Shown here: in pieces, positions 1-64,000 of the stretch
Numbering within the stretch: the stretch's first letter is position 1
How the letters are laid out: every line of letters begins with the position of its first letter
Assembly: GCA_040387635.1 (NCBI GenBank)
Contig: JAZKDJ010000001.1
Span: 51,851-115,850, forward strand
Direction: 5' to 3'
From: Patescibacteria group bacterium
GTDB lineage: Bacteria; Patescibacteriota; Minisyncoccia; Phycocordibacterales; PALSA-1337
DNA length: 64,000 nt
Made by a program: the position numbers and the translations under genes
The notes under the pieces: generated by a model
Seen by the model: only the letters and a program-made list of their open reading frames with translations
Database searches by the model: none
Told to the model about the DNA's origin: nothing

Positions 1-611
1 TCCAACAATGATTTAAATTCTTCGTGCAATCTTTCAGCAACTAGGGCATATCCCCTATCGTTGGGGTGGATGCCATCTGACATGAGGTCTTTGTGACCAT
101 ATACTCCATCCAAAATGTCTTCAATATAAACTGATCCGGTTTTCTCAGCCAAATCTTCGTAGAGTCCATCGACTGGATCATTGATAAGGCCTCCCCTTAC
201 CCCAACAAGAACCACCACGGCACCCTTATCCTGTATCTGGGTGACAATGCTCTCAAGATTTTTAAATGTTGTAGCTCGTGGAACTCTTCTGATGAAATCG
301 TTTCCTCCAAGCATGACAAGCACGATCTTTGGATCGTTATCCAACACGTCTTCCTTAAGCCTCGCAAGAGCACCTTCTGTCGTATCTCCAGATACGCCTT
401 TGTTGAGGATAGGAACGCCAAGCTTGGCTGAGAGTAGGGTTACATAGTCTTTGCCATCAGAAGATCCTATACCTCGTGTAAGACTGTCCCCGAAGGCGAT
501 TATATTGCCCTTGGACTTTGGTGGGTAGTTCTTGATGTCGTAGTCACTCCAAAGAAAATAGCCAACAAGGATGATAACGATGCAGATGGTGATAGTTACT
601 AGTTTTTTCAT
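1..611 (-). CDS. SGNH/GDSL-family hydrolase (esterase/lipase-like); C-terminus runs off the left edge
   Basis: This is an edge ORF missing from the track. My reverse translation from the ATG at 611 gives MKKLVTITICIVIILVGYFLW (anchor), then IIAFGDSLTRG (GDS block), VMLGGNDF (GxND block) and SDGIHPNDRGY (DxxH block). Confidence 0.75.
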   Translation of the reverse strand, partial: MKKLVTITICIVIILVGYFLWSDYDIKNYPPKSKGNIIAFGDSLTRGIGSSDGKDYVTLLSAKLGVPILNKGVSGDTTEGALARLKEDVLDNDPKIVLVMLGGNDFIRRVPRATTFKNLESIVTQIQDKGAVVVLVGVRGGLINDPVDGLYEDLAEKTGSVYIEDILDGVYGHKDLMSDGIHPNDRGYALVAERLHEEFKSLL

Positions 612-641
612 ATACCAATTAAAGCATATGTTCAGACAAAC

Positions 642-668
642 AAAAAAGCCCCCTTGTGGGGCTTTTTT
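642..668. terminator. Bidirectional intrinsic terminator between convergent genes
   Basis: AAAAAAGCCCC-cttgt-GGGGCTTTTTT: a perfect 5-bp GC stem flanked by an A-run and a T-run. Confidence 0.7.
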
Positions 669-707
669 GTTCAAGCTAGATGCTTGATGATTGTATTTAG
701 TTAGTCT

Positions 708-1223
708 TTAGTTCGTCTTGGGACCATGTACCTGCGAAGCAAACTGGCTTCCGGTCGTAGTCTTGCCCCAACATTTAGATGAAGCGCTCCACGGCTGCGC
801 ACCCTGAGTTTCATATAGATACTTTGCGTATGCCATATTCCCCTCAATAGTATGCAAGTCGATGCCCATCTTTTTAGCTCTTTCACTATGATATCGCTCG
901 TTGATCTGCATCACTCCCACGTCAGCATCGTCCACTCGACCGCGAAGAAGTTTTCCTTCCTTCGTTGAGTGAGTAAATGTAGATTCACATCGTGCGATTT
1001 CAATGAGAAGAGGGGTGTCTTTATAAGCTTCACGAACAAATGATTCGGCATTTCTTGCGCCCTTGGTAGTGTCCGTTAGGGACATTTCCACGGTCGTAGC
1101 CTTACCGAATGGCTCAATGGTTACCGGTGAGTTCCCTATTGCCTGCGCTGCAGTTGCCTGCATGTTTCCTCCAGCCGTAAGCGAAGTCATAAGGAAGCCG
1201 ATAGTTGTTGCGATTTCTATCAT
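708..1223 (-). CDS. Lytic transglycosylase (SLT domain) with N-terminal membrane anchor
   Basis: SLT-type catalytic region IEIARCESTFTH ... DVGVMQINERYH. I trimmed the start to M29 (ATG at 1223) because the 5' part of the track ORF (708..1307, TTG start) coincides with a promoter. Confidence 0.7.
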   Translation of the reverse strand: MIEIATTIGFLMTSLTAGGNMQATAAQAIGNSPVTIEPFGKATTVEMSLTDTTKGARNAESFVREAYKDTPLLIEIARCESTFTHSTKEGKLLRGRVDDADVGVMQINERYHSERAKKMGIDLHTIEGNMAYAKYLYETQGAQPWSASSKCWGKTTTGSQFASQVHGPKTN

Positions 1224-1278
1224 AAATGAAAAGTGAGGTACTTTGATATGATCTAGTAACCTCACTTGTTCATAGATA

Positions 1279-1307
1279 ATGATAGCATATCTAACATTAA
1301 TTGTCAA
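1279..1307 (-). promoter_or_regulatory. Sigma70-like promoter of the SLT gene
   Basis: On the minus strand: TTGACA (1302-1307), a 17-nt spacer, then TATCAT (1279-1284). Confidence 0.5.
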
Positions 1308-1604
1308 TGAAAACCACTTTTCTTTTGGTCTGGCGGCTGTTTATTAAATGGCTCAACAAGGCCACATTTATGCCAAAAGACTAAACCACGGCTTAACCAA
1401 GGTGTCAAAAAATGGCTTAACCACTAGACCTCAAAACACCCCTCCCTACCCTGTCTGAACCGGGTTTTGACTGAGACGTATGCCTTCCAAGGGTCATTGC
1501 TCTGAGTTCGCCATTTTTCCTCAGTTTAATGCCAATTCTCTTGCATTTCTTATGATTTCCTATATACTAATCTTCACTAAGTAGAAACTACGAAATAACC
1601 AACT

Positions 1605-1877
1605 ATGGCAACAAAAAAATCGGCAGGTGTCAGTAAAAACGGTAGAGATTCGGGACCTCAGTATCTAGGCGTCAAAATCAATGATGGCGCGCTAGCTCTC
1701 GTGGGTCAGATTATCGTACGACAGCGAGGTACGCCTTATATGCCTGGCAAGAATGTAGGCATCGGCAAGGACCATACTCTTTTCGCCCTCAAGGAAGGAA
1801 AGGTTAAGTTCGGAACCAAGCGAAAGACGAATTTCGACAACACTATCTCTCGAAAGAACATCGTTCACGTAATTTAA
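1605..1877 (+). CDS. rpmA: 50S ribosomal protein L27
   Basis: [24 protein letters not shown]...IIVRQRGT...[15 protein letters not shown] is the typical L27 sequence at about 90 aa. An upstream TTGCAT-16-TATACT promoter lies near 1550-1577. Confidence 0.95.
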
Positions 1878-1880
1878 GTA

Positions 1881-1975
1881 AAACAAAAACGCCTTCGTAA
1901 GACCGGAAAAGTTCGCTAACTTTTCCTGAGTCCTCACCCTCTTCGGGTTGCGGATGTCTTACTCAGGCGTTTTTT
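1881..1975. terminator. Compound terminator / roughly 95-nt multi-hairpin element between convergent rpmA and rplI
   Basis: The outer stems AACGCCT/AGGCGTT and GTAAGAC/GTCTTAC enclose two hairpins (GGAAAAGTT/AACTTTTCC and ACCC-tcttc-GGGT). An A-run lies on the left and a T-run on the right. Confidence 0.55.
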
Positions 1976-1988
1976 GTTTACTTAATAT

Positions 1989-2435
1989 TTACTTCTTATT
2001 CTCAATCACGAGCTTGAACTTCCCTTTCTTGGAGCCTGCCTGGATGTTTATGACGTGTTCGCCAGTCTCTTTGATTGGATGGTCGAGCATAACGAAGCTT
2101 GGGATAATATCGATTCGGAGAGCCTTCTTCACTTCAGCTACAATCTCTTCTTTATGAAGTCCTGCGAAGAGATGACCCTTATCATTTGCCTTGGCAGTAA
2201 TCGTAACTAGCTGTCCGTCCAACTCGGTGATGTTCTTCTCAAGGAGAGACTCGTTCACCTTCTTGCGAGTCTCGTCTTCTGCAACAAGCTTGCTAATCTT
2301 TGCTATTGCCTCAGGAGTAGCAGCGATCGCTAGTCCCTTTGGGAACAGAAGGTTTCGTGCGTATCCTTCTGACATTTCTTTAGTTTCGTACTTCTTGGCT
2401 ACCTTATGAACATCTTTTAGGAAAATTACTTTCAT
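1989..2435 (-). CDS. rplI: 50S ribosomal protein L9
   Basis: MKVIFLKDV...[13 protein letters not shown] is the typical L9 N-domain; 148 aa. Confidence 0.9.
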
Positions 2436-2440
2436 TGTGA

Positions 2441-3721
2441 TTATTTAAGGTTCTTAAGCATGTCTATGGCTTTCTGCATCTGTACATCGTTCTTTGCTTT
2501 GACGTCCTCAGGCTTAATCTCAACGAGCTCATCAGGAGTCAAACCTTCCTTAGAGAGGTTCACACCCTTTGGTGTAAGCCATCGAGCTACAGTTACCTTG
2601 AGAGCTGTGTCAGGAGTGATAGATATAACTTCCTGAACTGAACCCTTACCGAATGTCTTAGTTCCAACGAGCTTCGCTACTCCATGTTCCTGAAGAGCAC
2701 CTGCAAGAATCTCTGAAGCTGAGGCTGAACCCTTGTCTACGAGAACGATCATCTTGAGGTCACCCTTAGGAAAGGCATTATGTCCCTTGCTTCTATAGTA
2801 CTTTTTCTCCATGTTCTCTCCGAAGTCCTCAACAACCACAACTTCACCTGCAGGAAGGAAGTAGCTTGCCATATCCCATGCTGCGTTTAGATATCCTCCT
2901 GGATTGCCTCGAAGATCGAGAATGAGCTTATTTGAACCTGACTTAACGAAATCACGGAGCGCGTTTCTGAAAAGATCCGTAGAGTTCTCAGTGAAGCCAT
3001 AGAGTCTCAAGACGAATATGTCGCCTTCTACAAGTCCGTTTTGTTTTACCTTAATGTTTGCACCCAGAGAGCCTGGCTTAGCGCTTGTTTCAACTGTAGG
3101 CATATCAATCACATCACGAGTGATACTAATCACTTCCGGCGCGTTGGTACCAACCTTGAGGAAGGTAATCTTTACGACAGTTCCCTTCTTTCCTCGAATC
3201 AGTTTTACCGCCTTATCAACCGCCATACCTGTCGCTTCTGTATCATCAATCTTGAGAATTCTGTCTCCTGTCTGTACGCCAGCCTTTTCTGCAGGGCTGT
3301 TCTTGAGAGGTGCAACTACTGTGAGAAAATCCTCTTTGAGGCCAATTTCCATTCCAACTCCCTCGAAGTTACCCTTGATATCGCTTTCAAATGTCTTGGT
3401 TTCTTCAGGATCAAAGAAAACCGTATACGGATCGCCTGTTGATTCAGCCAGACCTTTAATAGCACCCCAAATCTTTTGTTCTTCTGTAGTAGATGCTCGA
3501 TCTACGTATTTCTCGTTCAAAACCTTCCAGGCTCGCAAGAATGGGATGAGTTCCTGTTCTGTAAGTCCAACCTGGTTCAAAAGCGAGGCGCTTGGAGCTA
3601 ACCCTGTACCAGCTCCCTGCACTACGGATTTTCCGCCTGTATAATTGCCAATTACAAACACAACAATAAGCGCGAAACTAATTAAAATCGCACGCAAAAG
3701 TTTTGGGTGGGAAGTATTCAT
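2441..3721 (-). CDS. ctpA: Carboxyl-terminal processing peptidase (S41 family) with PDZ domain
   Basis: N-terminal TM, PDZ ([13 protein letters not shown]), and S41 blocks RGNPGGYL and [18 protein letters not shown]. Confidence 0.85.
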
Positions 3722-3776
3722 GAAGTCTATTATCGCAAATATTCCAGTCTAATACAAATAATGCTACAATTCTTCC

Positions 3777-4706
3777 ATGATTCAGACATACAAATACAAT
3801 CATTTGACCTGGGTGGACATTCAAAGCCCCACCAGCGACGATATTGCGACCATTCTTAGAGACTACAAACTACATCCTCTCGTAGCTGAAGAAATCCTCT
3901 CCCCCTCTTCCAAAGCCAAGATTGAACGATACGACGAGTACCTCTATGCCGTCCTTCACTTCCCCGTCCGAGTTCGTTCTTCTGAAGAAAACAGCTTCAC
4001 TGTTGAAGAGAAAGAAATCGACTTCATTATCGGCAAAAGCTACGTCATTTCTGTTACCTACAGCACCGTTGAACCGCTGCAAAATTTTGCCAAAGTATTT
4101 GAAGTTAACTCAATCGTAGACAAAGCAGGAACCAGAGATATCAATAGACATGCTGGGTTTATTTTCTATTACATGCTCAAGCGACTCTATGGATCGGTCA
4201 ACAATGACCTCCAAGCTATTGAGAAATCTCTTTATGTAGGAGAAAAGAAAATTTTCTTGGGAGAAGAACGATACATGGTGCGTTTCCTCTCTGAAATCAA
4301 CCGCGAGCTTATCGATATCAAGCACGGACTACGAGGGCATCGTGATGTTCTCTCATACTTCAGCCAGATGCATTTGTTCGGGGATGATTTCGGCTATTAC
4401 AGCACAGACCTTCAGACCGAATATCAGAAAGCTCATGAGTTCACCGTCAGCAACAGAGACCTCCTCAGCGAACTTCGAGACACCAACGACTCTTTGCTTA
4501 CAACAAAACAAAACGAGACCATGAAAGTTTTCACCATCATGGCCTTCGTCACCTTCCCGCTGACCCTTATTATAGACATCCTTACAGTTCCTTCAGACCA
4601 CAACCCAATCATGGGTCTGCGATTTGACTTCGAGATAATTCTGGGAATAATGATACTCGCCACACTAGCAATGTTCTGGTATTTCAAGCATAAAAAATGG
4701 CTGTAA
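3777..4706 (+). CDS. CorA-like divalent cation transporter, divergent (no GMN motif)
   Basis: CorA-like length and layout, with two C-terminal TMs and the terminal FKHKKWL. The position of the canonical YGMNF loop reads DILTVPSDHNP. Confidence 0.6.
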   Translation: MIQTYKYNHLTWVDIQSPTSDDIATILRDYKLHPLVAEEILSPSSKAKIERYDEYLYAVLHFPVRVRSSEENSFTVEEKEIDFIIGKSYVISVTYSTVEPLQNFAKVFEVNSIVDKAGTRDINRHAGFIFYYMLKRLYGSVNNDLQAIEKSLYVGEKKIFLGEERYMVRFLSEINRELIDIKHGLRGHRDVLSYFSQMHLFGDDFGYYSTDLQTEYQKAHEFTVSNRDLLSELRDTNDSLLTTKQNETMKVFTIMAFVTFPLTLIIDILTVPSDHNPIMGLRFDFEIILGIMILATLAMFWYFKHKKWL

Positions 4707-6070
4707 CTCTCTATAACACCCTCACTTCCCGCAAGGAAGAATTTGTCCCTATCCACAAGGGCAAGGTTTCTATGTATCACTGTGGTCCTACCGTCTATGA
4801 CTCTGTTCATATAGGAAATCTCAGGACAGCTACATTTAATGACCTTCTTCGAAGAATGTTCGAATTCAGCGGCTACAAGGTACAGCAAGTAATGAATATC
4901 ACGGACATTGATGACAAGACTTTGAGACGAAGCAAGGCCGAAGGAATTTCTTTGGAAGAACTCACACAGAAGTACGAGAAAAAATTCTTCGACGATGTGA
5001 GCACACTACATATCTTGCGACCTCATAATGTTCTTCGTGCTACTGAGCATATAGAAGAGATGGTCAAGATCATCGGCATGCTCCTAGAGAAAGACATCGC
5101 ATACGCTACCAAGGATGGCGTATATATGAGCATTGGAAAAGTGAAGAACTACGGAGAATTGGCTCACCTCACAACCAAAGACATCATCGGCGCTCCTACT
5201 GGCCATGAAAGAATCGCGAGCGATGAATACGAAAAAGAAAACCCACGCGACTTTGCACTATGGAAGTTCCATTGTGAAGACGACGGTAAGGTTTATTGGC
5301 ATGCTCCATTCGGTAAAGGCCGCCCGGGTTGGCACATCGAATGTTCCGCTATGGCCCACAAAGCAATAGGCCCAACCGTCGATATTCATACAGGAGGCGC
5401 TGATTTACTATTCCCTCACCACACCAACGAAATCGCTCAATCAGAATCAGCATTTGAAACTAAGTTCGTAAACTACTGGATGCATGGCGGTATGATGAAT
5501 ATGAACGACGAGAAAATGTCCAAGTCAAAAGGCAACATTTTCAAGCTAGACGATTTGCTCGAAGAGAAAATCGCTCCCCTCGCCTACCGATTCTGGCTTC
5601 TCCAAGCTCACTATCGAACACAGGTAAACTTCAAACTCGAAGCTCTTCGTGGTGCACAGCAAGCACTAATTCGATTCATTCATACTTACATTTCACTACC
5701 GGAAGGAGGAACAATAGACGAAAACTACAAAGAGAAATTCCTAAGCCTAATCCAGGACGACTTGAACATGCCTGAAGCTCTCGCGCTTGCGTTCGAACTT
5801 CTCAAAGATCCGAATGTAAAGCCTGAAGACAAGAAAGCAACGCTCCGTGACTTTGACCAAGTATTTGGAATTAATTTTGATACATTCACAGGAATTGATC
5901 AGGGAGCCAACGAAAAAATCCCTCAAGAGATTGAAGTACTCGCTTCCCTACGAGAAGAAGCTCGAAATGCAAAAGAATGGGACAAGGCTGATGCCCTACG
6001 CAAAGAGATTAACGAACGTGGATATGAGATAAAAGATGAGGATAAAGGATATTCAGTGAGGAAGATGTAG
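4697..6070 (+). CDS. cysS: Cysteine--tRNA ligase
   Basis: Class I motifs HIGN (SVHIGNLR) and KMSKS. The start overlaps the corA-like stop by 10 nt. Confidence 0.95.
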   Translation: MAVTLYNTLTSRKEEFVPIHKGKVSMYHCGPTVYDSVHIGNLRTATFNDLLRRMFEFSGYKVQQVMNITDIDDKTLRRSKAEGISLEELTQKYEKKFFDDVSTLHILRPHNVLRATEHIEEMVKIIGMLLEKDIAYATKDGVYMSIGKVKNYGELAHLTTKDIIGAPTGHERIASDEYEKENPRDFALWKFHCEDDGKVYWHAPFGKGRPGWHIECSAMAHKAIGPTVDIHTGGADLLFPHHTNEIAQSESAFETKFVNYWMHGGMMNMNDEKMSKSKGNIFKLDDLLEEKIAPLAYRFWLLQAHYRTQVNFKLEALRGAQQALIRFIHTYISLPEGGTIDENYKEKFLSLIQDDLNMPEALALAFELLKDPNVKPEDKKATLRDFDQVFGINFDTFTGIDQGANEKIPQEIEVLASLREEARNAKEWDKADALRKEINERGYEIKDEDKGYSVRKM

Positions 6071-6158
6071 AGTTTGATGAAGTTTTGCATTTCTCCCCAA
6101 CTTAGACACACTTTATACCCTTTGCATAATTGCCGCCTAACCGTTTGCAAATGCTATA

Positions 6159-7571
6159 ATGACTGGCATGAAGCAACAGACAGCATCTCCATATTACAAA
6201 GCCGATCAACTGAAGATCCCTCCACAAAGTTTGGAGGCTGAGAAAGCTTTACTCGGATCAATCATGATCCGACCGGAGATGATGTACGAAGTGATGGACA
6301 TCACCAAAGAAGAATCGTTCTACTCAGAGCGACACCGATTGATCTGGGGCGCCATGTTGGAACTCCATAGCAAGGCAACTCCAATCGACCTTCTCTCCCT
6401 CTCTACTCGACTCAAAGAAAAAAGCGTACTCGATCATGTTGGAGGTATGAGCTATTTGACTGAGCTCGTCAGCGAAGTTCCTTCTTCAAGCAACGCTACA
6501 TATTACGCTCAGATCATTCAGAAGAAAAAGATTATGCGTGATCTTATTGTCGCAGCTGAGCATATTGGTACGCTTGGCTTCAACGAAGCTGGAGACCTCG
6601 AAGAGATCCTTGATGAGGCTGAGAAAAAGATCTTCGACGTTACCAACTTCACAAGCCACCACAAGTTCGTAGAGATCAAAAACGAGCTTGAAGGCGCATT
6701 CGAGCGAATTGATAAATTGCATGCAACAAAGGGAGAACTTCGAGGAGTACACACAGGATTCAAAGAACTTGATGACAAGCTTTCAGGTTTCCAGAAATCC
6801 GACCTCATTATCCTCGCTGCCCGACCTTCCATGGGTAAGACTTCCCTAGCTCTCGATATTGCTCGAAAGTCAGCCATCCTTCACCAAACACCTGTAGGTA
6901 TTTTCTCATTGGAAATGAGCGCCCAACAGCTCGTTGACCGTATGCTTTCTGCTGAATCACAGGTTGATTCATGGAAACTACGAACAGGTCAGGGACTTTC
7001 TATAGAACATGACTTCGGCAAACTACGTGATGCCATGGGTCGCCTCTCAGGAGCGCCTATTTATATCGAAGATACACCAGGAAACAACATCCTCAAGATG
7101 CGTTCTATTGCCCGCCGACTCAAGAGCGAGAAAGGTCTTGGTCTTATCATCGTAGACTACTTGCAGCTCATGGTACCTGTTCAAAGCCGAAATACTGATA
7201 ACGTTGTGCAGCAGGTTACTGAAATTTCTCGATCCCTAAAGAACCTTGCAAGAGAGCTTGAAGTTCCTGTGATTGCCCTATCTCAGTTGTCCCGAGCCGT
7301 AGAACAGCGTGGAGGTGAACCTCGATTGTCTGACCTTCGAGACTCAGGTTCCATCGAGCAGGATGCCGACATCGTTATGTTCATTCACCGAGAAGACAAG
7401 TACAACAAAGACTCTGCTCGTCCAAACATCGCAAAAATCATGATCGAGAAGCACCGAAACGGTCCTACTGGAGTTATTGAACTTTTCTTCGACGACAAAA
7501 AAACAAGCTTCGTCAGCATCGAGAAGAGCGACTTCGGAGAGTTTGATGGAGGAGGCAGCGGAGGTTTCTAG
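6159..7571 (+). CDS. dnaB: Replicative DNA helicase DnaB
   Basis: N-terminal DnaB domain (PPQSLEAEKALLGSIM), Walker A ARPSMGKTSLAL, and IIVDYLQLM. Confidence 0.95.
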   Translation: MTGMKQQTASPYYKADQLKIPPQSLEAEKALLGSIMIRPEMMYEVMDITKEESFYSERHRLIWGAMLELHSKATPIDLLSLSTRLKEKSVLDHVGGMSYLTELVSEVPSSSNATYYAQIIQKKKIMRDLIVAAEHIGTLGFNEAGDLEEILDEAEKKIFDVTNFTSHHKFVEIKNELEGAFERIDKLHATKGELRGVHTGFKELDDKLSGFQKSDLIILAARPSMGKTSLALDIARKSAILHQTPVGIFSLEMSAQQLVDRMLSAESQVDSWKLRTGQGLSIEHDFGKLRDAMGRLSGAPIYIEDTPGNNILKMRSIARRLKSEKGLGLIIVDYLQLMVPVQSRNTDNVVQQVTEISRSLKNLARELEVPVIALSQLSRAVEQRGGEPRLSDLRDSGSIEQDADIVMFIHREDKYNKDSARPNIAKIMIEKHRNGPTGVIELFFDDKKTSFVSIEKSDFGEFDGGGSGGF

Positions 7572-7577
7572 AACGAT

Positions 7578-8195
7578 ATGGATCCATTCAATTCCCTTAT
7601 CAGATACTTTGAAGAGTTCCCGGGCATAGGTCCGCGCCAGGCGCGGCGTTTTGCGTATTACCTCCTCAGCCGTCCATCTCATGAACTTCAGGATATTTCA
7701 GAGCTCATAGTCCACATCAAGCAAAGCATCAAAAAATGCTCGCTCTGCCATCGCCGATTCTCTTCCCGAGACGAGACTTCCCTATGCGGCATCTGTGCTA
7801 ACCCTGCTCGAGACAACAGCCTACTCATGGTTGTTAGCCGTGAAGGTGACCTCGACGCTATCGAGAAGAGCGGCGTCTACACCGGCCTATATTTCGTACT
7901 TGGAGGCAATGTTCCAATATTAGAGAAGGAACCAGAGAAGAAGATCCGAATCAAGGAACTCATAGACAGAGTTGATGCCGACTCCCAATCAGGACTCCTC
8001 AAAGAGCTCATCCTTTCCTTGAGCGCTACCCCAGAGGGTGAACATACAACTCAATATGTTGTAAGCGCTATTAGAGAGAAATCAATGGCCCTTGGAATAA
8101 AACTCTCGAGCCTAGGCCGAGGTCTCTCTACAGGTAGCGAACTGGAATATGCAGATCCAGACACTCTGCGGGATGCTCTAAATAACCGCAGATAA
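7578..8195 (+). CDS. recR: Recombination protein RecR
   Basis: HhH FPGIGPRQARRFAYYLL, a Cys4 finger CSLCHRRF...CGICAN, and a Toprim-like C-terminus. Confidence 0.9.
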   Translation: MDPFNSLIRYFEEFPGIGPRQARRFAYYLLSRPSHELQDISELIVHIKQSIKKCSLCHRRFSSRDETSLCGICANPARDNSLLMVVSREGDLDAIEKSGVYTGLYFVLGGNVPILEKEPEKKIRIKELIDRVDADSQSGLLKELILSLSATPEGEHTTQYVVSAIREKSMALGIKLSSLGRGLSTGSELEYADPDTLRDALNNRR

Positions 8196-8200
8196 CAAAC

Positions 8201-8230
8201 AACGGCTCCTTCGCATGCGAAGGAGCCGTT
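8201..8230. terminator. Bidirectional terminator (perfect 30-nt palindrome)
   Basis: AACGGCTCCTTCGCATGCGAAGGAGCCGTT lies between recR (+) and the 77-aa ORF (-). Confidence 0.7.
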
Positions 8231-8256
8231 TGTGTTAAACGTCTGTTTGATTGTGC

Positions 8257-8490
8257 TTAGTGAAGGGTTTCAATCAACCCCTTGCGAGTACCATAGTAAT
8301 GGATACCCAGAAGAAGTGCGAAAACCGCGGCGGTCCCCAGGAGGCCCATGGAGCTGTCGGGAAGATGAACCGGATCCGCATGCGAATGCAGAAGCGGCAC
8401 GTCATCCATGCCATTGCCGTAATGAGCCTGGGCAGGCACTAAAGTTGCCGCCAGAGCAAACAAACAGATGAGAAGAACTTTCGTTTTCAT
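8257..8490 (-). CDS. Small secreted protein with a PEP-CTERM/VPDSG-CTERM-like C-terminal sorting tail
   Basis: Signal peptide MKTKVLLICLFALAATLVPAQA. The C-terminus is HLPDSSMGLLGTAAVFALLLGI followed by basic residues (TRKG). The ORF is GC-rich, has an upstream TGGTATAAA extended -10, and is flanked by terminators. Confidence 0.5.
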   Translation of the reverse strand: MKTKVLLICLFALAATLVPAQAHYGNGMDDVPLLHSHADPVHLPDSSMGLLGTAAVFALLLGIHYYGTRKGLIETLH

Positions 8491-8547
8491 AGGATATCTA
8501 CTGAATTCCGAGCTTGGACTTGGCTTTTTATACCATAGTAGAGCTAT

Positions 8548-8586
8548 AAAAGCAAAAGGCCTCCCGATGGGAGGCCTTTTGCTTTT
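8548..8586. terminator. Bidirectional intrinsic terminator downstream of rplU
   Basis: AAAAGCAAAAGGCCTCCC-gat-GGGAGGCCTTTTGCTTTT. Confidence 0.75.
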
Positions 8587-8607
8587 ATATCTAAACCCTT
8601 ACCTAGC

Positions 8608-8928
8608 TTACTTGAGTGCGTCGATCTTAACCTGGAAGTAAGGCTGTCGATGGCCGTTTTTCTTGAAATATCGGCTCTTCTGCTTGTACCTAATAACATC
8701 AACCTTAGGAGATCGTCCAATCGCAGTAATTGTAGCGCTAACCTTGGCGTCGTTAATAAAAGGCGTTCCGATAGTCGTGTCTGAACCGTTGTCGACAAGG
8801 AGAACCTTATCGAATACGACAGCGTCGCCGATCTTATGTTCGCCGGTCATTTTCTCGATTTTTACAGTATCGCCAACAGCAACTTTGTACTGTTTGCCTC
8901 CTGTTTGAATTACTGCAAATTCTTTCAT
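8608..8928 (-). CDS. rplU: 50S ribosomal protein L21
   Basis: MKEFAVIQTGGKQYKV...VIRYKQKSRYFKKNGHRQPYFQVKI is typical L21. Confidence 0.95.
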   Translation of the reverse strand: MKEFAVIQTGGKQYKVAVGDTVKIEKMTGEHKIGDAVVFDKVLLVDNGSDTTIGTPFINDAKVSATITAIGRSPKVDVIRYKQKSRYFKKNGHRQPYFQVKIDALK

Positions 8929-8999
8929 AGTTTTAACATTCTACACTTTTAGCTTTAAATTGCAAGGCCTATTGGCCAGAATACCTTCCCCACCCGAAC

Positions 9000-10133
9000 C
9001 TAAGCCTCCTCCCCGCTCTCTGGCTTATCCAAAAGGGCTATTTCGACATCTGAACTAATGCCCGTAACCCTCGTAATATCCTTGTCTATTTTCTTATACT
9101 CCTTTGAGCTTGCGTTGAAGTGGTTAACCACAGTTCCAAGAGCATTTCCCATTTTGTCGTGGTACTCCTTGTAGCTCACAAGATGCTTCTGGAGCTCTCC
9201 TACGTTCTTAATGATCCCTTTTACCGATTCCTCGATTTGCATCGCTTTAAGGCCCTGTAGGACGGTCTGGAGATATGCTAGGAATGATGTAGGCGAAACA
9301 ATGATGACGTGATACTTGGAAGCAGCACGCTGAATGAGGTTTTCGGTTTCTTCTTTGAGAGCTCCAATCTTGTTGATGAGAAGATCATAGTAAATAGCTT
9401 CATGCGGAATGAACATGAATGCAAAATCCATAGTGTTTTCCTTGGGCTGGATATACTTAGATGTCTCAGTGATTCGATTCTTGAGGTCATTAACGAAAAC
9501 CTTCTCGAGCCGCTCCTTTTCGACTGGATCATTAGTCTCTACGATACGGTTGTAGTTTTCCAAAGAAAACTTTGAGTCCACAGGAATGATCCTATCCTTC
9601 ACATAGACAGCCGCGTCCACGATAGTACCGTCAGTAAAAGAATGCTGCATCTTGTAGCTTCCTGGAGGTAGTACGTTCTTGAGAAGCGTCTCAAGGTAGT
9701 ATTCACCAAGCACTCCTCTTTGCTTTGGATTCTTCAAAATATCCTGAAGGCTCTGAAGCTGGTCAGCGAATGAAACCACCTGCTTACCTGTTTCCTTCAC
9801 TTCCGAAAGCTCGGTAGTAATATCCTTGATGAGCTTCTGAGATTCAGTAAACTGCATTTTGACAGCGTCGCTCATATGGCGAGTTGTTTCTCCAATCTTC
9901 TGGTCCACAGTCCTGCTGAGATCTGAAACCTTCGTATCCACCGTCCTGCGAAGGTCAGTCGCTGTCGAATGCACGGTTCTGTTGAGCTCATTCATTTGGT
10001 CGAGAATGAGTTTGAGACCCATGTCGTCATTACCAACTTCCTTCTTCTTGTTGGCATTGCGAATCAGGGCAATGATGAGCCCTGCGTTAAGAATAAGGAG
10101 TACTGCGGCTAGGATTATGAGGTAAGTAGACAT
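9000..10133 (-). CDS. rmuC: DNA recombination protein RmuC
   Basis: N-terminal TM, a long coiled coil, and a RmuC nuclease-like C-terminus (MDFAFMFIPHEAIYYDLL). Confidence 0.85.
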   Translation of the reverse strand: MSTYLIILAAVLLILNAGLIIALIRNANKKKEVGNDDMGLKLILDQMNELNRTVHSTATDLRRTVDTKVSDLSRTVDQKIGETTRHMSDAVKMQFTESQKLIKDITTELSEVKETGKQVVSFADQLQSLQDILKNPKQRGVLGEYYLETLLKNVLPPGSYKMQHSFTDGTIVDAAVYVKDRIIPVDSKFSLENYNRIVETNDPVEKERLEKVFVNDLKNRITETSKYIQPKENTMDFAFMFIPHEAIYYDLLINKIGALKEETENLIQRAASKYHVIIVSPTSFLAYLQTVLQGLKAMQIEESVKGIIKNVGELQKHLVSYKEYHDKMGNALGTVVNHFNASSKEYKKIDKDITRVTGISSDVEIALLDKPESGEEA

Positions 10134-10198
10134 GAATTTGTTGTATACTACAGTATACCTAAGGTTTTTATAAAAAACTATTTAACTTTTCTTAAACA

Positions 10199-10651
10199 AT
10201 GATTCAAGAAACCATAAAGAACCAGATCAAGGATGCAATGCGGGCAAAAGACGCCCTGAAGCTTGAAGTGCTCCGTGGACTCACCACCCTTTTCACTAAC
10301 GAACTCATATCAAAAGGCGGAACCACCCTTTCTGACGAGGACGCTATAGCTCTGATCCGAAGAAGTGTTAAGCAAAGGAAAGATTCTATCGATCAGTTCA
10401 CCAAAGGAGGACGCGCCGACTTAGCAGAGAAAGAGCAGCAGGAACTTGCAATACTTGAGCAGTATTTGCCACAAATGATGAGTCGTGATGAGATCAAAGC
10501 TATCGCAGCCCCGAAGATTCAGGAACTTAAGGCGGCAGGTGCTATAGACAAAGGAGCAGCCGGCAAGATCATGGGTTCTCTCATGAAAGATCTCAAAGGA
10601 AAAGCTGACGGTGCAGATGTGAAGGCCGTCGTTGAAGAATTGATTGCGTAA
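10199..10651 (+). CDS. GatB/YqeY domain protein
   Basis: IKDAMRAKDALKLEVLRGL...DSIDQFTKGGRADLAEKEQQELAILEQYLP is the YqeY pattern. Confidence 0.85.
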   Translation: MIQETIKNQIKDAMRAKDALKLEVLRGLTTLFTNELISKGGTTLSDEDAIALIRRSVKQRKDSIDQFTKGGRADLAEKEQQELAILEQYLPQMMSRDEIKAIAAPKIQELKAAGAIDKGAAGKIMGSLMKDLKGKADGADVKAVVEELIA

Positions 10652-10668
10652 CTAGATCGCAGTAAAAC

Positions 10669-12048
10669 TTAAGCTACAGGAAGCTTCATGTAGAATGTTG
10701 AGCCTTTTCCCTGTCCTTCAGATTCTGCCCAAACAGTTCCCTTGTGTGTTTCAACCACTCCCTTTACGAATGCCAAACCGTATCCAGTACTGTTCACGTT
10801 GATCTTGATAGAATTTCGTCCCACACCTCCAGTCTTGAAGAGTTTCGTTTTGTCTTCATCACTTAAACCTACGCCAGTATCCTTCACTGAGAGAAGTACA
10901 GTGTCATTCTCACGTTCGAGTCGTATTGCAATACTTCCTGACAGTGTATAGTTGATTGAGTTATCAAAAAGATTTCGTACTACTTCCTTGAGCTGGTTTT
11001 GGTCGCCTTGTATCGTGTAATCGCCATCCTTGATCTCAATCGAGAACGCCAAGCCCTTCTTGTCTGCAAGGCTTTTCTCTTTAGCTGCTACTTCAGACAC
11101 AATGCTTCGGAAATCCAAAGGCTGCATATCATAGGTAAGTACGCCCTTCTCAGCACTAACTCCTCGTAGGATGCTCTGAACATATGAGATTCCAGTATTC
11201 GCTTCATCAAGTCCCTTTTCTACAAGAGGCTGTGCTGCGTCGGGTATTTTTCCATAATCCTCAGTCGCCAACTCAGCGAAAATGTTTTTCATATTTCCGA
11301 GGCGGCCTTTGATCTGGTGGTTCATGATGTGAATAAGGTTTGCTTGACCTTCGTTTGAAACAGCGAGCTTCTGATTGGAAACCTGCAGCTGTTCATACAC
11401 AAGCGCCTTATCAAGCGACACAGCAATCACGTTAATGAAACTCTTGATCGATTCTTTCTCGAATTCACTTAGCTCTGCATACGGACGATTAAGGCTAAGT
11501 AAGAAAACACCAATAATTTCATTACCACTTACAAGCGGATACACGATAGAAGAATACACATGTCCTTCTGTCTTTATTTTATTCAAAAAATCAGCTGGAG
11601 CATCAGGATTCCAAATGTCTTTGAGATCTTCGGTATACCCCATTGATTCTTCCCGCATTATTTTCTGGAAGAATTTTATTTTCGATACATTAGAGATTAC
11701 AGCCGTCTCAAAAAAGTGACCCTTGTTTGCATGCGCAGCATGTAACCGCTCAGACTCAGCAAAAGCCAGAGGCGCAAGCTCATCAACAGTCTTGTCATAG
11801 AGCATGATACCCACGATTTCAAAACTCAGAACCGTCTGTACGGTCTGACAAATCCTCGAAGCCATATCTACAGGCTTGAGTGTAAGAATGCTGATCTCAT
11901 AGAGCTGGCTTAACAAAGAAAGCGTCTTGTTCCGTGAAGCAAGATCGGTGTTCTGCTTATATAATCGCTGGGTTATCTCCTTAAGCGAATCAGATGCCGG
12001 CGCCTCTTGTACGGTGCCGGTTTTTTGTTGTTTGCGGGAAAAAAACAT
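10669..12048 (-). CDS. Cytoplasmic GAF-type sensor histidine kinase (no response regulator in window)
   Basis: H-box HIMNHQIKGRLGNM and HATPase_c boxes RNLFDNSINYT, VKDTGVGLSDED and GYGLAFVKG, with a GAF-like N-terminal half. Confidence 0.8.
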   Translation of the reverse strand: MFFSRKQQKTGTVQEAPASDSLKEITQRLYKQNTDLASRNKTLSLLSQLYEISILTLKPVDMASRICQTVQTVLSFEIVGIMLYDKTVDELAPLAFAESERLHAAHANKGHFFETAVISNVSKIKFFQKIMREESMGYTEDLKDIWNPDAPADFLNKIKTEGHVYSSIVYPLVSGNEIIGVFLLSLNRPYAELSEFEKESIKSFINVIAVSLDKALVYEQLQVSNQKLAVSNEGQANLIHIMNHQIKGRLGNMKNIFAELATEDYGKIPDAAQPLVEKGLDEANTGISYVQSILRGVSAEKGVLTYDMQPLDFRSIVSEVAAKEKSLADKKGLAFSIEIKDGDYTIQGDQNQLKEVVRNLFDNSINYTLSGSIAIRLERENDTVLLSVKDTGVGLSDEDKTKLFKTGGVGRNSIKINVNSTGYGLAFVKGVVETHKGTVWAESEGQGKGSTFYMKLPVA

Positions 12049-12064
12049 TAGTTATGTGTAGTCC

Positions 12065-12349
12065 TTATCTCAAGCTTGCTGGAACTTCGGCAGGTGCCAA
12101 GTCAGCCAAGAGAGATCTTACTGCGTCTTTGCACACTTCGTGAGAAGCTCGTCCGAAGAGCTGTTCATACTGTCCTACCAATCGGTCTACGACTCCTCTA
12201 CTATCAGCATCATCAATAGTTACTGTACCCATCTTCTGATCGACAATATGAAGTCCACTCACCTTGCCGGCTTCGCTCCATGCCATAGGGCCAATGATGA
12301 GCTCCTGCTCTTTTATTATCTTTGTGGCGATTTGATCAAGTTTATTCAT
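12065..12349 (-). CDS. Hypothetical small protein (94 aa) co-oriented with the kinase
   Basis: A clean ORF tightly spaced between the membrane protein and the kinase. I recognise no motif. Confidence 0.4.
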   Translation of the reverse strand: MNKLDQIATKIIKEQELIIGPMAWSEAGKVSGLHIVDQKMGTVTIDDADSRGVVDRLVGQYEQLFGRASHEVCKDAVRSLLADLAPAEVPASLR

Positions 12350-12373
12350 AGTATTTGTAAGAATTTGAATTCT

Positions 12374-13204
12374 TTACCTTGTCGCGGCTTGGCTGGTAGG
12401 GACCTTTAGTTTATGGAAGCCGAGAATACCGTAGGTAATGAGGAAAAGTCCGGTCGTAAGGAGAAGGTCTCCCCAGTTACCATTATAATACGTTCCAGCA
12501 GTGGTTGTGTATGAGAACACAGTATCGGCGACATACATCACTCCAAGACCACAAAGAAGTGATATGACATCGAATTTGAATGCTCCTCCAACGTATTTGA
12601 ATGATAGTCCTGACACGATCACTCCGATCATAAGGGCAATAAGGTCACCTAATGGATAGATGATATCGAGAAGTGCCTTGAGAAGCGGCTCCCCTTCAGG
12701 AACAAGCACACCACCTCGAGCTACTACAATAAGTAGGTAGTACGAGAGGATAAGAACAAGGATAGGAGCGACTATAACGAAAACCTTAGCCATCTTGCTT
12801 CGTAGTCCGAACTTAGCACCAGTAGCTTTTGATAGGTACATAGCACCAAGACCATAGAAGAAGATGCTTGGAGCAAATCCGATGTCCGCGAGTGATGGAT
12901 ATGGTGCAGGAACGTTAAGGAAGAAGTTGTAGTATGACCAAATGATCTCTCCGCAGCCCCAAAGGAAGATTCCGAGACCTACGAAAAATGTAGCTTTTCC
13001 AACTGCACTGCTGAGTCCTCCCCAATCTCGTCGGGAATTGATCATGGCAGCTATTCCACCAAAGAATGGAATGAGACCAAAAAGAAATGAATAAAGATAA
13101 TTTGAGAAACCGTCCGTGCTACCGCTTGTGTAGAGTACTATCCAAAAAATTACGAGCGCTATATAAAATAGTAGGCAAACCTTCTGATAAATATTCGTCT
13201 TCAT
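12374..13204 (-). CDS. Polytopic membrane protein (about 8 TM), possible membrane sensor module
   Basis: Repeated hydrophobic segments with Gly/Phe/Tyr-rich helices. It sits upstream in the same operon-like run as the kinase. Confidence 0.5.
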   Translation of the reverse strand: MKTNIYQKVCLLFYIALVIFWIVLYTSGSTDGFSNYLYSFLFGLIPFFGGIAAMINSRRDWGGLSSAVGKATFFVGLGIFLWGCGEIIWSYYNFFLNVPAPYPSLADIGFAPSIFFYGLGAMYLSKATGAKFGLRSKMAKVFVIVAPILVLILSYYLLIVVARGGVLVPEGEPLLKALLDIIYPLGDLIALMIGVIVSGLSFKYVGGAFKFDVISLLCGLGVMYVADTVFSYTTTAGTYYNGNWGDLLLTTGLFLITYGILGFHKLKVPTSQAATR

Positions 13205-13256
13205 ACCCTAAGTCTACGGCTTATGACCTCTAATAGTCAAATAACATATACACCTT

Positions 13257-14393
13257 TTAGATAAAATACACTGGAGGTTTTGGGAATCCGTTGAACCTAC
13301 TTGTTACCACGAGACTATAAGCTCCCACATTATGAATGACGAGACGATCACCCACATCAATATCTTTAGGAAGAAGCGCTTCACGAGTAATAACATCGGG
13401 TCCGTCTCCTGTTGGTCCTGCAAGTGCGAACATTGCCTCACCAGAATTGTAGTTAACTCTCATGCACGTAATTGGATAACGTGTTGAACCTTGATATGCC
13501 ATCGCTTCGAAGAGTGCATTATAGACGCCAGCATCAAGGAAAAGCCATGTGTTCCTTGGTCGCTCAACTTTGGCAACAATATTCGTAACTAGTATTCCCG
13601 CTTCTGCGATCATAGCCCTACCTGGTTCGAGAAAAAGCTTAGGCTTATGAGAAAGCTTGTTATACTGCTCCATAGTATATTCAGCAATATCTTTGAGATT
13701 AGGCGCTTGCTCGCTAGATACATATCGGCACGGATACCCTCCTCCCAAGTTGAGTATTTCAATCTTTATCCCAGTTTTTACAAGCTCGTCTATCACAGGA
13801 GCAATCGATTCAATAGCCTGTGCCCATGCTCGTGGATTGCTTGCCTGAGATCCTACGTTGAAGCTAATACCGTAAGGCACAAGTCCTAACTCCTTGGCTT
13901 TTTTCAAGAGAGGCACAACATTCTCTTTATCAGTTCCGAATTTTTCTGACATCTTGAACACGCTTCCTGTATCGTTCACTATGATTCGAATATATATTTT
14001 TGATCCTGGAGCTGCTGCAGCGATTTTCTCGAGTTCAGAAAACGAGTCTGCTGCGTACTTATCAACGCCGTAGTTGAAAAATTCTTTGATATGAGACGTT
14101 GGCTTTACGGAAGTTCCATAAACAATCCTGCTTGGAGGAACTTTTGCCTCTTTGAGATAATCAAGTTCGAATTTTGAAGCAGCTTCGAAGCCGCAACCTG
14201 CCTTCTCGAGTGTTCTTAGAACCTCAGGCTCAGAGTTGGCCTTGAGTGCGTAGAAAATAGAAGCGCCTGGGAAACAGTCCTTGAACTCTTTGTACTTTGA
14301 AACAATCCTTTTTCGACTAAACAAGAAAAACGGAGCTTCGTAAGTGATGCTTTCGAGAAACGACGGTGCGAAATCATTATCAAGTTCCGGCAT
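13257..14393 (-). CDS. Type III PLP-dependent decarboxylase (ornithine/lysine/DAP decarboxylase family)
   Basis: PLP-Lys motif FYALKANSEP, LNLGGGYP, and a C-terminal beta-domain AGPTGDGPDV (the Cys of the canonical CES is replaced). Confidence 0.8.
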   Translation of the reverse strand: MPELDNDFAPSFLESITYEAPFFLFSRKRIVSKYKEFKDCFPGASIFYALKANSEPEVLRTLEKAGCGFEAASKFELDYLKEAKVPPSRIVYGTSVKPTSHIKEFFNYGVDKYAADSFSELEKIAAAAPGSKIYIRIIVNDTGSVFKMSEKFGTDKENVVPLLKKAKELGLVPYGISFNVGSQASNPRAWAQAIESIAPVIDELVKTGIKIEILNLGGGYPCRYVSSEQAPNLKDIAEYTMEQYNKLSHKPKLFLEPGRAMIAEAGILVTNIVAKVERPRNTWLFLDAGVYNALFEAMAYQGSTRYPITCMRVNYNSGEAMFALAGPTGDGPDVITREALLPKDIDVGDRLVIHNVGAYSLVVTSRFNGFPKPPVYFI

Positions 14394-14411
14394 GTGAGAT
14401 ATTGAGAAGGA

Positions 14412-15314
14412 TTATATCAAAAAGAGGAAAACTATACCAAGGATAACTACGATGCTTCCAATGGTCTGAGCTCGAGTAATCTTTTCTTTGAGGAAAATTC
14501 TCGCCAAAACTATGACCGGCAAGGAGAATGCGCCGCTCAACACCGCGATAATGCTGGTATATGTTGTCGAACTGTAGCCAAGGCTGATCGCAAGGTATGC
14601 AATCACTTCACAGAAGCCGATAAGGAAAAGATAAATCCAAATAGCCTTCCCTGGGTTTGTTAGAGCAAGCTTGATCTTCATAAGCTTGGCATACGCAATG
14701 ATCGCCACAGTCATAATGGCGTACATACAAAGCGTATATGAGAGCCAGTCTTTGCCTCCAACTACCTTGTCCCACAACAGCGTCCAGATAGCCGCCAAGA
14801 ATGTCGCAATGATTACTTCCTTGAATCCAGGAACATGCGCAAAGCTAATCTGACGAGCTCTGAGTGCTTTTAGATCAACGCTTAGGAGGATGACACCGAT
14901 AAAGATAATGATGAGGCCTACAATCATGAACAAGTTTACAGGCTCTTTGAAGATGAGAATGGATAGAATTGCAGTTATACCCGTAAACGAAGCGAATATT
15001 GGGTTAAGTACTCCCACCTGCCCCTTCCCGAATCCTTTGTACACAAAAAGATACACTGCCGCCTGGCCAATGCCGAAGATAATAACAAGCAACCAAGGAT
15101 TCATTCCCTGTGGCCATGTGAATGCGACATCTTGCGCGAACACTCTGTACAAAACCATGAGTATCAACGCGAGCGTTCCAAAGATATGTCCCCACGCGAG
15201 ACTAACTGTGTCGCCTATTCGATCAATGGTCTTCTTGGCAAAAAAGTCTGACAATCCCCATCCAAGCATTCCTCCCAAACCTGCGCCTACTGCGATTAAA
15301 AATTCCTGTGGCAT
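14412..15314 (-). CDS. EamA/DMT-family transporter
   Basis: About 10 TM, 300 aa, with a duplicated EamA-like architecture. Confidence 0.65.
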   Translation of the reverse strand: MPQEFLIAVGAGLGGMLGWGLSDFFAKKTIDRIGDTVSLAWGHIFGTLALILMVLYRVFAQDVAFTWPQGMNPWLLVIIFGIGQAAVYLFVYKGFGKGQVGVLNPIFASFTGITAILSILIFKEPVNLFMIVGLIIIFIGVILLSVDLKALRARQISFAHVPGFKEVIIATFLAAIWTLLWDKVVGGKDWLSYTLCMYAIMTVAIIAYAKLMKIKLALTNPGKAIWIYLFLIGFCEVIAYLAISLGYSSTTYTSIIAVLSGAFSLPVIVLARIFLKEKITRAQTIGSIVVILGIVFLFLI

Positions 15315-15350
15315 ATTAAATATTTACCAAATCATTATATCATGACCCGA

Positions 15351-15761
15351 CTACTTCTTTTTCCTCTTGTAAAGATGCTTTGATTCCTTAGTAATCGCCA
15401 AGATTCCAAGTACAACAATGAATGATGAACTCACTTCTGGCGGCATATGGTAATCCATGTGGAACACCAAGTCACAGACAATCAGGCCAACCACCAAAAG
15501 CGTCCAGAGAATGATGTAAATCTCGCCTGGATGCATAACATTATGCTTGTTTTTCCACCTCTTAAACTCCTTCTCTGCACTATAGATAGCAAGTGAAGCA
15601 GCATAAATGGCAGCAACTCCAAGAATAACTCCATTGTGATGGAGGGAGTTGTGGCTCAAAAAGTCATAGATAATAACTGCGAAGAAAACAGCCGTCCAAA
15701 AGTTTGTAAGTCTCCTCCAAAACGAAATCGAGTACGAGGTGATTTGAAAGCGATGGAGCAT
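15351..15761 (-). CDS. Hypothetical membrane protein (4 TM)
   Basis: Hydrophobic profile and a basic C-terminus KHLYKRKKK. Confidence 0.4.
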   Translation of the reverse strand: MLHRFQITSYSISFWRRLTNFWTAVFFAVIIYDFLSHNSLHHNGVILGVAAIYAASLAIYSAEKEFKRWKNKHNVMHPGEIYIILWTLLVVGLIVCDLVFHMDYHMPPEVSSSFIVVLGILAITKESKHLYKRKKK

Positions 15762-15769
15762 TTATATGA

Positions 15770-18070
15770 TTATACCTTAGGCCACTTCTCAACCATAAGA
15801 AGTTTTCCTCCTTTCTCCTCCGATCCTACGCCTGGCATTGCGCTCCAGATTTCTTCAGTAACAAACGGCATGAATGGATGCAGCGCTTTTATTACAGTCG
15901 TTAGAATGTGGTAAATAGTCCACTGAGCTGAGAGCTTGGATACTGGATCAATCTCTACTGGAGTCTCTGAAGGCTTCCCTCCTCCAATTCTACCCTTAGT
16001 CTCTTCGATGATCTTGTCTGCAAATGTATGCCAGAAATAATGATAGAGCTTCTCACCTGCTAGATAGAAGTGGAAATTTTCCATCTCTTTAGTTACATCA
16101 GCTATTACTTCATCGAGTTCCTTTACATATGCCTCATCCGTAGCTGTAAGCGCAGGCTTTGTCGTCAGGTTCGCACCTTCAACACTTGTCAGTACGAATC
16201 TCGTTGCATTCCATATCTTATTGGCAAAATTCTTGTAGCCTCGAATCTTGTCTTCTGACATCTTGAGATCGTTGCCTGGACCTGTTCCGATAATGAGAGA
16301 AAGTCGTACAGCATCGGTTCCGTATTTTTCGCTAACAGTAAGAGGATCAATGATGTTTCCTAGAGATTTAGACATCTTCCTTCCCTGCGCATCTCGAACA
16401 AGGCCGTGCAGATACACAGTCTTGAATGGCACTTCGCCAAGAAAATATGTGCTCATAAGGACCATACGGGCAACCCAGAAGAAAATAATATCGTATCCCG
16501 TCTCGAGGACGCTCGTTGGATGGTACATCCTATGTTTTGCAAACTCCTCCTTATCTGGCCAACCCAATGTTGAGAACGTCCAAAGGCCTGATGAGAACCA
16601 AGTATCGAGCGTATCTTCATCCTGTACCCAATCACTTCCAGCAGGCGCTTTAAAACCACAGTATGTTTCAGTCTCATTACCTTCAGCATCCTTCTTGTAC
16701 CAAACGGGAATTCTATGTCCGTACCAAATCTGACGGCTAATGCACCAGTCACGAAGATTATTAATCCAGCTAAAATACACCTTCTCAAATCGATCTGGAA
16801 GAATATGAGTCTGTCCTCCCTCCACCGCAGCAATCATAAGTTCCTTGAGGGAAACCTCGCTTCCTGAAGCAACTCCATTGATCTTTGATTCCTTGAGAAT
16901 GAATTTCTTGTTCACATCGATGAACCACTGATTCATAATCTGCGGCTCAATAACTCCCCCTGTTCGTTCAGCGGTTGAAATATTGTGAACATAATCTGCT
17001 TCGCCCTCTGCATCTACACCAAGCTTTACTAATTCTTCTTTGGATGCGATAAGGCCTTTCTCTCGGAGCTTGTCTACGATCTTTGATCGAGCATCAGTGA
17101 TCTTCTGACCTGCGAATTCACCTGCAATAGGCAGAAGCTTTCCTACTTTGTCGATAATCTGCTCGCTGTCGAGCTTGTGACGCTGTGCAATATCGAAGTC
17201 CACAACACTGTGTGCAGGAGTAATAGTCATCACACCTGTTCCGAATGCCATGTCAATAGATTCGTCCTTGATAACCGTTGCTGATATTGGTCCATTGATC
17301 CATTCGAGTTCAATCTTCTGGCCATGCGTGTAATCAGCATACCGTTTGTCATCTGGATGCATCACCACATACTTATCTCCGAATTTTGTTTCAGGACGTG
17401 CAGTACCAATAATAAAAGGGCCGTATTTGAAATAGTAGAATTTTCCCTTCTCTTCTACATACACAATCTCATCATCAGAAATAGTTGTCTGACCTTTTGG
17501 ATCCCAGTTAATGATTCTGTTGCCGCGATAAATGATTCCGTCCTCATACATCTGCTTGAAAGCTGTATTCACTGCCTTCTCGCGCTTTGCATCGAGAGTA
17601 AAAGCTTCGCGTGACCAATCTACTGAAGCTCCCATCTTTCTCACCTGGTTAACAATAGTGTCGTGGCTCTCAGCAGCAAATGCGTTAACTCGCTTGAGAA
17701 GTTCTTCTCGTCCAAGATCATGACGGCGCTTCTTTTCTTCTTTGTAGATAATTCCTTCAACTTTCGACTGCGTAGCAATAGCAGCATGGTCAGTACCAGG
17801 AACCCAAAGAGTTCGTTTACCTCGCATTCTCTCGAATCTCACCATGATGTCTTCGATCACGAGCATAGAAGCGTGTCCGATGTGAAGCGTTCCCGTAACG
17901 TTAGGAGGAGGTAGAACTATAGAGAAAGGTTCAGCATCAGGCTGTGTGTATCCTTGAGCAATGCATTCGTCTGGGTTAAAAAGGCCGCTCTCTTCCCATT
18001 TTTTGTAGATAGCCCCCTCGGTTTCCTGAGGATTATAAGGCTTTAGAAACTTGTCGTTCATGTGTGACAT
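15770..18070 (-). CDS. valS: Valine--tRNA ligase (short form, 766 aa)
   Basis: PPPNVTGTLHIGHA and KMSKSLGN, with a CP1 editing domain present. There is no long C-terminal coiled coil. Confidence 0.95.
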   Translation of the reverse strand: MSHMNDKFLKPYNPQETEGAIYKKWEESGLFNPDECIAQGYTQPDAEPFSIVLPPPNVTGTLHIGHASMLVIEDIMVRFERMRGKRTLWVPGTDHAAIATQSKVEGIIYKEEKKRRHDLGREELLKRVNAFAAESHDTIVNQVRKMGASVDWSREAFTLDAKREKAVNTAFKQMYEDGIIYRGNRIINWDPKGQTTISDDEIVYVEEKGKFYYFKYGPFIIGTARPETKFGDKYVVMHPDDKRYADYTHGQKIELEWINGPISATVIKDESIDMAFGTGVMTITPAHSVVDFDIAQRHKLDSEQIIDKVGKLLPIAGEFAGQKITDARSKIVDKLREKGLIASKEELVKLGVDAEGEADYVHNISTAERTGGVIEPQIMNQWFIDVNKKFILKESKINGVASGSEVSLKELMIAAVEGGQTHILPDRFEKVYFSWINNLRDWCISRQIWYGHRIPVWYKKDAEGNETETYCGFKAPAGSDWVQDEDTLDTWFSSGLWTFSTLGWPDKEEFAKHRMYHPTSVLETGYDIIFFWVARMVLMSTYFLGEVPFKTVYLHGLVRDAQGRKMSKSLGNIIDPLTVSEKYGTDAVRLSLIIGTGPGNDLKMSEDKIRGYKNFANKIWNATRFVLTSVEGANLTTKPALTATDEAYVKELDEVIADVTKEMENFHFYLAGEKLYHYFWHTFADKIIEETKGRIGGGKPSETPVEIDPVSKLSAQWTIYHILTTVIKALHPFMPFVTEEIWSAMPGVGSEEKGGKLLMVEKWPKV

Positions 18071-18199
18071 ATTAGCAGAAAACTAGCATACGAGAAAGGA
18101 ATTTGAAATTAACCTGTACAGAAATCATTTTTTATGTTATTAATACCTCCAGATTGAAAACCGCTTCCGCTTACAGCTGAAGCAAACTAAGGAGGATTG

Positions 18200-18781
18200 A
18201 TGGCAGCATTTCCGCCCACTCCCAGGGCAAAAACGGTGGTGGCGCCGCAAAGCTACGACTACATCACGAGCGATACGGGAGCAGGGTCAAAAGCCCGACT
18301 CGAAGTGGCCGAGCAACTCATCACACATCTTGCCCGCGCCAAGCCGCTTGTCTTGTTCCCGCAAGGCTTCGACAAGGATCATATCTACTATCCTTGCCGC
18401 AAGGGAGACATAAGCTTGGGACAAAACCTCGCTGACTATCTCAAGGCACAACCAGGAATGGATGTTGCCGAAATCATCCACGAACCTCGAAGCTGGACCA
18501 CACGGTGGGACATCATAGCCACATACGACATGGTGGCAAAGCAGGGTTACGACATCGCCCACATCCACTTTGTTTCCGACAAGTGCCACATCTGGCGAGT
18601 GAAGATCGTGTGGTGGTTAACCCACCCCAAGGACTGGACGGCGAGTTTCCACTTCACCGACCAATTCCAGATGACTCCATTCGAACGATTTGTACGTGAA
18701 CCAATAGCGTGCGTGGTCTACGCGATCAAGCTGTTGTCCTGGCGGATATTTCACGGACGTCATGTGCCCAGTCACAGTTAA
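18200..18781 (+). CDS. DUF218/YdcF-like protein (GC-rich cassette)
   Basis: The strong SD AAGGAGG lies 5 nt before the ATG at 18200 (the track starts at the TTG at 18197). The YdcF-like pattern is LVLFPQG ... EPRSWTTRWD ... IHFVSDKCHIWRVK (compare VTSxyHmxRA). Confidence 0.45.
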   Translation: MAAFPPTPRAKTVVAPQSYDYITSDTGAGSKARLEVAEQLITHLARAKPLVLFPQGFDKDHIYYPCRKGDISLGQNLADYLKAQPGMDVAEIIHEPRSWTTRWDIIATYDMVAKQGYDIAHIHFVSDKCHIWRVKIVWWLTHPKDWTASFHFTDQFQMTPFERFVREPIACVVYAIKLLSWRIFHGRHVPSHS

Positions 18782-18837
18782 CTAAGGCTCTGACGATCAG
18801 AAAGAGACCTTATATGTACCTCATCAACAACGAAAAA

Positions 18838-18867
18838 ACCGCGCCAGCATGTCTGTGTGCGGTTTTT
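18838..18867. terminator. Bidirectional terminator
   Basis: AAAAAACCGCGCCAG-catgt-CTGTGTGCGGTTTTT: a stem of about 10 bp including one G-U pair. Confidence 0.65.
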
Positions 18868-18887
18868 GTTTTGAATTTTTATACAAC

Positions 18888-19487
18888 CTACTGAATCGTA
18901 AACTCCGCATCACTCCAATCGTCTGCAGTAATTCCATTATTTGCTTTTTCTTCAGCTGTACAAGAACCTCCATAGCAAGGCTGCCCCCTGTGTGCCACGA
19001 TGTGAATCTTGTACTTCCCTGGCTTTATCGGTGTCTGAACATCGCCAGCCATAATGTTTCCAACATAAACAGGAATCACTCCCTCCTTACCTGTAACTGT
19101 GAACGTTTTGAGAACTCCTGATGTTGGGCCAGAGAGATAAACAACTAGGTTTGCAGATTCATCTGTAGTCCTCGCCCATCGAACCTCTTGGTCGCTTCGA
19201 AACTTCCAAATTTCACCTCCGTTTGGAGATACGACAGTAAGAGGTGAAGAAGAAACTGGTTTTGACTTAACAACTACTGAAGTTTTCGTTGTGACCGATG
19301 TTGATGTAGGAGCTACTACTGGAACCGACTTGTCCGGAGACACAACAACACCTGTGGTCGTTGTAGACTGCGCAATTGGAGCTTCATATGGAAGGTCATT
19401 CGCTGGTGACTTTACAAGCGCCGCCACTCCTCCTGCTACTGCGATAACGGCAATAACAAGATATATTATTAACAGTTTTTTGTTCAT
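18888..19487 (-). CDS. Membrane-anchored Ser/Thr-rich surface protein with a Kre9/KNH-like C-terminal domain
   Basis: N-terminal TM, an S/T/V-rich linker, and VSPNGGEIWKFRSDQEVRW ... GKYKIHIV ... WSDAEFTI. Confidence 0.4.
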   Translation of the reverse strand: MNKKLLIIYLVIAVIAVAGGVAALVKSPANDLPYEAPIAQSTTTTGVVVSPDKSVPVVAPTSTSVTTKTSVVVKSKPVSSSPLTVVSPNGGEIWKFRSDQEVRWARTTDESANLVVYLSGPTSGVLKTFTVTGKEGVIPVYVGNIMAGDVQTPIKPGKYKIHIVAHRGQPCYGGSCTAEEKANNGITADDWSDAEFTIQ

Positions 19488-19514
19488 GTTTTATAGTATA
19501 CATCTTTATACATA

Positions 19515-19546
19515 TAAAAAACCAACCACAAATTCATGCGGTTGGT
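19515..19546 (-). terminator. Terminator of the DNRLRE-like gene
   Basis: On the minus strand: ACCAACC-loop-GGTTGGT followed by TTTTTTATATG. Confidence 0.55.
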
Positions 19547-19592
19547 GGATGGAAGATTTCTCTCCCAACGATACTATCGTGTTGTGTGCTGG

Positions 19593-20258
19593 TTATTTCA
19601 GCAGCACGAGCAGAGGATGATTCTCTTCGGCCCTGGGGCCATTGAGATATACCCACTGGTCGCGATGCTCGGTTGAAACAAACCTCAACCCATGGTTGCT
19701 GTCGGGATCTTTGATCCACGATTTCGCGAGAGCTGTAATGTCGATATCAACCCACCCTTCTGCCGGCTTCACCGTTGTGAAGTATTCCGAGGAAGGGCGC
19801 ATTGAGAAGCGCATGCGTTCCGCCGTCCAAGACTCACCTGGTGCCTTCTTGATAGGAAGAGGATCCGCCGTCGTTACACGATAGACCTCCATCTTCTTAG
19901 GCATGTCGCGCTTGTCTTTCGAAAGAAAAACTCGCAGTGTCGCGTTAGTGAATTCTGCATTCGACATTGGGAATCTGAAGAAAACTTCGAATTGATCCCC
20001 ATTGCCACCGATCCGAGGTTCGGCAAGCCGGTTGCTGAGCGAATACCAGATGTTGTTGATGCCGCTGATGGGTCGAGACGTTTCACTGTCCACCCACTTT
20101 GGCTTACTGGTATTAATGGTTCGCGTTACCGGAGGTTCACTCGAGGCAACTGTTACCATCACGGCTCCCCAGTCTTCGGTAAGATGGGAAATGGTTTCTG
20201 CTCCTGCTGCCACATAGATGGCAGCAAAGAGCCCTGCAAGGCTCAATAGTTTTTTCAT
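19593..20258 (-). CDS. Secreted DNRLRE/CBM96-like domain protein (GC-rich)
   Basis: Signal peptide MKKLLSLAGLFAAIYVAAGA. Motifs are LSNRLAEPRIGG, FRFPMS...ATLRVFL, WTAERMRF, GWVDIDITALAKSWIKDPDSNHGLRF and NHPLLVLL. Confidence 0.5.
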   Translation of the reverse strand: MKKLLSLAGLFAAIYVAAGAETISHLTEDWGAVMVTVASSEPPVTRTINTSKPKWVDSETSRPISGINNIWYSLSNRLAEPRIGGNGDQFEVFFRFPMSNAEFTNATLRVFLSKDKRDMPKKMEVYRVTTADPLPIKKAPGESWTAERMRFSMRPSSEYFTTVKPAEGWVDIDITALAKSWIKDPDSNHGLRFVSTEHRDQWVYLNGPRAEENHPLLVLLK

Positions 20259-20312
20259 TATTCACTGATGCTGAGATTTCCCTTCTGGCACGTTACCAAA
20301 GGGTCTATACAT

Positions 20313-20341
20313 AGAATAGCACAAAAATGGACACATGTAAA
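20313..20341 (-). promoter_or_regulatory. Promoter of the DNRLRE-like gene
   Basis: On the minus strand: TTTACA (20336-20341), a 17-nt spacer, then TATTCT (20313-20318). Confidence 0.45.
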
Positions 20342-20347
20342 TAGACT

Positions 20348-20364
20348 CTTTGTGCATCACAAAG
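20348..20364. promoter_or_regulatory. Perfect 7-3-7 palindrome between divergent promoters (candidate operator)
   Basis: CTTTGTG-cat-CACAAAG lies 6 nt upstream of the minus -35 and 15 nt upstream of the plus -35. Confidence 0.45.
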
Positions 20365-20379
20365 CTTCATTAAATACCG

Positions 20380-20408
20380 TTGACGCAATATGAATTTAGT
20401 TGTAATTT
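20380..20408 (+). promoter_or_regulatory. Promoter of the radical-SAM-like gene
   Basis: TTGACG (20380-20385), a 17-nt spacer, then TAATTT (20403-20408). Confidence 0.5.
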
Positions 20409-20447
20409 GAAATCAGAATTCCACCCAAACCCAAAAAGGTCTTTGAT

Positions 20448-22289
20448 ATGAAATACTTCAGAATCATCCTCATGATGGCCCTTCTGGTTAAACCAGAGGT
20501 CGTCGAAAGTCTGCCCGACTTTTCAAAATGGCCTGATCCTAACAAGATCAAGTTTGACGCTGTAGAGCGTGCATACTACGACCACTCCCTTGAAAGCGAG
20601 AACTGGGCAATTGCCACAGTGATCGATTCCACCGGGAGACGCGCGTCGGCTCCAACAAGAATCCCGACCCAAAAGAAACTGGTGATCTCGTTCCACAAGG
20701 ACCTGCAACACCAGAGAAAAGCTTGTGCGGCGATGGCTGGCCTCTATATGACGCATGTCCAACGCAGCACTCGTCGACTCGTACTGATCAACGTCGAACA
20801 GATGCTCAACGAGCAAACTGGCGACAATCGTCAATATCGAGTTTGGCCACATCTCGGACTCATTTTTGTTGGCACAGTCGCAGACGAAGAAGGTTACGAA
20901 GTGGTCATGTGGGATGAGTACGCCGCAGGACCTGCTCCTTTGGAGCACCTCATTCGCCAGGGCGACATCGTCGGCTTAAGTCTCGTTGTTACCGGCATGG
21001 AACGTGGAGTAGCACTGGCTCAGAAAGCAAAAGAGCTTGGCGCGCAGTATGTCATCGCTGGAAATGACTCGGTGATCTTCCGGGCAAATCAGGTGATGGC
21101 ACTTCCCGATCGTCCAATCGACGCAGTTTTCACTGACAACAGCCTCACGGCCGTCCGTCGGTTCTTCCGAGAAATCGGAGAAAATAATATCGCACAGCTT
21201 CAAATCCCTGGTGTTCAAATCACTACAGGAGATGAAGTTCGTTCAAACGAACGTGATCGTCTTCTTGTTGAGCTCAAAACTCGCAAGAATGAAGGTATTA
21301 CAGAAGATGATGTCTTCGTAGTTCCAAAGCTCGAGCTTTATCCTCATTGGGAACAAGTATGGACTAGCTATCGCACAACATTCGGCCACAAGCATTCAAA
21401 CCCTGATACGGTGAAGAATGCTCTTGGGCTTTTTGCCCAGGGATGCACACGCACTCGCGGGAGTGATGTTTGTAGCTACTGCTCAATTGCAGGAGTTGCT
21501 GATGTACGTATTCCCTCAAGGGATATGGTTGCCCGTTCAATAGAAGCTTACAACAACTTCGGTGTGGACATGATGTTCAATGTTACGGACAGCTCCTACG
21601 AAATGCACAAGGTCATCAAGATGCTTCAGGAGCTCGGTGCTTCCTGGAAATCGATGGAGATCTACGGCAGGTCGCAAGGCATTGCCCGTAATCCGCACTT
21701 GCTCGGTGAATGGCAAAAAGTCGCCACGGAGCGATTGCTCATCAATGTCGGAATGGATTCCGGCAGCGACGATATGCTCTTGAAAGGTGTCGTGAAGTCA
21801 TCTATCGAAGGCTGCGGCAGTCGTCTCGAAGAAAACAAAGAGGCGGTCAAGCGCATCCGGCAAGCTGGCGCGCATCTGCATTATTCCCTGATCTTCGGAT
21901 CTCCAGGCGAGTCAAAGGAAACCTGCGAAAGCAGTATCCAATTCCTCGAATGGACAATCGCAGTGCTCGGACACCAGCTCGACATTTGCGAAACGGACAT
22001 TTACTGGCTGAACTTCGGTTCACCGGCAAGTCGTGTGTTCCACGATTACAGTTACGCAGAGCGACTCACAGGAATGGCTGGAAAGTCCATTTCGCAGGAT
22101 GAGTGGCTTCGTGAATTCGTTAGCTACGCCAATACGCTCGTCGTTCCGATGTGTGTTGAGGAATCGTGGTATCGTCACTTCACAAGAATCGATCTTGATA
22201 CGGCGCAGGCTTACAACCAGCGCGCCGCCGAGATTATGGCGAACCACACTGGAAGTATTCGCGGCAGAGCTTTTAGACCGTCGGTTTAG
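20448..22289 (+). CDS. B12-binding-domain / radical-SAM-like enzyme with a non-canonical Cys triad (GC-rich)
   Basis: Rossmann-like B12-type region (GLIFVGTVADEEGYEVVMWDE ... IVGLSLVV ... AKELGAQYVIAGN) followed by GCTRTRGSDVCSYCS (C333-x8-C342-x2-C345) and TIM-barrel-like blocks (LINVGMDSGSDDMLL, HYSLIFGSPGES). Confidence 0.55.
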   Translation: MKYFRIILMMALLVKPEVVESLPDFSKWPDPNKIKFDAVERAYYDHSLESENWAIATVIDSTGRRASAPTRIPTQKKLVISFHKDLQHQRKACAAMAGLYMTHVQRSTRRLVLINVEQMLNEQTGDNRQYRVWPHLGLIFVGTVADEEGYEVVMWDEYAAGPAPLEHLIRQGDIVGLSLVVTGMERGVALAQKAKELGAQYVIAGNDSVIFRANQVMALPDRPIDAVFTDNSLTAVRRFFREIGENNIAQLQIPGVQITTGDEVRSNERDRLLVELKTRKNEGITEDDVFVVPKLELYPHWEQVWTSYRTTFGHKHSNPDTVKNALGLFAQGCTRTRGSDVCSYCSIAGVADVRIPSRDMVARSIEAYNNFGVDMMFNVTDSSYEMHKVIKMLQELGASWKSMEIYGRSQGIARNPHLLGEWQKVATERLLINVGMDSGSDDMLLKGVVKSSIEGCGSRLEENKEAVKRIRQAGAHLHYSLIFGSPGESKETCESSIQFLEWTIAVLGHQLDICETDIYWLNFGSPASRVFHDYSYAERLTGMAGKSISQDEWLREFVSYANTLVVPMCVEESWYRHFTRIDLDTAQAYNQRAAEIMANHTGSIRGRAFRPSV

Positions 22290-22312
22290 ACGGAAGCTCC
22301 TTAGTAAAACGC

Positions 22313-22355
22313 CAGGCCCTCGATGATGAATCGAGGGCCTGTTTTCTTTTATTTT
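22313..22355 (+). terminator. Intrinsic terminator of the radical-SAM-like gene
   Basis: CAGGCCCTCGAT-gatga-ATCGAGGGCCTG followed by TTTTCTTTTATTTT. Confidence 0.8.
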
Positions 22356-22420
22356 AATTCCTCAGCCAATCCAATGAAGGCGTTCGAGCGTTTCATTAAT
22401 TTACCTGAACTTATTAAGTG

Positions 22421-22455
22421 AAAATGATAAAACCCCAAGCCGAATGCTTGGGGTT
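22421..22455 (-). terminator. Terminator of the 113-aa ORF
   Basis: AACCCCAAGC-loop-GCTTGGGGTT followed on the minus strand by TTTATCATTTT. Confidence 0.7.
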
Positions 22456-22492
22456 GAAGTTATACGCATATCTTTCAAAAGCGTTTTAGATT

Positions 22493-22834
22493 TTATGGAC
22501 TCTTGCGATTCCATCGGTCGTATGCCTCGCTTGGTGACACGCAACCTCGAGACCAAACATCCTCTTCGTGAGATTGACTCTCGTGGAGAAGACTTACTGA
22601 GAATTTATCTGGCAGACGATAGGTGTCACCAGTCTCAGAGTCTGTGGACACATTTTCATCAAAGATGACATACCAAGCATATCCACGACGACGAAGCTCT
22701 CGACGAGCCACCCTTCGTTCACGATGGGTGCCACCACCACAATCACGACGATTTTCAACAACATCTTTCAATGTGTGAATTTCGGCTAGAGTTACGTTAA
22801 CAACGTTTCCTTGTCTATTAGTTACAGTTTGCAC
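22493..22834 (-). CDS. Hypothetical small basic protein (113 aa, GTG start)
   Basis: It is the only long ORF in a transcription unit bounded by a strong promoter and a terminator. It has an Arg-rich centre (THRERRVARRELRRRGYAWY). There is no SD and I recognise no family. Confidence 0.4.
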   Translation of the reverse strand: MQTVTNRQGNVVNVTLAEIHTLKDVVENRRDCGGGTHRERRVARRELRRRGYAWYVIFDENVSTDSETGDTYRLPDKFSVSLLHESQSHEEDVWSRGCVSPSEAYDRWNRKSP

Positions 22835-22878
22835 TTTGTTCTAGTCAGCCTTTCACTGAATCTCGCCCTGATTGTTTA

Positions 22879-22969
22879 GTCGCCGGGATTCGCGATCTAC
22901 TGCAAGAGCAGTAATTAAACACTGTTAGGTGTTCAATTCGCTACTCTCGAATAAATCCAAATCCGGCAC
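22879..22969 (-). promoter_or_regulatory. Structured 5' leader (closing helix plus three hairpins) upstream of the 113-aa ORF
   Basis: On the minus strand, GTGCCGGATT pairs with AATCCCGGCGAC. These enclose ATTCG-agagtag-CGAAT, AACAC-ctaaca-GTGTT and TACTGC-tctt-GCAGTA. Confidence 0.45.
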
Positions 22970-22991
22970 AATGAAAAAGAACACTATGTAT

Positions 22992-23019
22992 ATTATATCA
23001 TAGTTTTAGATAAAGTCAA
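22992..23019 (-). promoter_or_regulatory. Strong sigma70-like promoter (TTGACTTTA type)
   Basis: On the minus strand: TTGACT (23014-23019), a 16-nt spacer, then TATAAT (22992-22997). It abuts the 3' end of tRNA-Glu. Confidence 0.6.
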
Positions 23020-23024
23020 ATATG

Positions 23025-23096
23025 TGACCCTACAGAGAATCGAACTCTGATTTAAAGCTTGAGAAGCTTTCGTCCTAGCCGTTAGACGATAGGGCC
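23025..23096 (-). tRNA. tRNA-Glu (anticodon CUC)
   Basis: Hand-folded cloverleaf: acceptor GGCCCTA/TAGGGTC, anticodon loop TTCTCAA, T-arm CAGAG-TTCGATT-CTCTG. Confidence 0.9.
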
Positions 23097-23198
23097 AAAG
23101 TAGTGGGCCTTAGCGTTTAAAGGCTAAAAGGCACGCACTACGCACTAAAATATACTATATTTCTCAGACTTTTCAACCTTTTGACACGTTTGCCCACA

Positions 23199-24494
23199 TT
23201 ATGGGCGAGCAAGCCACTCTGGATCCTGACGTACGAGAAGCTCAGCAGCCTTGTCTGGTTCGAGGAGAAGAGCCTTGGTTACCCTCTCAAGTCGAGGTGA
23301 TTGCGAGCCTTTTATGAGAACAACATCTCCAGCTTTGATGTGATTAGGAAGTTCTTTCGCAGCATTATTTGAAGTATCAAAAGAAAGAATATTCTTCTCT
23401 AGCATTCCAGCCTTGAGCGCACCCTCTTTGATCTTTTGAGCGCGTACACCAACAGTAACGAGTAAGTCGCATGACGCTGCAGCCAGCGTACCGACATTTA
23501 TGTGCGCGTCTATAGCGAACTTACCGAGCTCCATCATATCTCCTAACACTGCAACCCTCCTTCCCTTCACGCTCGTAAGGGACGTAAGCGCTTCAGCTAC
23601 AGCATCAGGTGAAGAATTGTACGTATCGTCTATGAGCGTTGAGCTATTGATGCCGGAGATGATATTCATGCGTCCTCGAGGCGGAACGTGGGCTTCCGTA
23701 GCAGGAGCAATCTTCTCAAGCGTCAGTCCCTTGGCAATACCGACAGCTACGGCAGCAATTATTGGATGAACATGCTGTCGGCCAATAACACCCTTGAGCT
23801 GAATTCTTGCGATCTGACCCTTCCATCCCAAGCCAAACTTTATTCCCCACAAACTTCCCTTCTCGTCATAGACAACCTGGTAGTTGATTGCCTGTACGTC
23901 GTTTTTTACATTCTCCTCCATTCCAAACGTCATAATAGTATCTACATGAGCAGGCTTGATAGCTCGGATCTCAGGATCATCTCCATACAGGATTGCAGTT
24001 CCACCTTTTTGTATTCCATCGATGAGTGATTTTTTCTCATTGAAAACTTCCTGTCGAGATTTGAAAAACTCCACATGCACAGGCACAGCTCCAACCTTAG
24101 TGAGGATAGCAATATTTGGCTTCAGCCATTTAGCAACCTTCTTGATATCACCAGGATGATCAGCACCAATCTCCATAATGAGAATATCTGGATACTTAGT
24201 CTTGAAAATTATCTGATCAATTCCATCAGCAATGTTCTCGAACCACTTGATGACATTGGTCCAGGCGTTAGGGCATCCGAGAATAGTGAGCGGCACTCCA
24301 ATCTCACTATTAAAGCTCTTGTCGCTCTTACGTACGAAAAAATGGGGCGCAAGAACTGAATAAATAGCATCCTTGGTCGAAGTCTTTCCTACGCTTCCTG
24401 TCACTGCGATTACAAACGGTTTGTATTTGCGAATAATCAGCCTGGCTTCCATGTTGAGTATGGAGATGACGATTTTCCCAAGAAATGATTTCAT
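23199..24494 (-). CDS. murF: UDP-N-acetylmuramoyl-tripeptide--D-alanyl-D-alanine ligase
   Basis: Mur ligase P-loop VTGSVGKTSTKD, dcw-cluster context, 431 aa. Confidence 0.9.
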   Translation of the reverse strand: MKSFLGKIVISILNMEARLIIRKYKPFVIAVTGSVGKTSTKDAIYSVLAPHFFVRKSDKSFNSEIGVPLTILGCPNAWTNVIKWFENIADGIDQIIFKTKYPDILIMEIGADHPGDIKKVAKWLKPNIAILTKVGAVPVHVEFFKSRQEVFNEKKSLIDGIQKGGTAILYGDDPEIRAIKPAHVDTIMTFGMEENVKNDVQAINYQVVYDEKGSLWGIKFGLGWKGQIARIQLKGVIGRQHVHPIIAAVAVGIAKGLTLEKIAPATEAHVPPRGRMNIISGINSSTLIDDTYNSSPDAVAEALTSLTSVKGRRVAVLGDMMELGKFAIDAHINVGTLAAASCDLLVTVGVRAQKIKEGALKAGMLEKNILSFDTSNNAAKELPNHIKAGDVVLIKGSQSPRLERVTKALLLEPDKAAELLVRQDPEWLARP

Positions 24495-24511
24495 AAATTG
24501 ATTATACCTTA

Positions 24512-26218
24512 CTATCGATCTGGAGGAACCTGGTAATACGTAACAAGGAACTTGGCGATATCCGCGAACGGCATGGTAAGCGTTTCAGAAGCATACTGAG
24601 CACCCTTTGGATTTACTTGATATAGGAAAACAATAAACTTCGGATCATATGCCGGAAAATATCCGAAGAACGAGTGCAAATACTGATCAGCATGATACCC
24701 TCCAAGCTCTTGGTCAGCCACCTGAGCTGTACCTGTCTTGGCCGCGATACTATAGTGCTCCATTTTAATTTTTCCCTTAAGGAGTGCAGTATCAACAACC
24801 TTCACAAGCATCTTGGTTACCTCTACGGTAGTTTCCTTTTTGAGCACTCGCCTGCCAGGTGGGAATTCCAACGTCTTGCTTCCACCTACGTCGTAGTTAA
24901 TAGAAGAAACAACATGCGGCGTTACGAGCGTTCCACCGTTAGCAAGCGCTGCGAGGGACCTTACCATCGATACCGGAGTGAGAGCTATACCCTGTCCGTA
25001 TCCAGCCGTCACATGCTCCACGTCACGTTTGCTCTTGAGGTTCTCGATAATATTTCCTGACTCATTCGGAAGATCAATACCTGTTTTGTCGCTGAAACCA
25101 AAGTTGAGCATGTATTCAGAGAACGTATCATTACCAATCTTAGAAACAATATGTGCGATACCAGTGTTGAGCGACTGACTCAGGACTTCCTGCATATCAA
25201 CCCAACCTCGAGCTTTACCGTCGAAGTTAGAGATTCGTTTGTTGTTAAGAACAAGCGTACCTACGTCATTGTAGTGAGTAGTTGGTGTAACCGCTCCAGA
25301 ATCAATACCCACTGACATTGTAAGAGGCTTCACAATAGATCCGAACTCATATACATACTCAACGAGCGGATTTGAGAAAACTTTCGGATCACTTACGTCC
25401 TTGAGCAAATTAGGATTAAAGCTTGGCTTGGATGCCATAGCGTATATCTGACCCGTCTTTGGATTCATTATGATTCCACCTACGTGCTCTGGGCTCCATT
25501 GCTTAACAACTTCGCCAAGCTTGGTCTCAAGAACTCGTTCTACTTCTGGATCAATAGTTGTAACCACGTCTCCTTGAATAGGATCGCCGCTGATCGCCTT
25601 TTCGATACCTGAGAATATCTCTGCAAAAAAGTTCTTGTAGGTAGCACCCGAGCTTCTGCTCAATGTTTCTTCGTAGCTTCGTTCAATACCATAACGTCCT
25701 GCCAAAACATTGTCCTTGTAGCCAATCAATCCTATAGCATGGGAAGCAAGCTCCTCTCCAGGATACACGCGCCATCTATCCTTAAAAATCCTGATGCCAG
25801 GAATCTTCATTGCGTCTATAGCATCTCCTGTTTCCTTCTCAACTCTTTTTTTGAGTTCCTCGTATGGATCTTCTTTCTTTGCAGCTTTCGCTAGGAATGA
25901 AGTTTTATCCAAATCAATCTCAGTGCTTACCAGTTCGTATGCTTTCTCAGCATCTTCAATCTCCTTAGGAACCATTACAACAACATATCCATCCTTGGAC
26001 GTTGCTGCCGCTATCTCCTCACCTGAGTTAGATGTAAAAAAGACCGTACCACGATTGAAAAGCTCACCTTGTGGAGCTACGTACTGCCTGTCTGCTTTCT
26101 CTGTATAAATATTGCCCTGAACAATCTGCACCATGTAGAGCTTCACGACAATAAGAAGCGCGAAAAAGCACACAAAAAAAGCGATCAGTCTGATTCGAGG
26201 AATACTGTTAGAGTTCAT
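24512..26218 (-). CDS. ftsI: Penicillin-binding protein (FtsI/PBP3-type transpeptidase)
   Basis: N-terminal TM, SxxK (GSIVKP), SxN (SQSLNTG), KTG (AKTGTA), dcw context. Confidence 0.85.
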   Translation of the reverse strand: MNSNSIPRIRLIAFFVCFFALLIVVKLYMVQIVQGNIYTEKADRQYVAPQGELFNRGTVFFTSNSGEEIAAATSKDGYVVVMVPKEIEDAEKAYELVSTEIDLDKTSFLAKAAKKEDPYEELKKRVEKETGDAIDAMKIPGIRIFKDRWRVYPGEELASHAIGLIGYKDNVLAGRYGIERSYEETLSRSSGATYKNFFAEIFSGIEKAISGDPIQGDVVTTIDPEVERVLETKLGEVVKQWSPEHVGGIIMNPKTGQIYAMASKPSFNPNLLKDVSDPKVFSNPLVEYVYEFGSIVKPLTMSVGIDSGAVTPTTHYNDVGTLVLNNKRISNFDGKARGWVDMQEVLSQSLNTGIAHIVSKIGNDTFSEYMLNFGFSDKTGIDLPNESGNIIENLKSKRDVEHVTAGYGQGIALTPVSMVRSLAALANGGTLVTPHVVSSINYDVGGSKTLEFPPGRRVLKKETTVEVTKMLVKVVDTALLKGKIKMEHYSIAAKTGTAQVADQELGGYHADQYLHSFFGYFPAYDPKFIVFLYQVNPKGAQYASETLTMPFADIAKFLVTYYQVPPDR

Positions 26219-26543
26219 GAGCTAGAGCTCCAGCTGCGTGGCCAAGTGATTTCTTCGTAATATAAATAGTCTGAGCAGGTTCAGCCAAACCGCGTGAGCT
26301 CGCAAGCGAAAGGTCGAGCGTTGATCGTAGCTTGAAAAGCTCTGACTGCATGTCATGAATATCAGAAACGTATGTATGGTTTGCCTTAACGATCTTCTCT
26401 CTTTCTGCAATATTAAAAACTGTGTTTTGAATGAGAATAGCGTAGTAACCTACGAGCAATACAAGAAGAGCTATGAGAAAAAAGCAGATTCTCTCTCTGT
26501 ATACCAGCATTTTATTTGTACAATCTGCGATTACTTTTGTCAT
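26208..26543 (-). CDS. ftsL: FtsL-like cell-division membrane protein
   Basis: A single TM plus a coiled segment. It lies between rsmH and ftsI and overlaps both. Confidence 0.5.
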   Translation of the reverse strand: MTKVIADCTNKMLVYRERICFFLIALLVLLVGYYAILIQNTVFNIAEREKIVKANHTYVSDIHDMQSELFKLRSTLDLSLASSRGLAEPAQTIYITKKSLGHAAGALAHEL

Positions 26544-27427
26544 ACTTTTTGTATAATTCTCAATTTTGCGCTGCGTGAGCGTGGATTCTCCTCAACCTCT
26601 GTGTCACTGGGACATATTGGCCTCTTTGTTATTAAAATTCCCTTTCCTTCGTCCGAGTATGCCCTGTAGGCATGCTTCACGATTCTGTCCTCGAGACTGT
26701 GGAATGAGATGATTGCCATCCTTCCGTCCTTCTTGAGTCGATTGAAGCCCTTCTCCAAGCCTTCCTTGAGGCTTCCCAGTTCATCGTTTGTGGCGATCCT
26801 GAGTGCCTGGAAGGTCTTGGTTGCGTAATGGATTCTGCGATGATGGTACCAGCCCGGCGTTGCGTTCTTGATCACTTCAACGAGACCAAACGTAGTCTCG
26901 ATGGGAGCAAGCTTGCGAACAACTGTGATCGCCTTGGCAATTTTCCTGCTGAAGCTCTCTTCACCGTATTCAAAGATGATCCTTGCTAACTCTTCCTCAG
27001 GCCAAGAGTTAACGATCTCGTGAGCAGTGAGCTTGCCGGAAGTACTCTCAGCAAAGGTCATGAGGAGAGGCTCGTCCTTCCTGAAGGTAAACCCTCTACC
27101 TGAAACCTCGAACTGATCTGACGAGAGACCGAGGTCAAGCATCACAGCATCAACTTCCTTGATACCAAGACTGTCGAGCGCGCTGTCCAAGTTCCTGTAG
27201 TTATTGAGAACATAGTGAATGTTCTTTCCTTCTCCTAGAATTGTTTTGCTTCGCTCGATGGCATTCTGATCCTGATCGAAAGCAACAATTGTTATGTCAC
27301 CCTCGAGCGTATCGAATGCTAGCTTTGAATGTCCCCCGCTTCCGAGGGTGCCATCAACGTATATGGAGCCCTTCTTCAATGAAAGGCCTTCTATCGACTC
27401 ATGTAAAAGAACAGTTTTATGGACCAT
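26540..27427 (-). CDS. rsmH: 16S rRNA (cytosine1402-N4)-methyltransferase RsmH
   Basis: HKTVLLHESIEGL...DGTLGSGGHS...SFHSLEDRIVK. I trimmed the start to MVHKTVLL (ATG at 27427), directly after the mraZ stop. The stop is TGA, overlapping the ftsL ATG. Confidence 0.9.
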   Translation of the reverse strand: MVHKTVLLHESIEGLSLKKGSIYVDGTLGSGGHSKLAFDTLEGDITIVAFDQDQNAIERSKTILGEGKNIHYVLNNYRNLDSALDSLGIKEVDAVMLDLGLSSDQFEVSGRGFTFRKDEPLLMTFAESTSGKLTAHEIVNSWPEEELARIIFEYGEESFSRKIAKAITVVRKLAPIETTFGLVEVIKNATPGWYHHRRIHYATKTFQALRIATNDELGSLKEGLEKGFNRLKKDGRMAIISFHSLEDRIVKHAYRAYSDEGKGILITKRPICPSDTEVEENPRSRSAKLRIIQKV

Positions 27428-27428
27428 G

Positions 27429-27863
27429 TTAGAGCATTCCGACTTGGCCAAGCTTCTCAGCAAGCGAATCCGCCTGTCGCTCAACCACCTTCTTATACTC
27501 CTTCCATGAATCCTCGTTCCAGATTTCCACTCTATTCTGAACGCCGATGATTGAAACTTTCGTCTTCAATCCTGCACGATCTCGTAGAAAATCTGGCACA
27601 AGAACTCGTCCGATCGAATCAATCTCCGCCTCTACGGCTCCACCAAAAAGGAAGCGATTGAAGCTTCGGGTATCAGCCTGAAGCATGGAGGACTCAGCTA
27701 GGCGTGCTGAGATCCTCTCCCATTCCTTGATTGTGAAAACGAAAAGACAGTTATCAAGTCCTGGAGTTAACACGACTTTCTTCCCCATCTCCTGTCGAAA
27801 CTTGGATGGCATCGACAATCTATTTTTATCGTCGATTGAATGTGTGTATTCTCCGATTAACAT
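27429..27863 (-). CDS. mraZ: Transcriptional regulator MraZ
   Basis: MLIGEYTHSIDDKNRLSMPSKFR is a duplicated SpoVT-AbrB/MraZ fold. I trimmed the start from the track ORF, whose 5' extension covers the operator. Confidence 0.9.
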   Translation of the reverse strand: MLIGEYTHSIDDKNRLSMPSKFRQEMGKKVVLTPGLDNCLFVFTIKEWERISARLAESSMLQADTRSFNRFLFGGAVEAEIDSIGRVLVPDFLRDRAGLKTKVSIIGVQNRVEIWNEDSWKEYKKVVERQADSLAEKLGQVGML

Positions 27864-27890
27864 GATGTTGCCCAGCGAAAGAAAGCTATC

Positions 27891-27956
27891 CCACTTCCTC
27901 CCACTTGATAACATTTTATACCACTTTGCTCCTAACAACAACACTGAATACCACTT
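27891..27956 (-). promoter_or_regulatory. mraZ promoter with four helically phased MraZ-box-like repeats (AAGTGG[G/T]A)
   Basis: CCACTT occurs on the plus strand at 27891, 27901, 27921 and 27951, giving spacings of 10, 20 and 30 nt. A TGGTATAAA extended -10 (27915-27923 on the minus strand) sits between the boxes. Confidence 0.65.
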
Positions 27957-28011
27957 TAAATGTGGATAAATAAGACTTTTTTATTAATGAAATAAAAGCG
28001 AATCCCGTTGT

Positions 28012-28040
28012 TTGACTTTATGTATAAAATGTGTTAATAT
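28012..28040 (+). promoter_or_regulatory. Strong sigma70-like promoter (TTGACTTTA type)
   Basis: TTGACT (28012-28017), a 17-nt spacer, then TAATAT (28035-28040). Confidence 0.6.
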
Positions 28041-28130
28041 ATAGTTGTGATACGCTCAGATGCGTAGGAATGATCCAGAGGCGGAGCAACAAACAACCCC
28101 TCTTCACCTGCACATTGAAGGAAGGTCTCT

Positions 28131-28475
28131 ATGACAAGAAACAGTAACGCACGCGGGTTTAACTTGATTGAAACAATGATTGTGATCGCAATTGTCGGCC
28201 TCCTGGTTGCGATTGCGATCCCTGGCTTCAAGAAGGCGCGCATCGAATCTATGAAGAATGCTTGCGCGAACAACCTCAAGCAGTTGTATGGAGCCAAAAA
28301 CACCTGGGCCGCTGAAAACAAAAAACACCCCGGTGATGACGAACCGAACATGTCTGACATAGTTGGTCAGCAGCTCTCCATCCCACACGAACCCAAATGC
28401 CCCTCCGGGGGCCAGTACACGCTCGGTACTGTGGGCCAAAAGCCCACGTGCTCGATTAAGGATCATACGATCTAA
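28131..28475 (+). CDS. Prepilin-type (type IV pilin / T2SS pseudopilin-like) protein, PVC-style family
   Basis: Class III signal RGFNLIETMIVIAIVGLLVAIAIPGF, then NACANNLKQLYGAKNTWAAEN ... KCPSGGQYTLG...PTCSIKDH. SD is GAAGGAAGG. The ORF is GC-rich. Confidence 0.8.
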   Translation: MTRNSNARGFNLIETMIVIAIVGLLVAIAIPGFKKARIESMKNACANNLKQLYGAKNTWAAENKKHPGDDEPNMSDIVGQQLSIPHEPKCPSGGQYTLGTVGQKPTCSIKDHTI

Positions 28476-28492
28476 TCAAGCACACGAGCAAA

Positions 28493-28536
28493 ACACCCTC
28501 GCTAGACAAGTTGTCTGGCGGGGTGTATTTTTTTGC
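28493..28536 (+). terminator. Intrinsic terminator
   Basis: ACACCCTCGCTAGACAA-gt-TTGTCTGGCGGGGTGT followed by a T-run. Confidence 0.7.
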
Positions 28537-28581
28537 TTTTTTATTTTGGGTAAAGAGATTTTAGGAGGTGATTGTTTATAA

Positions 28582-28609
28582 TTGACACATCTCATTAAAA
28601 TTGTAATGT
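28582..28609 (+). promoter_or_regulatory. Sigma70-like promoter
   Basis: TTGACA (28582-28587), a 16-nt spacer, then TAATGT (28604-28609). Confidence 0.5.
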
Positions 28610-28636
28610 ATATACAGACTCTGAAATCGCTCGCTT

Positions 28637-29038
28637 ATGCACAGCGGAAATACAATGGGCCGGTCCATCATCTGGATAGCCCTCGCTCTTCTTGTGGGAG
28701 CGGCAACCCTTACCTACCACCTCTTTCACTTGAACAGAACCACTCCTCGGACTAACCCAGCAATTGTCGAGACTAATCCAGACAGCATGGTATTCCCCGA
28801 AGACAAGCGGAGGAACGAGTGCGGGACTCATCTTCGCATGATTGACTCATTGAAAGAAGAAATGTTCAGGGAGAACGAACAAGAAGCAACGGCCGCCAAG
28901 GAGGACGGCGTTACCGCTTCTTACGTCGATCCTACGAACGCATGCGTTAACTTCAAGTGCCCTTCAGGGGGTTACTACAAGGTAACGGGACGCTACGCGC
29001 CCTCGGCCTGTAGCATTCCCTCGCATAATCTGCGTTAG
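28637..29038 (+). CDS. Membrane-anchored paralog of the pilin-like globular domain (no prepilin cleavage motif)
   Basis: N-terminal TM IIWIALALLVGAATL. The C-domain aligns with the upstream gene: NECGTHLRMIDSLKEEMFREN ... KCPSGGYYKVTG...SACSIPSH. An alternative start is the ATG at 28655. Confidence 0.6.
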   Translation: MHSGNTMGRSIIWIALALLVGAATLTYHLFHLNRTTPRTNPAIVETNPDSMVFPEDKRRNECGTHLRMIDSLKEEMFRENEQEATAAKEDGVTASYVDPTNACVNFKCPSGGYYKVTGRYAPSACSIPSHNLR

Positions 29039-29046
29039 AAAAACAA

Positions 29047-29083
29047 AACCTCCAGTCCGAAAGCGGGCTGGAGGTTGTTTTTT
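29047..29083. terminator. Bidirectional terminator (pilin-like cassette and lysS)
   Basis: AACCTCCAGTCCG-aaa-CGGGCTGGAGGTT flanked by an A-run and a T-run. Confidence 0.75.
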
Positions 29084-29092
29084 ATTTAATAA

Positions 29093-30985
29093 TTAAGCCA
29101 GTTTGAAATCTTTGGTCAACCCTTCAACAACGCTCTTCGGACCGAATATTAGAATACCCAATCTCTCAATCTCATCGTAATTTTTTTGAAGCGTTGCAGC
29201 AATCACCTTCTTGTCGTTCGTCGTTGAAATCATTTCTCTCGTAAACTCTTCTACTTCAAGGCCAGCAGCCTTTGCTTCTTGAAGAACGCTCAATAGTTCC
29301 TTCTGTGAAGCTACATTCTTCATCATGATCGCATGCTGAATATTGAGATTAATCTTATTGCCATCCTTTGTAGAAATCTTGTCTTGCATGAGCAAAGAAC
29401 GTCCTACATGCGCACCGAGTGATGCCGCGAGATGTGCTGCGGTATTGAGTTTTTCCCAATCTTTGAGGTTAAGTGACTCATCAATAAGTGCCACAGCGAT
29501 CTTTCCTTCTTTCACCTTCGCAACTTCCTGATCCTTTGGTCGCATGAGCGGGAACATCTGAATCTCGCGAGCAGTCTTGTCTACGAAGAAAGCAAACAGT
29601 CGATCTCCATATGCAAATCCACATGCAGGTGGCATGCCGTGTTCTAGCATCTCTACGAATTCGTGGTCAGGCATCATTGCTTCGCTATCTCCTGCTTCTA
29701 TAAGCTTGTTCTGGAGGTCGAATCGCTGCTTCTGGTCTACAGGATCATTGAGCTCGGAGAATCCATTGCAAACCTCTGCGCCAGCAAGAATAAGCTGGAA
29801 TCGCTCAGTAAGGAGCGGATTGTCTTTCTTAGCCTTTGAAAGAGGTGAAACAAGCTTTGGATGATTAATGAGCCAAGCCGGTCCTGAGATCTGTTTTCGG
29901 CAATACTTCCAAAGTGTGTCAGTAAGTCGCTCTTTGTTCTCGCCATCAAACTTAACCTTAAGCTCCTTGAGCTTTGCTTTCATTTCATCTTCGCTCGCTG
30001 CAAGGACGTCGATACCTGTCATCTCCCTGACAGTAGTAACGTAATCAAGCTTCTTCCATTCGTTCTTTAGGTCGAACGTATGTCCTCGAGTCGTGAATTC
30101 TGTTTTACCAAAAACCTCTTCCGCAACAGCCTTCATCATTTTCTCTGACAGTGCCATTCCTTGGTTGTAGTCCATCCAAGCTGCATAAAATTCAAAGTTA
30201 GTGAACTCCTGAAGATGATCAGGGCTTGAGCCTTCGTTTCGATATGCCCTTCCAATCTCGAACGTTCGCTGGAAGCCTCCTGCCATGAGCCTCTTCTGCC
30301 AAAGTTCTCCTATTGAGATTCTGAGGTACACATCAAGATCAAAGTCATTGTGATGAGTCTTGAACGGAGTAGCTTCAGCTCCACCTGTAGTTGTCTCAAG
30401 CGTTGGTGTCTCAACTTCAAGAAATCCTTCTTCCTTGAGAATTCTTCGAGTAACTTCCCAGAATTTTGCCTTCTTGAAAAATAGATCGCGAAGCTCAGGA
30501 TTCATGATGAAATCCAAATAGCGCTTCCTGAATCGCTCGTCGATATCCTGGAGTCCATGCCACTTCTCAGGCAAAGGAGCCAATGACTTGGAAGCCATGG
30601 TCCATTTCTTTGCGAGTATACTCTGCTCTCCTCTCTGGGTTACAAACAAAGGTCCTGTGACACTCACAAAGTCTCCTACGTCTACTCCATCAGTGAAAAG
30701 TTTGAACAGGTCTTCAGGCATATCATCCTTCTTGAAAACGGCCTGGAGCTTGTCCTTGCCATCGTCGAGAACAGCGAAGATGATCGCACCTTGTCCGCGG
30801 ATGGCCATAACTCGGCCAGCAACGTTTACTTCTTTGTTTGCTTTTTCGAAAGCCTCAAAGTTGGCCTTGGTATCCCTAAGGCACATATCACGGGGAACTT
30901 TAGATGGAAAACAGTCCATCCCCGCTTCCTCAAGCAGCTTGAGCTTTTTGAGGCGTATTTCCCTTATTTCTTCGAGTGACGCCAC
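29093..30985 (-). CDS. lysS: Lysine--tRNA ligase (class II) fused to a C-terminal DUF2000/PTH2-like domain
   Basis: OB-fold N-terminus with class II motifs through motif 3 (GFAYGDRLFAFF...FPLMRP) at about residue 495. A further 135 aa or so then follow: KIAVALIDESLNLKDWEKLNTAAHLAASLG ... LGILIFGPKSVVEGLTKDFKL. Confidence 0.85.
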   Translation of the reverse strand: MASLEEIREIRLKKLKLLEEAGMDCFPSKVPRDMCLRDTKANFEAFEKANKEVNVAGRVMAIRGQGAIIFAVLDDGKDKLQAVFKKDDMPEDLFKLFTDGVDVGDFVSVTGPLFVTQRGEQSILAKKWTMASKSLAPLPEKWHGLQDIDERFRKRYLDFIMNPELRDLFFKKAKFWEVTRRILKEEGFLEVETPTLETTTGGAEATPFKTHHNDFDLDVYLRISIGELWQKRLMAGGFQRTFEIGRAYRNEGSSPDHLQEFTNFEFYAAWMDYNQGMALSEKMMKAVAEEVFGKTEFTTRGHTFDLKNEWKKLDYVTTVREMTGIDVLAASEDEMKAKLKELKVKFDGENKERLTDTLWKYCRKQISGPAWLINHPKLVSPLSKAKKDNPLLTERFQLILAGAEVCNGFSELNDPVDQKQRFDLQNKLIEAGDSEAMMPDHEFVEMLEHGMPPACGFAYGDRLFAFFVDKTAREIQMFPLMRPKDQEVAKVKEGKIAVALIDESLNLKDWEKLNTAAHLAASLGAHVGRSLLMQDKISTKDGNKINLNIQHAIMMKNVASQKELLSVLQEAKAAGLEVEEFTREMISTTNDKKVIAATLQKNYDEIERLGILIFGPKSVVEGLTKDFKLA

Positions 30986-31015
30986 GGTGTTATTGTCTGT
31001 ATTCTTAGTGTAGCC

Positions 31016-31483
31016 TTATTCTATGCTTATGAGGGTATATGACGCAACTCCCTTAGGTGTCTTTACCTGGAATTTGTCTCCCTTCTTCTTGCCGATCAGG
31101 GCTGTACCGATTGGTGATAGGTTTGAGATTTTACCTGCCATCATGTCGGCTTCTTCAGATCCAACGATCATATATGCCTTCTCATCTGAATCGCCTTCCT
31201 TCTGAATCTTTACCGTAGAACCGATTCCTGCAATGTCGCCATGGCGGTCATTGAGTATCTGAGCTGTCTTAAGAACATATTCGAGGTGGTTGATTCTATC
31301 TTCCACTTCTGCCTGCTCTTCTCGCGCTTCATGGTATTCAGCGTTCTCTGAAAGGTCACCAAGCTTCTTGGCATATTCCAAGTGTTCAGCGATTTCCTTT
31401 CGCTTTACCTTGCGAAGCTGCTCCAATTCGTCCTGGAGTTCCTTATATTTTTCTTTGGTAAGATATTGTGTTTCCTGATGCAT
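31016..31483 (-). CDS. greA: Transcription elongation factor GreA
   Basis: N-terminal coiled coil with DLSENAEYHEAREEQ, and a C-terminal FKBP-like domain. Confidence 0.9.
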   Translation of the reverse strand: MHQETQYLTKEKYKELQDELEQLRKVKRKEIAEHLEYAKKLGDLSENAEYHEAREEQAEVEDRINHLEYVLKTAQILNDRHGDIAGIGSTVKIQKEGDSDEKAYMIVGSEEADMMAGKISNLSPIGTALIGKKKGDKFQVKTPKGVASYTLISIE

Positions 31484-31538
31484 GGCTAAGATTCGTTTTT
31501 TATTGAACTGTCAGTCTAGCAAAACAATGCCATCCTGT

Positions 31539-31583
31539 AAATAAATATAACCGGAAAGATAAACTTTCCGGTTATATTTATTT
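31539..31583. terminator. Long AT-rich hairpin terminator
   Basis: AAATAAATATAACCGGAAAG-ataa-ACTTTCCGGTTATATTTATTT. Confidence 0.7.
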
Positions 31584-31587
31584 TGAT

Positions 31588-32571
31588 TTAGTTAGCTGTT
31601 ATGGTTACGTTTGGTGAACATGTCACTGTGAGATTTGCTGTTCCTGCTGTCACATACATGTTCATTACTTTGACTCCAGTTCCTGAGAATGTCTTGGTAT
31701 ATGAGCCTAGTGTTCCTGAAGAAACTGATCCTGTCATACCTGTAGATTTCCAAGCGTATGTAGTTCCTGCTGGTGCGTTACTTACGTTTGCTGTCCATGT
31801 AACGTTGTCTGAAGTTGTATTGGCGTCAGTATCTGGAGCAGTAGTCTTGTTTGGTGAACATGTAGCTGTGATTGGGCTTCTGCTTGAAGCATCAACTGAT
31901 GCTAGAATAATGATGTCAGAGTCACCTCCTGTTAGCTTATACTTCAATCTCTTGCTGCTATCGATTGGCAATATGAGCTGTCCTCCGGCGCTTGAAACTG
32001 TCTCACCAGCACCTGTTCTTCCTCCCACTCCTCCTGTAAACACACTATCCATTGTATAGAAGTAAACTCGTGCGTCTGAGCTTACTGAAACTGAAACGAG
32101 TACTGCTGCTGTTCCTGCTGGAACTTCACTTCCAAGAGTGAGTGCAACTTCTGATCCAGTAGGGTTAAGGTCATAAGAAACTGGAACCTGCATAAACTGC
32201 ATAGCAGGAGTTGCTGCTGAGCTACCCAAACAGACTCCTCCTCCTGCGTCTGTACAGATATCTTCAGTAGCGTGAATGTCTCCAACGACATCAAGCTGAG
32301 CTACTGGCTCTACGTTGTTAACACCGAGCTTTGTAAAGAGTCCTGTGATGCTAAAAATTGTATCGTTGCTGAAGAAGTTACCCTTCTTTATTTGTGTTGT
32401 CACTCCTGTATGGATTGGAGCGTCACAACCAGGGTGTTCTGCAGGACATGCTGGTGGATTTGGCGGAGCTGCAGCAAGAATATAGCTTGCACCTACTGAA
32501 AGAAGAAGCGCGAGCGCCACTACCTTTATCGTTGCGATCAAACGTTTTACTTGAGTTGTTTCTTGTTTCAT
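31588..32571 (-). CDS. Secreted/anchored hypothetical protein with a PKD/Ig-like C-terminal region
   Basis: N-terminal anchor VVALALLLSVGASYILA, a Cys-rich PACPAEHPGCDAP segment, and a Thr/Ser/Gly-rich beta-type sequence ending TVTCSPNVTITAN. Confidence 0.4.
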   Translation of the reverse strand: MKQETTQVKRLIATIKVVALALLLSVGASYILAAAPPNPPACPAEHPGCDAPIHTGVTTQIKKGNFFSNDTIFSITGLFTKLGVNNVEPVAQLDVVGDIHATEDICTDAGGGVCLGSSAATPAMQFMQVPVSYDLNPTGSEVALTLGSEVPAGTAAVLVSVSVSSDARVYFYTMDSVFTGGVGGRTGAGETVSSAGGQLILPIDSSKRLKYKLTGGDSDIIILASVDASSRSPITATCSPNKTTAPDTDANTTSDNVTWTANVSNAPAGTTYAWKSTGMTGSVSSGTLGSYTKTFSGTGVKVMNMYVTAGTANLTVTCSPNVTITAN

Positions 32572-32573
32572 AT

Positions 32574-32870
32574 TTATTTATTAAAATATCCGTTTACTGC
32601 TGCCTTATCATTGTTCGACAATCCATTCACTTCTTTAATGTCTGCCCTCGCCTCAATCAACTCCCTATCCTCTTCGCTTATTTCATTTTCCTTATTTGCT
32701 TCGATGATAGCTTTGATTTGAGCTCTATCCGCTTCAGACAAAGTCTGATCTGTATTTGGTGGAGGTGCAGGATCTTCCACTACCCTGTTCTTTAAATAAG
32801 ATACAAGCAAACTTCCTAGGATAATCACAAGTGCTAACGTTATGACTATTGCTTTTTTATGAGTGTTCAT
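32574..32870 (-). CDS. Small membrane-anchored hypothetical protein
   Basis: The likely start is MNTHKKAIVITLALVIILG (TM). The C-terminus is acidic and helical. Confidence 0.35.
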   Translation of the reverse strand: MNTHKKAIVITLALVIILGSLLVSYLKNRVVEDPAPPPNTDQTLSEADRAQIKAIIEANKENEISEEDRELIEARADIKEVNGLSNNDKAAVNGYFNK

Positions 32871-32935
32871 CCCCTCCAATATAACAAATTTATGAGACAA
32901 CTGTGAACGAGTACTGGGGATAAATTATTGACCCC

Positions 32936-34657
32936 CTATTGAGATTGCTGGTTTGCTTCTTGGGTTACGAAATATTCTGGCGTATTAATGCTCATCCAAT
33001 CCAAGGTTTGCCTCATAGCAGCACCTGCACCAATGAGGTTATGAACTGATCCTTTCTCGAGCAATATAGCGAAAGCGTACTTAGGATTCTTGTATGGGAA
33101 AAAGCCTGTCATCCAAGAGTTAACGCTTTGTTTGCTCACACCCAGCTCTGCGGTACCTGACTTCGCAGCTATCTCCGAGAAAGGCACATTGAGGGAAACT
33201 GAGGTTCCGGAGAGAGCTGCCTGGCGCATGCCTTCGTGCACGACAGTGAAATATTGAGATGGTAGTTCTACATCACGAATTACCTTGGGCTGCTCACCCT
33301 TCAGAATTATCGGATCAAGAAGCTTTCCTTTGTTCGCAATAGCCGCATATGCCCGTACCATCTGCAGCGGCGTCACCTGGAAACCGTATTGCCCGATAAC
33401 TGTGTGGTACGTGTTACCAAGTCTCCATGTCTCACCATTAAAGTTCTCCGCCTTCCACTGAGGATCAGGAATCACTCCCCTGCTTTTGCCAAAAAATGAG
33501 TTACCTATCTGTTCTCCGAACCCGAAAAGCTGCATATACTTTTTGATGTTCGTAATACCCAGTCCCTTTTGATCTTTATATCCTCCACCAATAGCATAGA
33601 AATAAACGTCAGAAGAAACCGCGAGTGCCCTCCGCATGTTTACATATCCATGAGCCTTCCAATCTCGAAATACTGTCGAAAGCTTCGGATCATATTCGTT
33701 TGTAATTGAAATCGAACCTGTGCTGAGAATTTCCTTGGATGGATCAATAATCTTTTCTGAAAGAGCAGCAAGGGCCATGTATGGTTTTACAATAGAACCT
33801 GGAGTATAAAGACCATCAGTTACTCTATCCAAAAAGGGCGACGCCTTGCTTGAGAAATATGCCTTGAGCATGGTGGCGTCATTTTTTCTCGACATAACAT
33901 ACGGATCAAACTCCGGATAACTCGTCAGTGCAATAATCTCTCCTGTATTCACATCCATGACAACCGCCGCTCCACCGACGAATCCAACACGCTCAGCAAT
34001 ATCCTTGATTGAAGCATGCAGCGAAGCTTGAAGACGCGAATCGATTGTGAGTTGCACGGTTGCTCCAGCCTTGGCTGGCTTGATGATATTTTGTGCTTGA
34101 GTCTTGCCTCGTGCATCCACCTCAACGAGATTGAGTCCGTTGGTTCCCTTGAGAAGACTGTCGTAATATTTCTCTGCCCCATCAACACCTTCGAAATCTT
34201 CTCGATAATAGAAACCGTACGCATCCTTAGTTGGATACTGTACGTATCCCAAAATATGAGCGAAACCTTCTTTGTCTATATACTTGCGATCCAGTACAGA
34301 AGAATCATCTTCACGCGGAGCATTCCAAGCAAGCTCTACTCCATTGCGATCCTGTATGACTCCACGTGGTGCAAAAATTGGTGTATGTCGTAAACGGTTA
34401 TTCTCACTCCTCTTAACATATGCCTCGCCATTGTATATCTGCACATACCAAGCTCGTACCACAAATCCCGCAAGTGCTAAGAAAAAAAATGCCCCAACAA
34501 CGATAAGGCTTGTTTTGGAGATAGGCTGATCAAGCCGACCTTCGAACTGATGTGTGTCGAACTGGGGTAAGTTATGTGAATCTATAAGGATTTCATCAGG
34601 GAAAATCTCCTTGGATTTTGATGATCTCCTGTTTCGAGAGAAGAGGCCGCCTAACAT
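32936..34657 (-). CDS. mrdA: Penicillin-binding protein 2 (elongation transpeptidase)
   Basis: N-terminal TM, SxxK (PGSIVKP), KSG (AKSGTAE), downstream of mreBCD. Confidence 0.85.
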   Translation of the reverse strand: MLGGLFSRNRRSSKSKEIFPDEILIDSHNLPQFDTHQFEGRLDQPISKTSLIVVGAFFFLALAGFVVRAWYVQIYNGEAYVKRSENNRLRHTPIFAPRGVIQDRNGVELAWNAPREDDSSVLDRKYIDKEGFAHILGYVQYPTKDAYGFYYREDFEGVDGAEKYYDSLLKGTNGLNLVEVDARGKTQAQNIIKPAKAGATVQLTIDSRLQASLHASIKDIAERVGFVGGAAVVMDVNTGEIIALTSYPEFDPYVMSRKNDATMLKAYFSSKASPFLDRVTDGLYTPGSIVKPYMALAALSEKIIDPSKEILSTGSISITNEYDPKLSTVFRDWKAHGYVNMRRALAVSSDVYFYAIGGGYKDQKGLGITNIKKYMQLFGFGEQIGNSFFGKSRGVIPDPQWKAENFNGETWRLGNTYHTVIGQYGFQVTPLQMVRAYAAIANKGKLLDPIILKGEQPKVIRDVELPSQYFTVVHEGMRQAALSGTSVSLNVPFSEIAAKSGTAELGVSKQSVNSWMTGFFPYKNPKYAFAILLEKGSVHNLIGAGAAMRQTLDWMSINTPEYFVTQEANQQSQ

Positions 34658-34684
34658 AGGGCAAATTCTACCACGCCAAAGAAT

Positions 34685-34957
34685 CTAATAGAACTTCAAT
34701 ACACTCCTTAAAAGTGCTGTAATTGCGACAACTACGAGGCTGATTAGGGCCAGTGCGTAATGTATTCCAAACATAGTCTGCCCTCCTGATGAGAAAAGAA
34801 TGTCGATAAGCACTCCAGCGAGGATTGCCTCCGCGTACCACTTGAAAACGAAAGCTGCAATAAGACTCGCAGCCATGGGAATGTACCAAGGTAACGTAAA
34901 TACCGAGATCAGTATGAATATGCTTACTATCATCCTTCCTGTAGTAAGATCGGTCAT
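34685..34957 (-). CDS. mreD: MreD-like small membrane protein
   Basis: 90 aa with 3 TM, located between mreC and mrdA. The assignment rests on position only. Confidence 0.35.
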   Translation of the reverse strand: MTDLTTGRMIVSIFILISVFTLPWYIPMAASLIAAFVFKWYAEAILAGVLIDILFSSGGQTMFGIHYALALISLVVVAITALLRSVLKFY

Positions 34958-34958
34958 G

Positions 34959-35723
34959 TTATTTAGATACTTCTACCCAAGAGATAGCAGCAAGGGATAC
35001 TGGCTGCTTAAAATACACTGTCTTGAATGATCGACTAGGATCAACAATGATCTCTTCCACGACTCCTAGAATCGCTATATGCAAACCTGGCAAGGTTACG
35101 ACGTCACCTATTTTGATATCGAGATCATGAGCCACTTTTGCATTGAAGTTTCCTCCACCCACACCCATTACCGTGACAGGTAATTTTTTGTCACTAATTA
35201 AAACATCGTGCTCAAAGCCCGGAGATGAAAAAAGTTTTACCTTCGATGTAGTTCGCGAGACAGAATCAATAATACCGATAGGGTTGCCTCCAAAAGAACT
35301 GACGAATGCCCCTTCGCTAATTCCCTCTTCACTACCTGCGTCTATTATAAGAGAATCATATGGAATAGAAGGCGGACGTTTAAGAACTGCTCCGAGCACA
35401 ATTTTGTGAGTTGTAGTCCTGCCGAATGATTGCTTGAGGTCCTCATTTTCTTTTGTCAGGATCTTAAGCTTCTCCTCAACTGTAGCGTACGAATCAATCT
35501 GTCGTCGCAATTCATTCATTGCGTTAGCGTCGTGATTCTCACTGCGCCATAGCGGCGTAACTACGTTATAGATTATTGAGCTGAATGTTTTTGGAAAAGC
35601 CGCGAACATAATCGCGATCACCATGACGATAACTACCAGGAAGCGCGGACCGCCCTTCCCTGGTTTCGAGGAAAACGTATTACTTTGCTGAAGATAGCTC
35701 ATCATCATTTTGTACAAGTACAT
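34959..35723 (-). CDS. mreC: Rod shape-determining protein MreC
   Basis: N-terminal TM, a coiled coil (LKILTKENEDLK), and beta-barrel repeats. The start is uncertain because it overlaps the mreB end. Confidence 0.75.
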   Translation of the reverse strand: MYLYKMMMSYLQQSNTFSSKPGKGGPRFLVVIVMVIAIMFAAFPKTFSSIIYNVVTPLWRSENHDANAMNELRRQIDSYATVEEKLKILTKENEDLKQSFGRTTTHKIVLGAVLKRPPSIPYDSLIIDAGSEEGISEGAFVSSFGGNPIGIIDSVSRTTSKVKLFSSPGFEHDVLISDKKLPVTVMGVGGGNFNAKVAHDLDIKIGDVVTLPGLHIAILGVVEEIIVDPSRSFKTVYFKQPVSLAAISWVEVSK

Positions 35724-36744
35724 CCCCGTAAGTTTCCATGTCCTCCAAGATTATGCCGGTTCCTCGTGCAATCGCGGTGAGGGGATCTTCCGCGATGTGA
35801 ACAGGAATCTTCAGGGCTCCAGAGAGAAGCCCATCAAGGCCTTTAATAAGTGCTCCACCTCCTACTAGATAGATTCCTCGATACATGACGTCAGCCAGAA
35901 TCTCAGGAGGAGTCATTTCCAATACTTCTTTTGTAGCATCAATGAGAATATCAATAGACTGTGCGATGGCTTCGCGAATGTCAGAGTCAGTAACAACAAC
36001 CTCTCTTGGAAGACCTGTTATAAGATCTCGTCCTCTGATCGTAGCTTCAAGCGGCTCTGGTGGAGGCACCACAGTTCCAATCTCCATTTTGATATGCTCG
36101 GCTGTTTTTTCTCCAATCAGTATTTTAAATTCGTTTCGAATATAAGAGATTATGTCAGTGTTGAGCCTATCACCTGCAATCTTAAGATTCTTTGATCGCA
36201 CAATTCCTCCAAGTGATATAACTGCAATGTCTGCAGTACCTCCACCAATGTCCACCACCATACTGCCGATCGGATCATGAACAGGAAGTCTGATACCAAT
36301 GGCTCCTGCCATAGGCTGCTCTACAATATAAACATCTCGCGCGCCTGCATTACGAGTAGCATCACGGACAGCTCGAACTTCAACGTTCGTAACACCGCAC
36401 GGTACGCCAACCACCACTCTAGGTCCCAGCGTTTTCTTGGAATACTGCTCAGCTTTTTTGATGAGATACGTGAGCATCTGCTCCGTCACTTCGAAATCAG
36501 AAATAACTCCGTCAACAAGAGGCCGCACAGCAGTAATGTGAGCTGGGGTTCTTCCCAACATTTCTTTGGCGTCAGTTCCCACAGCCACCACTCTTCCCGT
36601 CTTCTGGTTCACGGCAACAACCGATGGTTCATTAACCACAATTCCATGACCTCGAACATAGACCAGCGTGTTAGCCGTTCCGAGATCGATGCCGATATCG
36701 TTTGAGAAATATGTATAGAGTTTTTCCTTGAAGCTCTTGGCCAT
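35680..36744 (-). CDS. mreB: Rod shape-determining protein MreB (copy 1)
   Basis: Actin-fold motifs IGIDLGTANTLVY, VVDIGGGTADIAV and IYLVGGGALIKGL. Confidence 0.95.
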   Translation of the reverse strand: MAKSFKEKLYTYFSNDIGIDLGTANTLVYVRGHGIVVNEPSVVAVNQKTGRVVAVGTDAKEMLGRTPAHITAVRPLVDGVISDFEVTEQMLTYLIKKAEQYSKKTLGPRVVVGVPCGVTNVEVRAVRDATRNAGARDVYIVEQPMAGAIGIRLPVHDPIGSMVVDIGGGTADIAVISLGGIVRSKNLKIAGDRLNTDIISYIRNEFKILIGEKTAEHIKMEIGTVVPPPEPLEATIRGRDLITGLPREVVVTDSDIREAIAQSIDILIDATKEVLEMTPPEILADVMYRGIYLVGGGALIKGLDGLLSGALKIPVHIAEDPLTAIARGTGIILEDMETYGDVLVQNDDELSSAK

Positions 36745-36750
36745 CTGTAA

Positions 36751-37998
36751 TTACATGAACTTAATCTGGTCGAAAGGTTTTTTATCAACCTCTCCGCTCT
36801 TCCTGTGTTTAACCTCAACTACTCCCTCAGCCATTGTCTTGGCGCTTACAACAATTCTCATTGGAATTCCGATTAGATCGCTGTCAGCAAATTTTTCTCC
36901 AGGTCTCTCATCTCGATCATCGTACAAAACTGTGATTCCCTTTGCCTTAAGATTTTCATACACTGACTCAGCTTCGCCCTTAACCTTCCCTTCCTTGTCG
37001 AATAGAGCCACGAGGTGAACCTTGAATGGCGCGATAGATTCAGGCCAAACAATTCCCTTCTCATCTGACAATACCTCAACCACAGTGCCCATGAGCCTTC
37101 CTAGGCCTATTCCATAGCTGCCCATATAGATTGTTTGTTCAACACCAGTCTCATCCTTAACTTTGAAATCCAGTGCATCAGGATATCGAGTACCTAATGG
37201 GAAAATGTTTCCAGTCTCAATTGATTTCTTCTCAACTAAGTCTGCCTTGTTTAGTCCAAACTTCTTGAGTGTCTCGTCATCGTAAACTTCTTTGTTTATG
37301 GCGACCTTCTTTTTTTCATCAACGTAGATAATGTCTTCACCAACTTCAGAAAGCGTCTGGAATTCATCCGTAAGGCCAGTTGTGAAAGCTCCTCCCGCAG
37401 CTGTTGTTCTGTATGTAATATCTCCAAGACCAACTCTTTTGAAGACTCGAAGATACGCTTCAGCGCACTTCTCATAGAATTCTTTGAACTCAGCTTCAGA
37501 CCTGCTGAATGAATACATATCTTTCATCAAGAATTCTCGAGCACGCATCATTCCGCTCTTAGCTCGGAGCTCATTCCTAAACTTTGTCTGGAATTGATAC
37601 ACATACAAAGGTAGATCCTTGTATGAATTAACATAGTGCTTGAGAAGCATTGTCGTTGGCTCTTCATGCGTGTTTGCAATTCCAACTTCTGCACCAGCAG
37701 CGAGAGTAGATTTAAACCAGTTATCGATTACCTTGTCATCCCATCTTCCTGTTTTCTCCCACACAGCCTTGTCCTGAAGCGTGGTCATAAGAATCTCCTG
37801 GCCTCCGATAGCGTTCATTTCCTCTCTGATGATGGCTTCGATTTTTCTGAGGACAATCAAACCTAATGGCAAATAGTCGTAGACACCAGCCATTTCCTTG
37901 TTAATAAAACCTGCACGAATAAGAAGTTCCGCGTTTTTGGAAACCTCGTCTTTTGGCGCCTCCTTACGCGTCTTTGTGAAGAGATGGGATTGTTTCAT
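36751..37998 (-). CDS. proS: Proline--tRNA ligase, bacterial-type without INS editing domain (415 aa)
   Basis: MKQSHLFTKTRKEAP..., class II motifs (FRNELRAKSGMMRAREFLMKD, GSYGIGLGRL), and an anticodon-binding C-terminus. Confidence 0.9.
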   Translation of the reverse strand: MKQSHLFTKTRKEAPKDEVSKNAELLIRAGFINKEMAGVYDYLPLGLIVLRKIEAIIREEMNAIGGQEILMTTLQDKAVWEKTGRWDDKVIDNWFKSTLAAGAEVGIANTHEEPTTMLLKHYVNSYKDLPLYVYQFQTKFRNELRAKSGMMRAREFLMKDMYSFSRSEAEFKEFYEKCAEAYLRVFKRVGLGDITYRTTAAGGAFTTGLTDEFQTLSEVGEDIIYVDEKKKVAINKEVYDDETLKKFGLNKADLVEKKSIETGNIFPLGTRYPDALDFKVKDETGVEQTIYMGSYGIGLGRLMGTVVEVLSDEKGIVWPESIAPFKVHLVALFDKEGKVKGEAESVYENLKAKGITVLYDDRDERPGEKFADSDLIGIPMRIVVSAKTMAEGVVEVKHRKSGEVDKKPFDQIKFM

Positions 37999-38018
37999 GG
38001 GGTTATCGTACAGGAAAT

Positions 38019-39158
38019 CTACTTTACAATCAATTTGACAATATCCCTATATGTGACAACAAGCATGAGGAGAATAAGGATTACGAAACCAACGGCATTA
38101 ACCGCGTTTGCGACAGAAGGCTTGATAGGCTTTCTAATAATCGATTCAATAATAACGAAGAGAAGTCGTCCTCCATCGAGAGCTGGAAATGGAACGAGGT
38201 TAAGTACTCCGAGGTTGATAGAGATTAGCGCAGTGAAGAGCATTAGATATGTAAATCCAAGTCTTGATGCATCCCCTACGAGTCCTGCGATTCCCACTGG
38301 TCCTGAGACAGCAGCCAAGCTCGCTGTACCATGGAACACGCCGTAGAGAAGATCATAGATTCCAACAGCTGTTGCCTTCATAAGATGCCAGGTCAATCTA
38401 GCTCCTTCCCAAACAGCGAGATGAACCGGAAGCTTCAAAATACCAACAGTGTCCATTGCAATTCCGATAGCGAATTTGCCTGGGACAATATTTTCTTCAG
38501 CTTTAATTGTGATGTCTTTCTCCTGTCCTTTGGTGAGTTCAGAATCACCTGATCCAAGTGCGTCAACAATCTTTACAGTAATTGGTTCTCCTTTGCTCTG
38601 AGCAATAACGTCTTGGATACCTGCGATTCCTACCGCTGATGCATCATATGTCGTTGTTCCTCGAGTGACTGACAGAAGCGTGTCTCCAATCTTAAGTCCT
38701 GCCTTGTCAGCTGGGCTTCCTGGAGAAACTGAAACAAAAGCGATATGAACATCATGTAGCTTGTCTCCGTACGAAGCATAATCATCTGCTGATGCAGGAA
38801 TACCTCCCATGAATCCAAGAGAGACGAGGAGCCATGCAAACAAGAAGTTGAAAACCACTCCAGCAACAAGCACCGCAGCCTGAATTGGCCGTGGTTTGTT
38901 CACGAAGCTTCTTGTCTTGTCTGGACCGTTTATTGAATCTTCGTCTGGATTTTCACCGAAGATCTTCACGAAACCTCCAAATGGAATGAGGTTGAGTGTA
39001 TATTCCGTCTGTCCAATTTTCTTGCCGTATATCTTTGGACCAAATCCCAATCCAAATTCATCCACTCTGATACCAGATTTTCGAGCCACAATGAAGTGTC
39101 CGAGCTCATGCACGAATATAAGTATGGCGAGAATTATTATAAAAAGGACTACTGTCAT
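38019..39158 (-). CDS. rseP: RIP metalloprotease RseP (site-2 protease)
   Basis: HELGHF zinc motif, PDZ (PADKAGLKIGD), and NLVPFPALDGG. Confidence 0.9.
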   Translation of the reverse strand: MTVVLFIIILAILIFVHELGHFIVARKSGIRVDEFGLGFGPKIYGKKIGQTEYTLNLIPFGGFVKIFGENPDEDSINGPDKTRSFVNKPRPIQAAVLVAGVVFNFLFAWLLVSLGFMGGIPASADDYASYGDKLHDVHIAFVSVSPGSPADKAGLKIGDTLLSVTRGTTTYDASAVGIAGIQDVIAQSKGEPITVKIVDALGSGDSELTKGQEKDITIKAEENIVPGKFAIGIAMDTVGILKLPVHLAVWEGARLTWHLMKATAVGIYDLLYGVFHGTASLAAVSGPVGIAGLVGDASRLGFTYLMLFTALISINLGVLNLVPFPALDGGRLLFVIIESIIRKPIKPSVANAVNAVGFVILILLMLVVTYRDIVKLIVK

Positions 39159-39195
39159 GTGTTGTGGGGTTGTTGGATATCTCTATCCAAGATTA

Positions 39196-39747
39196 TTAGC
39201 TTAGTATCTCCTTCTCCTTCTTCTGATACGCCTCTTCAAGCTTCTTGTTCGCTTCGTCTACGATTTTCTGAGCATCACCCTTTCCTTTGAAAACTTCGTC
39301 CTTACCAAGAGAACCATCTTTCTCCTTACCCTGAAGATCTTTCATAACATCATCTCGATGGCCTCGTATCTGTTTCTTTGCTTCTTCGAGCTTCTCTTTA
39401 GCGATCTTAGTAATCTGAATTCGTCGCTCTTCAGTAAGCTCAGGAAAATTTACTCGGAGGCCTTTGTCATCAATAGATACAGACACGCCAAGGTTAGCGA
39501 CCATAATCGCCTTCTCAATCTCTTTGACCAGCGTAAGGTCCCATGGAGCGATTCGAATTGATCGTGGACCTTCGATAGCTACGCTTCCTACCTGAGAAAC
39601 AGGCACATGTGAGCCGTATGACTCGACTTTGACTGCATCGAGAATTGCTGGAGATGCCTGACCGGTTCTGATTGTCTGAAATTCCTTCTTGAGCCACTCC
39701 TCCGCTCCGCCAATGCTCTTCTTAAATTTGGAAAAATCGTATGCCAT
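39196..39747 (-). CDS. frr: Ribosome recycling factor
   Basis: 183 aa, with LDAVKVESYGSHVPVSQVGSV...LTEERR. Confidence 0.9.
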   Translation of the reverse strand: MAYDFSKFKKSIGGAEEWLKKEFQTIRTGQASPAILDAVKVESYGSHVPVSQVGSVAIEGPRSIRIAPWDLTLVKEIEKAIMVANLGVSVSIDDKGLRVNFPELTEERRIQITKIAKEKLEEAKKQIRGHRDDVMKDLQGKEKDGSLGKDEVFKGKGDAQKIVDEANKKLEEAYQKKEKEILS

Positions 39748-39791
39748 ATATGAGTGTTGTGGGTTTTAATATCTTAAAGTGTTGCTATATC

Positions 39792-40523
39792 TTATAACGC
39801 CAAGCCCACATATTCAAGGAGCATCTTTACTGAGGATGACCTATCGAACATGTATTGCTCAGCGCGGAGTATGGCTCTCAAAGCCCTTATCTTTCTATCT
39901 GTATCTTTTACTTTCTTCTTCACAACTTTCTCGAGGGCACCAATGAAAAAGAGTAAATCCTGCTTCCCTAGCTTATCGCTCTCGTATTCCTTGATGAGAC
40001 CCTCGATTATTTTCATCCTCGTTCCAACAGAGGCTTCAACGCATGTATTCGCCTTCACCAAAAGCTCTTTGTCTGAAATTGTTTTTTCCTTCACTGATCC
40101 CTCGCGCTCAATCTGAGCATTATCAGATGAATAGTTTATGTAGTGGAAACGTGATCGAAGTGTTGGAAGTAAACGTTCAACAGACGAAACAATCAAGAAA
40201 AACGTATGACCAGCATGCGTATCTTCAAAAAGCTTGAGCAGCGCGTTCTGCGCTTCATGCGTTAAAGTCTCAGTGGTGATGATATAAATTCGCTCCCCAT
40301 CCGCAGAAAAGCTTTTGACTGAATGTAGCTCAGAAAGTTCTCGCGCGTTATCAATTCCCAATGATTCATACTTTCTTTTGACGATATCCGGCGATGAAGA
40401 TTCATATCCCGCGAGCTCGCTTACAAACTTCTCAATCTCAAATTCCAGAAGCTCAAGATCGCCATCCAAGAGAAAAGCATGGTGGGTATCGACTATGGGC
40501 GCGAGTATGAGCGAGAGTGACAT
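39792..40523 (-). CDS. holB: DNA polymerase III delta-prime-like clamp-loader subunit
   Basis: HAFLLDGD, AQNALLKLFED, and LLPTLRSRF (SRC-like). I trimmed the start to MSLSLIL. Confidence 0.65.
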   Translation of the reverse strand: MSLSLILAPIVDTHHAFLLDGDLELLEFEIEKFVSELAGYESSSPDIVKRKYESLGIDNARELSELHSVKSFSADGERIYIITTETLTHEAQNALLKLFEDTHAGHTFFLIVSSVERLLPTLRSRFHYINYSSDNAQIEREGSVKEKTISDKELLVKANTCVEASVGTRMKIIEGLIKEYESDKLGKQDLLFFIGALEKVVKKKVKDTDRKIRALRAILRAEQYMFDRSSSVKMLLEYVGLAL

Positions 40524-40600
40524 GGGTACATGATACCAAAAAGTGAACAAAAACAAACGCGTCGGCAAGCTGGCGCGTTGTGATCTTCAATTTTGGAGAC

Positions 40601-40885
40601 TCACTCCAAAACGATTTCAACCTGATGGGTTGCACCACTCTGCGAAACATCCGCAGCGTCAAGTGACGAGACCTTCGCACTCCATCCTCCCTCCTTAAAC
40701 GCTTCTGTTACACGGACTGACGCCTGAGGATGAGGGGTCAAATTATATTTTTTGGTGAACTTGTCACCCTTCTTGCGAGCTGATTCCTGAGCCCAGGCAT
40801 CAAACTCGCGCTCGATTTGGCTAATCACCTTAGCGAGCTCTTCCTCTGCGTTGAGCGTACTCAAAATGTCTTTTCTTTTAACCAC
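40601..40885 (-). CDS. Hypothetical protein (94 aa)
   Basis: A clean ORF in the host-type composition. I recognise no motif. Confidence 0.35.
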   Translation of the reverse strand: MVKRKDILSTLNAEEELAKVISQIEREFDAWAQESARKKGDKFTKKYNLTPHPQASVRVTEAFKEGGWSAKVSSLDAADVSQSGATHQVEIVLE

Positions 40886-40949
40886 AACAATACAAAAATT
40901 CTTGTTTTACACTACATCTCCCTTACTTCCAAGTCAAGAAATCCATTTC

Positions 40950-41975
40950 TTACTTTCTCTTCGAAATCACGCTCTTCTTATATACATCAAGATGATCAAG
41001 TGCGATACCAGTTCCCTTCACAACGCAGAATAGAGCGTCCTCTGCGAGCGTAGCTTTAACGCCTGTCCTTCGAAATACGAGTTCAGGAAAATTACGGAGC
41101 ATTGATGAGCCTCCTGTCATGATAATGCCACGATCGATAATATCTGAAGCGAGTTCAGGCGGTGTCTCTTGGAGCACGTCTCTGATGGCTTTGATCATCT
41201 CTCTAAGCTCTTTGCTTATCGCCTTAACAACTTCATTAGTTTTGATTTCGATAGAACGAGGAAGTCCTGAGATGGAGTCTCTTCCCTTCACCATCATTGA
41301 GAGCTCTTCCTCGAGAGGAATTGCAGATCCAATCTGAATCTTCATATCTTCTGCAGTCTTGTCACCGATCGCAAGGTTGAAAACTTTTTTCACGTAATCA
41401 GCAATGGCAGCATCAATCTTGTTGCCCGCACATTTTACTGAAGTAGACGCAACGATTCCTCCGAGCGAGATCACCGCAACGTCGACAGTTCCTCCTCCAA
41501 TGTCTACGATCATGTGACCCTTAGCTTCGTGAATAGGAATACCTGCACCAATAGCGGCAAGGATGGGCTCTTTGACCACGTAGGCATTTTTTGCACCCGC
41601 TTTGAGAGTTGCTTCAATAACGGCACGTCGTTCAGTAGAGGTAATTCCTGCAGGCACTGACACCATCACCTCAGGCTTGAAGATATTCCACTTGCCCATG
41701 GCTTTGTCGATAAAGTATCGAAGCATGGCTTCAGTCACTCTGTAGTCAGCAATAACACCATCCTTCATGGGTCTATAGGCAGTAATCGTGTCCGGAGTTC
41801 GGCCGATCATTGATTTCGCTTCGAGTCCGACAGCGAGCACCTGCTTGTCTTGAGAAATGGCAACAACGGAAGGCTCATTGAGAACAATTCCCTTACCTGG
41901 GAGGAATACGAGTGTATTCGCAGTACCCAAATCGATTCCCATTTTTTGCGAAAATAGTGCCATATGTGATGGCAC
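40950..41975 (-). CDS. mreB: MreB/Mbl-type actin homolog (copy 2)
   Basis: MGIDLGTANTLVFL, IVDIGGGTVDVAV and IIMTGGSSMLRNF. The true start may be an internal Met (MALFSQKMGIDLG). Confidence 0.9.
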   Translation of the reverse strand: MPSHMALFSQKMGIDLGTANTLVFLPGKGIVLNEPSVVAISQDKQVLAVGLEAKSMIGRTPDTITAYRPMKDGVIADYRVTEAMLRYFIDKAMGKWNIFKPEVMVSVPAGITSTERRAVIEATLKAGAKNAYVVKEPILAAIGAGIPIHEAKGHMIVDIGGGTVDVAVISLGGIVASTSVKCAGNKIDAAIADYVKKVFNLAIGDKTAEDMKIQIGSAIPLEEELSMMVKGRDSISGLPRSIEIKTNEVVKAISKELREMIKAIRDVLQETPPELASDIIDRGIIMTGGSSMLRNFPELVFRRTGVKATLAEDALFCVVKGTGIALDHLDVYKKSVISKRK

Positions 41976-42037
41976 TATACCATAGGTTTTTTGAAGGTTA
42001 AAGGAGTGATTCTTGATTTCCCAAAAGATTCCTTCGC

Positions 42038-43354
42038 CTATTTCGCCTTAACTCGTTCTATCTTCGCACCCAAAGCTTGGAGTCTTTTTTCAAGAGCTTC
42101 ATATCCTCGGTCGATGAGATGAATGTTACAAATTGTTGAGGTACCCTTTGCATTAAGTGCAGCGATGACCGTGGCAAAGCCAGCTCTAATATCAAATGCT
42201 TGGATAATCTCGTCATGAAGAGCGGTGAGCGGCTTGCCTCCTCGAATGAGAATCTCTCTCGGATTCATCACAGTAATATCAGAACCCATTCGAATCAAAT
42301 CTTGAGTGTATTTAAATCTACCTTCATAAATAGTTTCGAAGACCATACTCTCGCCTCCTGTCTGTGCAAGGAAAACTACTAATGGCGCTTGAACGTCTGT
42401 AGGAAAACCTGGATACTCGTGCGTCCTTACATTCATGCTCTTGAGCTTTGTAGAATCAATAGTGTTATCAAAAATCTTTACGTAGTCCTGACCAATCTCT
42501 AGCTTCACCCCACAGCTCTGAAGAAGTGACGTTACAGCCTCGAGGTGTGCAGGGTTACATGATGCGACAGTTAGTTCTTCAGCGCACACAGCTCCCAAGA
42601 AAAGAAAACTTGCTGCCTCAATCCTGTCTGGAATAGTGACAAACTCTTTACCCTTCGATTCGAGCAATCCTTGCGGACCAGCCCCAGTAATTCGAAGTGT
42701 CGTTGTACCGATACCCTCAATCTTTGCACCGCATGCGACAAGATACTCAGCGAGATTAACAATCTCAGGCTCAAGCGCGCAGTTCTTGAGAATTGTTGTT
42801 CCATGTGCAAGAACAGCAGCCATCATAAGGGTTTCAGTACCTCCTACAGTTTGGATTGGAAAAAATATCTCTGCAGCCTTGAGACCATCCTTAGGAGCCG
42901 TGATTACGAAGCTATCTTCAACGAGTTCTACCTTTGCACCCATCTTTTCGTATCCGCTCAAAAACAAATCAATAGGTCGAGTTCCAATAACGCATCCTCC
43001 TGGAGCTGGAAAAGTTACTCTTCCATATCGACCAAGCATAGGTCCCGTGAGAACTACTGACGCTCTCATGCTTTGTGCTAGATCATGATCAATGTCTGTA
43101 GATGTGATTGTAGACGCATTAAATTTTCCAGAGTGATCAGAGCCTAGTGATATAGTAGCGCCGATTTTGGTAAGGATCGTAGAGAGCTTCTTAACGTCAT
43201 CCGTGTTTGGAATATTTTTGATGGAAACTTCATCCCTAAAAAGAATTGAAGCGGGTATGGCTTTGAGAACGGCATTTTTAGCTCCGTTTATCGTAACAGT
43301 TCCCTTAAGCTTCTTCTCACCAGCCAAACCCTGAATTATGAAATTTTCTGACAT
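42038..43354 (-). CDS. murA: UDP-N-acetylglucosamine 1-carboxyvinyltransferase
   Basis: EPSP-synthase-like fold with the active-site loop PGGCVIGTRPIDL; 438 aa. Confidence 0.95.
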   Translation of the reverse strand: MSENFIIQGLAGEKKLKGTVTINGAKNAVLKAIPASILFRDEVSIKNIPNTDDVKKLSTILTKIGATISLGSDHSGKFNASTITSTDIDHDLAQSMRASVVLTGPMLGRYGRVTFPAPGGCVIGTRPIDLFLSGYEKMGAKVELVEDSFVITAPKDGLKAAEIFFPIQTVGGTETLMMAAVLAHGTTILKNCALEPEIVNLAEYLVACGAKIEGIGTTTLRITGAGPQGLLESKGKEFVTIPDRIEAASFLFLGAVCAEELTVASCNPAHLEAVTSLLQSCGVKLEIGQDYVKIFDNTIDSTKLKSMNVRTHEYPGFPTDVQAPLVVFLAQTGGESMVFETIYEGRFKYTQDLIRMGSDITVMNPREILIRGGKPLTALHDEIIQAFDIRAGFATVIAALNAKGTSTICNIHLIDRGYEALEKRLQALGAKIERVKAK

Positions 43355-43400
43355 AGGTGTAATTGTACAATAACCCTCAAAAAGACTGAAATCCTTAATT

Positions 43401-43430
43401 CAAAAGGCACCCTCTTGAGGGTGCCTTTTG
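43401..43430. terminator. Bidirectional terminator after rpmG
   Basis: CAAAAGGCACCCTC-ttg-AGGGTGCCTTTTG. Confidence 0.75.
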
Positions 43431-43446
43431 AATTTTCGATTCCGTC

Positions 43447-43626
43447 TTATTTCTTGGACTCCTTGAAAGCTACATGCTTTCGAAGCTTCTTGCTGAACTT
43501 TTTGAGCTCGATCTTTCGCTCAACCTTCTTGCGGTTCTTGCGGGTCCAGTAAACTTCGCCCGTCTGTTTGTTCTTAAGTTGTATGAGTTGGTCCTGTGAC
43601 ATGACTAAATTATTACGTTTGGACAT
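43447..43626 (-). CDS. rpmG: 50S ribosomal protein L33 (Cys-less form)
   Basis: MSKRNN...YWTRKNRKKVERKIELKKFSKKLRKHVAFKESKK. I trimmed the start from the TTG at 43653, which lies inside the upstream T-run. Confidence 0.85.
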   Translation of the reverse strand: MSKRNNLVMSQDQLIQLKNKQTGEVYWTRKNRKKVERKIELKKFSKKLRKHVAFKESKK

Positions 43627-43642
43627 TCTGGCATGGATATTC

Positions 43643-43687
43643 AAAAAAAACAAGGGCCAGTCTCGAACGTGAGTTCAAGACCGGCCC
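43643..43687 (-). terminator. Strong intrinsic terminator 17 nt upstream of the rpmG start codon
   Basis: On the minus strand: GGGCCGGTCT-loop-AGACTGGCCC (10 bp, one G-U pair) followed by TTGTTTTTTTT. Confidence 0.75.
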
Positions 43688-44031
43688 TACTGCTTTTCGC
43701 CCGTTAGGACGAAGCAGGAGCATAGATGCGCAAACGCACCCAAATCCGAAGTCGGACATCAAATCACCTCGAAGTCCTTAGGAAGGACTTTTGCTCCCTT
43801 ACGAGAACATGTAGGACGAAGCAAAGAGATGCCGACCGGTTCGCGTGTCCCGGAAGCCTCCTGAGACACGCAAATTCTGCAAAGTACTGGGGAAATTGCG
43901 GCGAATAGATGAACCCAACATCAGCTACTGCCGGAAGAGGACTGCAGTCCATTCAACAACACGTGTCGTATGACTCTGACGAGCGCAAATCCATGCACTC
44001 AATCAAACTGTACAATACACCTGCTGTCCTC
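43688..44031 (-). ncRNA. Candidate structured RNA of unknown class (about 380 nt including the terminator)
   Basis: This is a GC-rich tract with no credible ORF. A putative promoter lies on the minus strand: TTGACT (44061-44066), 17 nt, then TAGTCT (44038-44043). There are many local hairpins and an 11-nt repeat GCTTCGTCCTA. The 5' segment GGACAGCAGG (44020-44029) is complementary to both repeat copies. Confidence 0.45.
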
Positions 44032-44142
44032 AATAAAAGACTACTCCTAGCGCAGAACTTAGTCAATACAGGGCCATAATCCACACCTGAGTCAATATCT
44101 GGTTTCCAAGCCAGCCGTATTACAATTAACCTCAAGAATCCC

Positions 44143-45303
44143 ATGAAGCTTTTCATAAAAAATCTCATCCGACGTAATAGGCAGCCCAAGTATTCCCCTC
44201 TCATCGGTGTATATATTTCGAAGAGTGCGATTCTCCATAACTACGAACAGTTCAAAAAACTTTCAAACAAACCTGTAGCACCTGTACTCAAGAGCAATGC
44301 CTACGGCCACGGACTCATTGAAGTCGCTACCATCATTGAAGAAACAAAGCCTCCATTCATAGTTATTGATTCCCTCTTCGAAGCTCACGCGTTGCGGAAC
44401 AACGGTATCAAAAGCAAACTCTTCATTATCGGCTACACACGCCCTTCAGACATAAGCAAAGCAGCACTCCAAAACGTTTCATTCGCAATCACAAGCATTG
44501 AAGCCTTGAAAGAAATCTGCGAATACAAAAACCACAATATATCCATCCATCTCAAGATCGACACAGGCATGCATCGACAAGGCGTGCTCATAAATCAAGT
44601 AGATGAATGCATAGCGATGATCACATCCAGCAAGCATATTAGTCTCCAAGGCATCTGTTCCCACCTTGCCGATGCTGATACTGACAATAGTGCACACACT
44701 GAATCTCAGATCACAGCATGGAATTCTCTCGTCAAAAAGTTCAAAAGTTTATCATCCTCATTTCCTTCCCTTGTACATTTTCATGTAAGCAATTCAGCTG
44801 GCCATGCGCACGAGAAAAAAATAGACTCAACAGTCTCACGTCTCGGCATTGGACTATATGGTCTCGATTCAAGCGATACCATCAAAAAAGAAAACATTAT
44901 TCTCAAACCAGCGCTCACAATGAGCACTGTTATCAGCTCTGTAAAGACTTTGAAGAAGAATGGACTAGTTGGCTACAACGGCACCTTTGAAGCTCCGCAG
45001 GATTTAACGATCGCAACCATTCCTATGGGATATTTTGAAGGAATTGATCGCAGACTTTCAAGCAAAGGATTTGTGTATATCAAAAACACACCCTGCCCCA
45101 TCATTGGCCGGGTAAGCATGAACATCACTACTATAGATGTAAGCGCGGTTCCTAACGTTTCCCTCAATGACAATGTCGATGTGATAAGTCCTGACAATAC
45201 GCGACAAAACTCCATAGTAGCTATTGCTCGCCTATGCCAAACAATTCCCTATGAGATTGCCGTTCACATTCCTTCCCACTTGAGGAGGATCGTTACTGAA
45301 TAG
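44143..45303 (+). CDS. alr: Alanine racemase
   Basis: PLP-lysine motif APVLKSNAYGHG and a C-terminal beta-domain with GYNGTF...PMGYFEG. Confidence 0.9.
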   Translation: MKLFIKNLIRRNRQPKYSPLIGVYISKSAILHNYEQFKKLSNKPVAPVLKSNAYGHGLIEVATIIEETKPPFIVIDSLFEAHALRNNGIKSKLFIIGYTRPSDISKAALQNVSFAITSIEALKEICEYKNHNISIHLKIDTGMHRQGVLINQVDECIAMITSSKHISLQGICSHLADADTDNSAHTESQITAWNSLVKKFKSLSSSFPSLVHFHVSNSAGHAHEKKIDSTVSRLGIGLYGLDSSDTIKKENIILKPALTMSTVISSVKTLKKNGLVGYNGTFEAPQDLTIATIPMGYFEGIDRRLSSKGFVYIKNTPCPIIGRVSMNITTIDVSAVPNVSLNDNVDVISPDNTRQNSIVAIARLCQTIPYEIAVHIPSHLRRIVTE

Positions 45304-45313
45304 TTTCTTAAAG

Positions 45314-45397
45314 TGCGTCGGGTTGGATTCGAACCAACGAAGCCCAATGGGCGACAGATTTACAGTCTGTTGCGATAGACCACTCCGCCACCGACGC
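45314..45397 (-). tRNA. tRNA-Tyr (anticodon GUA), long variable arm
   Basis: Acceptor GCGTCGG/CCGACGC, anticodon loop CTGTAAA, T-arm GTTGG-TTCGAAT-CCAAC. Confidence 0.9.
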
Positions 45398-45457
45398 ATA
45401 TACTCGTGTTCAAATAGAACATGAGTATTCTAACAGCTTTTTTCCTTATTACAATCC

Positions 45458-46783
45458 CTACTCTATATTTTCTCCGTTTTGATTGAAGCCTGAAGTTTTC
45501 ATAAACCCGCCTTTGTAGAGGTACGCAGCAGCAAGTCCGAGGACAACGAGGACCAATACAACAAGGATGATGGTAAGAAGATATGGGTTGCTTTCAGTAA
45601 TCGGCGGAAGGTCTGGAGAGTAGGTCGAGTTCAATCTCTCAACTCCAAGCTTTCCACGTGTCGCACCTTCGAACGTTACGTACTGAGCAAATCTTGAAAG
45701 ATCATACTGAGGCGGAACAGCTTTCTTGTTGCCATAGAAGAGCGTGAAATTTCTTTCTCCTAACGCATCAAAGAGAAGCACTCGCGGCGATTCATAGAAT
45801 GTAGCTTGTGACGACAATGGTACTGGCGCATCATCTCCATTGTAGATTGAGATTCTTATGTAACGCGCACGTTGCTCTGAATATTCTACGTCCAATCTCT
45901 CACCTTTAAAAAGCGGAGTATCGATACGAGAAATATAATCCGTTCCAGCATAATTCCATGCCGCCTTATCGTTGCTTGATTCGATGATAATTCTGCGGTT
46001 GAAATTTTTCTGCTGAGCAAGATTGAGCTTAACCTTGTTTGTTAGCGCTCCTGAACTTCCCAAATCGAATACGTACTCGCTTCGCTTCTCCGCTGCGTTC
46101 TGCGTTACAGCTGCCTGGCTCGTAAATGTAACGACATTTTTAGTCTTGCGCTCAAGTGATGTGATTGAAGCTGAAGACACTCCAACAGGTCCTTCTGCAC
46201 CTGCTCCAATAACTACTTTTAGATACTGTGATGTTGCATAAGGATACGTAACGCGATCCGATCCACCTGTGAAGCCTGTGACATCGTCCGTGAATTTATA
46301 GATATATCCGTTAGAATTTATCAAATTCCACGCAGAGCTATCGATAGACAAAAGAGAGTCAGAACTGTATACCCTCACCTGCCGTTGATAGCGAAGTGAA
46401 TCAGTTCGAAGTTCGATTGAACTATGAATAACTCCACTTCTACCGAGATCAAGAATAAACTGCCGCTCCCCCCTTGAATTAACTGACGAATCGAGAATGG
46501 TAGGTAGCGATGTCTCTCGAGGCACATCAATATCATTGAGAACCTGATATGCAACTTCGTCACCATTGCTGTTTTTAATTCTTATATCAGCCCAATCATT
46601 GCGCGAGCTCGATGCGACATCATGATCAAGATAAACATACGCGAATGTAGACTGAGCACCTGCACTACGATCCACAATAACGTCCTTCTGGAACTGCCAC
46701 TGTGAAGCTTCAAATGCAGCAGCGACCGGTGAAGCTGAAGCAAGAACGGCGAACGCAACAATCAGATTAAGTATTTTTTTCAT
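45458..46783 (-). CDS. Secreted protein with C-terminal TM, DUF3999-like
   Basis: Signal peptide MKKILNLIVAFAVLASASPVAA, a beta-rich body, and a C-terminal TM LLTIILVVLVLVVLGLAAAYL. It is translationally coupled (TAATG) to the upstream DUF2339-like gene. Confidence 0.45.
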   Translation of the reverse strand: MKKILNLIVAFAVLASASPVAAAFEASQWQFQKDVIVDRSAGAQSTFAYVYLDHDVASSSRNDWADIRIKNSNGDEVAYQVLNDIDVPRETSLPTILDSSVNSRGERQFILDLGRSGVIHSSIELRTDSLRYQRQVRVYSSDSLLSIDSSAWNLINSNGYIYKFTDDVTGFTGGSDRVTYPYATSQYLKVVIGAGAEGPVGVSSASITSLERKTKNVVTFTSQAAVTQNAAEKRSEYVFDLGSSGALTNKVKLNLAQQKNFNRRIIIESSNDKAAWNYAGTDYISRIDTPLFKGERLDVEYSEQRARYIRISIYNGDDAPVPLSSQATFYESPRVLLFDALGERNFTLFYGNKKAVPPQYDLSRFAQYVTFEGATRGKLGVERLNSTYSPDLPPITESNPYLLTIILVVLVLVVLGLAAAYLYKGGFMKTSGFNQNGENIE

Positions 46784-48717
46784 TAGACGATTTCTTTAAG
46801 TCGATGCTTGTATTTGGCATATGCGAACGATGCTGCCAGGGCCAAGATTCCGAATACGATAGATGAAACAATCCTATAGAGTGGTCCAAGGTTCCAGATG
46901 TCTATGAACACCTTGAGAGCTGTAATGCAGAATAGTACGATAGCAAACCTTCTCGCAACTACGCTCGGCTTCGTAAAGCCAAGAGCAAGCAGAACGCCAG
47001 CATACAGTGCCCAGAAGAATGAGATTACAGTATTTTCCTGGTTTCTAAACGAAGCAATGTTCCTATACATCTGATCGGTAGGTGAAGGTGAAGGTGAATT
47101 CTCATTATAAAGTGCGTTGTCATATTCAACCCTCATTGAACTTTCCGCAACATATTGGCTGCGCTCTTGATCAATCTTCTGATCGAATGTTTTTGCAATC
47201 TCAATAGTACCAACACCTAGTGTTATTACCTGCGAGAGAACCAAGAAAACCATCACTCCCCTTTTTTGTATATCAGTGCTGATGCTTCCATATGATCTGT
47301 AGATGTATGCAATGATATAGGAGACAGCGATAGAGAGAACGCCTAGAGCAAAGTATTTATTGAAGACAGGAACGAATGCTTCCGAAGCTCCTCCGAATCC
47401 AAATATTCTATTGATATCGACATACTGTGTGAGTACGTTGAGCAAACCAAGAATATATACAATCAAACCCATAACCTGAAAACCTCGATTGGCAATCTTC
47501 GCAGCAAGGAAATACAGTACGACTGACTCAACAAGCCAAGCCACTGCAACCCATGGACCATCTAGCTGGAGAGGAACCGCGATAGAGAGGAAGACAACTG
47601 TGATTCCTGGAAGATAAATATTGAGACCTTTGTCCTCGGGATTGAGTTTGTTTGCTAGGAACGCAACCACAAGGTATACGACTGCAAGAATTACGAAGAT
47701 GAAACCTAGATAATCGCCATACTTTGGCTCAAGAATGGAATACAGAAAGCCAGAGTAAGCAATGGCGTTTAATCCAATCAATCCGTAATCGAGCGGCACA
47801 GCTTTGATTTTGTTAACAACGTTGTATACAAGGCTTGCGATTATATAGAGAACAAACGTAATCGTGAGAAAGAATATAACAGGTACCATGTAGGCTTCCT
47901 GGTAAAACTTGTCATACCACGCAAGGAAGTTGATCATAGTAATCACAAACGCTACGTAGTTGAGAGGAATCCATTTCTTGTAGATAGAAACCGCAAAAAC
48001 TCCTACATTAAGTAGTGTGATATATGAGAAGAGACCGATCATGCCTGGAGTTCCAAGCGAGATGATGAGAGGTGTTGCGAAACCACCAATGACTCCTACC
48101 ATAGCAAACGTCATAGTTGCGTTAATAATACTTATTGCAAATGAAAGTATTGTGATTGCAAACATCACGAACAATGCTACAGGCTGGCTGATCAAATGAT
48201 ACAGCGTATGTGCTGCGAAAATTGAAAGATAGAGTATAGCCACTCCCCCTCCCATGAGTAGATCCGAATACCTGAGATACTTTTTTCTAAGTGATTGACC
48301 AAGCGCCAAAAGAACAATACCGACAATGACGCCGAGCATGATAATACCTACCGGACCAATCCATCCTTCATCGAATGCGTACTTAAGGAAGAAAGCTGCA
48401 CCTGCGACAAGTGCTGCAATACCCAGTTTTCCAAGAAATCTTCCGCTTGCTTCTTCAGAAGTAACCGACGTCTCTGTTTCCATCTTGATAGGCTTCTCTA
48501 CGACTGGTGAGGCGACAGTAGCCTTCTCAGCAATGCTTTGGACTGTAAGCGGCGCTGCAGATGCAGATACCGGAGACTTGGCGTTTGAGGGCGATTGAGT
48601 AAGCGATCGAATTTTCTTCTGGAGATCGGAGACGCGATTATTGATAACGATCATCCAGACGAGCAGCACAATGAATAATATTATTTCCATGCCGTCAATT
48701 GTAGCAAAGTTTGGCAT
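46783..48717 (-). CDS. Large polytopic membrane protein, DUF2339-like
   Basis: An N-terminal TM, a short coiled segment (VSDLQKKIRSLTQ), a low-complexity linker, and then about 14-16 TMs. Confidence 0.5.
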   Translation of the reverse strand: MPNFATIDGMEIILFIVLLVWMIVINNRVSDLQKKIRSLTQSPSNAKSPVSASAAPLTVQSIAEKATVASPVVEKPIKMETETSVTSEEASGRFLGKLGIAALVAGAAFFLKYAFDEGWIGPVGIIMLGVIVGIVLLALGQSLRKKYLRYSDLLMGGGVAILYLSIFAAHTLYHLISQPVALFVMFAITILSFAISIINATMTFAMVGVIGGFATPLIISLGTPGMIGLFSYITLLNVGVFAVSIYKKWIPLNYVAFVITMINFLAWYDKFYQEAYMVPVIFFLTITFVLYIIASLVYNVVNKIKAVPLDYGLIGLNAIAYSGFLYSILEPKYGDYLGFIFVILAVVYLVVAFLANKLNPEDKGLNIYLPGITVVFLSIAVPLQLDGPWVAVAWLVESVVLYFLAAKIANRGFQVMGLIVYILGLLNVLTQYVDINRIFGFGGASEAFVPVFNKYFALGVLSIAVSYIIAYIYRSYGSISTDIQKRGVMVFLVLSQVITLGVGTIEIAKTFDQKIDQERSQYVAESSMRVEYDNALYNENSPSPSPTDQMYRNIASFRNQENTVISFFWALYAGVLLALGFTKPSVVARRFAIVLFCITALKVFIDIWNLGPLYRIVSSIVFGILALAASFAYAKYKHRLKEIV

Positions 48718-48753
48718 TTAGTTATTCACAATAGCATCGGCCTCCCTTCCAGA

Positions 48754-48781
48754 TTGACTTAGGCCCCCATTGAAGTACTCT
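48754..48781 (+). promoter_or_regulatory. Sigma70-like promoter of the 251-aa orphan
   Basis: TTGACT (48754-48759), a 16-nt spacer, then TACTCT (48776-48781). Confidence 0.45.
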
Positions 48782-48804
48782 GAAGACAGATACGCAATTC
48801 GAAA

Positions 48805-49560
48805 ATGAGTGACAAAAACTTGAATAAGAATTTGGACGAAGCTCTGCGGAAGATTCGTACGGCGCAGGATAACCTGAAGGCTCATGAGGCAAATCTCAGG
48901 ACGGCGCAGGATGAGCTCAATAAGATCACTACTGAGCAACAACCAACGATCGCCAGCATCATTAAGGAAGGTGGGACCACCGGCGATCCCTTACTGGATG
49001 AGTTCATACCTGCCTTCGGCCTTGATGAAGACTTGTTCTTCAAACTCAAAGAGCTTAGTGATAACCTCCTCATTAAGGGCAAGGGCAAAGAGCTGCTCCT
49101 CAAGGTCTGCTACTCACAAAACATATTTGGCAGTGGTTCTCGCCCTGGCGATTACCACCCTTGCACCGGCTATATCTTGGGAACCCTATCCAGGGAACGC
49201 ATCAAGGTGAAGACCCGGAACGGCGGGATTGTCATTCCCTTCAAGTCCTACGTCATGTGGGGAATGGACAACTTTGCGAATAGCAAATTAAGCGACCGCT
49301 TGTCCGGAGGATTAGAGCTCCATTCATTTTCAAGGCCTTCGAACTACGAACTGCTCCAGAGCCTCAAACCCACTGAACAGGCTTCGACGATGCAGCTTCT
49401 CTCGCTTGAAACAAAAGGCGGAACGGATAAACTCGACATCTTCCTTTGGGAACAAATCAATGCTGAGAGTGAGAAGCCCGTCGTACCACCTGACGAACTC
49501 CAGGCGGCACGTGAAGTCCTTTACAAGGAAGAACAGGTTCCCTTGCTCAGCGAAGCATGA
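48805..49560 (+). CDS. Hypothetical cytoplasmic protein with N-terminal coiled coil (GC-richer orphan)
   Basis: LDEALRKIRTAQDNLKAHEANLRTAQDELNKI followed by a globular region (GSGSRPGDYHPCTGYILG...). It has no TM or signal peptide, and I recognise no family. Confidence 0.45.
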   Translation: MSDKNLNKNLDEALRKIRTAQDNLKAHEANLRTAQDELNKITTEQQPTIASIIKEGGTTGDPLLDEFIPAFGLDEDLFFKLKELSDNLLIKGKGKELLLKVCYSQNIFGSGSRPGDYHPCTGYILGTLSRERIKVKTRNGGIVIPFKSYVMWGMDNFANSKLSDRLSGGLELHSFSRPSNYELLQSLKPTEQASTMQLLSLETKGGTDKLDIFLWEQINAESEKPVVPPDELQAAREVLYKEEQVPLLSEA

Positions 49561-49578
49561 AGTTCATTGCGATAACGC

Positions 49579-49620
49579 AAGCGGCTCGGAAGAAATCTTC
49601 CGAGCCGCTTTTTCTTTTAT
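49579..49620 (+). terminator. Intrinsic terminator
   Basis: AAGCGGCTCGGAAGA-aat-CTTCCGAGCCGCTT followed by TTTTCTTTTATTTT. Confidence 0.8.
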
Positions 49621-49637
49621 TTTATTTTTCGTTCAAC

Positions 49638-52346
49638 TTATTCCTGAACCTCGAGATCCTTCATGATGATAGGACTCTCGTTTTTGTATCCCTCACTCTT
49701 TTTTGGTTTCTTAACGTCGAATGTGAATTCGTCACCCTTCATTCCTACGTTGATAGTTCCACCCTTGAGCACTCCCTGAGAGATCATGAGGTTTGCGACA
49801 GGCGTCAGGATCCTAGACTGGATCAAGCGCTTGAGAGGTCGCGCACCGTAGTGAGGGTTGTATCCTTCCTTAGCTAGATATGTAAGCACTGGCGGAGACA
49901 CAACGAGATTGATCTCTTTTGTCTTGAGGCGGTTTTTGACGATCTCTACCTGTAGACCCACGATTTGTTCGATTGCCTTGGTATCGAGGATGTCGAAGAT
50001 AATGATGTCGTCTACTCGGTTCAAGAACTCAGGTCTGAAGTAATCCTTGAGACTGTTCATCACACGAGTCTTTGCATCTTCGTAATCCTCAGCCTGGACG
50101 TTCTCCTTGTTCTCAGTGTTTGCAACTGTCGCAAATCCGAGCTTCTGCATTTTGTCGATATACTGCGCTCCGATGTTCGAAGTCATGATGATGACAGTGT
50201 TCTTGAAGTTCACCACTCTTCCCTTTGAGTCCGTGAGGCGTCCGTTATCAAGCACTTGAAGGAGGAGGTTGAATACTTCTGGATGAGCCTTCTCAATCTC
50301 ATCGAAGAGAATGACAGAGTATGGCCTATGTCGGACAGTCTCAGTAAGTCCTCCAGATTCATCGTAACCAACATATCCTGGAGGTGCTCCAATAAGCTTA
50401 GAGATGGCATGCTTCTCCATGTACTCTGACATGTCCACTCGGATAAGAGCCTTGTCGTCGTTGAAGAGGAATTCAGCGAGTGCTTTAGTCAATTCTGTTT
50501 TACCAACTCCAGTAGGTCCTAGGAAAATAAACGAACCGATTGGTCGCTGGCTGTCAGCAATTCCTGCACGTGATCGTTTGATAGTATCGGCAATAACCTT
50601 CACAGCCTTGTCCTGGCCAACAATTCTCTTCTTGAGTTCGTCTTCCATTCGGTTGAGCTTGTATGCTTCTTCTTCCATCATTCGGGAAACTGGAATACCC
50701 GTCCATCGAGCAACCACATCCGCAATGTCCTGTTCGGTAATTTCTTCCTTGAGAATTCTTCGTGAGAGCTGGAGCTTCTTGAGTCTCTTGTTCTTTGTAT
50801 CGAGTTCTTTCTCGAGAGCTGGAATTTTGCCATATCGAATCTCAGCTGCCTTAGCCAAATCAGCTCGGCTTTCTGCAGACTCAGCTTCCAATCTCAAAGA
50901 CTCGAGATCTTTCTTGATCTGCTTGAGGCTTGTAATGATTTCTTTTTCGTTTTTCCACTTGAGTTCGAGTTCACCTGTTTTCTCCTTGTGGTCAGCAATC
51001 TCCTTCTCGATATCTGTTATTCGAGCCTTAGCGGTCTTGCTTGTTTCTTTCTTGAGCGCTTCCTTCTCAATCTCAAGTCTCATAACGCGTCGTCGAGTTT
51101 CTTCGAGTACAGGTGGCATGTTCTCAAGAGAAATCTTGAGAGCTGAAGCAGCTTCGTCTACGAGGTCAACTACCTTGTCTGGAAGGAATCTGTCTGTAAT
51201 GTATCTGGTCGAGAGGTTAACCGCTGCAACAATGGCATCGTCAGTAATATGTACGCCGTGGTAAAGCTCGTACTTCTCCTTGAGTCCTCGAAGAATAGAA
51301 ACTGCGTCTTCGTTTGAAGGTTCATTAATGTGTACTGGCTGGAATCGTCGTGTAAGTGCAGGATCCTTCTCAATATGCTTTTGGTATTCCTTGAGTGTTG
51401 TCGCACCAATAGCTCGAAGCTCTCCTCGTGCAAGAGCAGGCTTGAGCATGTTAGATGCGTCCATTGATCCTTCTGCAGATCCTGCTCCAACGAGCGTATG
51501 GATCTCATCGATGAATAGAATGATGCGGCCTTCTGATGATTCGATTTCTTTGAGCAGCTTCTTCAGTCGCTCCTCGAACTCACCTCGGTATTTCGTACCA
51601 GCAATGAGTGCACCAAGATCAAGAGAAACCAGCTCCTTGTCTCGTAGAGACTCAGGAACATCGCCTTGCGCAATTCGCGCTGCCAATCCTTCTACTACTG
51701 CTGTCTTACCCACTCCTGCTTCTCCGATGAGAATAGGGTTATTTTTTGTTCTTCGTGAGAGTATCTGAATAATTCTTAGGATCTCACTGTCTCGTCCGAT
51801 GACTGGATCAAGCTTGTTCTCTCGAGCGAGCTTGGTAAGGCTTCTTGTAAACTTGGCAAGCATTTTTGGTCGCTTCGGTTTATCACTGTCCTCGCCTTCT
51901 CCATTCTTAAGATCTTCAAGAACCTGGAGAACTGAGTCTTTTGTAATTTTGAATCGTGCAAGCGTCTCACGAGCAGGTCCTGCCACATCAAACATGGCAA
52001 TGAAGAGATGCTCTGTTGAGATAAATTCATCCTTAAGAGTCGCGGCTACTTTGCCCGCGCTTTCTAGTATCTGCGCCAATTCAGGCGTCAGGTATATCTG
52101 ATATGAGGGAGAAAGCACCGACGCACCTTCAGGTGCCTCGATTTGTTCGAGTATTAGATCGGTGAGCATAATCGTATCAATCTCAAGACGATCAAGGATT
52201 GATACCACCATGCTTTCTTCCTGCACCACAAGCGAGCAGAGCAAGTGCATTGGATTGACGTGGTTCTGACCACGCTCAATCGCAAGCTCATGGGCACGCC
52301 TGATGGCTTCCTTTGCTTTTGTTGTGAAGTTTTTAATTGGAGGCAT
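49638..52346 (-). CDS. clpB: ATP-dependent chaperone ClpB
   Basis: Clp N-domain, two AAA+ modules (GEAGVGKTA and GPTGVGKTE), and a long middle coiled coil; 902 aa. Confidence 0.95.
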
Positions 52347-52416
52347 TTCCTTTAAGTTAATGATTTTTTAAGCGAAAGTCAAACACTTCGATCTCTACTA
52401 ACTTTTGGAACGCGGC

Positions 52417-53310
52417 CTATCGTGCTGTCGTGGTAGAAGTTGTGGCTGCCGTAGGTTCCGTGGTTTCGCTTTGAGGTTCTACTTTCAAACTAGGAGATGA
52501 AAACGTCGGCATAGATAGCTTAATAATGGAAGCTGGGACGAAGAGATTGCCTCCGTCTCGTGCCGCATTGGCGGTTTTAATACCCACCAATTCACCCGCG
52601 AGACTGAAGAGCATGGACGTGGAAGGAGTTAACTTTGGGTCTATATTAGAAGCTACAGTCTCAACAGTAGTTCCCGCCGCAGCTGCGATGTCTGATTTAG
52701 TATTAATAGCTTCGATCATTCCCTCCTTAACTGCAATATTCTGTCCTGATTGAATCATTATAACATTTTGTCCTAACTTGAGGGTATTTATGTGAGCAAA
52801 CGATGCTGGCATTATGAGCCTAGAACCGTTCTCCGCTGAACCAGTCTTTAGATAAGCTAATCCGTCATTTCCAGTATTGCTAATCTGTTCAACTGGGAAT
52901 TCTCTTTCATTATGAACGACAACATACCTACCTTGAGCAACCATATTGTATCTGTCAGTCACCACGATTCCGTCTTTTGAAATTACTGCGCCGAGGCCTA
53001 CATAGAATGCTGTATCAATCCCGCTGACTTTCCTATAAATTTTTACCGTACTCCTTAATGCTTTTGCTGTGGCTGACGAAACTGAAGCAGTGTCGTTTTC
53101 TGTCGCTTGCTGTTCTGGCTGTTTGGCATCAGCTTTTGTATCAGATCCTGTCTTATCAATTCCCCGCTCAACAACGCGGGTTATGGTCTGTACCACACCC
53201 TGGGATGACTGGTCCATCAGTGACACTGTCACGACGCCTGTGGCAATCGAAGACACGAAACTGACAAATAATGCCAGGAGAATAATTTGTTGCTTCGTCA
53301 GGTTCTCCAT
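52417..53310 (-). CDS. Membrane-anchored trypsin/HtrA-like domain protein, apparently catalytically dead
   Basis: N-terminal TM and an S1C-like scaffold. The His region reads IVVTDRYNMV (compare TNaHVv), Asp is retained (NDGLAYLKT), and the Ser region reads MLFSLAGELVGIK (compare GNSGGPL). Confidence 0.45.
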   Translation of the reverse strand: MENLTKQQIILLALFVSFVSSIATGVVTVSLMDQSSQGVVQTITRVVERGIDKTGSDTKADAKQPEQQATENDTASVSSATAKALRSTVKIYRKVSGIDTAFYVGLGAVISKDGIVVTDRYNMVAQGRYVVVHNEREFPVEQISNTGNDGLAYLKTGSAENGSRLIMPASFAHINTLKLGQNVIMIQSGQNIAVKEGMIEAINTKSDIAAAAGTTVETVASNIDPKLTPSTSMLFSLAGELVGIKTANAARDGGNLFVPASIIKLSMPTFSSPSLKVEPQSETTEPTAATTSTTTAR

Positions 53311-53353
53311 ACATATATTATAGTACGATTTAAACGTCCAGGCGAGATGTCAG

Positions 53354-54577
53354 CTACACAAATGCTTTGAGTGCGAGACATAGTCTCTCAACATCTCGAC
53401 GTACGGTAAATCTTCCAAATGAAATTCGTATTGAGCCACCCTGTTTTCCCATAGCTTTGAGAACATAAGACTCTTCTTCATCCCTTAGACACGAACTTTT
53501 TGTAGAAACTTCAATTCCCGCCGCATCAAGCTTGAACATAAGGAATTCATGATCAGCTCCAGGGAAAGAAATATTAATTATATGAGGAGACAGAGCATCA
53601 ACCCCATTCCAAATCGTATCAGGACGTATACCTTTCAGATAAGAAGCAAATAATTCTCGTAGACGAGCTATGCGTGCGGTTTCTTTGTTCCGTTCGCTCA
53701 CAGCTATTTCGAGTGCTTTTGCGAATCCTGCTATTTGAGGGAGTGCTTCGGTACCTGATCGTAAGCCACTTTCCTGCCCACCACCGTGAATTACAGGCGA
53801 AAGCTGTATACCTCGCTTGACCCAGAGCATTCCAACTCCTTTTGGTCCATATACTTTGTGACCATCGAGCGTGAGCATATGAACTCCGAGGCTCAATACG
53901 TTTATTTCATTATAGAGAAAACCTTGGCTCGCATCAGTATGGAATAGTGCATCCGGTGACTTCCTTTTAATAATTTTTGAAAGTTCTTTTATTTGCTGTG
54001 TAGTACCCGTCTCATTGTTAACCATCATGACGCTCACGAGAATTGTTTCTGTTGTCAGTGCATCTGCAAATCGATCAGCATCTACCACTCCGTGATCGTT
54101 CACTCCAACAAAAGATACCCTCACTCCTCTCTGTTCAAGAATCTTCAGCGGCTGCATAACTGAAGCATGCTCAATTGCAGAGGCCACAATGTGCATTGAT
54201 GTATATTCTCTTCCTTTTGCCCGGAGCGCTTCAACGAATCCAAAGAGAGCGAGGTTGTTTGCTTCCGTACCACTTGCCGTCATGACGACCTCGTCAGCAT
54301 GAGCGCTCATAGTCTTTGCTATCCTCTCACGAGCAGCGTCCAACGCCTTCTTAGTCAAAACTCCGCTTGCATGGAGCGAAGATGGATTGGTATAGCTAGA
54401 CGAATAGTATTTCCTCATCTCCATGAAAACTCGCGGATCCGTGGGAGTTATAGAGCAATAATCAAAATACGCCCTCTTGGGTCGCCTGCTGAAAAACGTT
54501 TTTAGGACATTAACCATGAGTCGAGTATACATAGAGTCCACGTCGTTCGCAATATAAAATCCTAAAAAACTAGCCAA
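53354..54577 (-). CDS. Cysteine desulfurase (class V aminotransferase, NifS/IscS-like)
   Basis: PLP-Lys region LTLDGHKVYGPKGVG, GTEANNLA, and a C-terminal SSCL active-site Cys loop (STKSSCLRDEE). The start is uncertain. Confidence 0.85.
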   Translation of the reverse strand: MASFLGFYIANDVDSMYTRLMVNVLKTFFSRRPKRAYFDYCSITPTDPRVFMEMRKYYSSSYTNPSSLHASGVLTKKALDAARERIAKTMSAHADEVVMTASGTEANNLALFGFVEALRAKGREYTSMHIVASAIEHASVMQPLKILEQRGVRVSFVGVNDHGVVDADRFADALTTETILVSVMMVNNETGTTQQIKELSKIIKRKSPDALFHTDASQGFLYNEINVLSLGVHMLTLDGHKVYGPKGVGMLWVKRGIQLSPVIHGGGQESGLRSGTEALPQIAGFAKALEIAVSERNKETARIARLRELFASYLKGIRPDTIWNGVDALSPHIINISFPGADHEFLMFKLDAAGIEVSTKSSCLRDEEESYVLKAMGKQGGSIRISFGRFTVRRDVERLCLALKAFV

Positions 54578-54622
54578 ATAGAGCCTTTTCTGCTATCCTT
54601 ACTTTGAATTTCTTCATATTCT

Positions 54623-56140
54623 ATGGCCCAAAAAACCGCCACAACTCCATTAATTTCCACCCGTCCTCCTGTGATTGTCATCATGGGTCATATTGACCAT
54701 GGTAAATCCACCCTTCTCGACTACATCAGGAAGAGCAATACTACTGCCAAAGAAGCAGGAGGAATCACTCAGCACCTAGGTGCCTACGAAGTTGCGCATA
54801 CTAACCCCCAGGGCAAGAAAGGCACACTTACATTCCTCGATACTCCAGGACACGAGGCATTCTCAGGAATCCGAGCTCGAGGAGCCAAGGTAGCGGATAT
54901 TGCCATCCTCGTCGTTTCAGCAGAAGACGGCGTGAAGCCACAGACTCTCGAAGCTCTCGAGTGTATCAAGGAAGCGAAGCTCCCTTATATAGTAGCTATC
55001 AACAAGATCGACAAGCCGAACGCCAACCCCGAAAAGACAAAACAAAACCTCGCAGAGAATGAGATATACATCGAAGGATACGGAGGAGACGTACCTTGGG
55101 TTCCTGTTTCAGCTCTCACAGGACAAGGCATTCCAGAACTTCTCGACATGGTTATGCTCGTCGCTGAAATAGCTGACCTCAAAGCAGACCTCGCTGCTCC
55201 AGCTCATGGAGTAGTCATCGAAGCGCACCGTGACAACCGCAAAGGTGTCACCGCTACTCTGTTGGTCAAAGAAGGAATACTTAAGAGCGGAGGCTACGTC
55301 GTAGCTGACAACGCTTTCTCGCCTGTAAGAATCTTCGAAGACTTTCAGGGAAAACCTATCAAGGAAGCCAAAGCAGGAAGCCCTTGTCGAGTTATTGGAT
55401 GGTCACTCATTCCAGCAGTAGGCGCACAGTTCTTCGCTTATGAGTCAAAGCGCGACGCTGAAGAAACAGCAAACTCATTCAAGCCAGTAGTACAGAAGGA
55501 TCTTGGTTCAAGACCAAACAACGGTCAGAACGAAAAAATCCTCCTCCCTCTCATCATCAAAGCTGACGCCACAGGAAGCCTCGAAGGTATTCGCCATGAG
55601 TTTGCAAAGATCCAGCACGACAAGGTGGCATTCAAGATCGTTTCAGAAGCAATCGGTAACATCAGTGAAGCTGACCTCAAAGCAGCACAAGGATTACCAA
55701 GCACAATCATCCTTGGATTCAACATCGATATCGATCCAAAAGCAGCATCTATGCTCGAGCGTAACCCGATGAATGTTAAGACGTACAAAATCATCTACGA
55801 ACTAACCGAGTACGCAAAGACAGAACTCATGAAGTTAGTTCCTAAGGAGAAAATCGTTGAGACATTAGGCTCAGCGAAGGTCCAAGCAATCTTCAGCAAG
55901 AACAAGGACAAGCAGATCGTAGGTGGTAAGGTCCAGAAAGACTCCATCATGGTTGGCGCCGAGGTAAAGATCATCCGCCGCGATGCTGAGATCGGCCTTG
56001 GCCGTATCCGAGAGCTTCAGCAGCAGAAAGAAAAAGCTCAGGAAGTGCGCGAGGGATATGAATTCGGAGCAATGCTTGAATCAAAGATCGAAATCGCTCC
56101 AGGCGACAAGATCGAAGCGTTTAGAATTGTAGAAAGATAA
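54623..56140 (+). CDS. infB: Translation initiation factor IF-2 (short form, 505 aa)
   Basis: G-domain motifs [17 protein letters not shown] and NKIDK. There is no long N-terminal region. Confidence 0.95.
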
Positions 56141-56160
56141 ATTATTGTATACTACCAACC

Positions 56161-56505
56161 ATGGCAGACGTAAGAGACAACAGAGATAATAAGATGAAGG
56201 ACGAGGTCAAGCGATTGGCATCGGAGTTTTTGCTGCGTGAGTCAAACTTCACTTCCCTCATCACCATCACTGATGTCAGAATGACTGACCGTGGAAAACA
56301 AGCTCTCATTCTCTTCACTGTCCTTCCTGAGGATAAACAGGATGAGGCGCTTAATTTCCTTAAACGAAAGCGCGCCGAGTTCCGAGATCACGTGATGAAC
56401 GGTTCACGAATTTCACGCGTGCCGTTCTTCGATTTCGATATCGATACAGGTGAAAAGAATCGACAAAAGATCGAGGAGATTTCAATGGAAATCGAAAAAT
56501 CCTAA
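56161..56505 (+). CDS. rbfA: Ribosome-binding factor A
   Basis: 114 aa directly downstream of infB, with the pattern VKRLASEFLLRE...ITITDVRMTDRGKQALILF. Confidence 0.85.
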   Translation: MADVRDNRDNKMKDEVKRLASEFLLRESNFTSLITITDVRMTDRGKQALILFTVLPEDKQDEALNFLKRKRAEFRDHVMNGSRISRVPFFDFDIDTGEKNRQKIEEISMEIEKS

Positions 56506-56529
56506 CGGATCAAGTATAATAGCGAACAA

Positions 56530-56604
56530 GGCCACGTAGAAAAGTGGTAATTCGGAAGTCTGCAAAACTTCTATGCGCGAGTTCGATTCTCGCCGTGGCC
56601 TCCA
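56530..56604 (+). tRNA. tRNA-Cys (anticodon GCA), CCA encoded
   Basis: Acceptor GGCCACG/CGTGGCC, anticodon loop CTGCAAA, T-arm GCGAG-TTCGATT-CTCGC, then TCCA. Confidence 0.9.
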
Positions 56605-56671
56605 TTTCAATCTCTTTCGTCGCCTGTGATCTTTTGCTTTTTTCCTTAATTCAATTAAACTTCTAGTACAT

Positions 56672-56753
56672 GCCCGGGTGGTGGAACTGGTATACACGCA
56701 CGACTTAAAATCGTGTCTCGTAAGGGATGTGGGTTCGATTCCCACCCCGGGCA
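56672..56753 (+). tRNA. tRNA-Leu (anticodon UAA)
   Basis: Acceptor GCCCGGG/CCCGGGC, anticodon stem-loop CACGA-CTTAAAA-TCGTG, a long variable arm, and T-arm GTGGG-TTCGATT-CCCAC. Confidence 0.9.
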
Positions 56754-56842
56754 CAGTCAGACTAACTTGGATAATAAACAGCCTTGTATTGCCCTACCCG
56801 CAAAAATCTGCTACATTGATCCCACTGTTTTTATAGTTGTAT

Positions 56843-56915
56843 GCGCCCATAGCTCAGCTGGTAGAGCACTCGCCTCTTAAGCGATTGGTCGTTGGTTCGA
56901 CTCCAACTGGGCGCA
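56843..56915 (+). tRNA. tRNA-Lys (anticodon CUU)
   Basis: Acceptor GCGCCCA/TGGGCGC, D-arm GCTC-AGCTGGTA-GAGC, anticodon loop CTCTTAA, T-arm GTTGG-TTCGACT-CCAAC. Confidence 0.9.
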
Positions 56916-56933
56916 CAGGAGAAAAATAAATAT

Positions 56934-57016
56934 GCCGGGGTGGCGAAATTGGCAGACGCACTTGCCTTAGGAGCAAGCGGAGTAATCCATGGAGGTTCAA
57001 GTCCTCTCCCCGGCAC
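56934..57016 (+). tRNA. tRNA-Leu (anticodon UAG)
   Basis: Acceptor GCCGGGG/CCCCGGC, anticodon stem-loop CTTGC-CTTAGGA-GCAAG, a long variable arm, and T-arm GGAGG-TTCAAGT-CCTCT. Confidence 0.9.
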
Positions 57017-57026
57017 AATTTGAAAA

Positions 57027-57055
57027 ATACGCCTAAACACAAGCGTATTTTTTAA
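57027..57055 (+). terminator. Terminator of the tRNA cluster
   Basis: AATACGC-ctaaacacaa-GCGTATT followed by TTTTT. Confidence 0.6.
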
Positions 57056-57067
57056 TATACCTAGCTG

Positions 57068-57096
57068 TTGACATAGTATGTATATAGTGCTATAAT
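57068..57096 (+). promoter_or_regulatory. Consensus sigma70 promoter
   Basis: TTGACA (57068-57073), a 17-nt spacer, then TATAAT (57091-57096). A leader of about 120 nt follows. Confidence 0.65.
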
Positions 57097-57219
57097 TATC
57101 ACCAGTAGCTGTAAATCTTGTGCGGAACCGTATTCGGTAATCCGAGAACACTCGAAAGCAGCAAACAGTTTGTTTAGTCGGCACGGAGCCAATTAAACTT
57201 CGACAAAGGGTTAATAAAA

Positions 57220-58524
57220 ATGAAAGTTACGAATCTCAAGGCCGTTGCAACCGCAACTGGCTGGAAACTCACCTTCACACCTCTCGCTGCGCCTACAGCC
57301 ACACCGCCAGCAACCGCAGCTCCGCATAAGTACACTTTGTACCTTTCGGAAAATGCTGACTGGCTCAATAGCTGGCAGGCTGCCGATGCCGGTCTTCGCT
57401 CACAAAGTGTGACCGAAGTGGCAAGAGCAACAAGCAGTGGTGAATTCAACGTCCGTTGGACCAAAGGTCCATTCTTCGCGACTGTCGTCCCGGTGAATCC
57501 GGCGACTGGTGCTGAAGAAGAAGCGGAGACCATCCGCGTTGACGAGCATCCTCAGAACGTGGCACGGAAAAAGAAAATCCGTAACACGTTCTTGTGGGCT
57601 GCAGGCGTCGCTGTGTTGATCATCGCGGCCGTCATCGGAGCTTGGTACCTCTACACAGAGGTCATCAAGCCGAGATCAGCAAGGAAGCAGATCGCCATCA
57701 ATCAGGCGGCGAACACGCCGTACACGGCGGATGCTTCGGTAGCGTCGGACATCGCAGATTCCAGAGCGGCAAATGATGCTCGCATGGATCGAATCGAAGC
57801 CGCACTGCAGGCTCTCATACGACCACCTGCACCTGCCGCCCAGATCCCAACGGATCGTGGACAGCAGGTCTTGGCGCCGCAAGGCAGCCTAGGTTCATTT
57901 GGCACTTCTCCTCATCAGGAAACCCCTGCTACAGGAGTTCGCCATCGAACCATCGCTCACCCGCCGCGCACCGAAAACGGTCGCACCTTCTACCCTGTTA
58001 CTGAACAGGTGGAAGTAACGAGTGAGATCAGCACGCCGGCCGTCGGTGCGCAAGGCAACGTTGGCACGGTTCCTTCAGGAAGCGGTGGGTTGAGTGGTCG
58101 AGTTGATCACTATCACCACTTCGATCCTGTTCAAGGAAACGTCGCTGGCAACCTAGGAATTGCTCCTCGGCAGCCTGCTACGACACGACAACCGGCTGTT
58201 GCGCCTAACGCCCCTACGGCAACGCAACGTCCCAACATCGTGCGCATGCGAAATGAGCCGGCCCTTATCCGCATTGAACCGGGCCAAGAGGTTCGAGTGT
58301 GGAAGGCATCGAATCGGGAACTTCATTTCAGGCCCGAAACGTACAACAATCCCGACCTCCAAATCATGGCAGAAACCAGCACGGGAGAAATCGTGCCGGT
58401 GGAAAATCTGGCCGTGATGCAGGGATCGACGGACAACAGGGTGTCTGCACCTTGGGCAGTGTTCAAAAACAATGGACGCAGCGTGCAAACAGTGCACATC
58501 ACCTACACTGATAAGTACCAGTGA
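57220..58524 (+). CDS. Single-pass membrane protein: beta-rich N-domain, TM, Pro/Ala/Gln-rich linker, beta-rich C-domain (GC-rich)
   Basis: It has no signal peptide. The TM is FLWAAGVAVLIIAAVIGAWYLY, preceded by ARKKKIR. The linker is low complexity (PPAPAAQIPTDRGQQVLAPQG...). I recognise no family. Confidence 0.5.
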   Translation: MKVTNLKAVATATGWKLTFTPLAAPTATPPATAAPHKYTLYLSENADWLNSWQAADAGLRSQSVTEVARATSSGEFNVRWTKGPFFATVVPVNPATGAEEEAETIRVDEHPQNVARKKKIRNTFLWAAGVAVLIIAAVIGAWYLYTEVIKPRSARKQIAINQAANTPYTADASVASDIADSRAANDARMDRIEAALQALIRPPAPAAQIPTDRGQQVLAPQGSLGSFGTSPHQETPATGVRHRTIAHPPRTENGRTFYPVTEQVEVTSEISTPAVGAQGNVGTVPSGSGGLSGRVDHYHHFDPVQGNVAGNLGIAPRQPATTRQPAVAPNAPTATQRPNIVRMRNEPALIRIEPGQEVRVWKASNRELHFRPETYNNPDLQIMAETSTGEIVPVENLAVMQGSTDNRVSAPWAVFKNNGRSVQTVHITYTDKYQ

Positions 58525-58547
58525 AATAACCCTTCAGATCATTCAAG

Positions 58548-58592
58548 AACGCGGCAATCCAAGTGGGTTGTCGCGTTTTCTTCTTGTTTTTT
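58548..58592 (+). terminator. Intrinsic terminator
   Basis: AACGCGGCAA-tccaagtggg-TTGTCGCGTT followed by TTCTTCTTGTTTTTT. Confidence 0.75.
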
Positions 58593-58662
58593 CTTACTTA
58601 TTCTCCTTACCTTTTCATCAAAAATACCCTTATACAGCCACACTTTTACCCTTTTCTATCTA

Positions 58663-58691
58663 TTGACTTTACTCTATAAATATGCTAATAT
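58663..58691 (+). promoter_or_regulatory. Strong sigma70-like promoter (TTGACTTTA type)
   Basis: TTGACT (58663-58668), a 17-nt spacer, then TAATAT (58686-58691). A structured leader of about 147 nt follows. Confidence 0.6.
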
Positions 58692-58844
58692 ATATACAGA
58701 TTGATGGAGCGACTTATTTTTGTAAGGAAGGCTCATTGACATCGTCCACCTACCTGGTGGAAAACAATAACTGCTACGTTTCGGGCAACCGAAGCTAAGC
58801 GCATAACCATCTCCCCTCAAAAGGAGTGGCTAGAAAGCAATTGT

Positions 58845-59915
58845 ATGGCAATGGAGTTTAACTGGGCAGCACTAGGTACTACACCTGGTTCGTCTGCAGC
58901 CACTTCGACACCACGTTCCCCGACCACAGTCGCAGACATCGTAGTTTCCCACGATTCGGAAAATTCGACGCAGGACAGGAGTATGGAAGAAGGTGACGTA
59001 GAGCAGCCGACTAACTACACCCCGTGGAGATGGTTCTTCGGACTAGGGACGATGTTCCTGTGTTTCGTAGTCTCCATGACACTAGTGGTTCTCACCTTCG
59101 GCTTCTTTGGTGCCTCTCCGGAAACAGTGTTGTACTTGTCGATCCTCATTTGGGCCGCTGGGTACTTCCTGTTTATTGGAAAATATGTTTGGCATTACAA
59201 CAAAGGCTACGAGGCTACCGTGATGGAAACATTGACGGGGAAAAAATGGGTTGCGACTCCGGGCATAAGCCCAGGGTATTGGTTCGGTGACAGTCCCGCT
59301 CGCGCTCCGATCCTTCTAAACAAAGAGATCTGCGAGATCAAGCTGGGCGGAACCGAAAAGGAACCTGACGGCAAGGAATTCACCTTGGGCGACAAGACGA
59401 AAGTGGTCATTCTCGCCAAGATTCCCTGTATGCCTAGCCTGCCCTATCTCCTGAACCTTGCGGTTCAGGACCAAGCCACCCTCGAACAGGTCGTCAGCGC
59501 CCACGTGGTGCGACAGATCCAAGAGAGGCTTGGGCACGAAACTGCCGCTACAATCAAGTTTGGCTCTGAAGGCATCGACATGATATACCAAACACTCTAT
59601 AGTTTGTTTCGCGGTCCTAAAGTGCAAACAAATTTTGAGAAGAGAAATGGTATGAACATGCCCGACTACATAGTCAGCCAAGTCAAACAACCAAAGATTG
59701 TGGAAGAGGGTGCACAGACGACCCAGTTGGTCGTTAATGCAGCCAAAGCCATCGCAGCAGCTCGCGCGGCCAATCCTAACATGTCGCAGATAAACGACAG
59801 TGAGATCTTCCGCGAAGCGATGAACATTGAGAAAGCTCAACGGGCAATCTTCTGGGGAGCACCAACTGGCGGAGGCGGCAAAGGCCAAAAAGGTGGCGGC
59901 CGTAAACCAAAGTAA
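58845..59915 (+). CDS. SPFH/band-7-like membrane protein with Gly/Lys-rich tail (GC-rich)
   Basis: Two TMs (FFGLGTMFLCFVVSMTLVVL and VLYLSILIWAAGYFLFI). The SPFH-like pattern is PGISPGYWF...VVILAKIPCMP...LEQVVSAHVVRQIQERLG...GMNMPDYIVSQVKQPKIVEEG. The tail is GGGGKGQKGGGRKPK. Confidence 0.5.
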   Translation: MAMEFNWAALGTTPGSSAATSTPRSPTTVADIVVSHDSENSTQDRSMEEGDVEQPTNYTPWRWFFGLGTMFLCFVVSMTLVVLTFGFFGASPETVLYLSILIWAAGYFLFIGKYVWHYNKGYEATVMETLTGKKWVATPGISPGYWFGDSPARAPILLNKEICEIKLGGTEKEPDGKEFTLGDKTKVVILAKIPCMPSLPYLLNLAVQDQATLEQVVSAHVVRQIQERLGHETAATIKFGSEGIDMIYQTLYSLFRGPKVQTNFEKRNGMNMPDYIVSQVKQPKIVEEGAQTTQLVVNAAKAIAAARAANPNMSQINDSEIFREAMNIEKAQRAIFWGAPTGGGGKGQKGGGRKPK

Positions 59916-59936
59916 CACAACGAAACGGAGGAAATT

Positions 59937-60419
59937 ATGCAGAGTAAAATCAAGAACTTCGGAATAGCAGTCTTTGTCCTTATTCTCGTGGGCTCAACGA
60001 TCTGGTTCATCAGATTCAAGGTCACGAAACATACGGTTGCAGAGACTGCCCAACAGAAACAATCCCCCTTCGTTGACGCGAGGGTGGCACAAGTAGCAGC
60101 AGGGCCGGTGATAACTATGGAGGAACGTACGATTCACATCGGACGCCGTCCTTCAGAACCTATCACAGTGAGCGGTGAGGAAATCCTCATCCACTACTGC
60201 CTCGGTGAGGTAGGTCGGCCGAAACACAGATACCAGGTAAGCGTAGACGGGAGTGAATGGATGACGATGAATCCAGCGTTTGTAGAAGTTACGCCTGAAG
60301 GCAATAGCTTCCAATTCCGCTTGGATCCAGAAGACCCCACGCTCCCCGCCTATGGAACGCTTCGAGTTCGAAAACAACTCAAGCCTTCCAGCGAGCTCAA
60401 CAAGCTCGCTCGCTACTAA
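59937..60419 (+). CDS. Membrane-anchored hypothetical protein (160 aa), co-operonic with the SPFH-like gene
   Basis: SD GGAGG lies 6 nt upstream. N-terminal TM FGIAVFVLILVGSTIWFI and a beta-rich C-domain. Its position resembles an NfeD partner, but I see no sequence support for that. Confidence 0.45.
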   Translation: MQSKIKNFGIAVFVLILVGSTIWFIRFKVTKHTVAETAQQKQSPFVDARVAQVAAGPVITMEERTIHIGRRPSEPITVSGEEILIHYCLGEVGRPKHRYQVSVDGSEWMTMNPAFVEVTPEGNSFQFRLDPEDPTLPAYGTLRVRKQLKPSSELNKLARY

Positions 60420-60477
60420 ACACTCAACAAAAGGAGGACGATAACATAGAACATCGCAAACCGCTTCGGCGGAATGC

Positions 60478-60515
60478 AAAGAGCGACAGCCAAGTGGTTG
60501 TCGCTCTTTTTCATT
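60478..60515. terminator. Terminator shared by the SPFH operon (+) and the pilin-like array (-)
   Basis: AAAGAGCGACA-gccaagtggt-TGTCGCTCTTT followed by TTCATTTC. Confidence 0.7.
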
Positions 60516-60569
60516 TCTATATTTTTTTGTTTTTTTGATTCTCTTGGATTTTCTGAGACTTCCTCCTGC

Positions 60570-60866
60570 TTAGAAATTCACATTCGTACCAATCGTATTT
60601 GCCACAAACCTGATGATTCCATATACAGATGCCATGATAGCCATTCCGATTACCCCCCAGAGAATGTGCTTCTGTCCTGTTGTCCTTCCTTCCGGATCAT
60701 CTGCATGCATGATGAGCTGAAGCATACCCCAAAGGAACACCAGCACGGCCGCTCCAAAAAGTAATGTAACAAGAGGAGCTATGATGTACTGCGACAACTT
60801 GGCAAGCAACGCATCGATTGCTTTCATGTCAGCAGCTGCCAGTGCGACCTTAGGGAATAGAAACAT
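60570..60866 (-). CDS. TrbC/VirB2-like small membrane protein (T4SS-pilin-like), paralog 5
   Basis: Two TMs flank a charged loop: LVFLWGMLQLIMHADDPEGRTTGQKHILWGVIGMAIM. Confidence 0.55.
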   Translation of the reverse strand: MFLFPKVALAAADMKAIDALLAKLSQYIIAPLVTLLFGAAVLVFLWGMLQLIMHADDPEGRTTGQKHILWGVIGMAIMASVYGIIRFVANTIGTNVNF

Positions 60867-60886
60867 AATGAAGTAAAACGTGAGTA

Positions 60887-61255
60887 TTAATCAACGTTAG
60901 GTCGAGTACCGAGAAGGTTATCTACCTTTGGAGTCTTACCCTTGATTGCCCTACCGTCACCGAGGTTAACTACCTTGATAACAAGAGCTACGAGACCCCA
61001 GATCGAGAAGATGACCGCGAGACCAATGACTCCTCGAATGATAATGTCCTTACCCTTGTCCTTTCCGTCGTCACCTCCCGCGATGAGATATCTCACAACA
61101 CCGAAAATCACGTAAATGATTGCGATAGAGATGAGAACGTAGACAAAAAGGTTACCTAGAGCGATTAGACGGTCAGCGAGTGACTGCGCGTCCTCGATCT
61201 GAGCGCTAGCAAAGGCTGGCGCAAAAAACATTAATGATGCAAGTAATTTTTTCAT
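60887..61255 (-). CDS. TrbC/VirB2-like small membrane protein, paralog 4
   Basis: Signal peptide MKKLLASLMFFAPAFASA, TM1, the loop LIAGGDDGKDKGKDII, and TM2 GVIGLAVIFSIWGLV. Confidence 0.6.
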   Translation of the reverse strand: MKKLLASLMFFAPAFASAQIEDAQSLADRLIALGNLFVYVLISIAIIYVIFGVVRYLIAGGDDGKDKGKDIIIRGVIGLAVIFSIWGLVALVIKVVNLGDGRAIKGKTPKVDNLLGTRPNVD

Positions 61256-61353
61256 ATTATTTTAATAAGCACGTTGTGCTAATGAGCATATTGTATCACA
61301 CAGAAACAAGCCAACAATCAGGGCTGTGTATATTTAATAAGGGTTCCTCCTTC

Positions 61354-61803
61354 TTATTTGAAGGTAGTTGGTTGCTTGGTAACACCTCTACTACCTGTCA
61401 GTCTCTGATAGAGCGTAGGCTTACTTACTCCTGCCCCTCCTCCAATTCCAACTGATCCTGTAGGAACGTTGATTCCAGGTGGATTAGTGTTATCGAGGCG
61501 AACTGTATTGATAACGAGATTCACGAGACCCCAGAATGTAAACATAACTGCGAATCCTATAACACTGTACATAACGTACTTTCCTGCTTCAGTTTTGTCT
61601 CCGTCAGCTTTGAAGAAATAGCGGAAGACGTTCCAGATGAATAGGAGGACGGCAAGCGCCATAATGAAATAGATGGCCAAGTTGAAATACTCAAGAACGA
61701 GTCCAACAAGTTCGCTTAGGTTGCCGACAGCTAAAGTGATGACAGGAAAAGCAGTGGCTGCGACGACGATGCTCCCTTTGACTACGCTTGGTTTGATATT
61801 CAT
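61354..61803 (-). CDS. TrbC/VirB2-like small membrane protein, paralog 3
   Basis: N-terminal signal/anchor, TM, the loop FKADGDKTEAGKYVM, TM SVIGFAVMFTFWGLV, and a Gly-rich tail. Confidence 0.6.
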   Translation of the reverse strand: MNIKPSVVKGSIVVAATAFPVITLAVGNLSELVGLVLEYFNLAIYFIMALAVLLFIWNVFRYFFKADGDKTEAGKYVMYSVIGFAVMFTFWGLVNLVINTVRLDNTNPPGINVPTGSVGIGGGAGVSKPTLYQRLTGSRGVTKQPTTFK

Positions 61804-61845
61804 AAATTTAATAACGAGGTAATGAGACTATTATACTACCTTATG

Positions 61846-62310
61846 CTACTTACCTAGCAGCCCAGTATCCACAAACGGACTGAGGGTTGCCTTGATGATC
61901 TGAACGATGATTTCAGCTCCGAAGAGTATAGCAATACCTATGATGACGTAGAAAAAATGCTTGCGCGCATCAGAAATTTTATCTGAATTACCTTGAGCAA
62001 CGATGAATTGGAAGCCTACCCAAAGGAGAGCAAGGAAAGCAATGATCACTCCTATCTTGATGGCGACACTTACGATATCCACCATGAGCTCCTCAATACT
62101 ATCGGACTTAAGTGGGTTCTGAAGAACGGCTCGAGAAGCTGCCTCAGGCTTCCCTCCTGATGGATTGCCGGCAGCTCCCCCTGAAGGGTTACCTGCAGCT
62201 CCTCCACTCACTCCAGTTGTTGGCTGCGCGAACGTTACTGGCGCTATTGAGAAAGCAAGAATGATGAGCAGGAACGCACACGAAACTATTTTTGCGATTG
62301 TAATTTTCAT
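61846..62310 (-). CDS. TrbC/VirB2-like small membrane protein, paralog 2
   Basis: Signal peptide ending PVTFA, the repeat GGAAGNPSGGAAGNPSGG, TM, the loop AQGNSDKISDARKHF, and TM YVIIGIAILFGA. Confidence 0.6.
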   Translation of the reverse strand: MKITIAKIVSCAFLLIILAFSIAPVTFAQPTTGVSGGAAGNPSGGAAGNPSGGKPEAASRAVLQNPLKSDSIEELMVDIVSVAIKIGVIIAFLALLWVGFQFIVAQGNSDKISDARKHFFYVIIGIAILFGAEIIVQIIKATLSPFVDTGLLGK

Positions 62311-62311
62311 A

Positions 62312-62740
62312 TTATTTTTTCAAAAGCGATGTAAATGCCGAGTCGTCTTTGCCTATAAGCGTCACTATTGTGTATACAATAAACCAAGCACATAGCATCA
62401 GCACCATGCCCAGGATCACGTGACCGAAAATCCCTTTTGCCTTATTGATATTAGATTCAACACCCGTCACATACAAGAATCCAGCATATGTGAAGAGAAT
62501 AATGGAAACAGCCCCAGCAATGGCGAAGAGCCACTTGATCAAATACTGAATACTCTCTACAAGTGTGTCGAAGTTACACTTCTTCTGTGTAGCAGTAGAA
62601 GATGTGCCACTTGTCACTCCATCACATTGAACCAGCCCTTTGTATTGCGCATGCACAGGCTGAGGCATGACTTGGAACATCGATACCCCAATGAAGAGCG
62701 CTACGACCGATGCAACGAAAAAGTTAAAAGCTGGTTTCAC
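62312..62740 (-). CDS. TrbC/VirB2-like small membrane protein, paralog 1
   Basis: Signal peptide, TM, the loop VTGVESNINKAKGIF, and TM HVILGMVLMLCAWFIV. Confidence 0.6.
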   Translation of the reverse strand: MKPAFNFFVASVVALFIGVSMFQVMPQPVHAQYKGLVQCDGVTSGTSSTATQKKCNFDTLVESIQYLIKWLFAIAGAVSIILFTYAGFLYVTGVESNINKAKGIFGHVILGMVLMLCAWFIVYTIVTLIGKDDSAFTSLLKK

Positions 62741-62753
62741 GAAATTAATAATA

Positions 62754-64000
62754 TTAGTTTACGTTTAATAATATCTCTAATTGTCCCTGTGTTCTTCGAA
62801 GCGCCTCGCGTGGGAGCAAGCGGCCACTTGTAACAGACTCGATGATTTCCTGGAAAAGGCTATCTGACGAGGCAACGTCAGGATCAAGCCATGACTGCGA
62901 GATAATCGCTGAGTCATAGAAAATCGTCATGAATGGATCAGATGTGCCTTCTGCGAGCATATCTCTTCTGACAGGAGGAAGATATGTAACGTCAGAGAGA
63001 GCTGCGAGGGATTCTGGAGTTAGGAGCTTAAGGATGACTTGGTATGCTGCATCAGTATTAAGCGATTGGTTCACAATAGAAAATCCATAGAGACGTCCGT
63101 ACGTAGATTTTAGTTCAGACGTAGCACGCTGTGGGAATGGAATGACATCGAAATTGAGGTTAGGATTCTTGGCCTGAATATCACGAATCTCTGAAGCGAA
63201 TCCGAAATACGTCGCCAACTTACCACTAAGGAAAAAAGCTTTTGAGCTAGGAAGAGACCTGTTCCAAGAATAATCCTGTGAAATAGGGTTTGCGAAGTTA
63301 ACGAAGAATTCTACTGCAGGTGCTGAATCTTCAAGACCAGGCTTACCTGATTGTCCTAGGGTGCTCACTACCCCTTCAGTTGTTCGAACTGTAATAGGGT
63401 TCCCTACTTGGAAGAAGAGCGTCGAGAGTATTTCTCGCGCGTTATCTAGGTTTCTATATTCACCAAGAGCAATGGCGCTTTTTTGAATGTTTGATGCAAG
63501 GTCTTTTTTGGTGAGCTTAGGAATCAACGCATCGTAGTCTGCCCATGTTGCTGGCGGCTTTGCGATAGATGCACTCCTGAATGTGTCACGATTCCAGTAC
63601 GACACCAAAGGATCGATAATGAATGGGAAACCGATAATACCGTCAGCTCCGAGATAGAGCTCGGCAGCCTCGATAAAGGTATCTTTGTATGATCTCGCCG
63701 AAAGCGTGTCGTAAGGCACAGAAACAAACTTATCCTCATGCTTAAGCGTCATTTCAGCAGGAAGAAGAACCATATCAGGTCCTTCGCCTCGAGCGAGCGC
63801 CTGGATGAACTTATTGTCGAAAGCATCCACAGATACTTCTGTATATGCAATGTCGAGAGCATTCTCTTGATCCGCCTTGAGGCTATTCAAGTAGTCATTA
63901 AAAGTTTTTACTGACAGCGTACCCCACACAGTAACCTGAGGAAGCTTGTTCTCTGCGTCAGGTCCTTTGTACAGAGCGAACGCAGTAATGCCTCCTATAA
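62754..64000 (-). CDS. Extracellular solute-binding protein (ABC transporter, family 1-like); N-terminus off the right edge
   Basis: The frame stays open upstream of the track start (..IGGITAFALYKGPDAENKLPQVTVWGTLSV). The SBP_bac_1-like pattern includes ARGEGPDMVLLP and WNRDTF. Confidence 0.65.
   Translation of the reverse strand, partial: IGGITAFALYKGPDAENKLPQVTVWGTLSVKTFNDYLNSLKADQENALDIAYTEVSVDAFDNKFIQALARGEGPDMVLLPAEMTLKHEDKFVSVPYDTLSARSYKDTFIEAAELYLGADGIIGFPFIIDPLVSYWNRDTFRSASIAKPPATWADYDALIPKLTKKDLASNIQKSAIALGEYRNLDNAREILSTLFFQVGNPITVRTTEGVVSTLGQSGKPGLEDSAPAVEFFVNFANPISQDYSWNRSLPSSKAFFLSGKLATYFGFASEIRDIQAKNPNLNFDVIPFPQRATSELKSTYGRLYGFSIVNQSLNTDAAYQVILKLLTPESLAALSDVTYLPPVRRDMLAEGTSDPFMTIFYDSAIISQSWLDPDVASSDSLFQEIIESVTSGRLLPREALRRTQGQLEILLNVN

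Follow-up and report, generated by a model that had tools for sequence, protein, structure and literature searches.

What occupies the spacer between the divergently oriented genes alr and rpmG in a patescibacterial genome? The DNA analysed here, a 64-kb Patescibacteria stretch (hereafter the window), belongs to a Paceibacteria/Parcubacteria-like genome in which alr (alanine racemase, 44143–45303, plus strand) stands back to back with rpmG (ribosomal protein L33, 51 aa with an MSQDQL start, 43447–43602, minus strand). The Alr protein (P0001) contains PF01168 and PF00842 and is 100% identical to an NCBI "Patescibacteria group bacterium" protein, while L33 matches a 51-aa NCBI L33 (P0121) at 100%; homologues of the latter are annotated as Paceibacterota, Minisyncoccia, Taylorbacteria and Zambryskibacteria. 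Beyond rpmG follow murA (42038–43354, minus) and mreB (40950–41975, minus), and on the other side of alr lies a tRNA-Tyr gene (45313–45397, minus). In an otherwise compact neighbourhood, the alr–rpmG spacer (43603–44142) is the longest stretch of the 64 kb without a credible ORF or tRNA, and every other gap of more than 400 nt contains a small gene. When other long gaps in the window were checked for noncoding RNAs (ncRNAs), small ribosomal-protein or secreted-protein genes and terminators were found instead. The apparent gap of 804 nt at 8196–8999 holds rplU (L21, 8608–8928, minus), a 77-aa putative secreted protein (8257–8490, minus) and two strong terminator hairpins, which explain its high structure scores.

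The initial annotation had read the spacer as a GC-rich, ORF-poor and highly structured minus-strand transcript, either a free-standing RNA or a very long leader of rpmG. The sequence itself is unlikely to be an assembly artefact, because a Logan contig of the same organism, listed separately, is 100% identical across the element region. As to composition, the GC content of the element does exceed the window average, albeit modestly (52% vs 45%).

The high degree of structure was borne out. On the minus strand, the region 43640–44035 folds with a minimum free energy (MFE) of −170.1 kcal/mol (z −7.6), and none of 100 shuffled controls folded equally well; the plus strand of the same region reaches −127.6 kcal/mol (z −4.4). 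This asymmetry of 42 kcal/mol favours the minus strand because many of its pairs are G–U pairs, which become A–C mismatches on the opposite strand. Our analyses thereby establish a strand-specific fold, and such an asymmetry is a signature of RNA structure and not of DNA structure. The core of the element (43689–43876, 188 nt, terminator excluded), in which most of this signal resides, has an MFE of −85.2 kcal/mol (z −6.05), with a centroid identical to the MFE structure. In a 188-nt tiling of the whole window on both strands, it ranks second among 680 tiles despite the exclusion of the terminator; another top-ranked tile, where inspected, held terminators. The 5′ part (43877–44035) has a z score of only −2.3; with structure so marginal in the first 155 nt of the predicted transcript, the actual RNA may be a shorter one. 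Elsewhere in the window, the tile 57789–57976 (minus) has the lowest absolute energy among the 188-nt tiles, −92.8 kcal/mol, with a z score of −4.3 (−3.9 on the plus strand). It lies within a 434-aa Ala/Pro/Thr-rich low-complexity gene (57220–58524), and its fold is probably a composition effect.

Where would such an RNA begin? Direct reading of the minus strand reveals a −35-like hexamer, TTGACT (44061–44066), which agrees with the consensus at five of six positions, followed after 17 nt by a −10-like hexamer, TAGTCT (44038–44043), in the TAnnnT form that precedes many genes of this genome. Of the minus-strand promoter claimed at first, the hexamers and their 17-nt spacing are thus in place, but in total only 8 of the 12 bases of TTGACT-17-TAGTCT fit the consensus, and a consensus scan did not pick this promoter up. 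With its good −35 box and ideal spacing, this candidate promoter points to a transcription start that we infer near 44031. The predicted transcript (43643–44031, minus) would measure about 389 nt, with an MFE of −170 kcal/mol (z −7.6) and a 3′ end within a T8 run. Between alr and this candidate promoter lies a 16-nt imperfect direct repeat (13/16; 44053–44068 and 44082–44097) that contains TATTGACT on the minus strand and whose copies are 29 nt apart. The two copies may represent −35 boxes, or else an operator of the divergent promoters.

The architecture of the predicted RNA is uneven. The GGACAGCAGG of the predicted 5′ end was confirmed by direct reading at 44029–44020, and so were the hairpins listed in the initial annotation (GGAC-tgca-GTCC, GTGTC..GACAC, AGTCCTT-cct-AAGGACT, TCCG-actt-CGGA and CTGCTT-CGTCC-taac-GGGCG-A-AAGCAG). 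The 5′ domain (43877–44031, minus, z −2.3) is weakly supported: its confident hairpins are those at 44007–43975 and 43933–43899 (P 0.9–0.99), while the remaining helices stay below P 0.5. The helices of the core, by contrast in z score (−6.05 vs −2.3), have pairing probabilities of 0.93–1.0. In the 5′-to-3′ direction of the minus strand, the core comprises a 15-bp hairpin (43874–43840), a three-way junction (43839–43746) and two further hairpins (43742–43723 and 43717–43690). The junction includes a GUAA-capped (GNRA) hairpin at 43809–43792 and a AAGUCCUU-CCU-AAGGACUU hairpin at 43790–43772 (P 0.93).

The core also carries a repeat, described at first as an 11-nt sequence occurring twice. Two copies are indeed present; the repeat is actually an exact 12-nt one, TGCTTCGTCCTA on the minus strand, at 43705–43716 and 43812–43823. 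These are its only two exact copies in the 64-kb window, and by our estimate the chance of such a 12-nt repeat within some 400 nt is about 0.005. Copy A (UGCUUCGUCCUA, 43812–43823, minus) pairs through its 5′ part with CGAGGUGA in the three-way junction, whereas copy B (43705–43716, minus) supplies the 5′ strand of the hairpin that immediately precedes the terminator. Two roles had been suggested for the pairing of the 5′ end with these copies, and neither fared well. A P1-like closing helix between the 5′ end and the 3′ part (AGCAGG:CCUGCU) would form with a probability no higher than about 0.18. As for mutually exclusive pairings, the conformer that was tested, in which copy A takes the partner of copy B, is 16 kcal/mol worse than the MFE structure, and riboswitch-like switching by way of the 12-nt repeat was rejected as being uphill by that amount. 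When the repeat motif was used to look for trans targets, 10 sites turned up where 4.8 were expected, and none was notable.

The 3′ end is formed by an intrinsic terminator (43643–43688, minus), consisting of a 16-bp stem (43688–43653) with a UCAC loop and a T8 run (43650–43643). Its hairpin is the strongest in 20 kb (−29.6 kcal/mol) and pairs with a probability of about 1. The strength of the terminator and its T8 run thus agree with the first reading, which had also placed it 17 nt before rpmG. That distance, 16–17 nt, applies to the ATG at 43626, while the conserved start of the gene lies 40 nt past the T-run.

Could the region encode protein instead? ORFs of 36–83 aa occur on both strands, and these are what a reading of the element as one or more small-protein genes, or as a decayed protein gene, can appeal to. 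The longest of them inside the element has 62 aa, and the 83-aa ORF begins antisense within alr. Pfam searches on seven ORFs returned noise only. Against 1.84 billion representative proteins, the 62-aa ORF found repetitive-protein noise and no real homologue, and the homologue search with the 48-aa ORF was empty. No gene was called in the element in the Logan assembly of the same organism, and tblastx revealed no similarity to the genes that fill the corresponding spacer in relatives. Together with the 42 kcal/mol strand asymmetry, an RNA signature, these results make a protein-coding origin hardly credible. The lack of coding potential is thereby established, in agreement with the first description of the region as ORF-poor and without a credible protein.

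One of these ORFs deserves separate mention. A 48-codon frame (43613–43759, minus) begins with an AUG at 43759 behind the Shine–Dalgarno (SD)-like GAGGUGAU, runs through the terminator and ends in UAAUAA; we judge it to be a chance occurrence. The window has 45 instances of an SD-like sequence followed by ATG, most of them not at gene starts, and any SD-like motif at all stands upstream of only about 10 of 50 long ORFs. A TAnnnT box, on the other hand, ends 4–12 nt before the ATG in 17 of 39 genes, vs 11% of background positions. The frequency of this box suggests leaderless mRNAs, and the sequence patterns point to an SD-poor genome in which such mRNAs are widespread, murA (ttgTACAATtacacctATG) being an example.

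If the element is an RNA gene, does it belong to a known family? Rfam 15 at gathering thresholds recognized six tRNAs in the window and nothing else. Relaxing the cut-off to E ≤ 10 brought up no relevant match in 901 nt and no match whatsoever in the 431-nt element, and at gathering thresholds 13 relatives and 10 further loci likewise yielded tRNAs only. ARAGORN detected no tmRNA at its default or 90% thresholds; at 75% its single proposal was a "permuted tmRNA" on the plus strand, a low-threshold artefact whose tag, EPNISYCRKRTAVHSTTRVV, is implausible. The initial annotation had noted that signatures of RNase P RNA, tmRNA and SRP RNA were absent, and Rfam, ARAGORN and direct reading concur. 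The strands of the RNase P P4 helix, CR-I GAGGAAAGUCC and CR-V ACAGAAnnnGGCUUA, were not found on direct reading, nor was ACAnAA...GGCUUA, and the sole AAAGUCC lies in the local hairpin 43790–43772 (P 0.93).

Four candidates were rejected on these grounds. RNase P RNA has no RF00010 or RF00011 match at gathering thresholds or at E ≤ 10, and its P4 strands are missing. For tmRNA, the tRNA-like domain, the GGUUCGA T-arm and the acceptor end are lacking, and the 3′ end is a terminator. SRP RNA has no Rfam match at gathering thresholds or at E ≤ 10, and its domain IV motif is missing. A match to 6S RNA is likewise lacking in Rfam, and the several hairpins and three-way junction differ from its single long bulged helix. 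A broader possibility is that the element is one of these housekeeping RNAs in a form so diverged that the standard models miss it. The size of the element would suit RNase P RNA or tmRNA, and RNase P RNAs that fall below Rfam thresholds have been reported from CPR bacteria; RF00010 nevertheless detected those diverged forms, albeit with low bit scores (Lui et al. 2021, PMC8172020), whereas here nothing appeared at E ≤ 10 on 431 nt. The absence of CR-I, of any P4 strand and of a T-arm or acceptor end, the negative ARAGORN result and the 6S-unlike arrangement of hairpins also argue against it, and we regard such an origin as very improbable.

We therefore turn to relatives, for which L33 (86–94% identity), being more conserved, served as the anchor. 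The L33-anchored set comprises some 30 related contigs with about ten distinct versions of the spacer, and none carries the element. The divergent alr|rpmG pair itself is widely kept among those contigs that include the upstream gene. Two main arrangements are seen: a spacer of 51–70 nt (loci L025, L029–L031, L040, L041 and the L053 group, L053–L058 and L062) and a spacer filled by unrelated protein genes (L026 and most of L043–L052); L039 and L042 are different again, also without the element. In L026 (1402–3000) and in L043 (5670–8509) and its relatives L044–L052, the spacer carries two unrelated genes without Pfam domains, encoding 86 and 343 aa in L026 and about 333 and 373 aa in L043; a further gap of some 430 nt precedes rpmG. 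The alr|rpmG spacer is thus an insertion hot spot. The absence of the element from the retrieved relatives is established, and because their spacers either measure 51–70 nt or hold unrelated protein genes, the element represents an insertion of about 470 nt, specific to this lineage, into what was ancestrally a spacer with promoters in both directions.

More distant searches gave the same picture. The best non-self Alr homologue is 55% identical, indicating that no close relative is present in the protein collection. Genome and metagenome contigs anchored on MurA reached at most 61% identity and contained neither the synteny nor the element, and exact look-ups of the MurA and MreB proteins for strain variants returned no record. 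No homologue was detected with nhmmer, blastn or tblastx in any of the retrieved loci, and a single-sequence covariance model of the core found nothing in 473 kb of related loci. On the far side of rpmG, the relatives have a 71-nt tRNA gene just downstream (L029 3200–3270, L053 10297–10367, L043 8740–8810, L026 3825–3895). The window is without it and has murA after rpmG, which implies a further rearrangement on that side.

The relatives also clarify how rpmG is transcribed. The initial annotation held that the gene has no room for its own promoter after the terminator, an argument that rested on a start at 43626. We set the L33 start from homologues: most of the 120 listed have 51 aa, and all those inspected have MSQ at this point. 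The conserved start is accordingly at 43602, which rules out the ATG at 43626 as the beginning of the gene. With this correction, the 40–50 nt from the terminator to the gene accommodate, in the alignment with relatives, a promoter (43625–43653, minus) with a −35 box TTGTTT at 43653–43648, a 17-nt spacer and a −10 box CAGAAT at 43630–43625. The −35 box overlaps the terminator T-tract of the upstream element. The TTGTTT-17-CAGAAT of the window shares alignment columns with TTGCGG/TTGCTT-17-TATAGT of the relatives, and the decamer GTCCAAACGT directly past the −10 box is identical in L040. The rpmG start and core promoter are conserved in Paceibacteria relatives (L025, L029, L040, L043, L053), in the form of a −35 TTGnnn, 17 nt, a −10 TATAGT and 20–22 nt to the ATG. 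The comparison thus shows that rpmG keeps an orthologous promoter of its own between the terminator and the gene. In L026, a protein gene preceding rpmG ends in a terminator that is just as far from rpmG; a terminator located here does no more than end the preceding transcription unit.

These observations bear directly on the proposal of a long cis-acting leader or attenuator of rpmG, in which read-through would take place only when the terminator is bypassed, for instance by a ribosome translating the 48-codon ORF (AUG 43759, SD-like GAGGUGAU) through it. The element is co-oriented with rpmG and directly upstream of it, the SD-like sequence and AUG are sequestered in the three-way junction, and the UAAUAA at which the ORF stops lies 8 nt before the rpmG AUG, all of which such a leader would share. 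Against it, rpmG keeps an orthologous promoter downstream of the terminator, and no relative carries a leader in a spacer that is either 51–70 nt long or filled with protein genes. In our test for a competing antiterminator by single-sequence thermodynamics, the terminator formed with P ~1, and the one alternative conformer tested, the repeat-based exchange described above, carried the same cost of 16 kcal/mol. The bypass by translation is disfavoured by the SD-poor, largely leaderless character of the genome, by the 45 occurrences of SD plus ATG in the window, mostly away from genes, and by the lack of a homologue of the 48-aa peptide. The very long attenuator-type leader suggested initially thus loses its footing on several counts (the promoter past the terminator, the relatives, the equivalent terminator in L026 and the disfavoured pairing switch), and we consider this reading quite improbable.

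A more serious alternative arises from the insertion itself. The element may be a relic of foreign or mobile DNA, a structured RNA that evolved elsewhere (in a mobile element, an intron-like insertion, or as a phage or plasmid RNA) and has no function here beyond its terminator. We regard this as the main rival, possible but on the doubtful side. Its absence from all relatives, the uptake of unrelated protein genes at the same hot spot in other lineages and the GC content of 52% vs 45% would all fit such a relic, as would the lack of demonstrable purifying selection that follows from its absence in all retrieved relatives. The element could be a recent, possibly non-functional acquisition. The usual marks of mobility, however, are missing. 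Convincing terminal inverted repeats or target duplications are lacking, as is a second copy in the window; a 10-nt inverted repeat (9/10) is at chance level by our estimate and would enclose the conserved rpmG promoter. Neither blastn against phage and plasmid collections nor scans of viral contigs with four patterns gave a true match: a 16-mer scan produced six matches, none of them further similar by nhmmer, and the other three scans were empty. No integrase, reverse transcriptase or transposase is found near the element. The window genes around it are all housekeeping (ClpB, a class-V aminotransferase, IF-2, RRF, an M50 peptidase, a class II aminoacyl-tRNA synthetase and a second MreB), and the macro-synteny with relatives, aminotransferase ... 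ClpB ... tRNA ... alr | rpmG, is conserved. Moreover, very small genomes tend to delete useless DNA fast, which counts against a relic. A miniature inverted-repeat element (MITE) was also considered and rejected, the element being unique in the window and its sole inverted repeat being the 10-nt, chance-level one.

The reading that we favour, with about even confidence, is that the element is an orphan gene for an independently transcribed, trans-acting structured ncRNA. It would be a self-contained, lineage-specific gene of about 390 nt, contained in the roughly 470 nt inserted between the back-to-back promoters of alr and rpmG. Transcription of the minus strand would proceed from TTGACT-17-TAGTCT with a start near 44031. 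The RNA is predicted to fold into a loose 5′ domain and a very stable 188-nt core, composed of a hairpin, the three-way junction and two further hairpins, and would end constitutively at the −29.6 kcal/mol terminator. The downstream rpmG gene would be transcribed separately, from its own conserved promoter overlapping the terminator T-tract. Because termination would be constitutive and rpmG would have its own conserved promoter, action in trans appears most likely, as a regulatory or protein-binding RNA (an RNP scaffold) and not as a cis leader. Judging by its size, its GNRA-capped three-way junction and the duplicated 12-nt motif, the RNA is less likely to be a simple base-pairing sRNA than one with a regulatory or protein-binding role. 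It is transcription, the position of the 5′ end and any function in trans that we infer here, whereas the fold, the terminator and the arrangement in relatives are observed.

A bolder version of this explanation would take the element as the first example of a hitherto unseen class of large structured RNAs with several domains, acting as a ribozyme or as an RNP scaffold. Such a class would be confined to a deep-branching Paceibacteria lineage without sequenced close relatives, and the RNA would have been kept as the largest noncoding element of the region in a genome with a main contig of about 0.6 Mb. We consider this unlikely. Genomes of CPR/Patescibacteria are tiny and have few known regulators, and to our knowledge almost nothing is known of their noncoding RNAs. 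If expressed and conserved, a strongly folded RNA of about 390 nt would thus be a lead to lineage-specific RNA biology. At present, as a single-genome orphan, it is a candidate and not an established discovery. The local annotation has in any case been corrected on three points: the start of rpmG, the conserved promoter of that gene, and a gene organization in this genome that is leaderless and poor in SD sequences.

How does the element compare with known systems? RNase P RNA (RF00010/RF00011, including the diverged CPR forms, PMC8172020) resembles it in size, in its multi-helix architecture and in the CPR host, where rnpB can be atypical. It differs in that the element is without P4 strands or CR-I/CR-V, has no covariance-model match at E ≤ 10 and is closed by a terminator hairpin instead of a P1 helix. 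The likeness to tmRNA extends to size and the cluster of hairpins, but a tRNA-like domain, an alanine-acceptor end and a plausible tag frame are lacking, in line with ARAGORN. Ribosomal-protein leaders and attenuators, in particular leader-peptide attenuators of the pyrBI type, share the location upstream of a ribosomal protein gene, the common orientation, the terminator near the gene and an ORF crossing that terminator. Here, in contrast, a conserved promoter lies past the terminator, relatives show no conservation of the element, an antiterminator is missing, the peptide is not conserved and SD sequences are hardly used.

The remaining comparison is with stand-alone structured ncRNA genes that end in Rho-independent terminators. 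Surveys of GC-rich, long intergenic regions yield large sRNA-like or "orphan" bacterial ncRNAs (PMC8632094, PMC6429828). At about 390 nt, the element is far larger than typical base-pairing sRNAs; it comes from a single genome only and has no known family, homologue, partner protein or target. If real, it would be an orphan among the bacterial stand-alone structured ncRNAs and not demonstrably a new kind of system. With these genes it has in common its location in a long intergenic region, a GC content above the genome average, a strand-specific fold, a candidate promoter, a strong terminator and its noncoding nature.

Follow-up and report, generated by a model that had tools for sequence, protein, structure and literature searches.

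Introduction

The SPFH-NfeD operons, as for example PH1511-PH1510 of Pyrococcus or QmcA-YbbJ of E. coli, are among the described systems that come close to the locus presented here. The operon partner of stomatin has been described as an OB-fold scaffold (PMC4208085). In Patescibacteria, VirB2-like T4SS_pilin genes form arrays of 2-11 genes with low identity between the copies and were reported to be essential in one cultured relative, while an adjacent SPFH gene is not mentioned in the same paper (PMC12102498). For accessory divergent SPFH paralogues of bacteria, e.g. PaFlo3-9 of P. aeruginosa, marked sequence divergence and genomic variability are described in the available part of the source (PMC13086221).

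The locus comprises about 3.5 kb between a tRNA cluster and a pilin array in a patescibacterial stretch of DNA of 64,000 nucleotides, called the window in the following. The first-pass annotation, based on the letters alone, had proposed an integrated island consisting of an orphan membrane protein (ORF A) and an SPFH-like protein with an anchored partner (ORFs B and C).

Results and Discussion

Organisation of the locus

The following features were determined, with positions referring to the window:

56530..57016, + strand: four-tRNA cluster, left border of the slot (ARAGORN; Rfam tRNA matches of 55-70 bits)
56530-56604, + strand: tRNA-Cys(gca) (ARAGORN, Rfam)
56672-56754, + strand: tRNA-Leu(taa) (ARAGORN, Rfam)
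56843-56916, + strand: tRNA-Lys(ctt) (ARAGORN, Rfam)
56934-57016, + strand: tRNA-Leu(tag) (ARAGORN, Rfam)
57020..57055, + strand: AT-rich hairpin with T-run, likely terminator of the tRNA transcript (inverted repeat, 13-nt arms, 92% complementary)
57068..57096, + strand: promoter-like site of unit 1, TTGACA-17-TATAAT with extended -10 TG (12/12 consensus match)
57220..58524, + strand: ORF A, orphan single-pass membrane protein, 434 aa (ORF and hydropathy)
58546..58592, + strand: terminator of unit 1, intrinsic type (terminator with 15-bp stem at 58546-58579, T-rich tail)
58663..58691, + strand: promoter-like site of unit 2, TTGACT-17-TAATAT with TG (9/12 match)
58698..58844, + strand: predicted 5' leader of unit 2, about 147 nt, several hairpins (MFE -43.9 kcal/mol, z = -2.4)
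58845..59915, + strand: ORF B, 356 aa, by position a probable hyper-diverged SPFH-family scaffold, by sequence an orphan
59937..60419, + strand: ORF C, 160 aa, N-terminally anchored partner with beta-rich C-domain (21-nt spacer from the stop of B, GGAGG ribosome-binding site)
60478..60509, no strand: hairpin between the convergent units, likely bidirectional terminator (14-15-bp stem flanked by A-run and T-run)
60570..62740, - strand: five VirB2-like T4SS_pilin genes, right border of the slot (PF18895, 32-36 bits)

All elements named by the first-pass annotation, i.e. the tRNA cluster, the TTGACA-17-TATAAT promoter, the three ORFs, the leader and the likely terminator after tRNA-Leu, were found to be present. 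Since promoter-like sites are no more frequent in the region as a whole than in its shuffles, the site of unit 1 is addressed as a putative promoter, despite its full consensus. At the SPFH genes of related genomes (see below) the same type of site as in unit 2 was observed, TTGAC-17-TGnTATAAT. The leader of unit 2 does fold as had been claimed, but with a z of -2.4 it is only modestly structured, and no Rfam family matched it; the leaders of the relatives' SPFH genes are also rich in hairpins (mean z -2.3). The terminators of unit 1 and after C share a 15-16-nt core, CCAAGTGG(G)TTGTCGC, which is absent elsewhere in the window. The hairpin at 60478..60509 separates C on the + strand from the pilin array on the - strand, where all 5/5 genes scored above the gathering score of PF18895 (26.6).

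Conservation of the slot

The order infB-rbfA-tRNA(Cys,Leu,Lys,Leu)-slot-pilin array-SBP is kept in about 30 genomes of Paceibacteria/Parcubacteria, with infB identities of only 44-56% to the infB of the window. The same four tRNAs 3' of rbfA constitute a conserved left border and arrays of 5-8 T4SS_pilin genes a conserved right border, and the slot between them is conserved across a large Paceibacteria/Parcubacteria clade. In nearly all of these genomes the slot carries a gene pair on the + strand. Gene 1 encodes a protein of 314-478 aa with one or more N-terminal TM segments, while gene 2 encodes a TM-anchored partner and overlaps gene 1 or starts within about 20 nt of it, i.e. is coupled. 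Position and operon partner of B are thus those of the Band_7 family members in the related genomes. Where the first-pass annotation had suggested checking whether the relatives' tRNA cluster is followed directly by the pilin array, the slot turned out to be mostly filled by the gene pair and to be empty in one locus (L055).

Gene 1 of the relatives is a true SPFH/Band_7 protein. It matched Pfam Band_7 with 32-43 bits, above the gathering score of 23.6, and its family profile matched the PH stomatin structure (5.6e-18), human stomatin (8e-14), QmcA (1e-13) and HflK (3e-13). With this profile, gene 1 was found adjoining the pilin array in most array-bearing loci and in 10 further metagenome loci. 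The slot of the clade would accordingly read infB, rbfA, tRNA(Cys,Leu,Lys,Leu), one or more variable genes, SPFH gene with coupled anchored partner, convergent VirB2-like pilin array and SBP.

Exceptions were also observed. In two loci (L044 and L046) the pair is another one, which is not Band_7, and in a third (L036) there is a single non-SPFH gene with 4 TM segments. Together with the empty slot of L055, this indicates that a swap for unrelated genes does occur.

Base composition and the question of an island

The claim that A, B and C are GC-richer than their flanks proved correct. Compared to 0.456 +/- 0.024 for the 48 other ORFs of the window, GC amounts to 0.564 in A, 0.517 in B and 0.513 in C, corresponding to z-scores of 4.6, 2.6 and 2.4, while the GC3 z-scores are merely 1.5-1.9 and four other window ORFs lie at 0.50-0.54 GC. 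The GC3 of B (0.583) and C (0.559) exceeds that of housekeeping genes (0.445), and the relatives show the same tendency, with an increase of 9.2 points for the SPFH gene (p 3.5e-4) and of 15.6 points for the partner (p 1.7e-5). Raised GC characterises the module throughout the clade, where it is accompanied by extreme sequence turnover; it is not a sign of recent arrival in this genome.

This bears directly on the proposal that the whole 3.5 kb are a recently integrated, horizontally acquired island targeting the tRNA cluster. The position next to the tRNAs, the raised GC, above all that of A, and the orphan status of all three genes would fit such an event, as would the terminator core shared by the two units, which could mean a common foreign origin or a local duplication. 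Nevertheless, we consider this explanation very unlikely, since an equivalent pair fills the same slot in about 30 relatives, the GC/GC3 shift is common to them and only modest in GC3 here, and the marks of integration are missing: as the first-pass annotation had stated, there is no integrase domain in A, B or C (Pfam) and no att-like direct repeat of the tRNA-Leu sequence within 56000-62000. Likewise, A, B and C contain no recombinase domain, and no integrase or recombinase was found among the slot genes of the relatives. Absence at the same site in relatives, as expected of an island, was observed for A and not for B-C. For B-C a recent island was therefore rejected, given the equivalent pair in the same slot of about 30 distant genomes, and with it the suggested tRNA-proximal integration of this pair; for A alone, an island origin is possible.

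ORF A

ORF A comprises a beta-looking N-domain (residues 1-115), a TM segment at about 120-142, a low-complexity spacer rich in Ala, Pro, Thr and Gln (about 145-335) and a beta-looking C-domain (336-434). The family search gave no match, a comparison with 5.8 billion clusters returned only A itself, contigs of phages, plasmids and viruses yielded nothing similar, which speaks against an island as well, and none of 161 related loci contains a counterpart. A occurs in this lineage only, and the sub-slot that it occupies is filled differently from genome to genome. The three genes, whose co-occurrence the first-pass annotation had suggested to analyse, are not conserved as a trio. Altogether, A would be an envelope protein that crosses the membrane once, a lineage-specific orphan in the variable sub-slot, separate from B-C and equipped with a consensus promoter and a terminator of its own.

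ORF B and its relation to the SPFH family

ORF B (354 aa with start at 58851 in the NCBI call) comprises an acidic, disordered N-terminus, a TM hairpin formed by two hydrophobic segments (residues 60-92 and 93-116), a soluble domain and a Gly/Lys tail, GGGGKGQKGGGRKPK. No homologue was found among 1.84 billion representative proteins, searched exhaustively with HMMER, no Band_7 (PF01145) or other Pfam match at E <= 1, no SPFH chain among PDB sequences at E <= 10 and no match in NCBIfam; in fact, none of A, B and C has a detectable homologue in any library searched. The single-sequence AlphaFold model of B is unusable as a whole (pLDDT 46). The TM hairpin is clear (pLDDT 74-87 over residues 61-110), and the strand-then-helices pattern of the soluble part, where pLDDT is below 50, is merely suggestive.

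In a comparison by hhalign with a profile of 23 SPFH sequences, taken from Band_7 genes at the same position in relatives, B scored 37.0 and ranked first among 51 window proteins, the other 50 reaching 14.7 +/- 3.1 with a maximum of 24.8 (P 1e-4 to 4e-4, probability 35-77% for B). With a 37-sequence profile this signal was not reproduced (P 0.1), and subfamily profiles matched only the TM region. Compared to shuffles, the soluble part of B gave z-scores of 6.3 (local) and 6.0 (global). The profile similarity of B to SPFH proteins is hence weak and depends on the alignment. The match to the 23-sequence profile falls on the SPFH entry motif, whose distance from the preceding TM hairpin is correct in B. 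Furthermore, a short tail rich in Gly and Lys closes most proteins of the SPFH family, and the AIFWGAP/Gly-Lys tail of B resembles it. B agrees with the relatives' SPFH gene in this tail and the entry motif as well as in TM hairpin, size and position. The description of B as SPFH-like is thus supported indirectly, through its positional relatives, which hit Band_7 and match stomatin, QmcA and HflK; B itself gave no Band_7 hit.

The missing hit can be explained by the divergence of the family. Mean pairwise identity is 16% for the SPFH proteins, compared to about 50% for infB, and even genome pairs with 60-74% infB identity share only 13-23% SPFH identity; at an infB distance of 56%, an unrecognisable B is therefore expected. 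The identity between SPFH proteins does not follow the phylogeny of infB (Spearman -0.02); one pair, L023-L051, is discordant, with 51% SPFH at 57% infB identity, compared to 23% SPFH at 74% infB identity for L023-L027.

The same data could result from a non-homologous replacement, in which the slot serves as a swap site, an unrelated membrane cassette of two genes took the place of the ancestral SPFH-partner operon in this lineage, and the likeness of B-C in size and topology is coincidental or convergent. B and C being complete orphans, the fragile profile similarity, the unrelated or missing occupants in four loci and the lack of infB tracking are in agreement with this. It is opposed by the first rank of B with the match on the canonical entry motif, by hairpin anchor, length, Gly/Lys tail and coupled anchored partner, all as in the family, and by the promoter with leader and the GC3 shift, which match the family as well. 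Weighing both sides, we regard a replacement as possible, but doubtful. We infer instead a homology of B and C to the SPFH-partner module and, with modest confidence, prefer the reading that B-C is probably the local, hyper-diverged version of this operon, A an additional orphan and the segment a copy of the conserved slot.

ORF C and the partner genes

C is translationally coupled to B, starting 21 nt after its stop with a GGAGG ribosome-binding site. Its single-sequence AlphaFold model is beta-rich and unusable (pLDDT 47), and as an orphan it shows just a hint of similarity to the C-terminal domain of the relatives' partner (z 3.5, HMM E 0.73, global alignment not significant). With its N-terminal TM segment, small beta-rich C-domain and operon with a putative SPFH gene, C has the layout of a short NfeD, which raises the question of a canonical SPFH-NfeD pair, where an OB-fold domain of C would bind the SPFH ring as in PH1511/PH1510. 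This we hold for highly improbable: PF01957 matched neither C, as the first-pass annotation had noted, nor any of 13 partner proteins of relatives, and what the large partners of the relatives show instead is a lysozyme-like motif, E-S...G-x-x-Q-I-N, together with a C-terminal domain of a distinct kind. The additional argument of a reversed gene order is weak, since SPFH-then-NfeD is also known, e.g. from E. coli qmcA-ybbJ.

Possible role of the module

For the homologous SPFH-partner operon preferred here, transcription would start at its own strong sigma-70 promoter and pass the hairpin-rich leader. Held in the membrane by its hairpin, B would form oligomers, as a ring or cage of the SPFH type, and in this way corral or regulate client proteins of the membrane, with C as the obvious candidate.

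A more far-reaching idea is that the tRNA-array site is a dedicated diversification hotspot across Paceibacteria, at which the SPFH-partner cassette is continually replaced or recombined, A, B and C being its products. Turnover would then drive the cassette past sequence recognition and lift its GC3, e.g. by GC-biased gene conversion, while the flanks evolve normally. At the cell surface in contact with the host, the three proteins would work together with the pilin array, and the frequent lysozyme-like domain of the partner would mean a role in cell-wall remodelling. We rate this idea as speculative and rather unlikely. Hypervariable content, membrane proteins and a variable slot could also point to a variable hotspot occupied by a cassette for anti-phage defence or toxins. 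However, PADLOC matched neither A, B and C nor seven proteins of the relatives, no nuclease, ATPase or other effector domain was found, and the module recurs almost universally at one fixed position instead of being patchy, which makes such a cassette extremely improbable.

In host-dependent bacteria with genomes as tiny as those of Patescibacteria, genes that stay in one place throughout the class probably matter. The SPFH operon is retained next to the pilin arrays, has diverged fast enough to turn into an orphan and is persistently raised in GC3, which makes it a candidate for a module of the envelope or the host interface. Being convergent with the pilin array here, it is not co-transcribed with it, and any functional link between both is putative. 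For this window a false island call is removed; beyond it, "orphan" genes of Patescibacteria lineages can be given an annotation through their conserved position, and the operon is naturally suited for testing composition shifts driven by recombination in reduced genomes.

Comparison with known systems

With tRNA-linked genomic islands the locus shares the position directly after a tRNA gene, the atypical base composition and the orphan genes; it differs in the absence of integrase and att duplication, the conservation of slot and occupants and a composition shift common to relatives. The five-gene pilin array belongs to the published class of VirB2-like arrays (PMC12102498).

SPFH-NfeD operons resemble the module in combining an anchored scaffold with a small anchored partner carrying a beta-rich C-domain, and gene 1 of the relatives is a true Band_7 protein whose profile matches PH stomatin, QmcA and HflK. 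Differences are the failure of B against the Band_7 model, the lack of an NfeD match in C and the relatives' partners, the lysozyme-like domain of many of these partners, and the hypervariability and GC3 shift of the module. SPFH divergence together with genomic variability is shared with paralogues of the PaFlo3-9 type, as far as described in the available part of the source (PMC13086221). Compared to what is given there, the locus presented here comprises a single module that keeps its syntenic position throughout a whole class, with a divergence past profile detectability and a consistent rise in GC3.

Organization of the segment behind the tRNA cluster

Three plus-strand orphan open reading frames, here termed A, B and C, occupy the site between a cluster of four tRNA genes and five T4SS_pilin (PF18895) genes that form a convergent array. 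A 9.7-kb Logan contig identical to the locus exists. The segment comprises the following features:

54623-56140: infB, encoding a 505-aa short IF-2
56530-57016: tRNA cluster Cys, Leu-taa, Lys-ctt and Leu-tag, following infB and rbfA
57020-57055: AT-rich hairpin
57068-57096: promoter-like TTGACA-17-TATAAT with TG upstream, 12/12 match
57220-58524, plus strand: ORF A, 434 aa, with a single hydrophobic segment at about residues 120-142
58546-58579: strong terminator after A
58663-58691: second promoter-like site
Directly before B: leader of about 147 nt, with a modest fold z of -2.4 against shuffles
58845-59915, plus strand: ORF B, 356 aa, two hydrophobic segments (residues 60-92 and 93-116), tail GGGGKGQKGGGRKPK
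59937-60419, plus strand: ORF C, 160 aa, with an N-terminal TM, a GGAGG site and a start 21 nt past the B stop
60478-60509: hairpin facing the convergent pilin array

Since the tRNAs, promoters, reading frames, terminators and GC enrichment were all recovered, the description of this segment in the first-pass annotation is accurate. The short IF-2 begins nearly at the G domain, and the infB products of the fetched relatives align with it over almost its full length. A search of the leader before B against Rfam matched no family, and a riboswitch at this point was rejected accordingly.

The terminators after A (58559-58574) and C (60490-60504) comprise a common core of 15-16 nt, CCAAGTGG(G)TTGTCGC, for which the chance expectation is zero copies. 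No further copy was found elsewhere in the window, nor in any of the remaining loci that were fetched. The common core hints at a local duplication when the unit of A and its promoter arose.

Based on its length and its signals, which comprise the perfect promoter, an AAGGG 10 nt upstream and the strong terminator, A is a real gene. It showed no relatives anywhere searched, including phage and plasmid records, and no similarity to B. A relation to C was rejected after comparison, and no relation of its domains to the SPFH or partner profiles described below was found. A DUF5803 match (E 0.007) was under the cutoff and spans the TM segment, and was therefore dismissed, while a viral-contig match of 18 residues was judged spurious. 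A is predicted to be an independent orphan envelope protein.

Searches of all three proteins against Pfam, PHROGs, NCBIfam and PADLOC gave nothing at meaningful thresholds, and comparison with PDB sequences was likewise without a significant match. In three word-indexed searches of 5.8 billion protein clusters each protein matched only itself, as did B when 1.84 billion representatives were scanned exhaustively with HMMER. B has no sequence relative in the PDB, and jackhmmer with A, B and C against all reading frames from 161 loci found no homologue. Since the trio is orphan in all libraries, these searches yield no direct evidence for SPFH or NfeD. AlphaFold models from single sequences reached a pLDDT of 46 for B and 47 for C and were unusable.

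The same position in related genomes

Via infB, 80 genome and 80 metagenome loci were fetched. The closest relatives are distant, as scans of genome and metagenome contigs for closer ones found no infB identity beyond 56-63%. About 30 loci keep the order ClpB, hypothetical gene, NifS, infB, rbfA, the same four tRNAs, a gap of 1.1-3.7 kb, 5-8 pilin genes arrayed on the minus strand, and SBP_bac_8. In nearly all of them the gap holds a plus-strand gene pair. The first gene encodes 314-478 aa with one or more hydrophobic segments at the N-terminus, and the second a membrane-anchored partner of 139-398 aa, which overlaps the first gene or begins at most about 20 nt away.

Several of the first genes pass the Pfam gathering score for Band_7 (23.6) with 32-43 bits; the gene of locus L045 matches below the threshold. 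A profile of 23 first-gene proteins matches PH stomatin (5.6e-18), human stomatin, QmcA, HflK/C, flotillins and prohibitins. With the family profile, a member was found beside the array in most pilin-array genome loci and in 10 more metagenome loci. Two loci carry a common non-Band_7 pair of membrane proteins different from the usual one (L044:13944-15815 and L046:15019-17015), one carries a single 4-TM gene (L036:7088-8032), and in another (L055:13753-13935) the tRNAs and the pilin array are 182 nt apart, with no SPFH gene.

A separate TTGAC-17-TGnTATAAT promoter and a leader rich in hairpins precede almost all SPFH genes (24 loci, upstream 150 nt; for example L051:14622-14776, L061:12225-12379 and L023:10844-10998). 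The mean fold z of the leaders is -2.3, with 13 of 24 under -2, some of these upstream stretches overlapping the tRNA or an upstream terminator. The sequence of the hairpins is not conserved across the 24 loci.

Between tRNA-Leu(tag) and the first gene of the pair, some genomes contain extra genes that vary between genomes, namely a TrhO-like rhodanese, PAP2 and unknown small reading frames. The TrhO-like protein (UPF0176_N, Rhodanese, Rhodanese_C) is encoded on the minus strand (L028:13032-14126, L044:12808-13845 and L046:13816-14877). A lies in this variable position.

Probable relationship of B to the SPFH family

B agrees with the SPFH family in position, length and its coupled anchored partner, and also in its own promoter of the TTGAC-17-TGnTATAAT type with a hairpin-rich leader. 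The N-terminal TM hairpin of B is present in about half of the family, and its Gly/Lys-rich tail after a hydrophobic "AIFWGAP" stretch recurs in many members. About 26 residues past the second TM, SPGYWFGDSPARAPILLNKEICEIKLGG resembles the SPFH entry motif, which reads KPGWRYIPFGFCDVVRETRNIIEKDIP in L040 and EPGWRIVIPIFQSYRKVDMRVKAVDVP in L084. This entry-like motif is the stretch aligned by hhalign with the 23-sequence profile (P 1e-4 to 4e-4). Against the same profile B scored 37.0, compared to 14.7 +/- 3.1 (maximum 24.8) for 50 other window proteins, and its soluble part gave a z of about 6 against shuffles in local and global mode alike.

On the other side, the signal of B drops to noise with a 37-sequence profile, the matches of subfamily profiles are confined to the TM hairpin, and HMMER family profiles do not reach B. 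The main rival explanation is that B and C are a non-homologous replacement of the operon in the lineage of the window. Because the evidence is mixed, homology of B to the SPFH family is rated as probable.

The orphan status of B is to be expected from the extreme divergence of the family. The mean pairwise identity is 16% for the SPFH proteins, compared to 50% for infB, 68% for ClpB and 38% for SBP, and SPFH identity is merely 13-23% in genome pairs with an infB identity of 60-74%. While rbfA, ClpB, SBP and NifS track infB (Spearman 0.45-0.58), SPFH identity does not (-0.02), although saturation is able to flatten this correlation. The large partner family tracks infB with 0.56. Loci L023 and L051 show 51% SPFH identity at 57% infB identity, whereas L023 and L027 show 23% at 74%; this discordance suggests cassette exchange or extreme diversification. 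Altogether, the best-supported reading is that B and C represent a hyper-diverged local version of the clade-wide SPFH-partner operon.

The partner gene and C

The large partners, as aligned in L017:14863-15960, L040:15157-16308, L034:6658-7788, L020:14080-15192 and L051:15766-16962, begin with TMs, after which a central block shows the lysozyme-like pattern E-S-G-x-N-Q ... G-V-M-Q-I-N ... W, in its fuller form C/R-E-S-G-x-N-Q ... D-x-G-V-M/F-Q-I-N ... W ... E-G-N. This block matches C-type lysozymes weakly (PDB E 0.13; Pfam Lys E 0.079). The C-terminus of the same large partners is formed by a beta-looking domain, "AP-x-G-x-W-S-E ... F-Q-F", which some small partners (L024, L067 and L069) have as well.

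C has no lysozyme-like block, and its assignment to the large partners was rejected, the alignment comparison being not significant. Against the profile of the partner C-terminal domain, C gave a local z of 3.5, while the global alignment was not significant; it ranked second among the non-training reading frames (3453 in total) with an E of 0.73. These values are only suggestive of C carrying this domain.

Composition and the question of integration

The GC content is 0.564 for A, 0.517 for B and 0.513 for C, compared to 0.456 +/- 0.024 for 48 other window reading frames. Further reading frames with raised GC (0.50-0.54; GC3 0.54-0.65) lie at 18197-18781, 19593-20258, 20448-22289 and 48805-49560. 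The high GC of A is partly compositional (Ala 14%, Thr 9%, Pro 8%; GC2 0.52), and its GC3 has a z of only 1.5. For B and C, GC3 is 0.583 and 0.559, compared to 0.445 for the housekeeping genes of the window.

In 23 relatives, the mean GC excess over the own locus is 4.2 points for the SPFH gene and 6.8 points for the partner (20 of 23 each). Compared to flanking housekeeping genes, GC3 is raised by 9.2 points in the SPFH gene (18 of 23, p 3.5e-4) and by 15.6 points in the partner (21 of 23, p 1.7e-5); examples are L035:13920-15765, L020:12998-15192 and L029:12814-14387, together with 58845-60419 in the window. The pilin genes of the relatives showed no GC3 shift (+2.1, p 0.17). As a possible origin of the shift, a recombination hotspot with GC-biased gene conversion is one idea, and it would also fit the turnover in sequence.

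The first-pass annotation had considered an island integrated next to the tRNA cluster and had noted the raised GC. Since the module of the relatives comprises the same rise in GC and GC3, a compositional argument for recent integration fails for B and C. As already noted there, att-like repeats are absent, and no integrase was found among the extra genes of the relatives. The island is poorly supported. The part most worth following is the clade-wide, hypervariable, GC3-shifted module.

Comparison with known systems

VirB2-like pilin arrays have been described (PMC12102498), in a paper that does not mention SPFH genes. The SPFH-partner operon is convergent with such an array, and from this synteny a functional link between the two is possible.

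A canonical SPFH-NfeD pair finds little support, since neither C nor the partner of any genome tested matched NfeD, in line with the missing NfeD signature reported earlier for C. If B and C are a version of the SPFH-partner operon, B would be expected to assemble into an oligomeric scaffold bound to the membrane, with C as its likely client. The structures of stomatin, QmcA and HflK/C are well established, and the proposed scaffold draws on them. With their lysozyme-like motif, the large partners are putative muramidases anchored in the membrane, and the coupling of such a gene to an SPFH gene appears undescribed so far.
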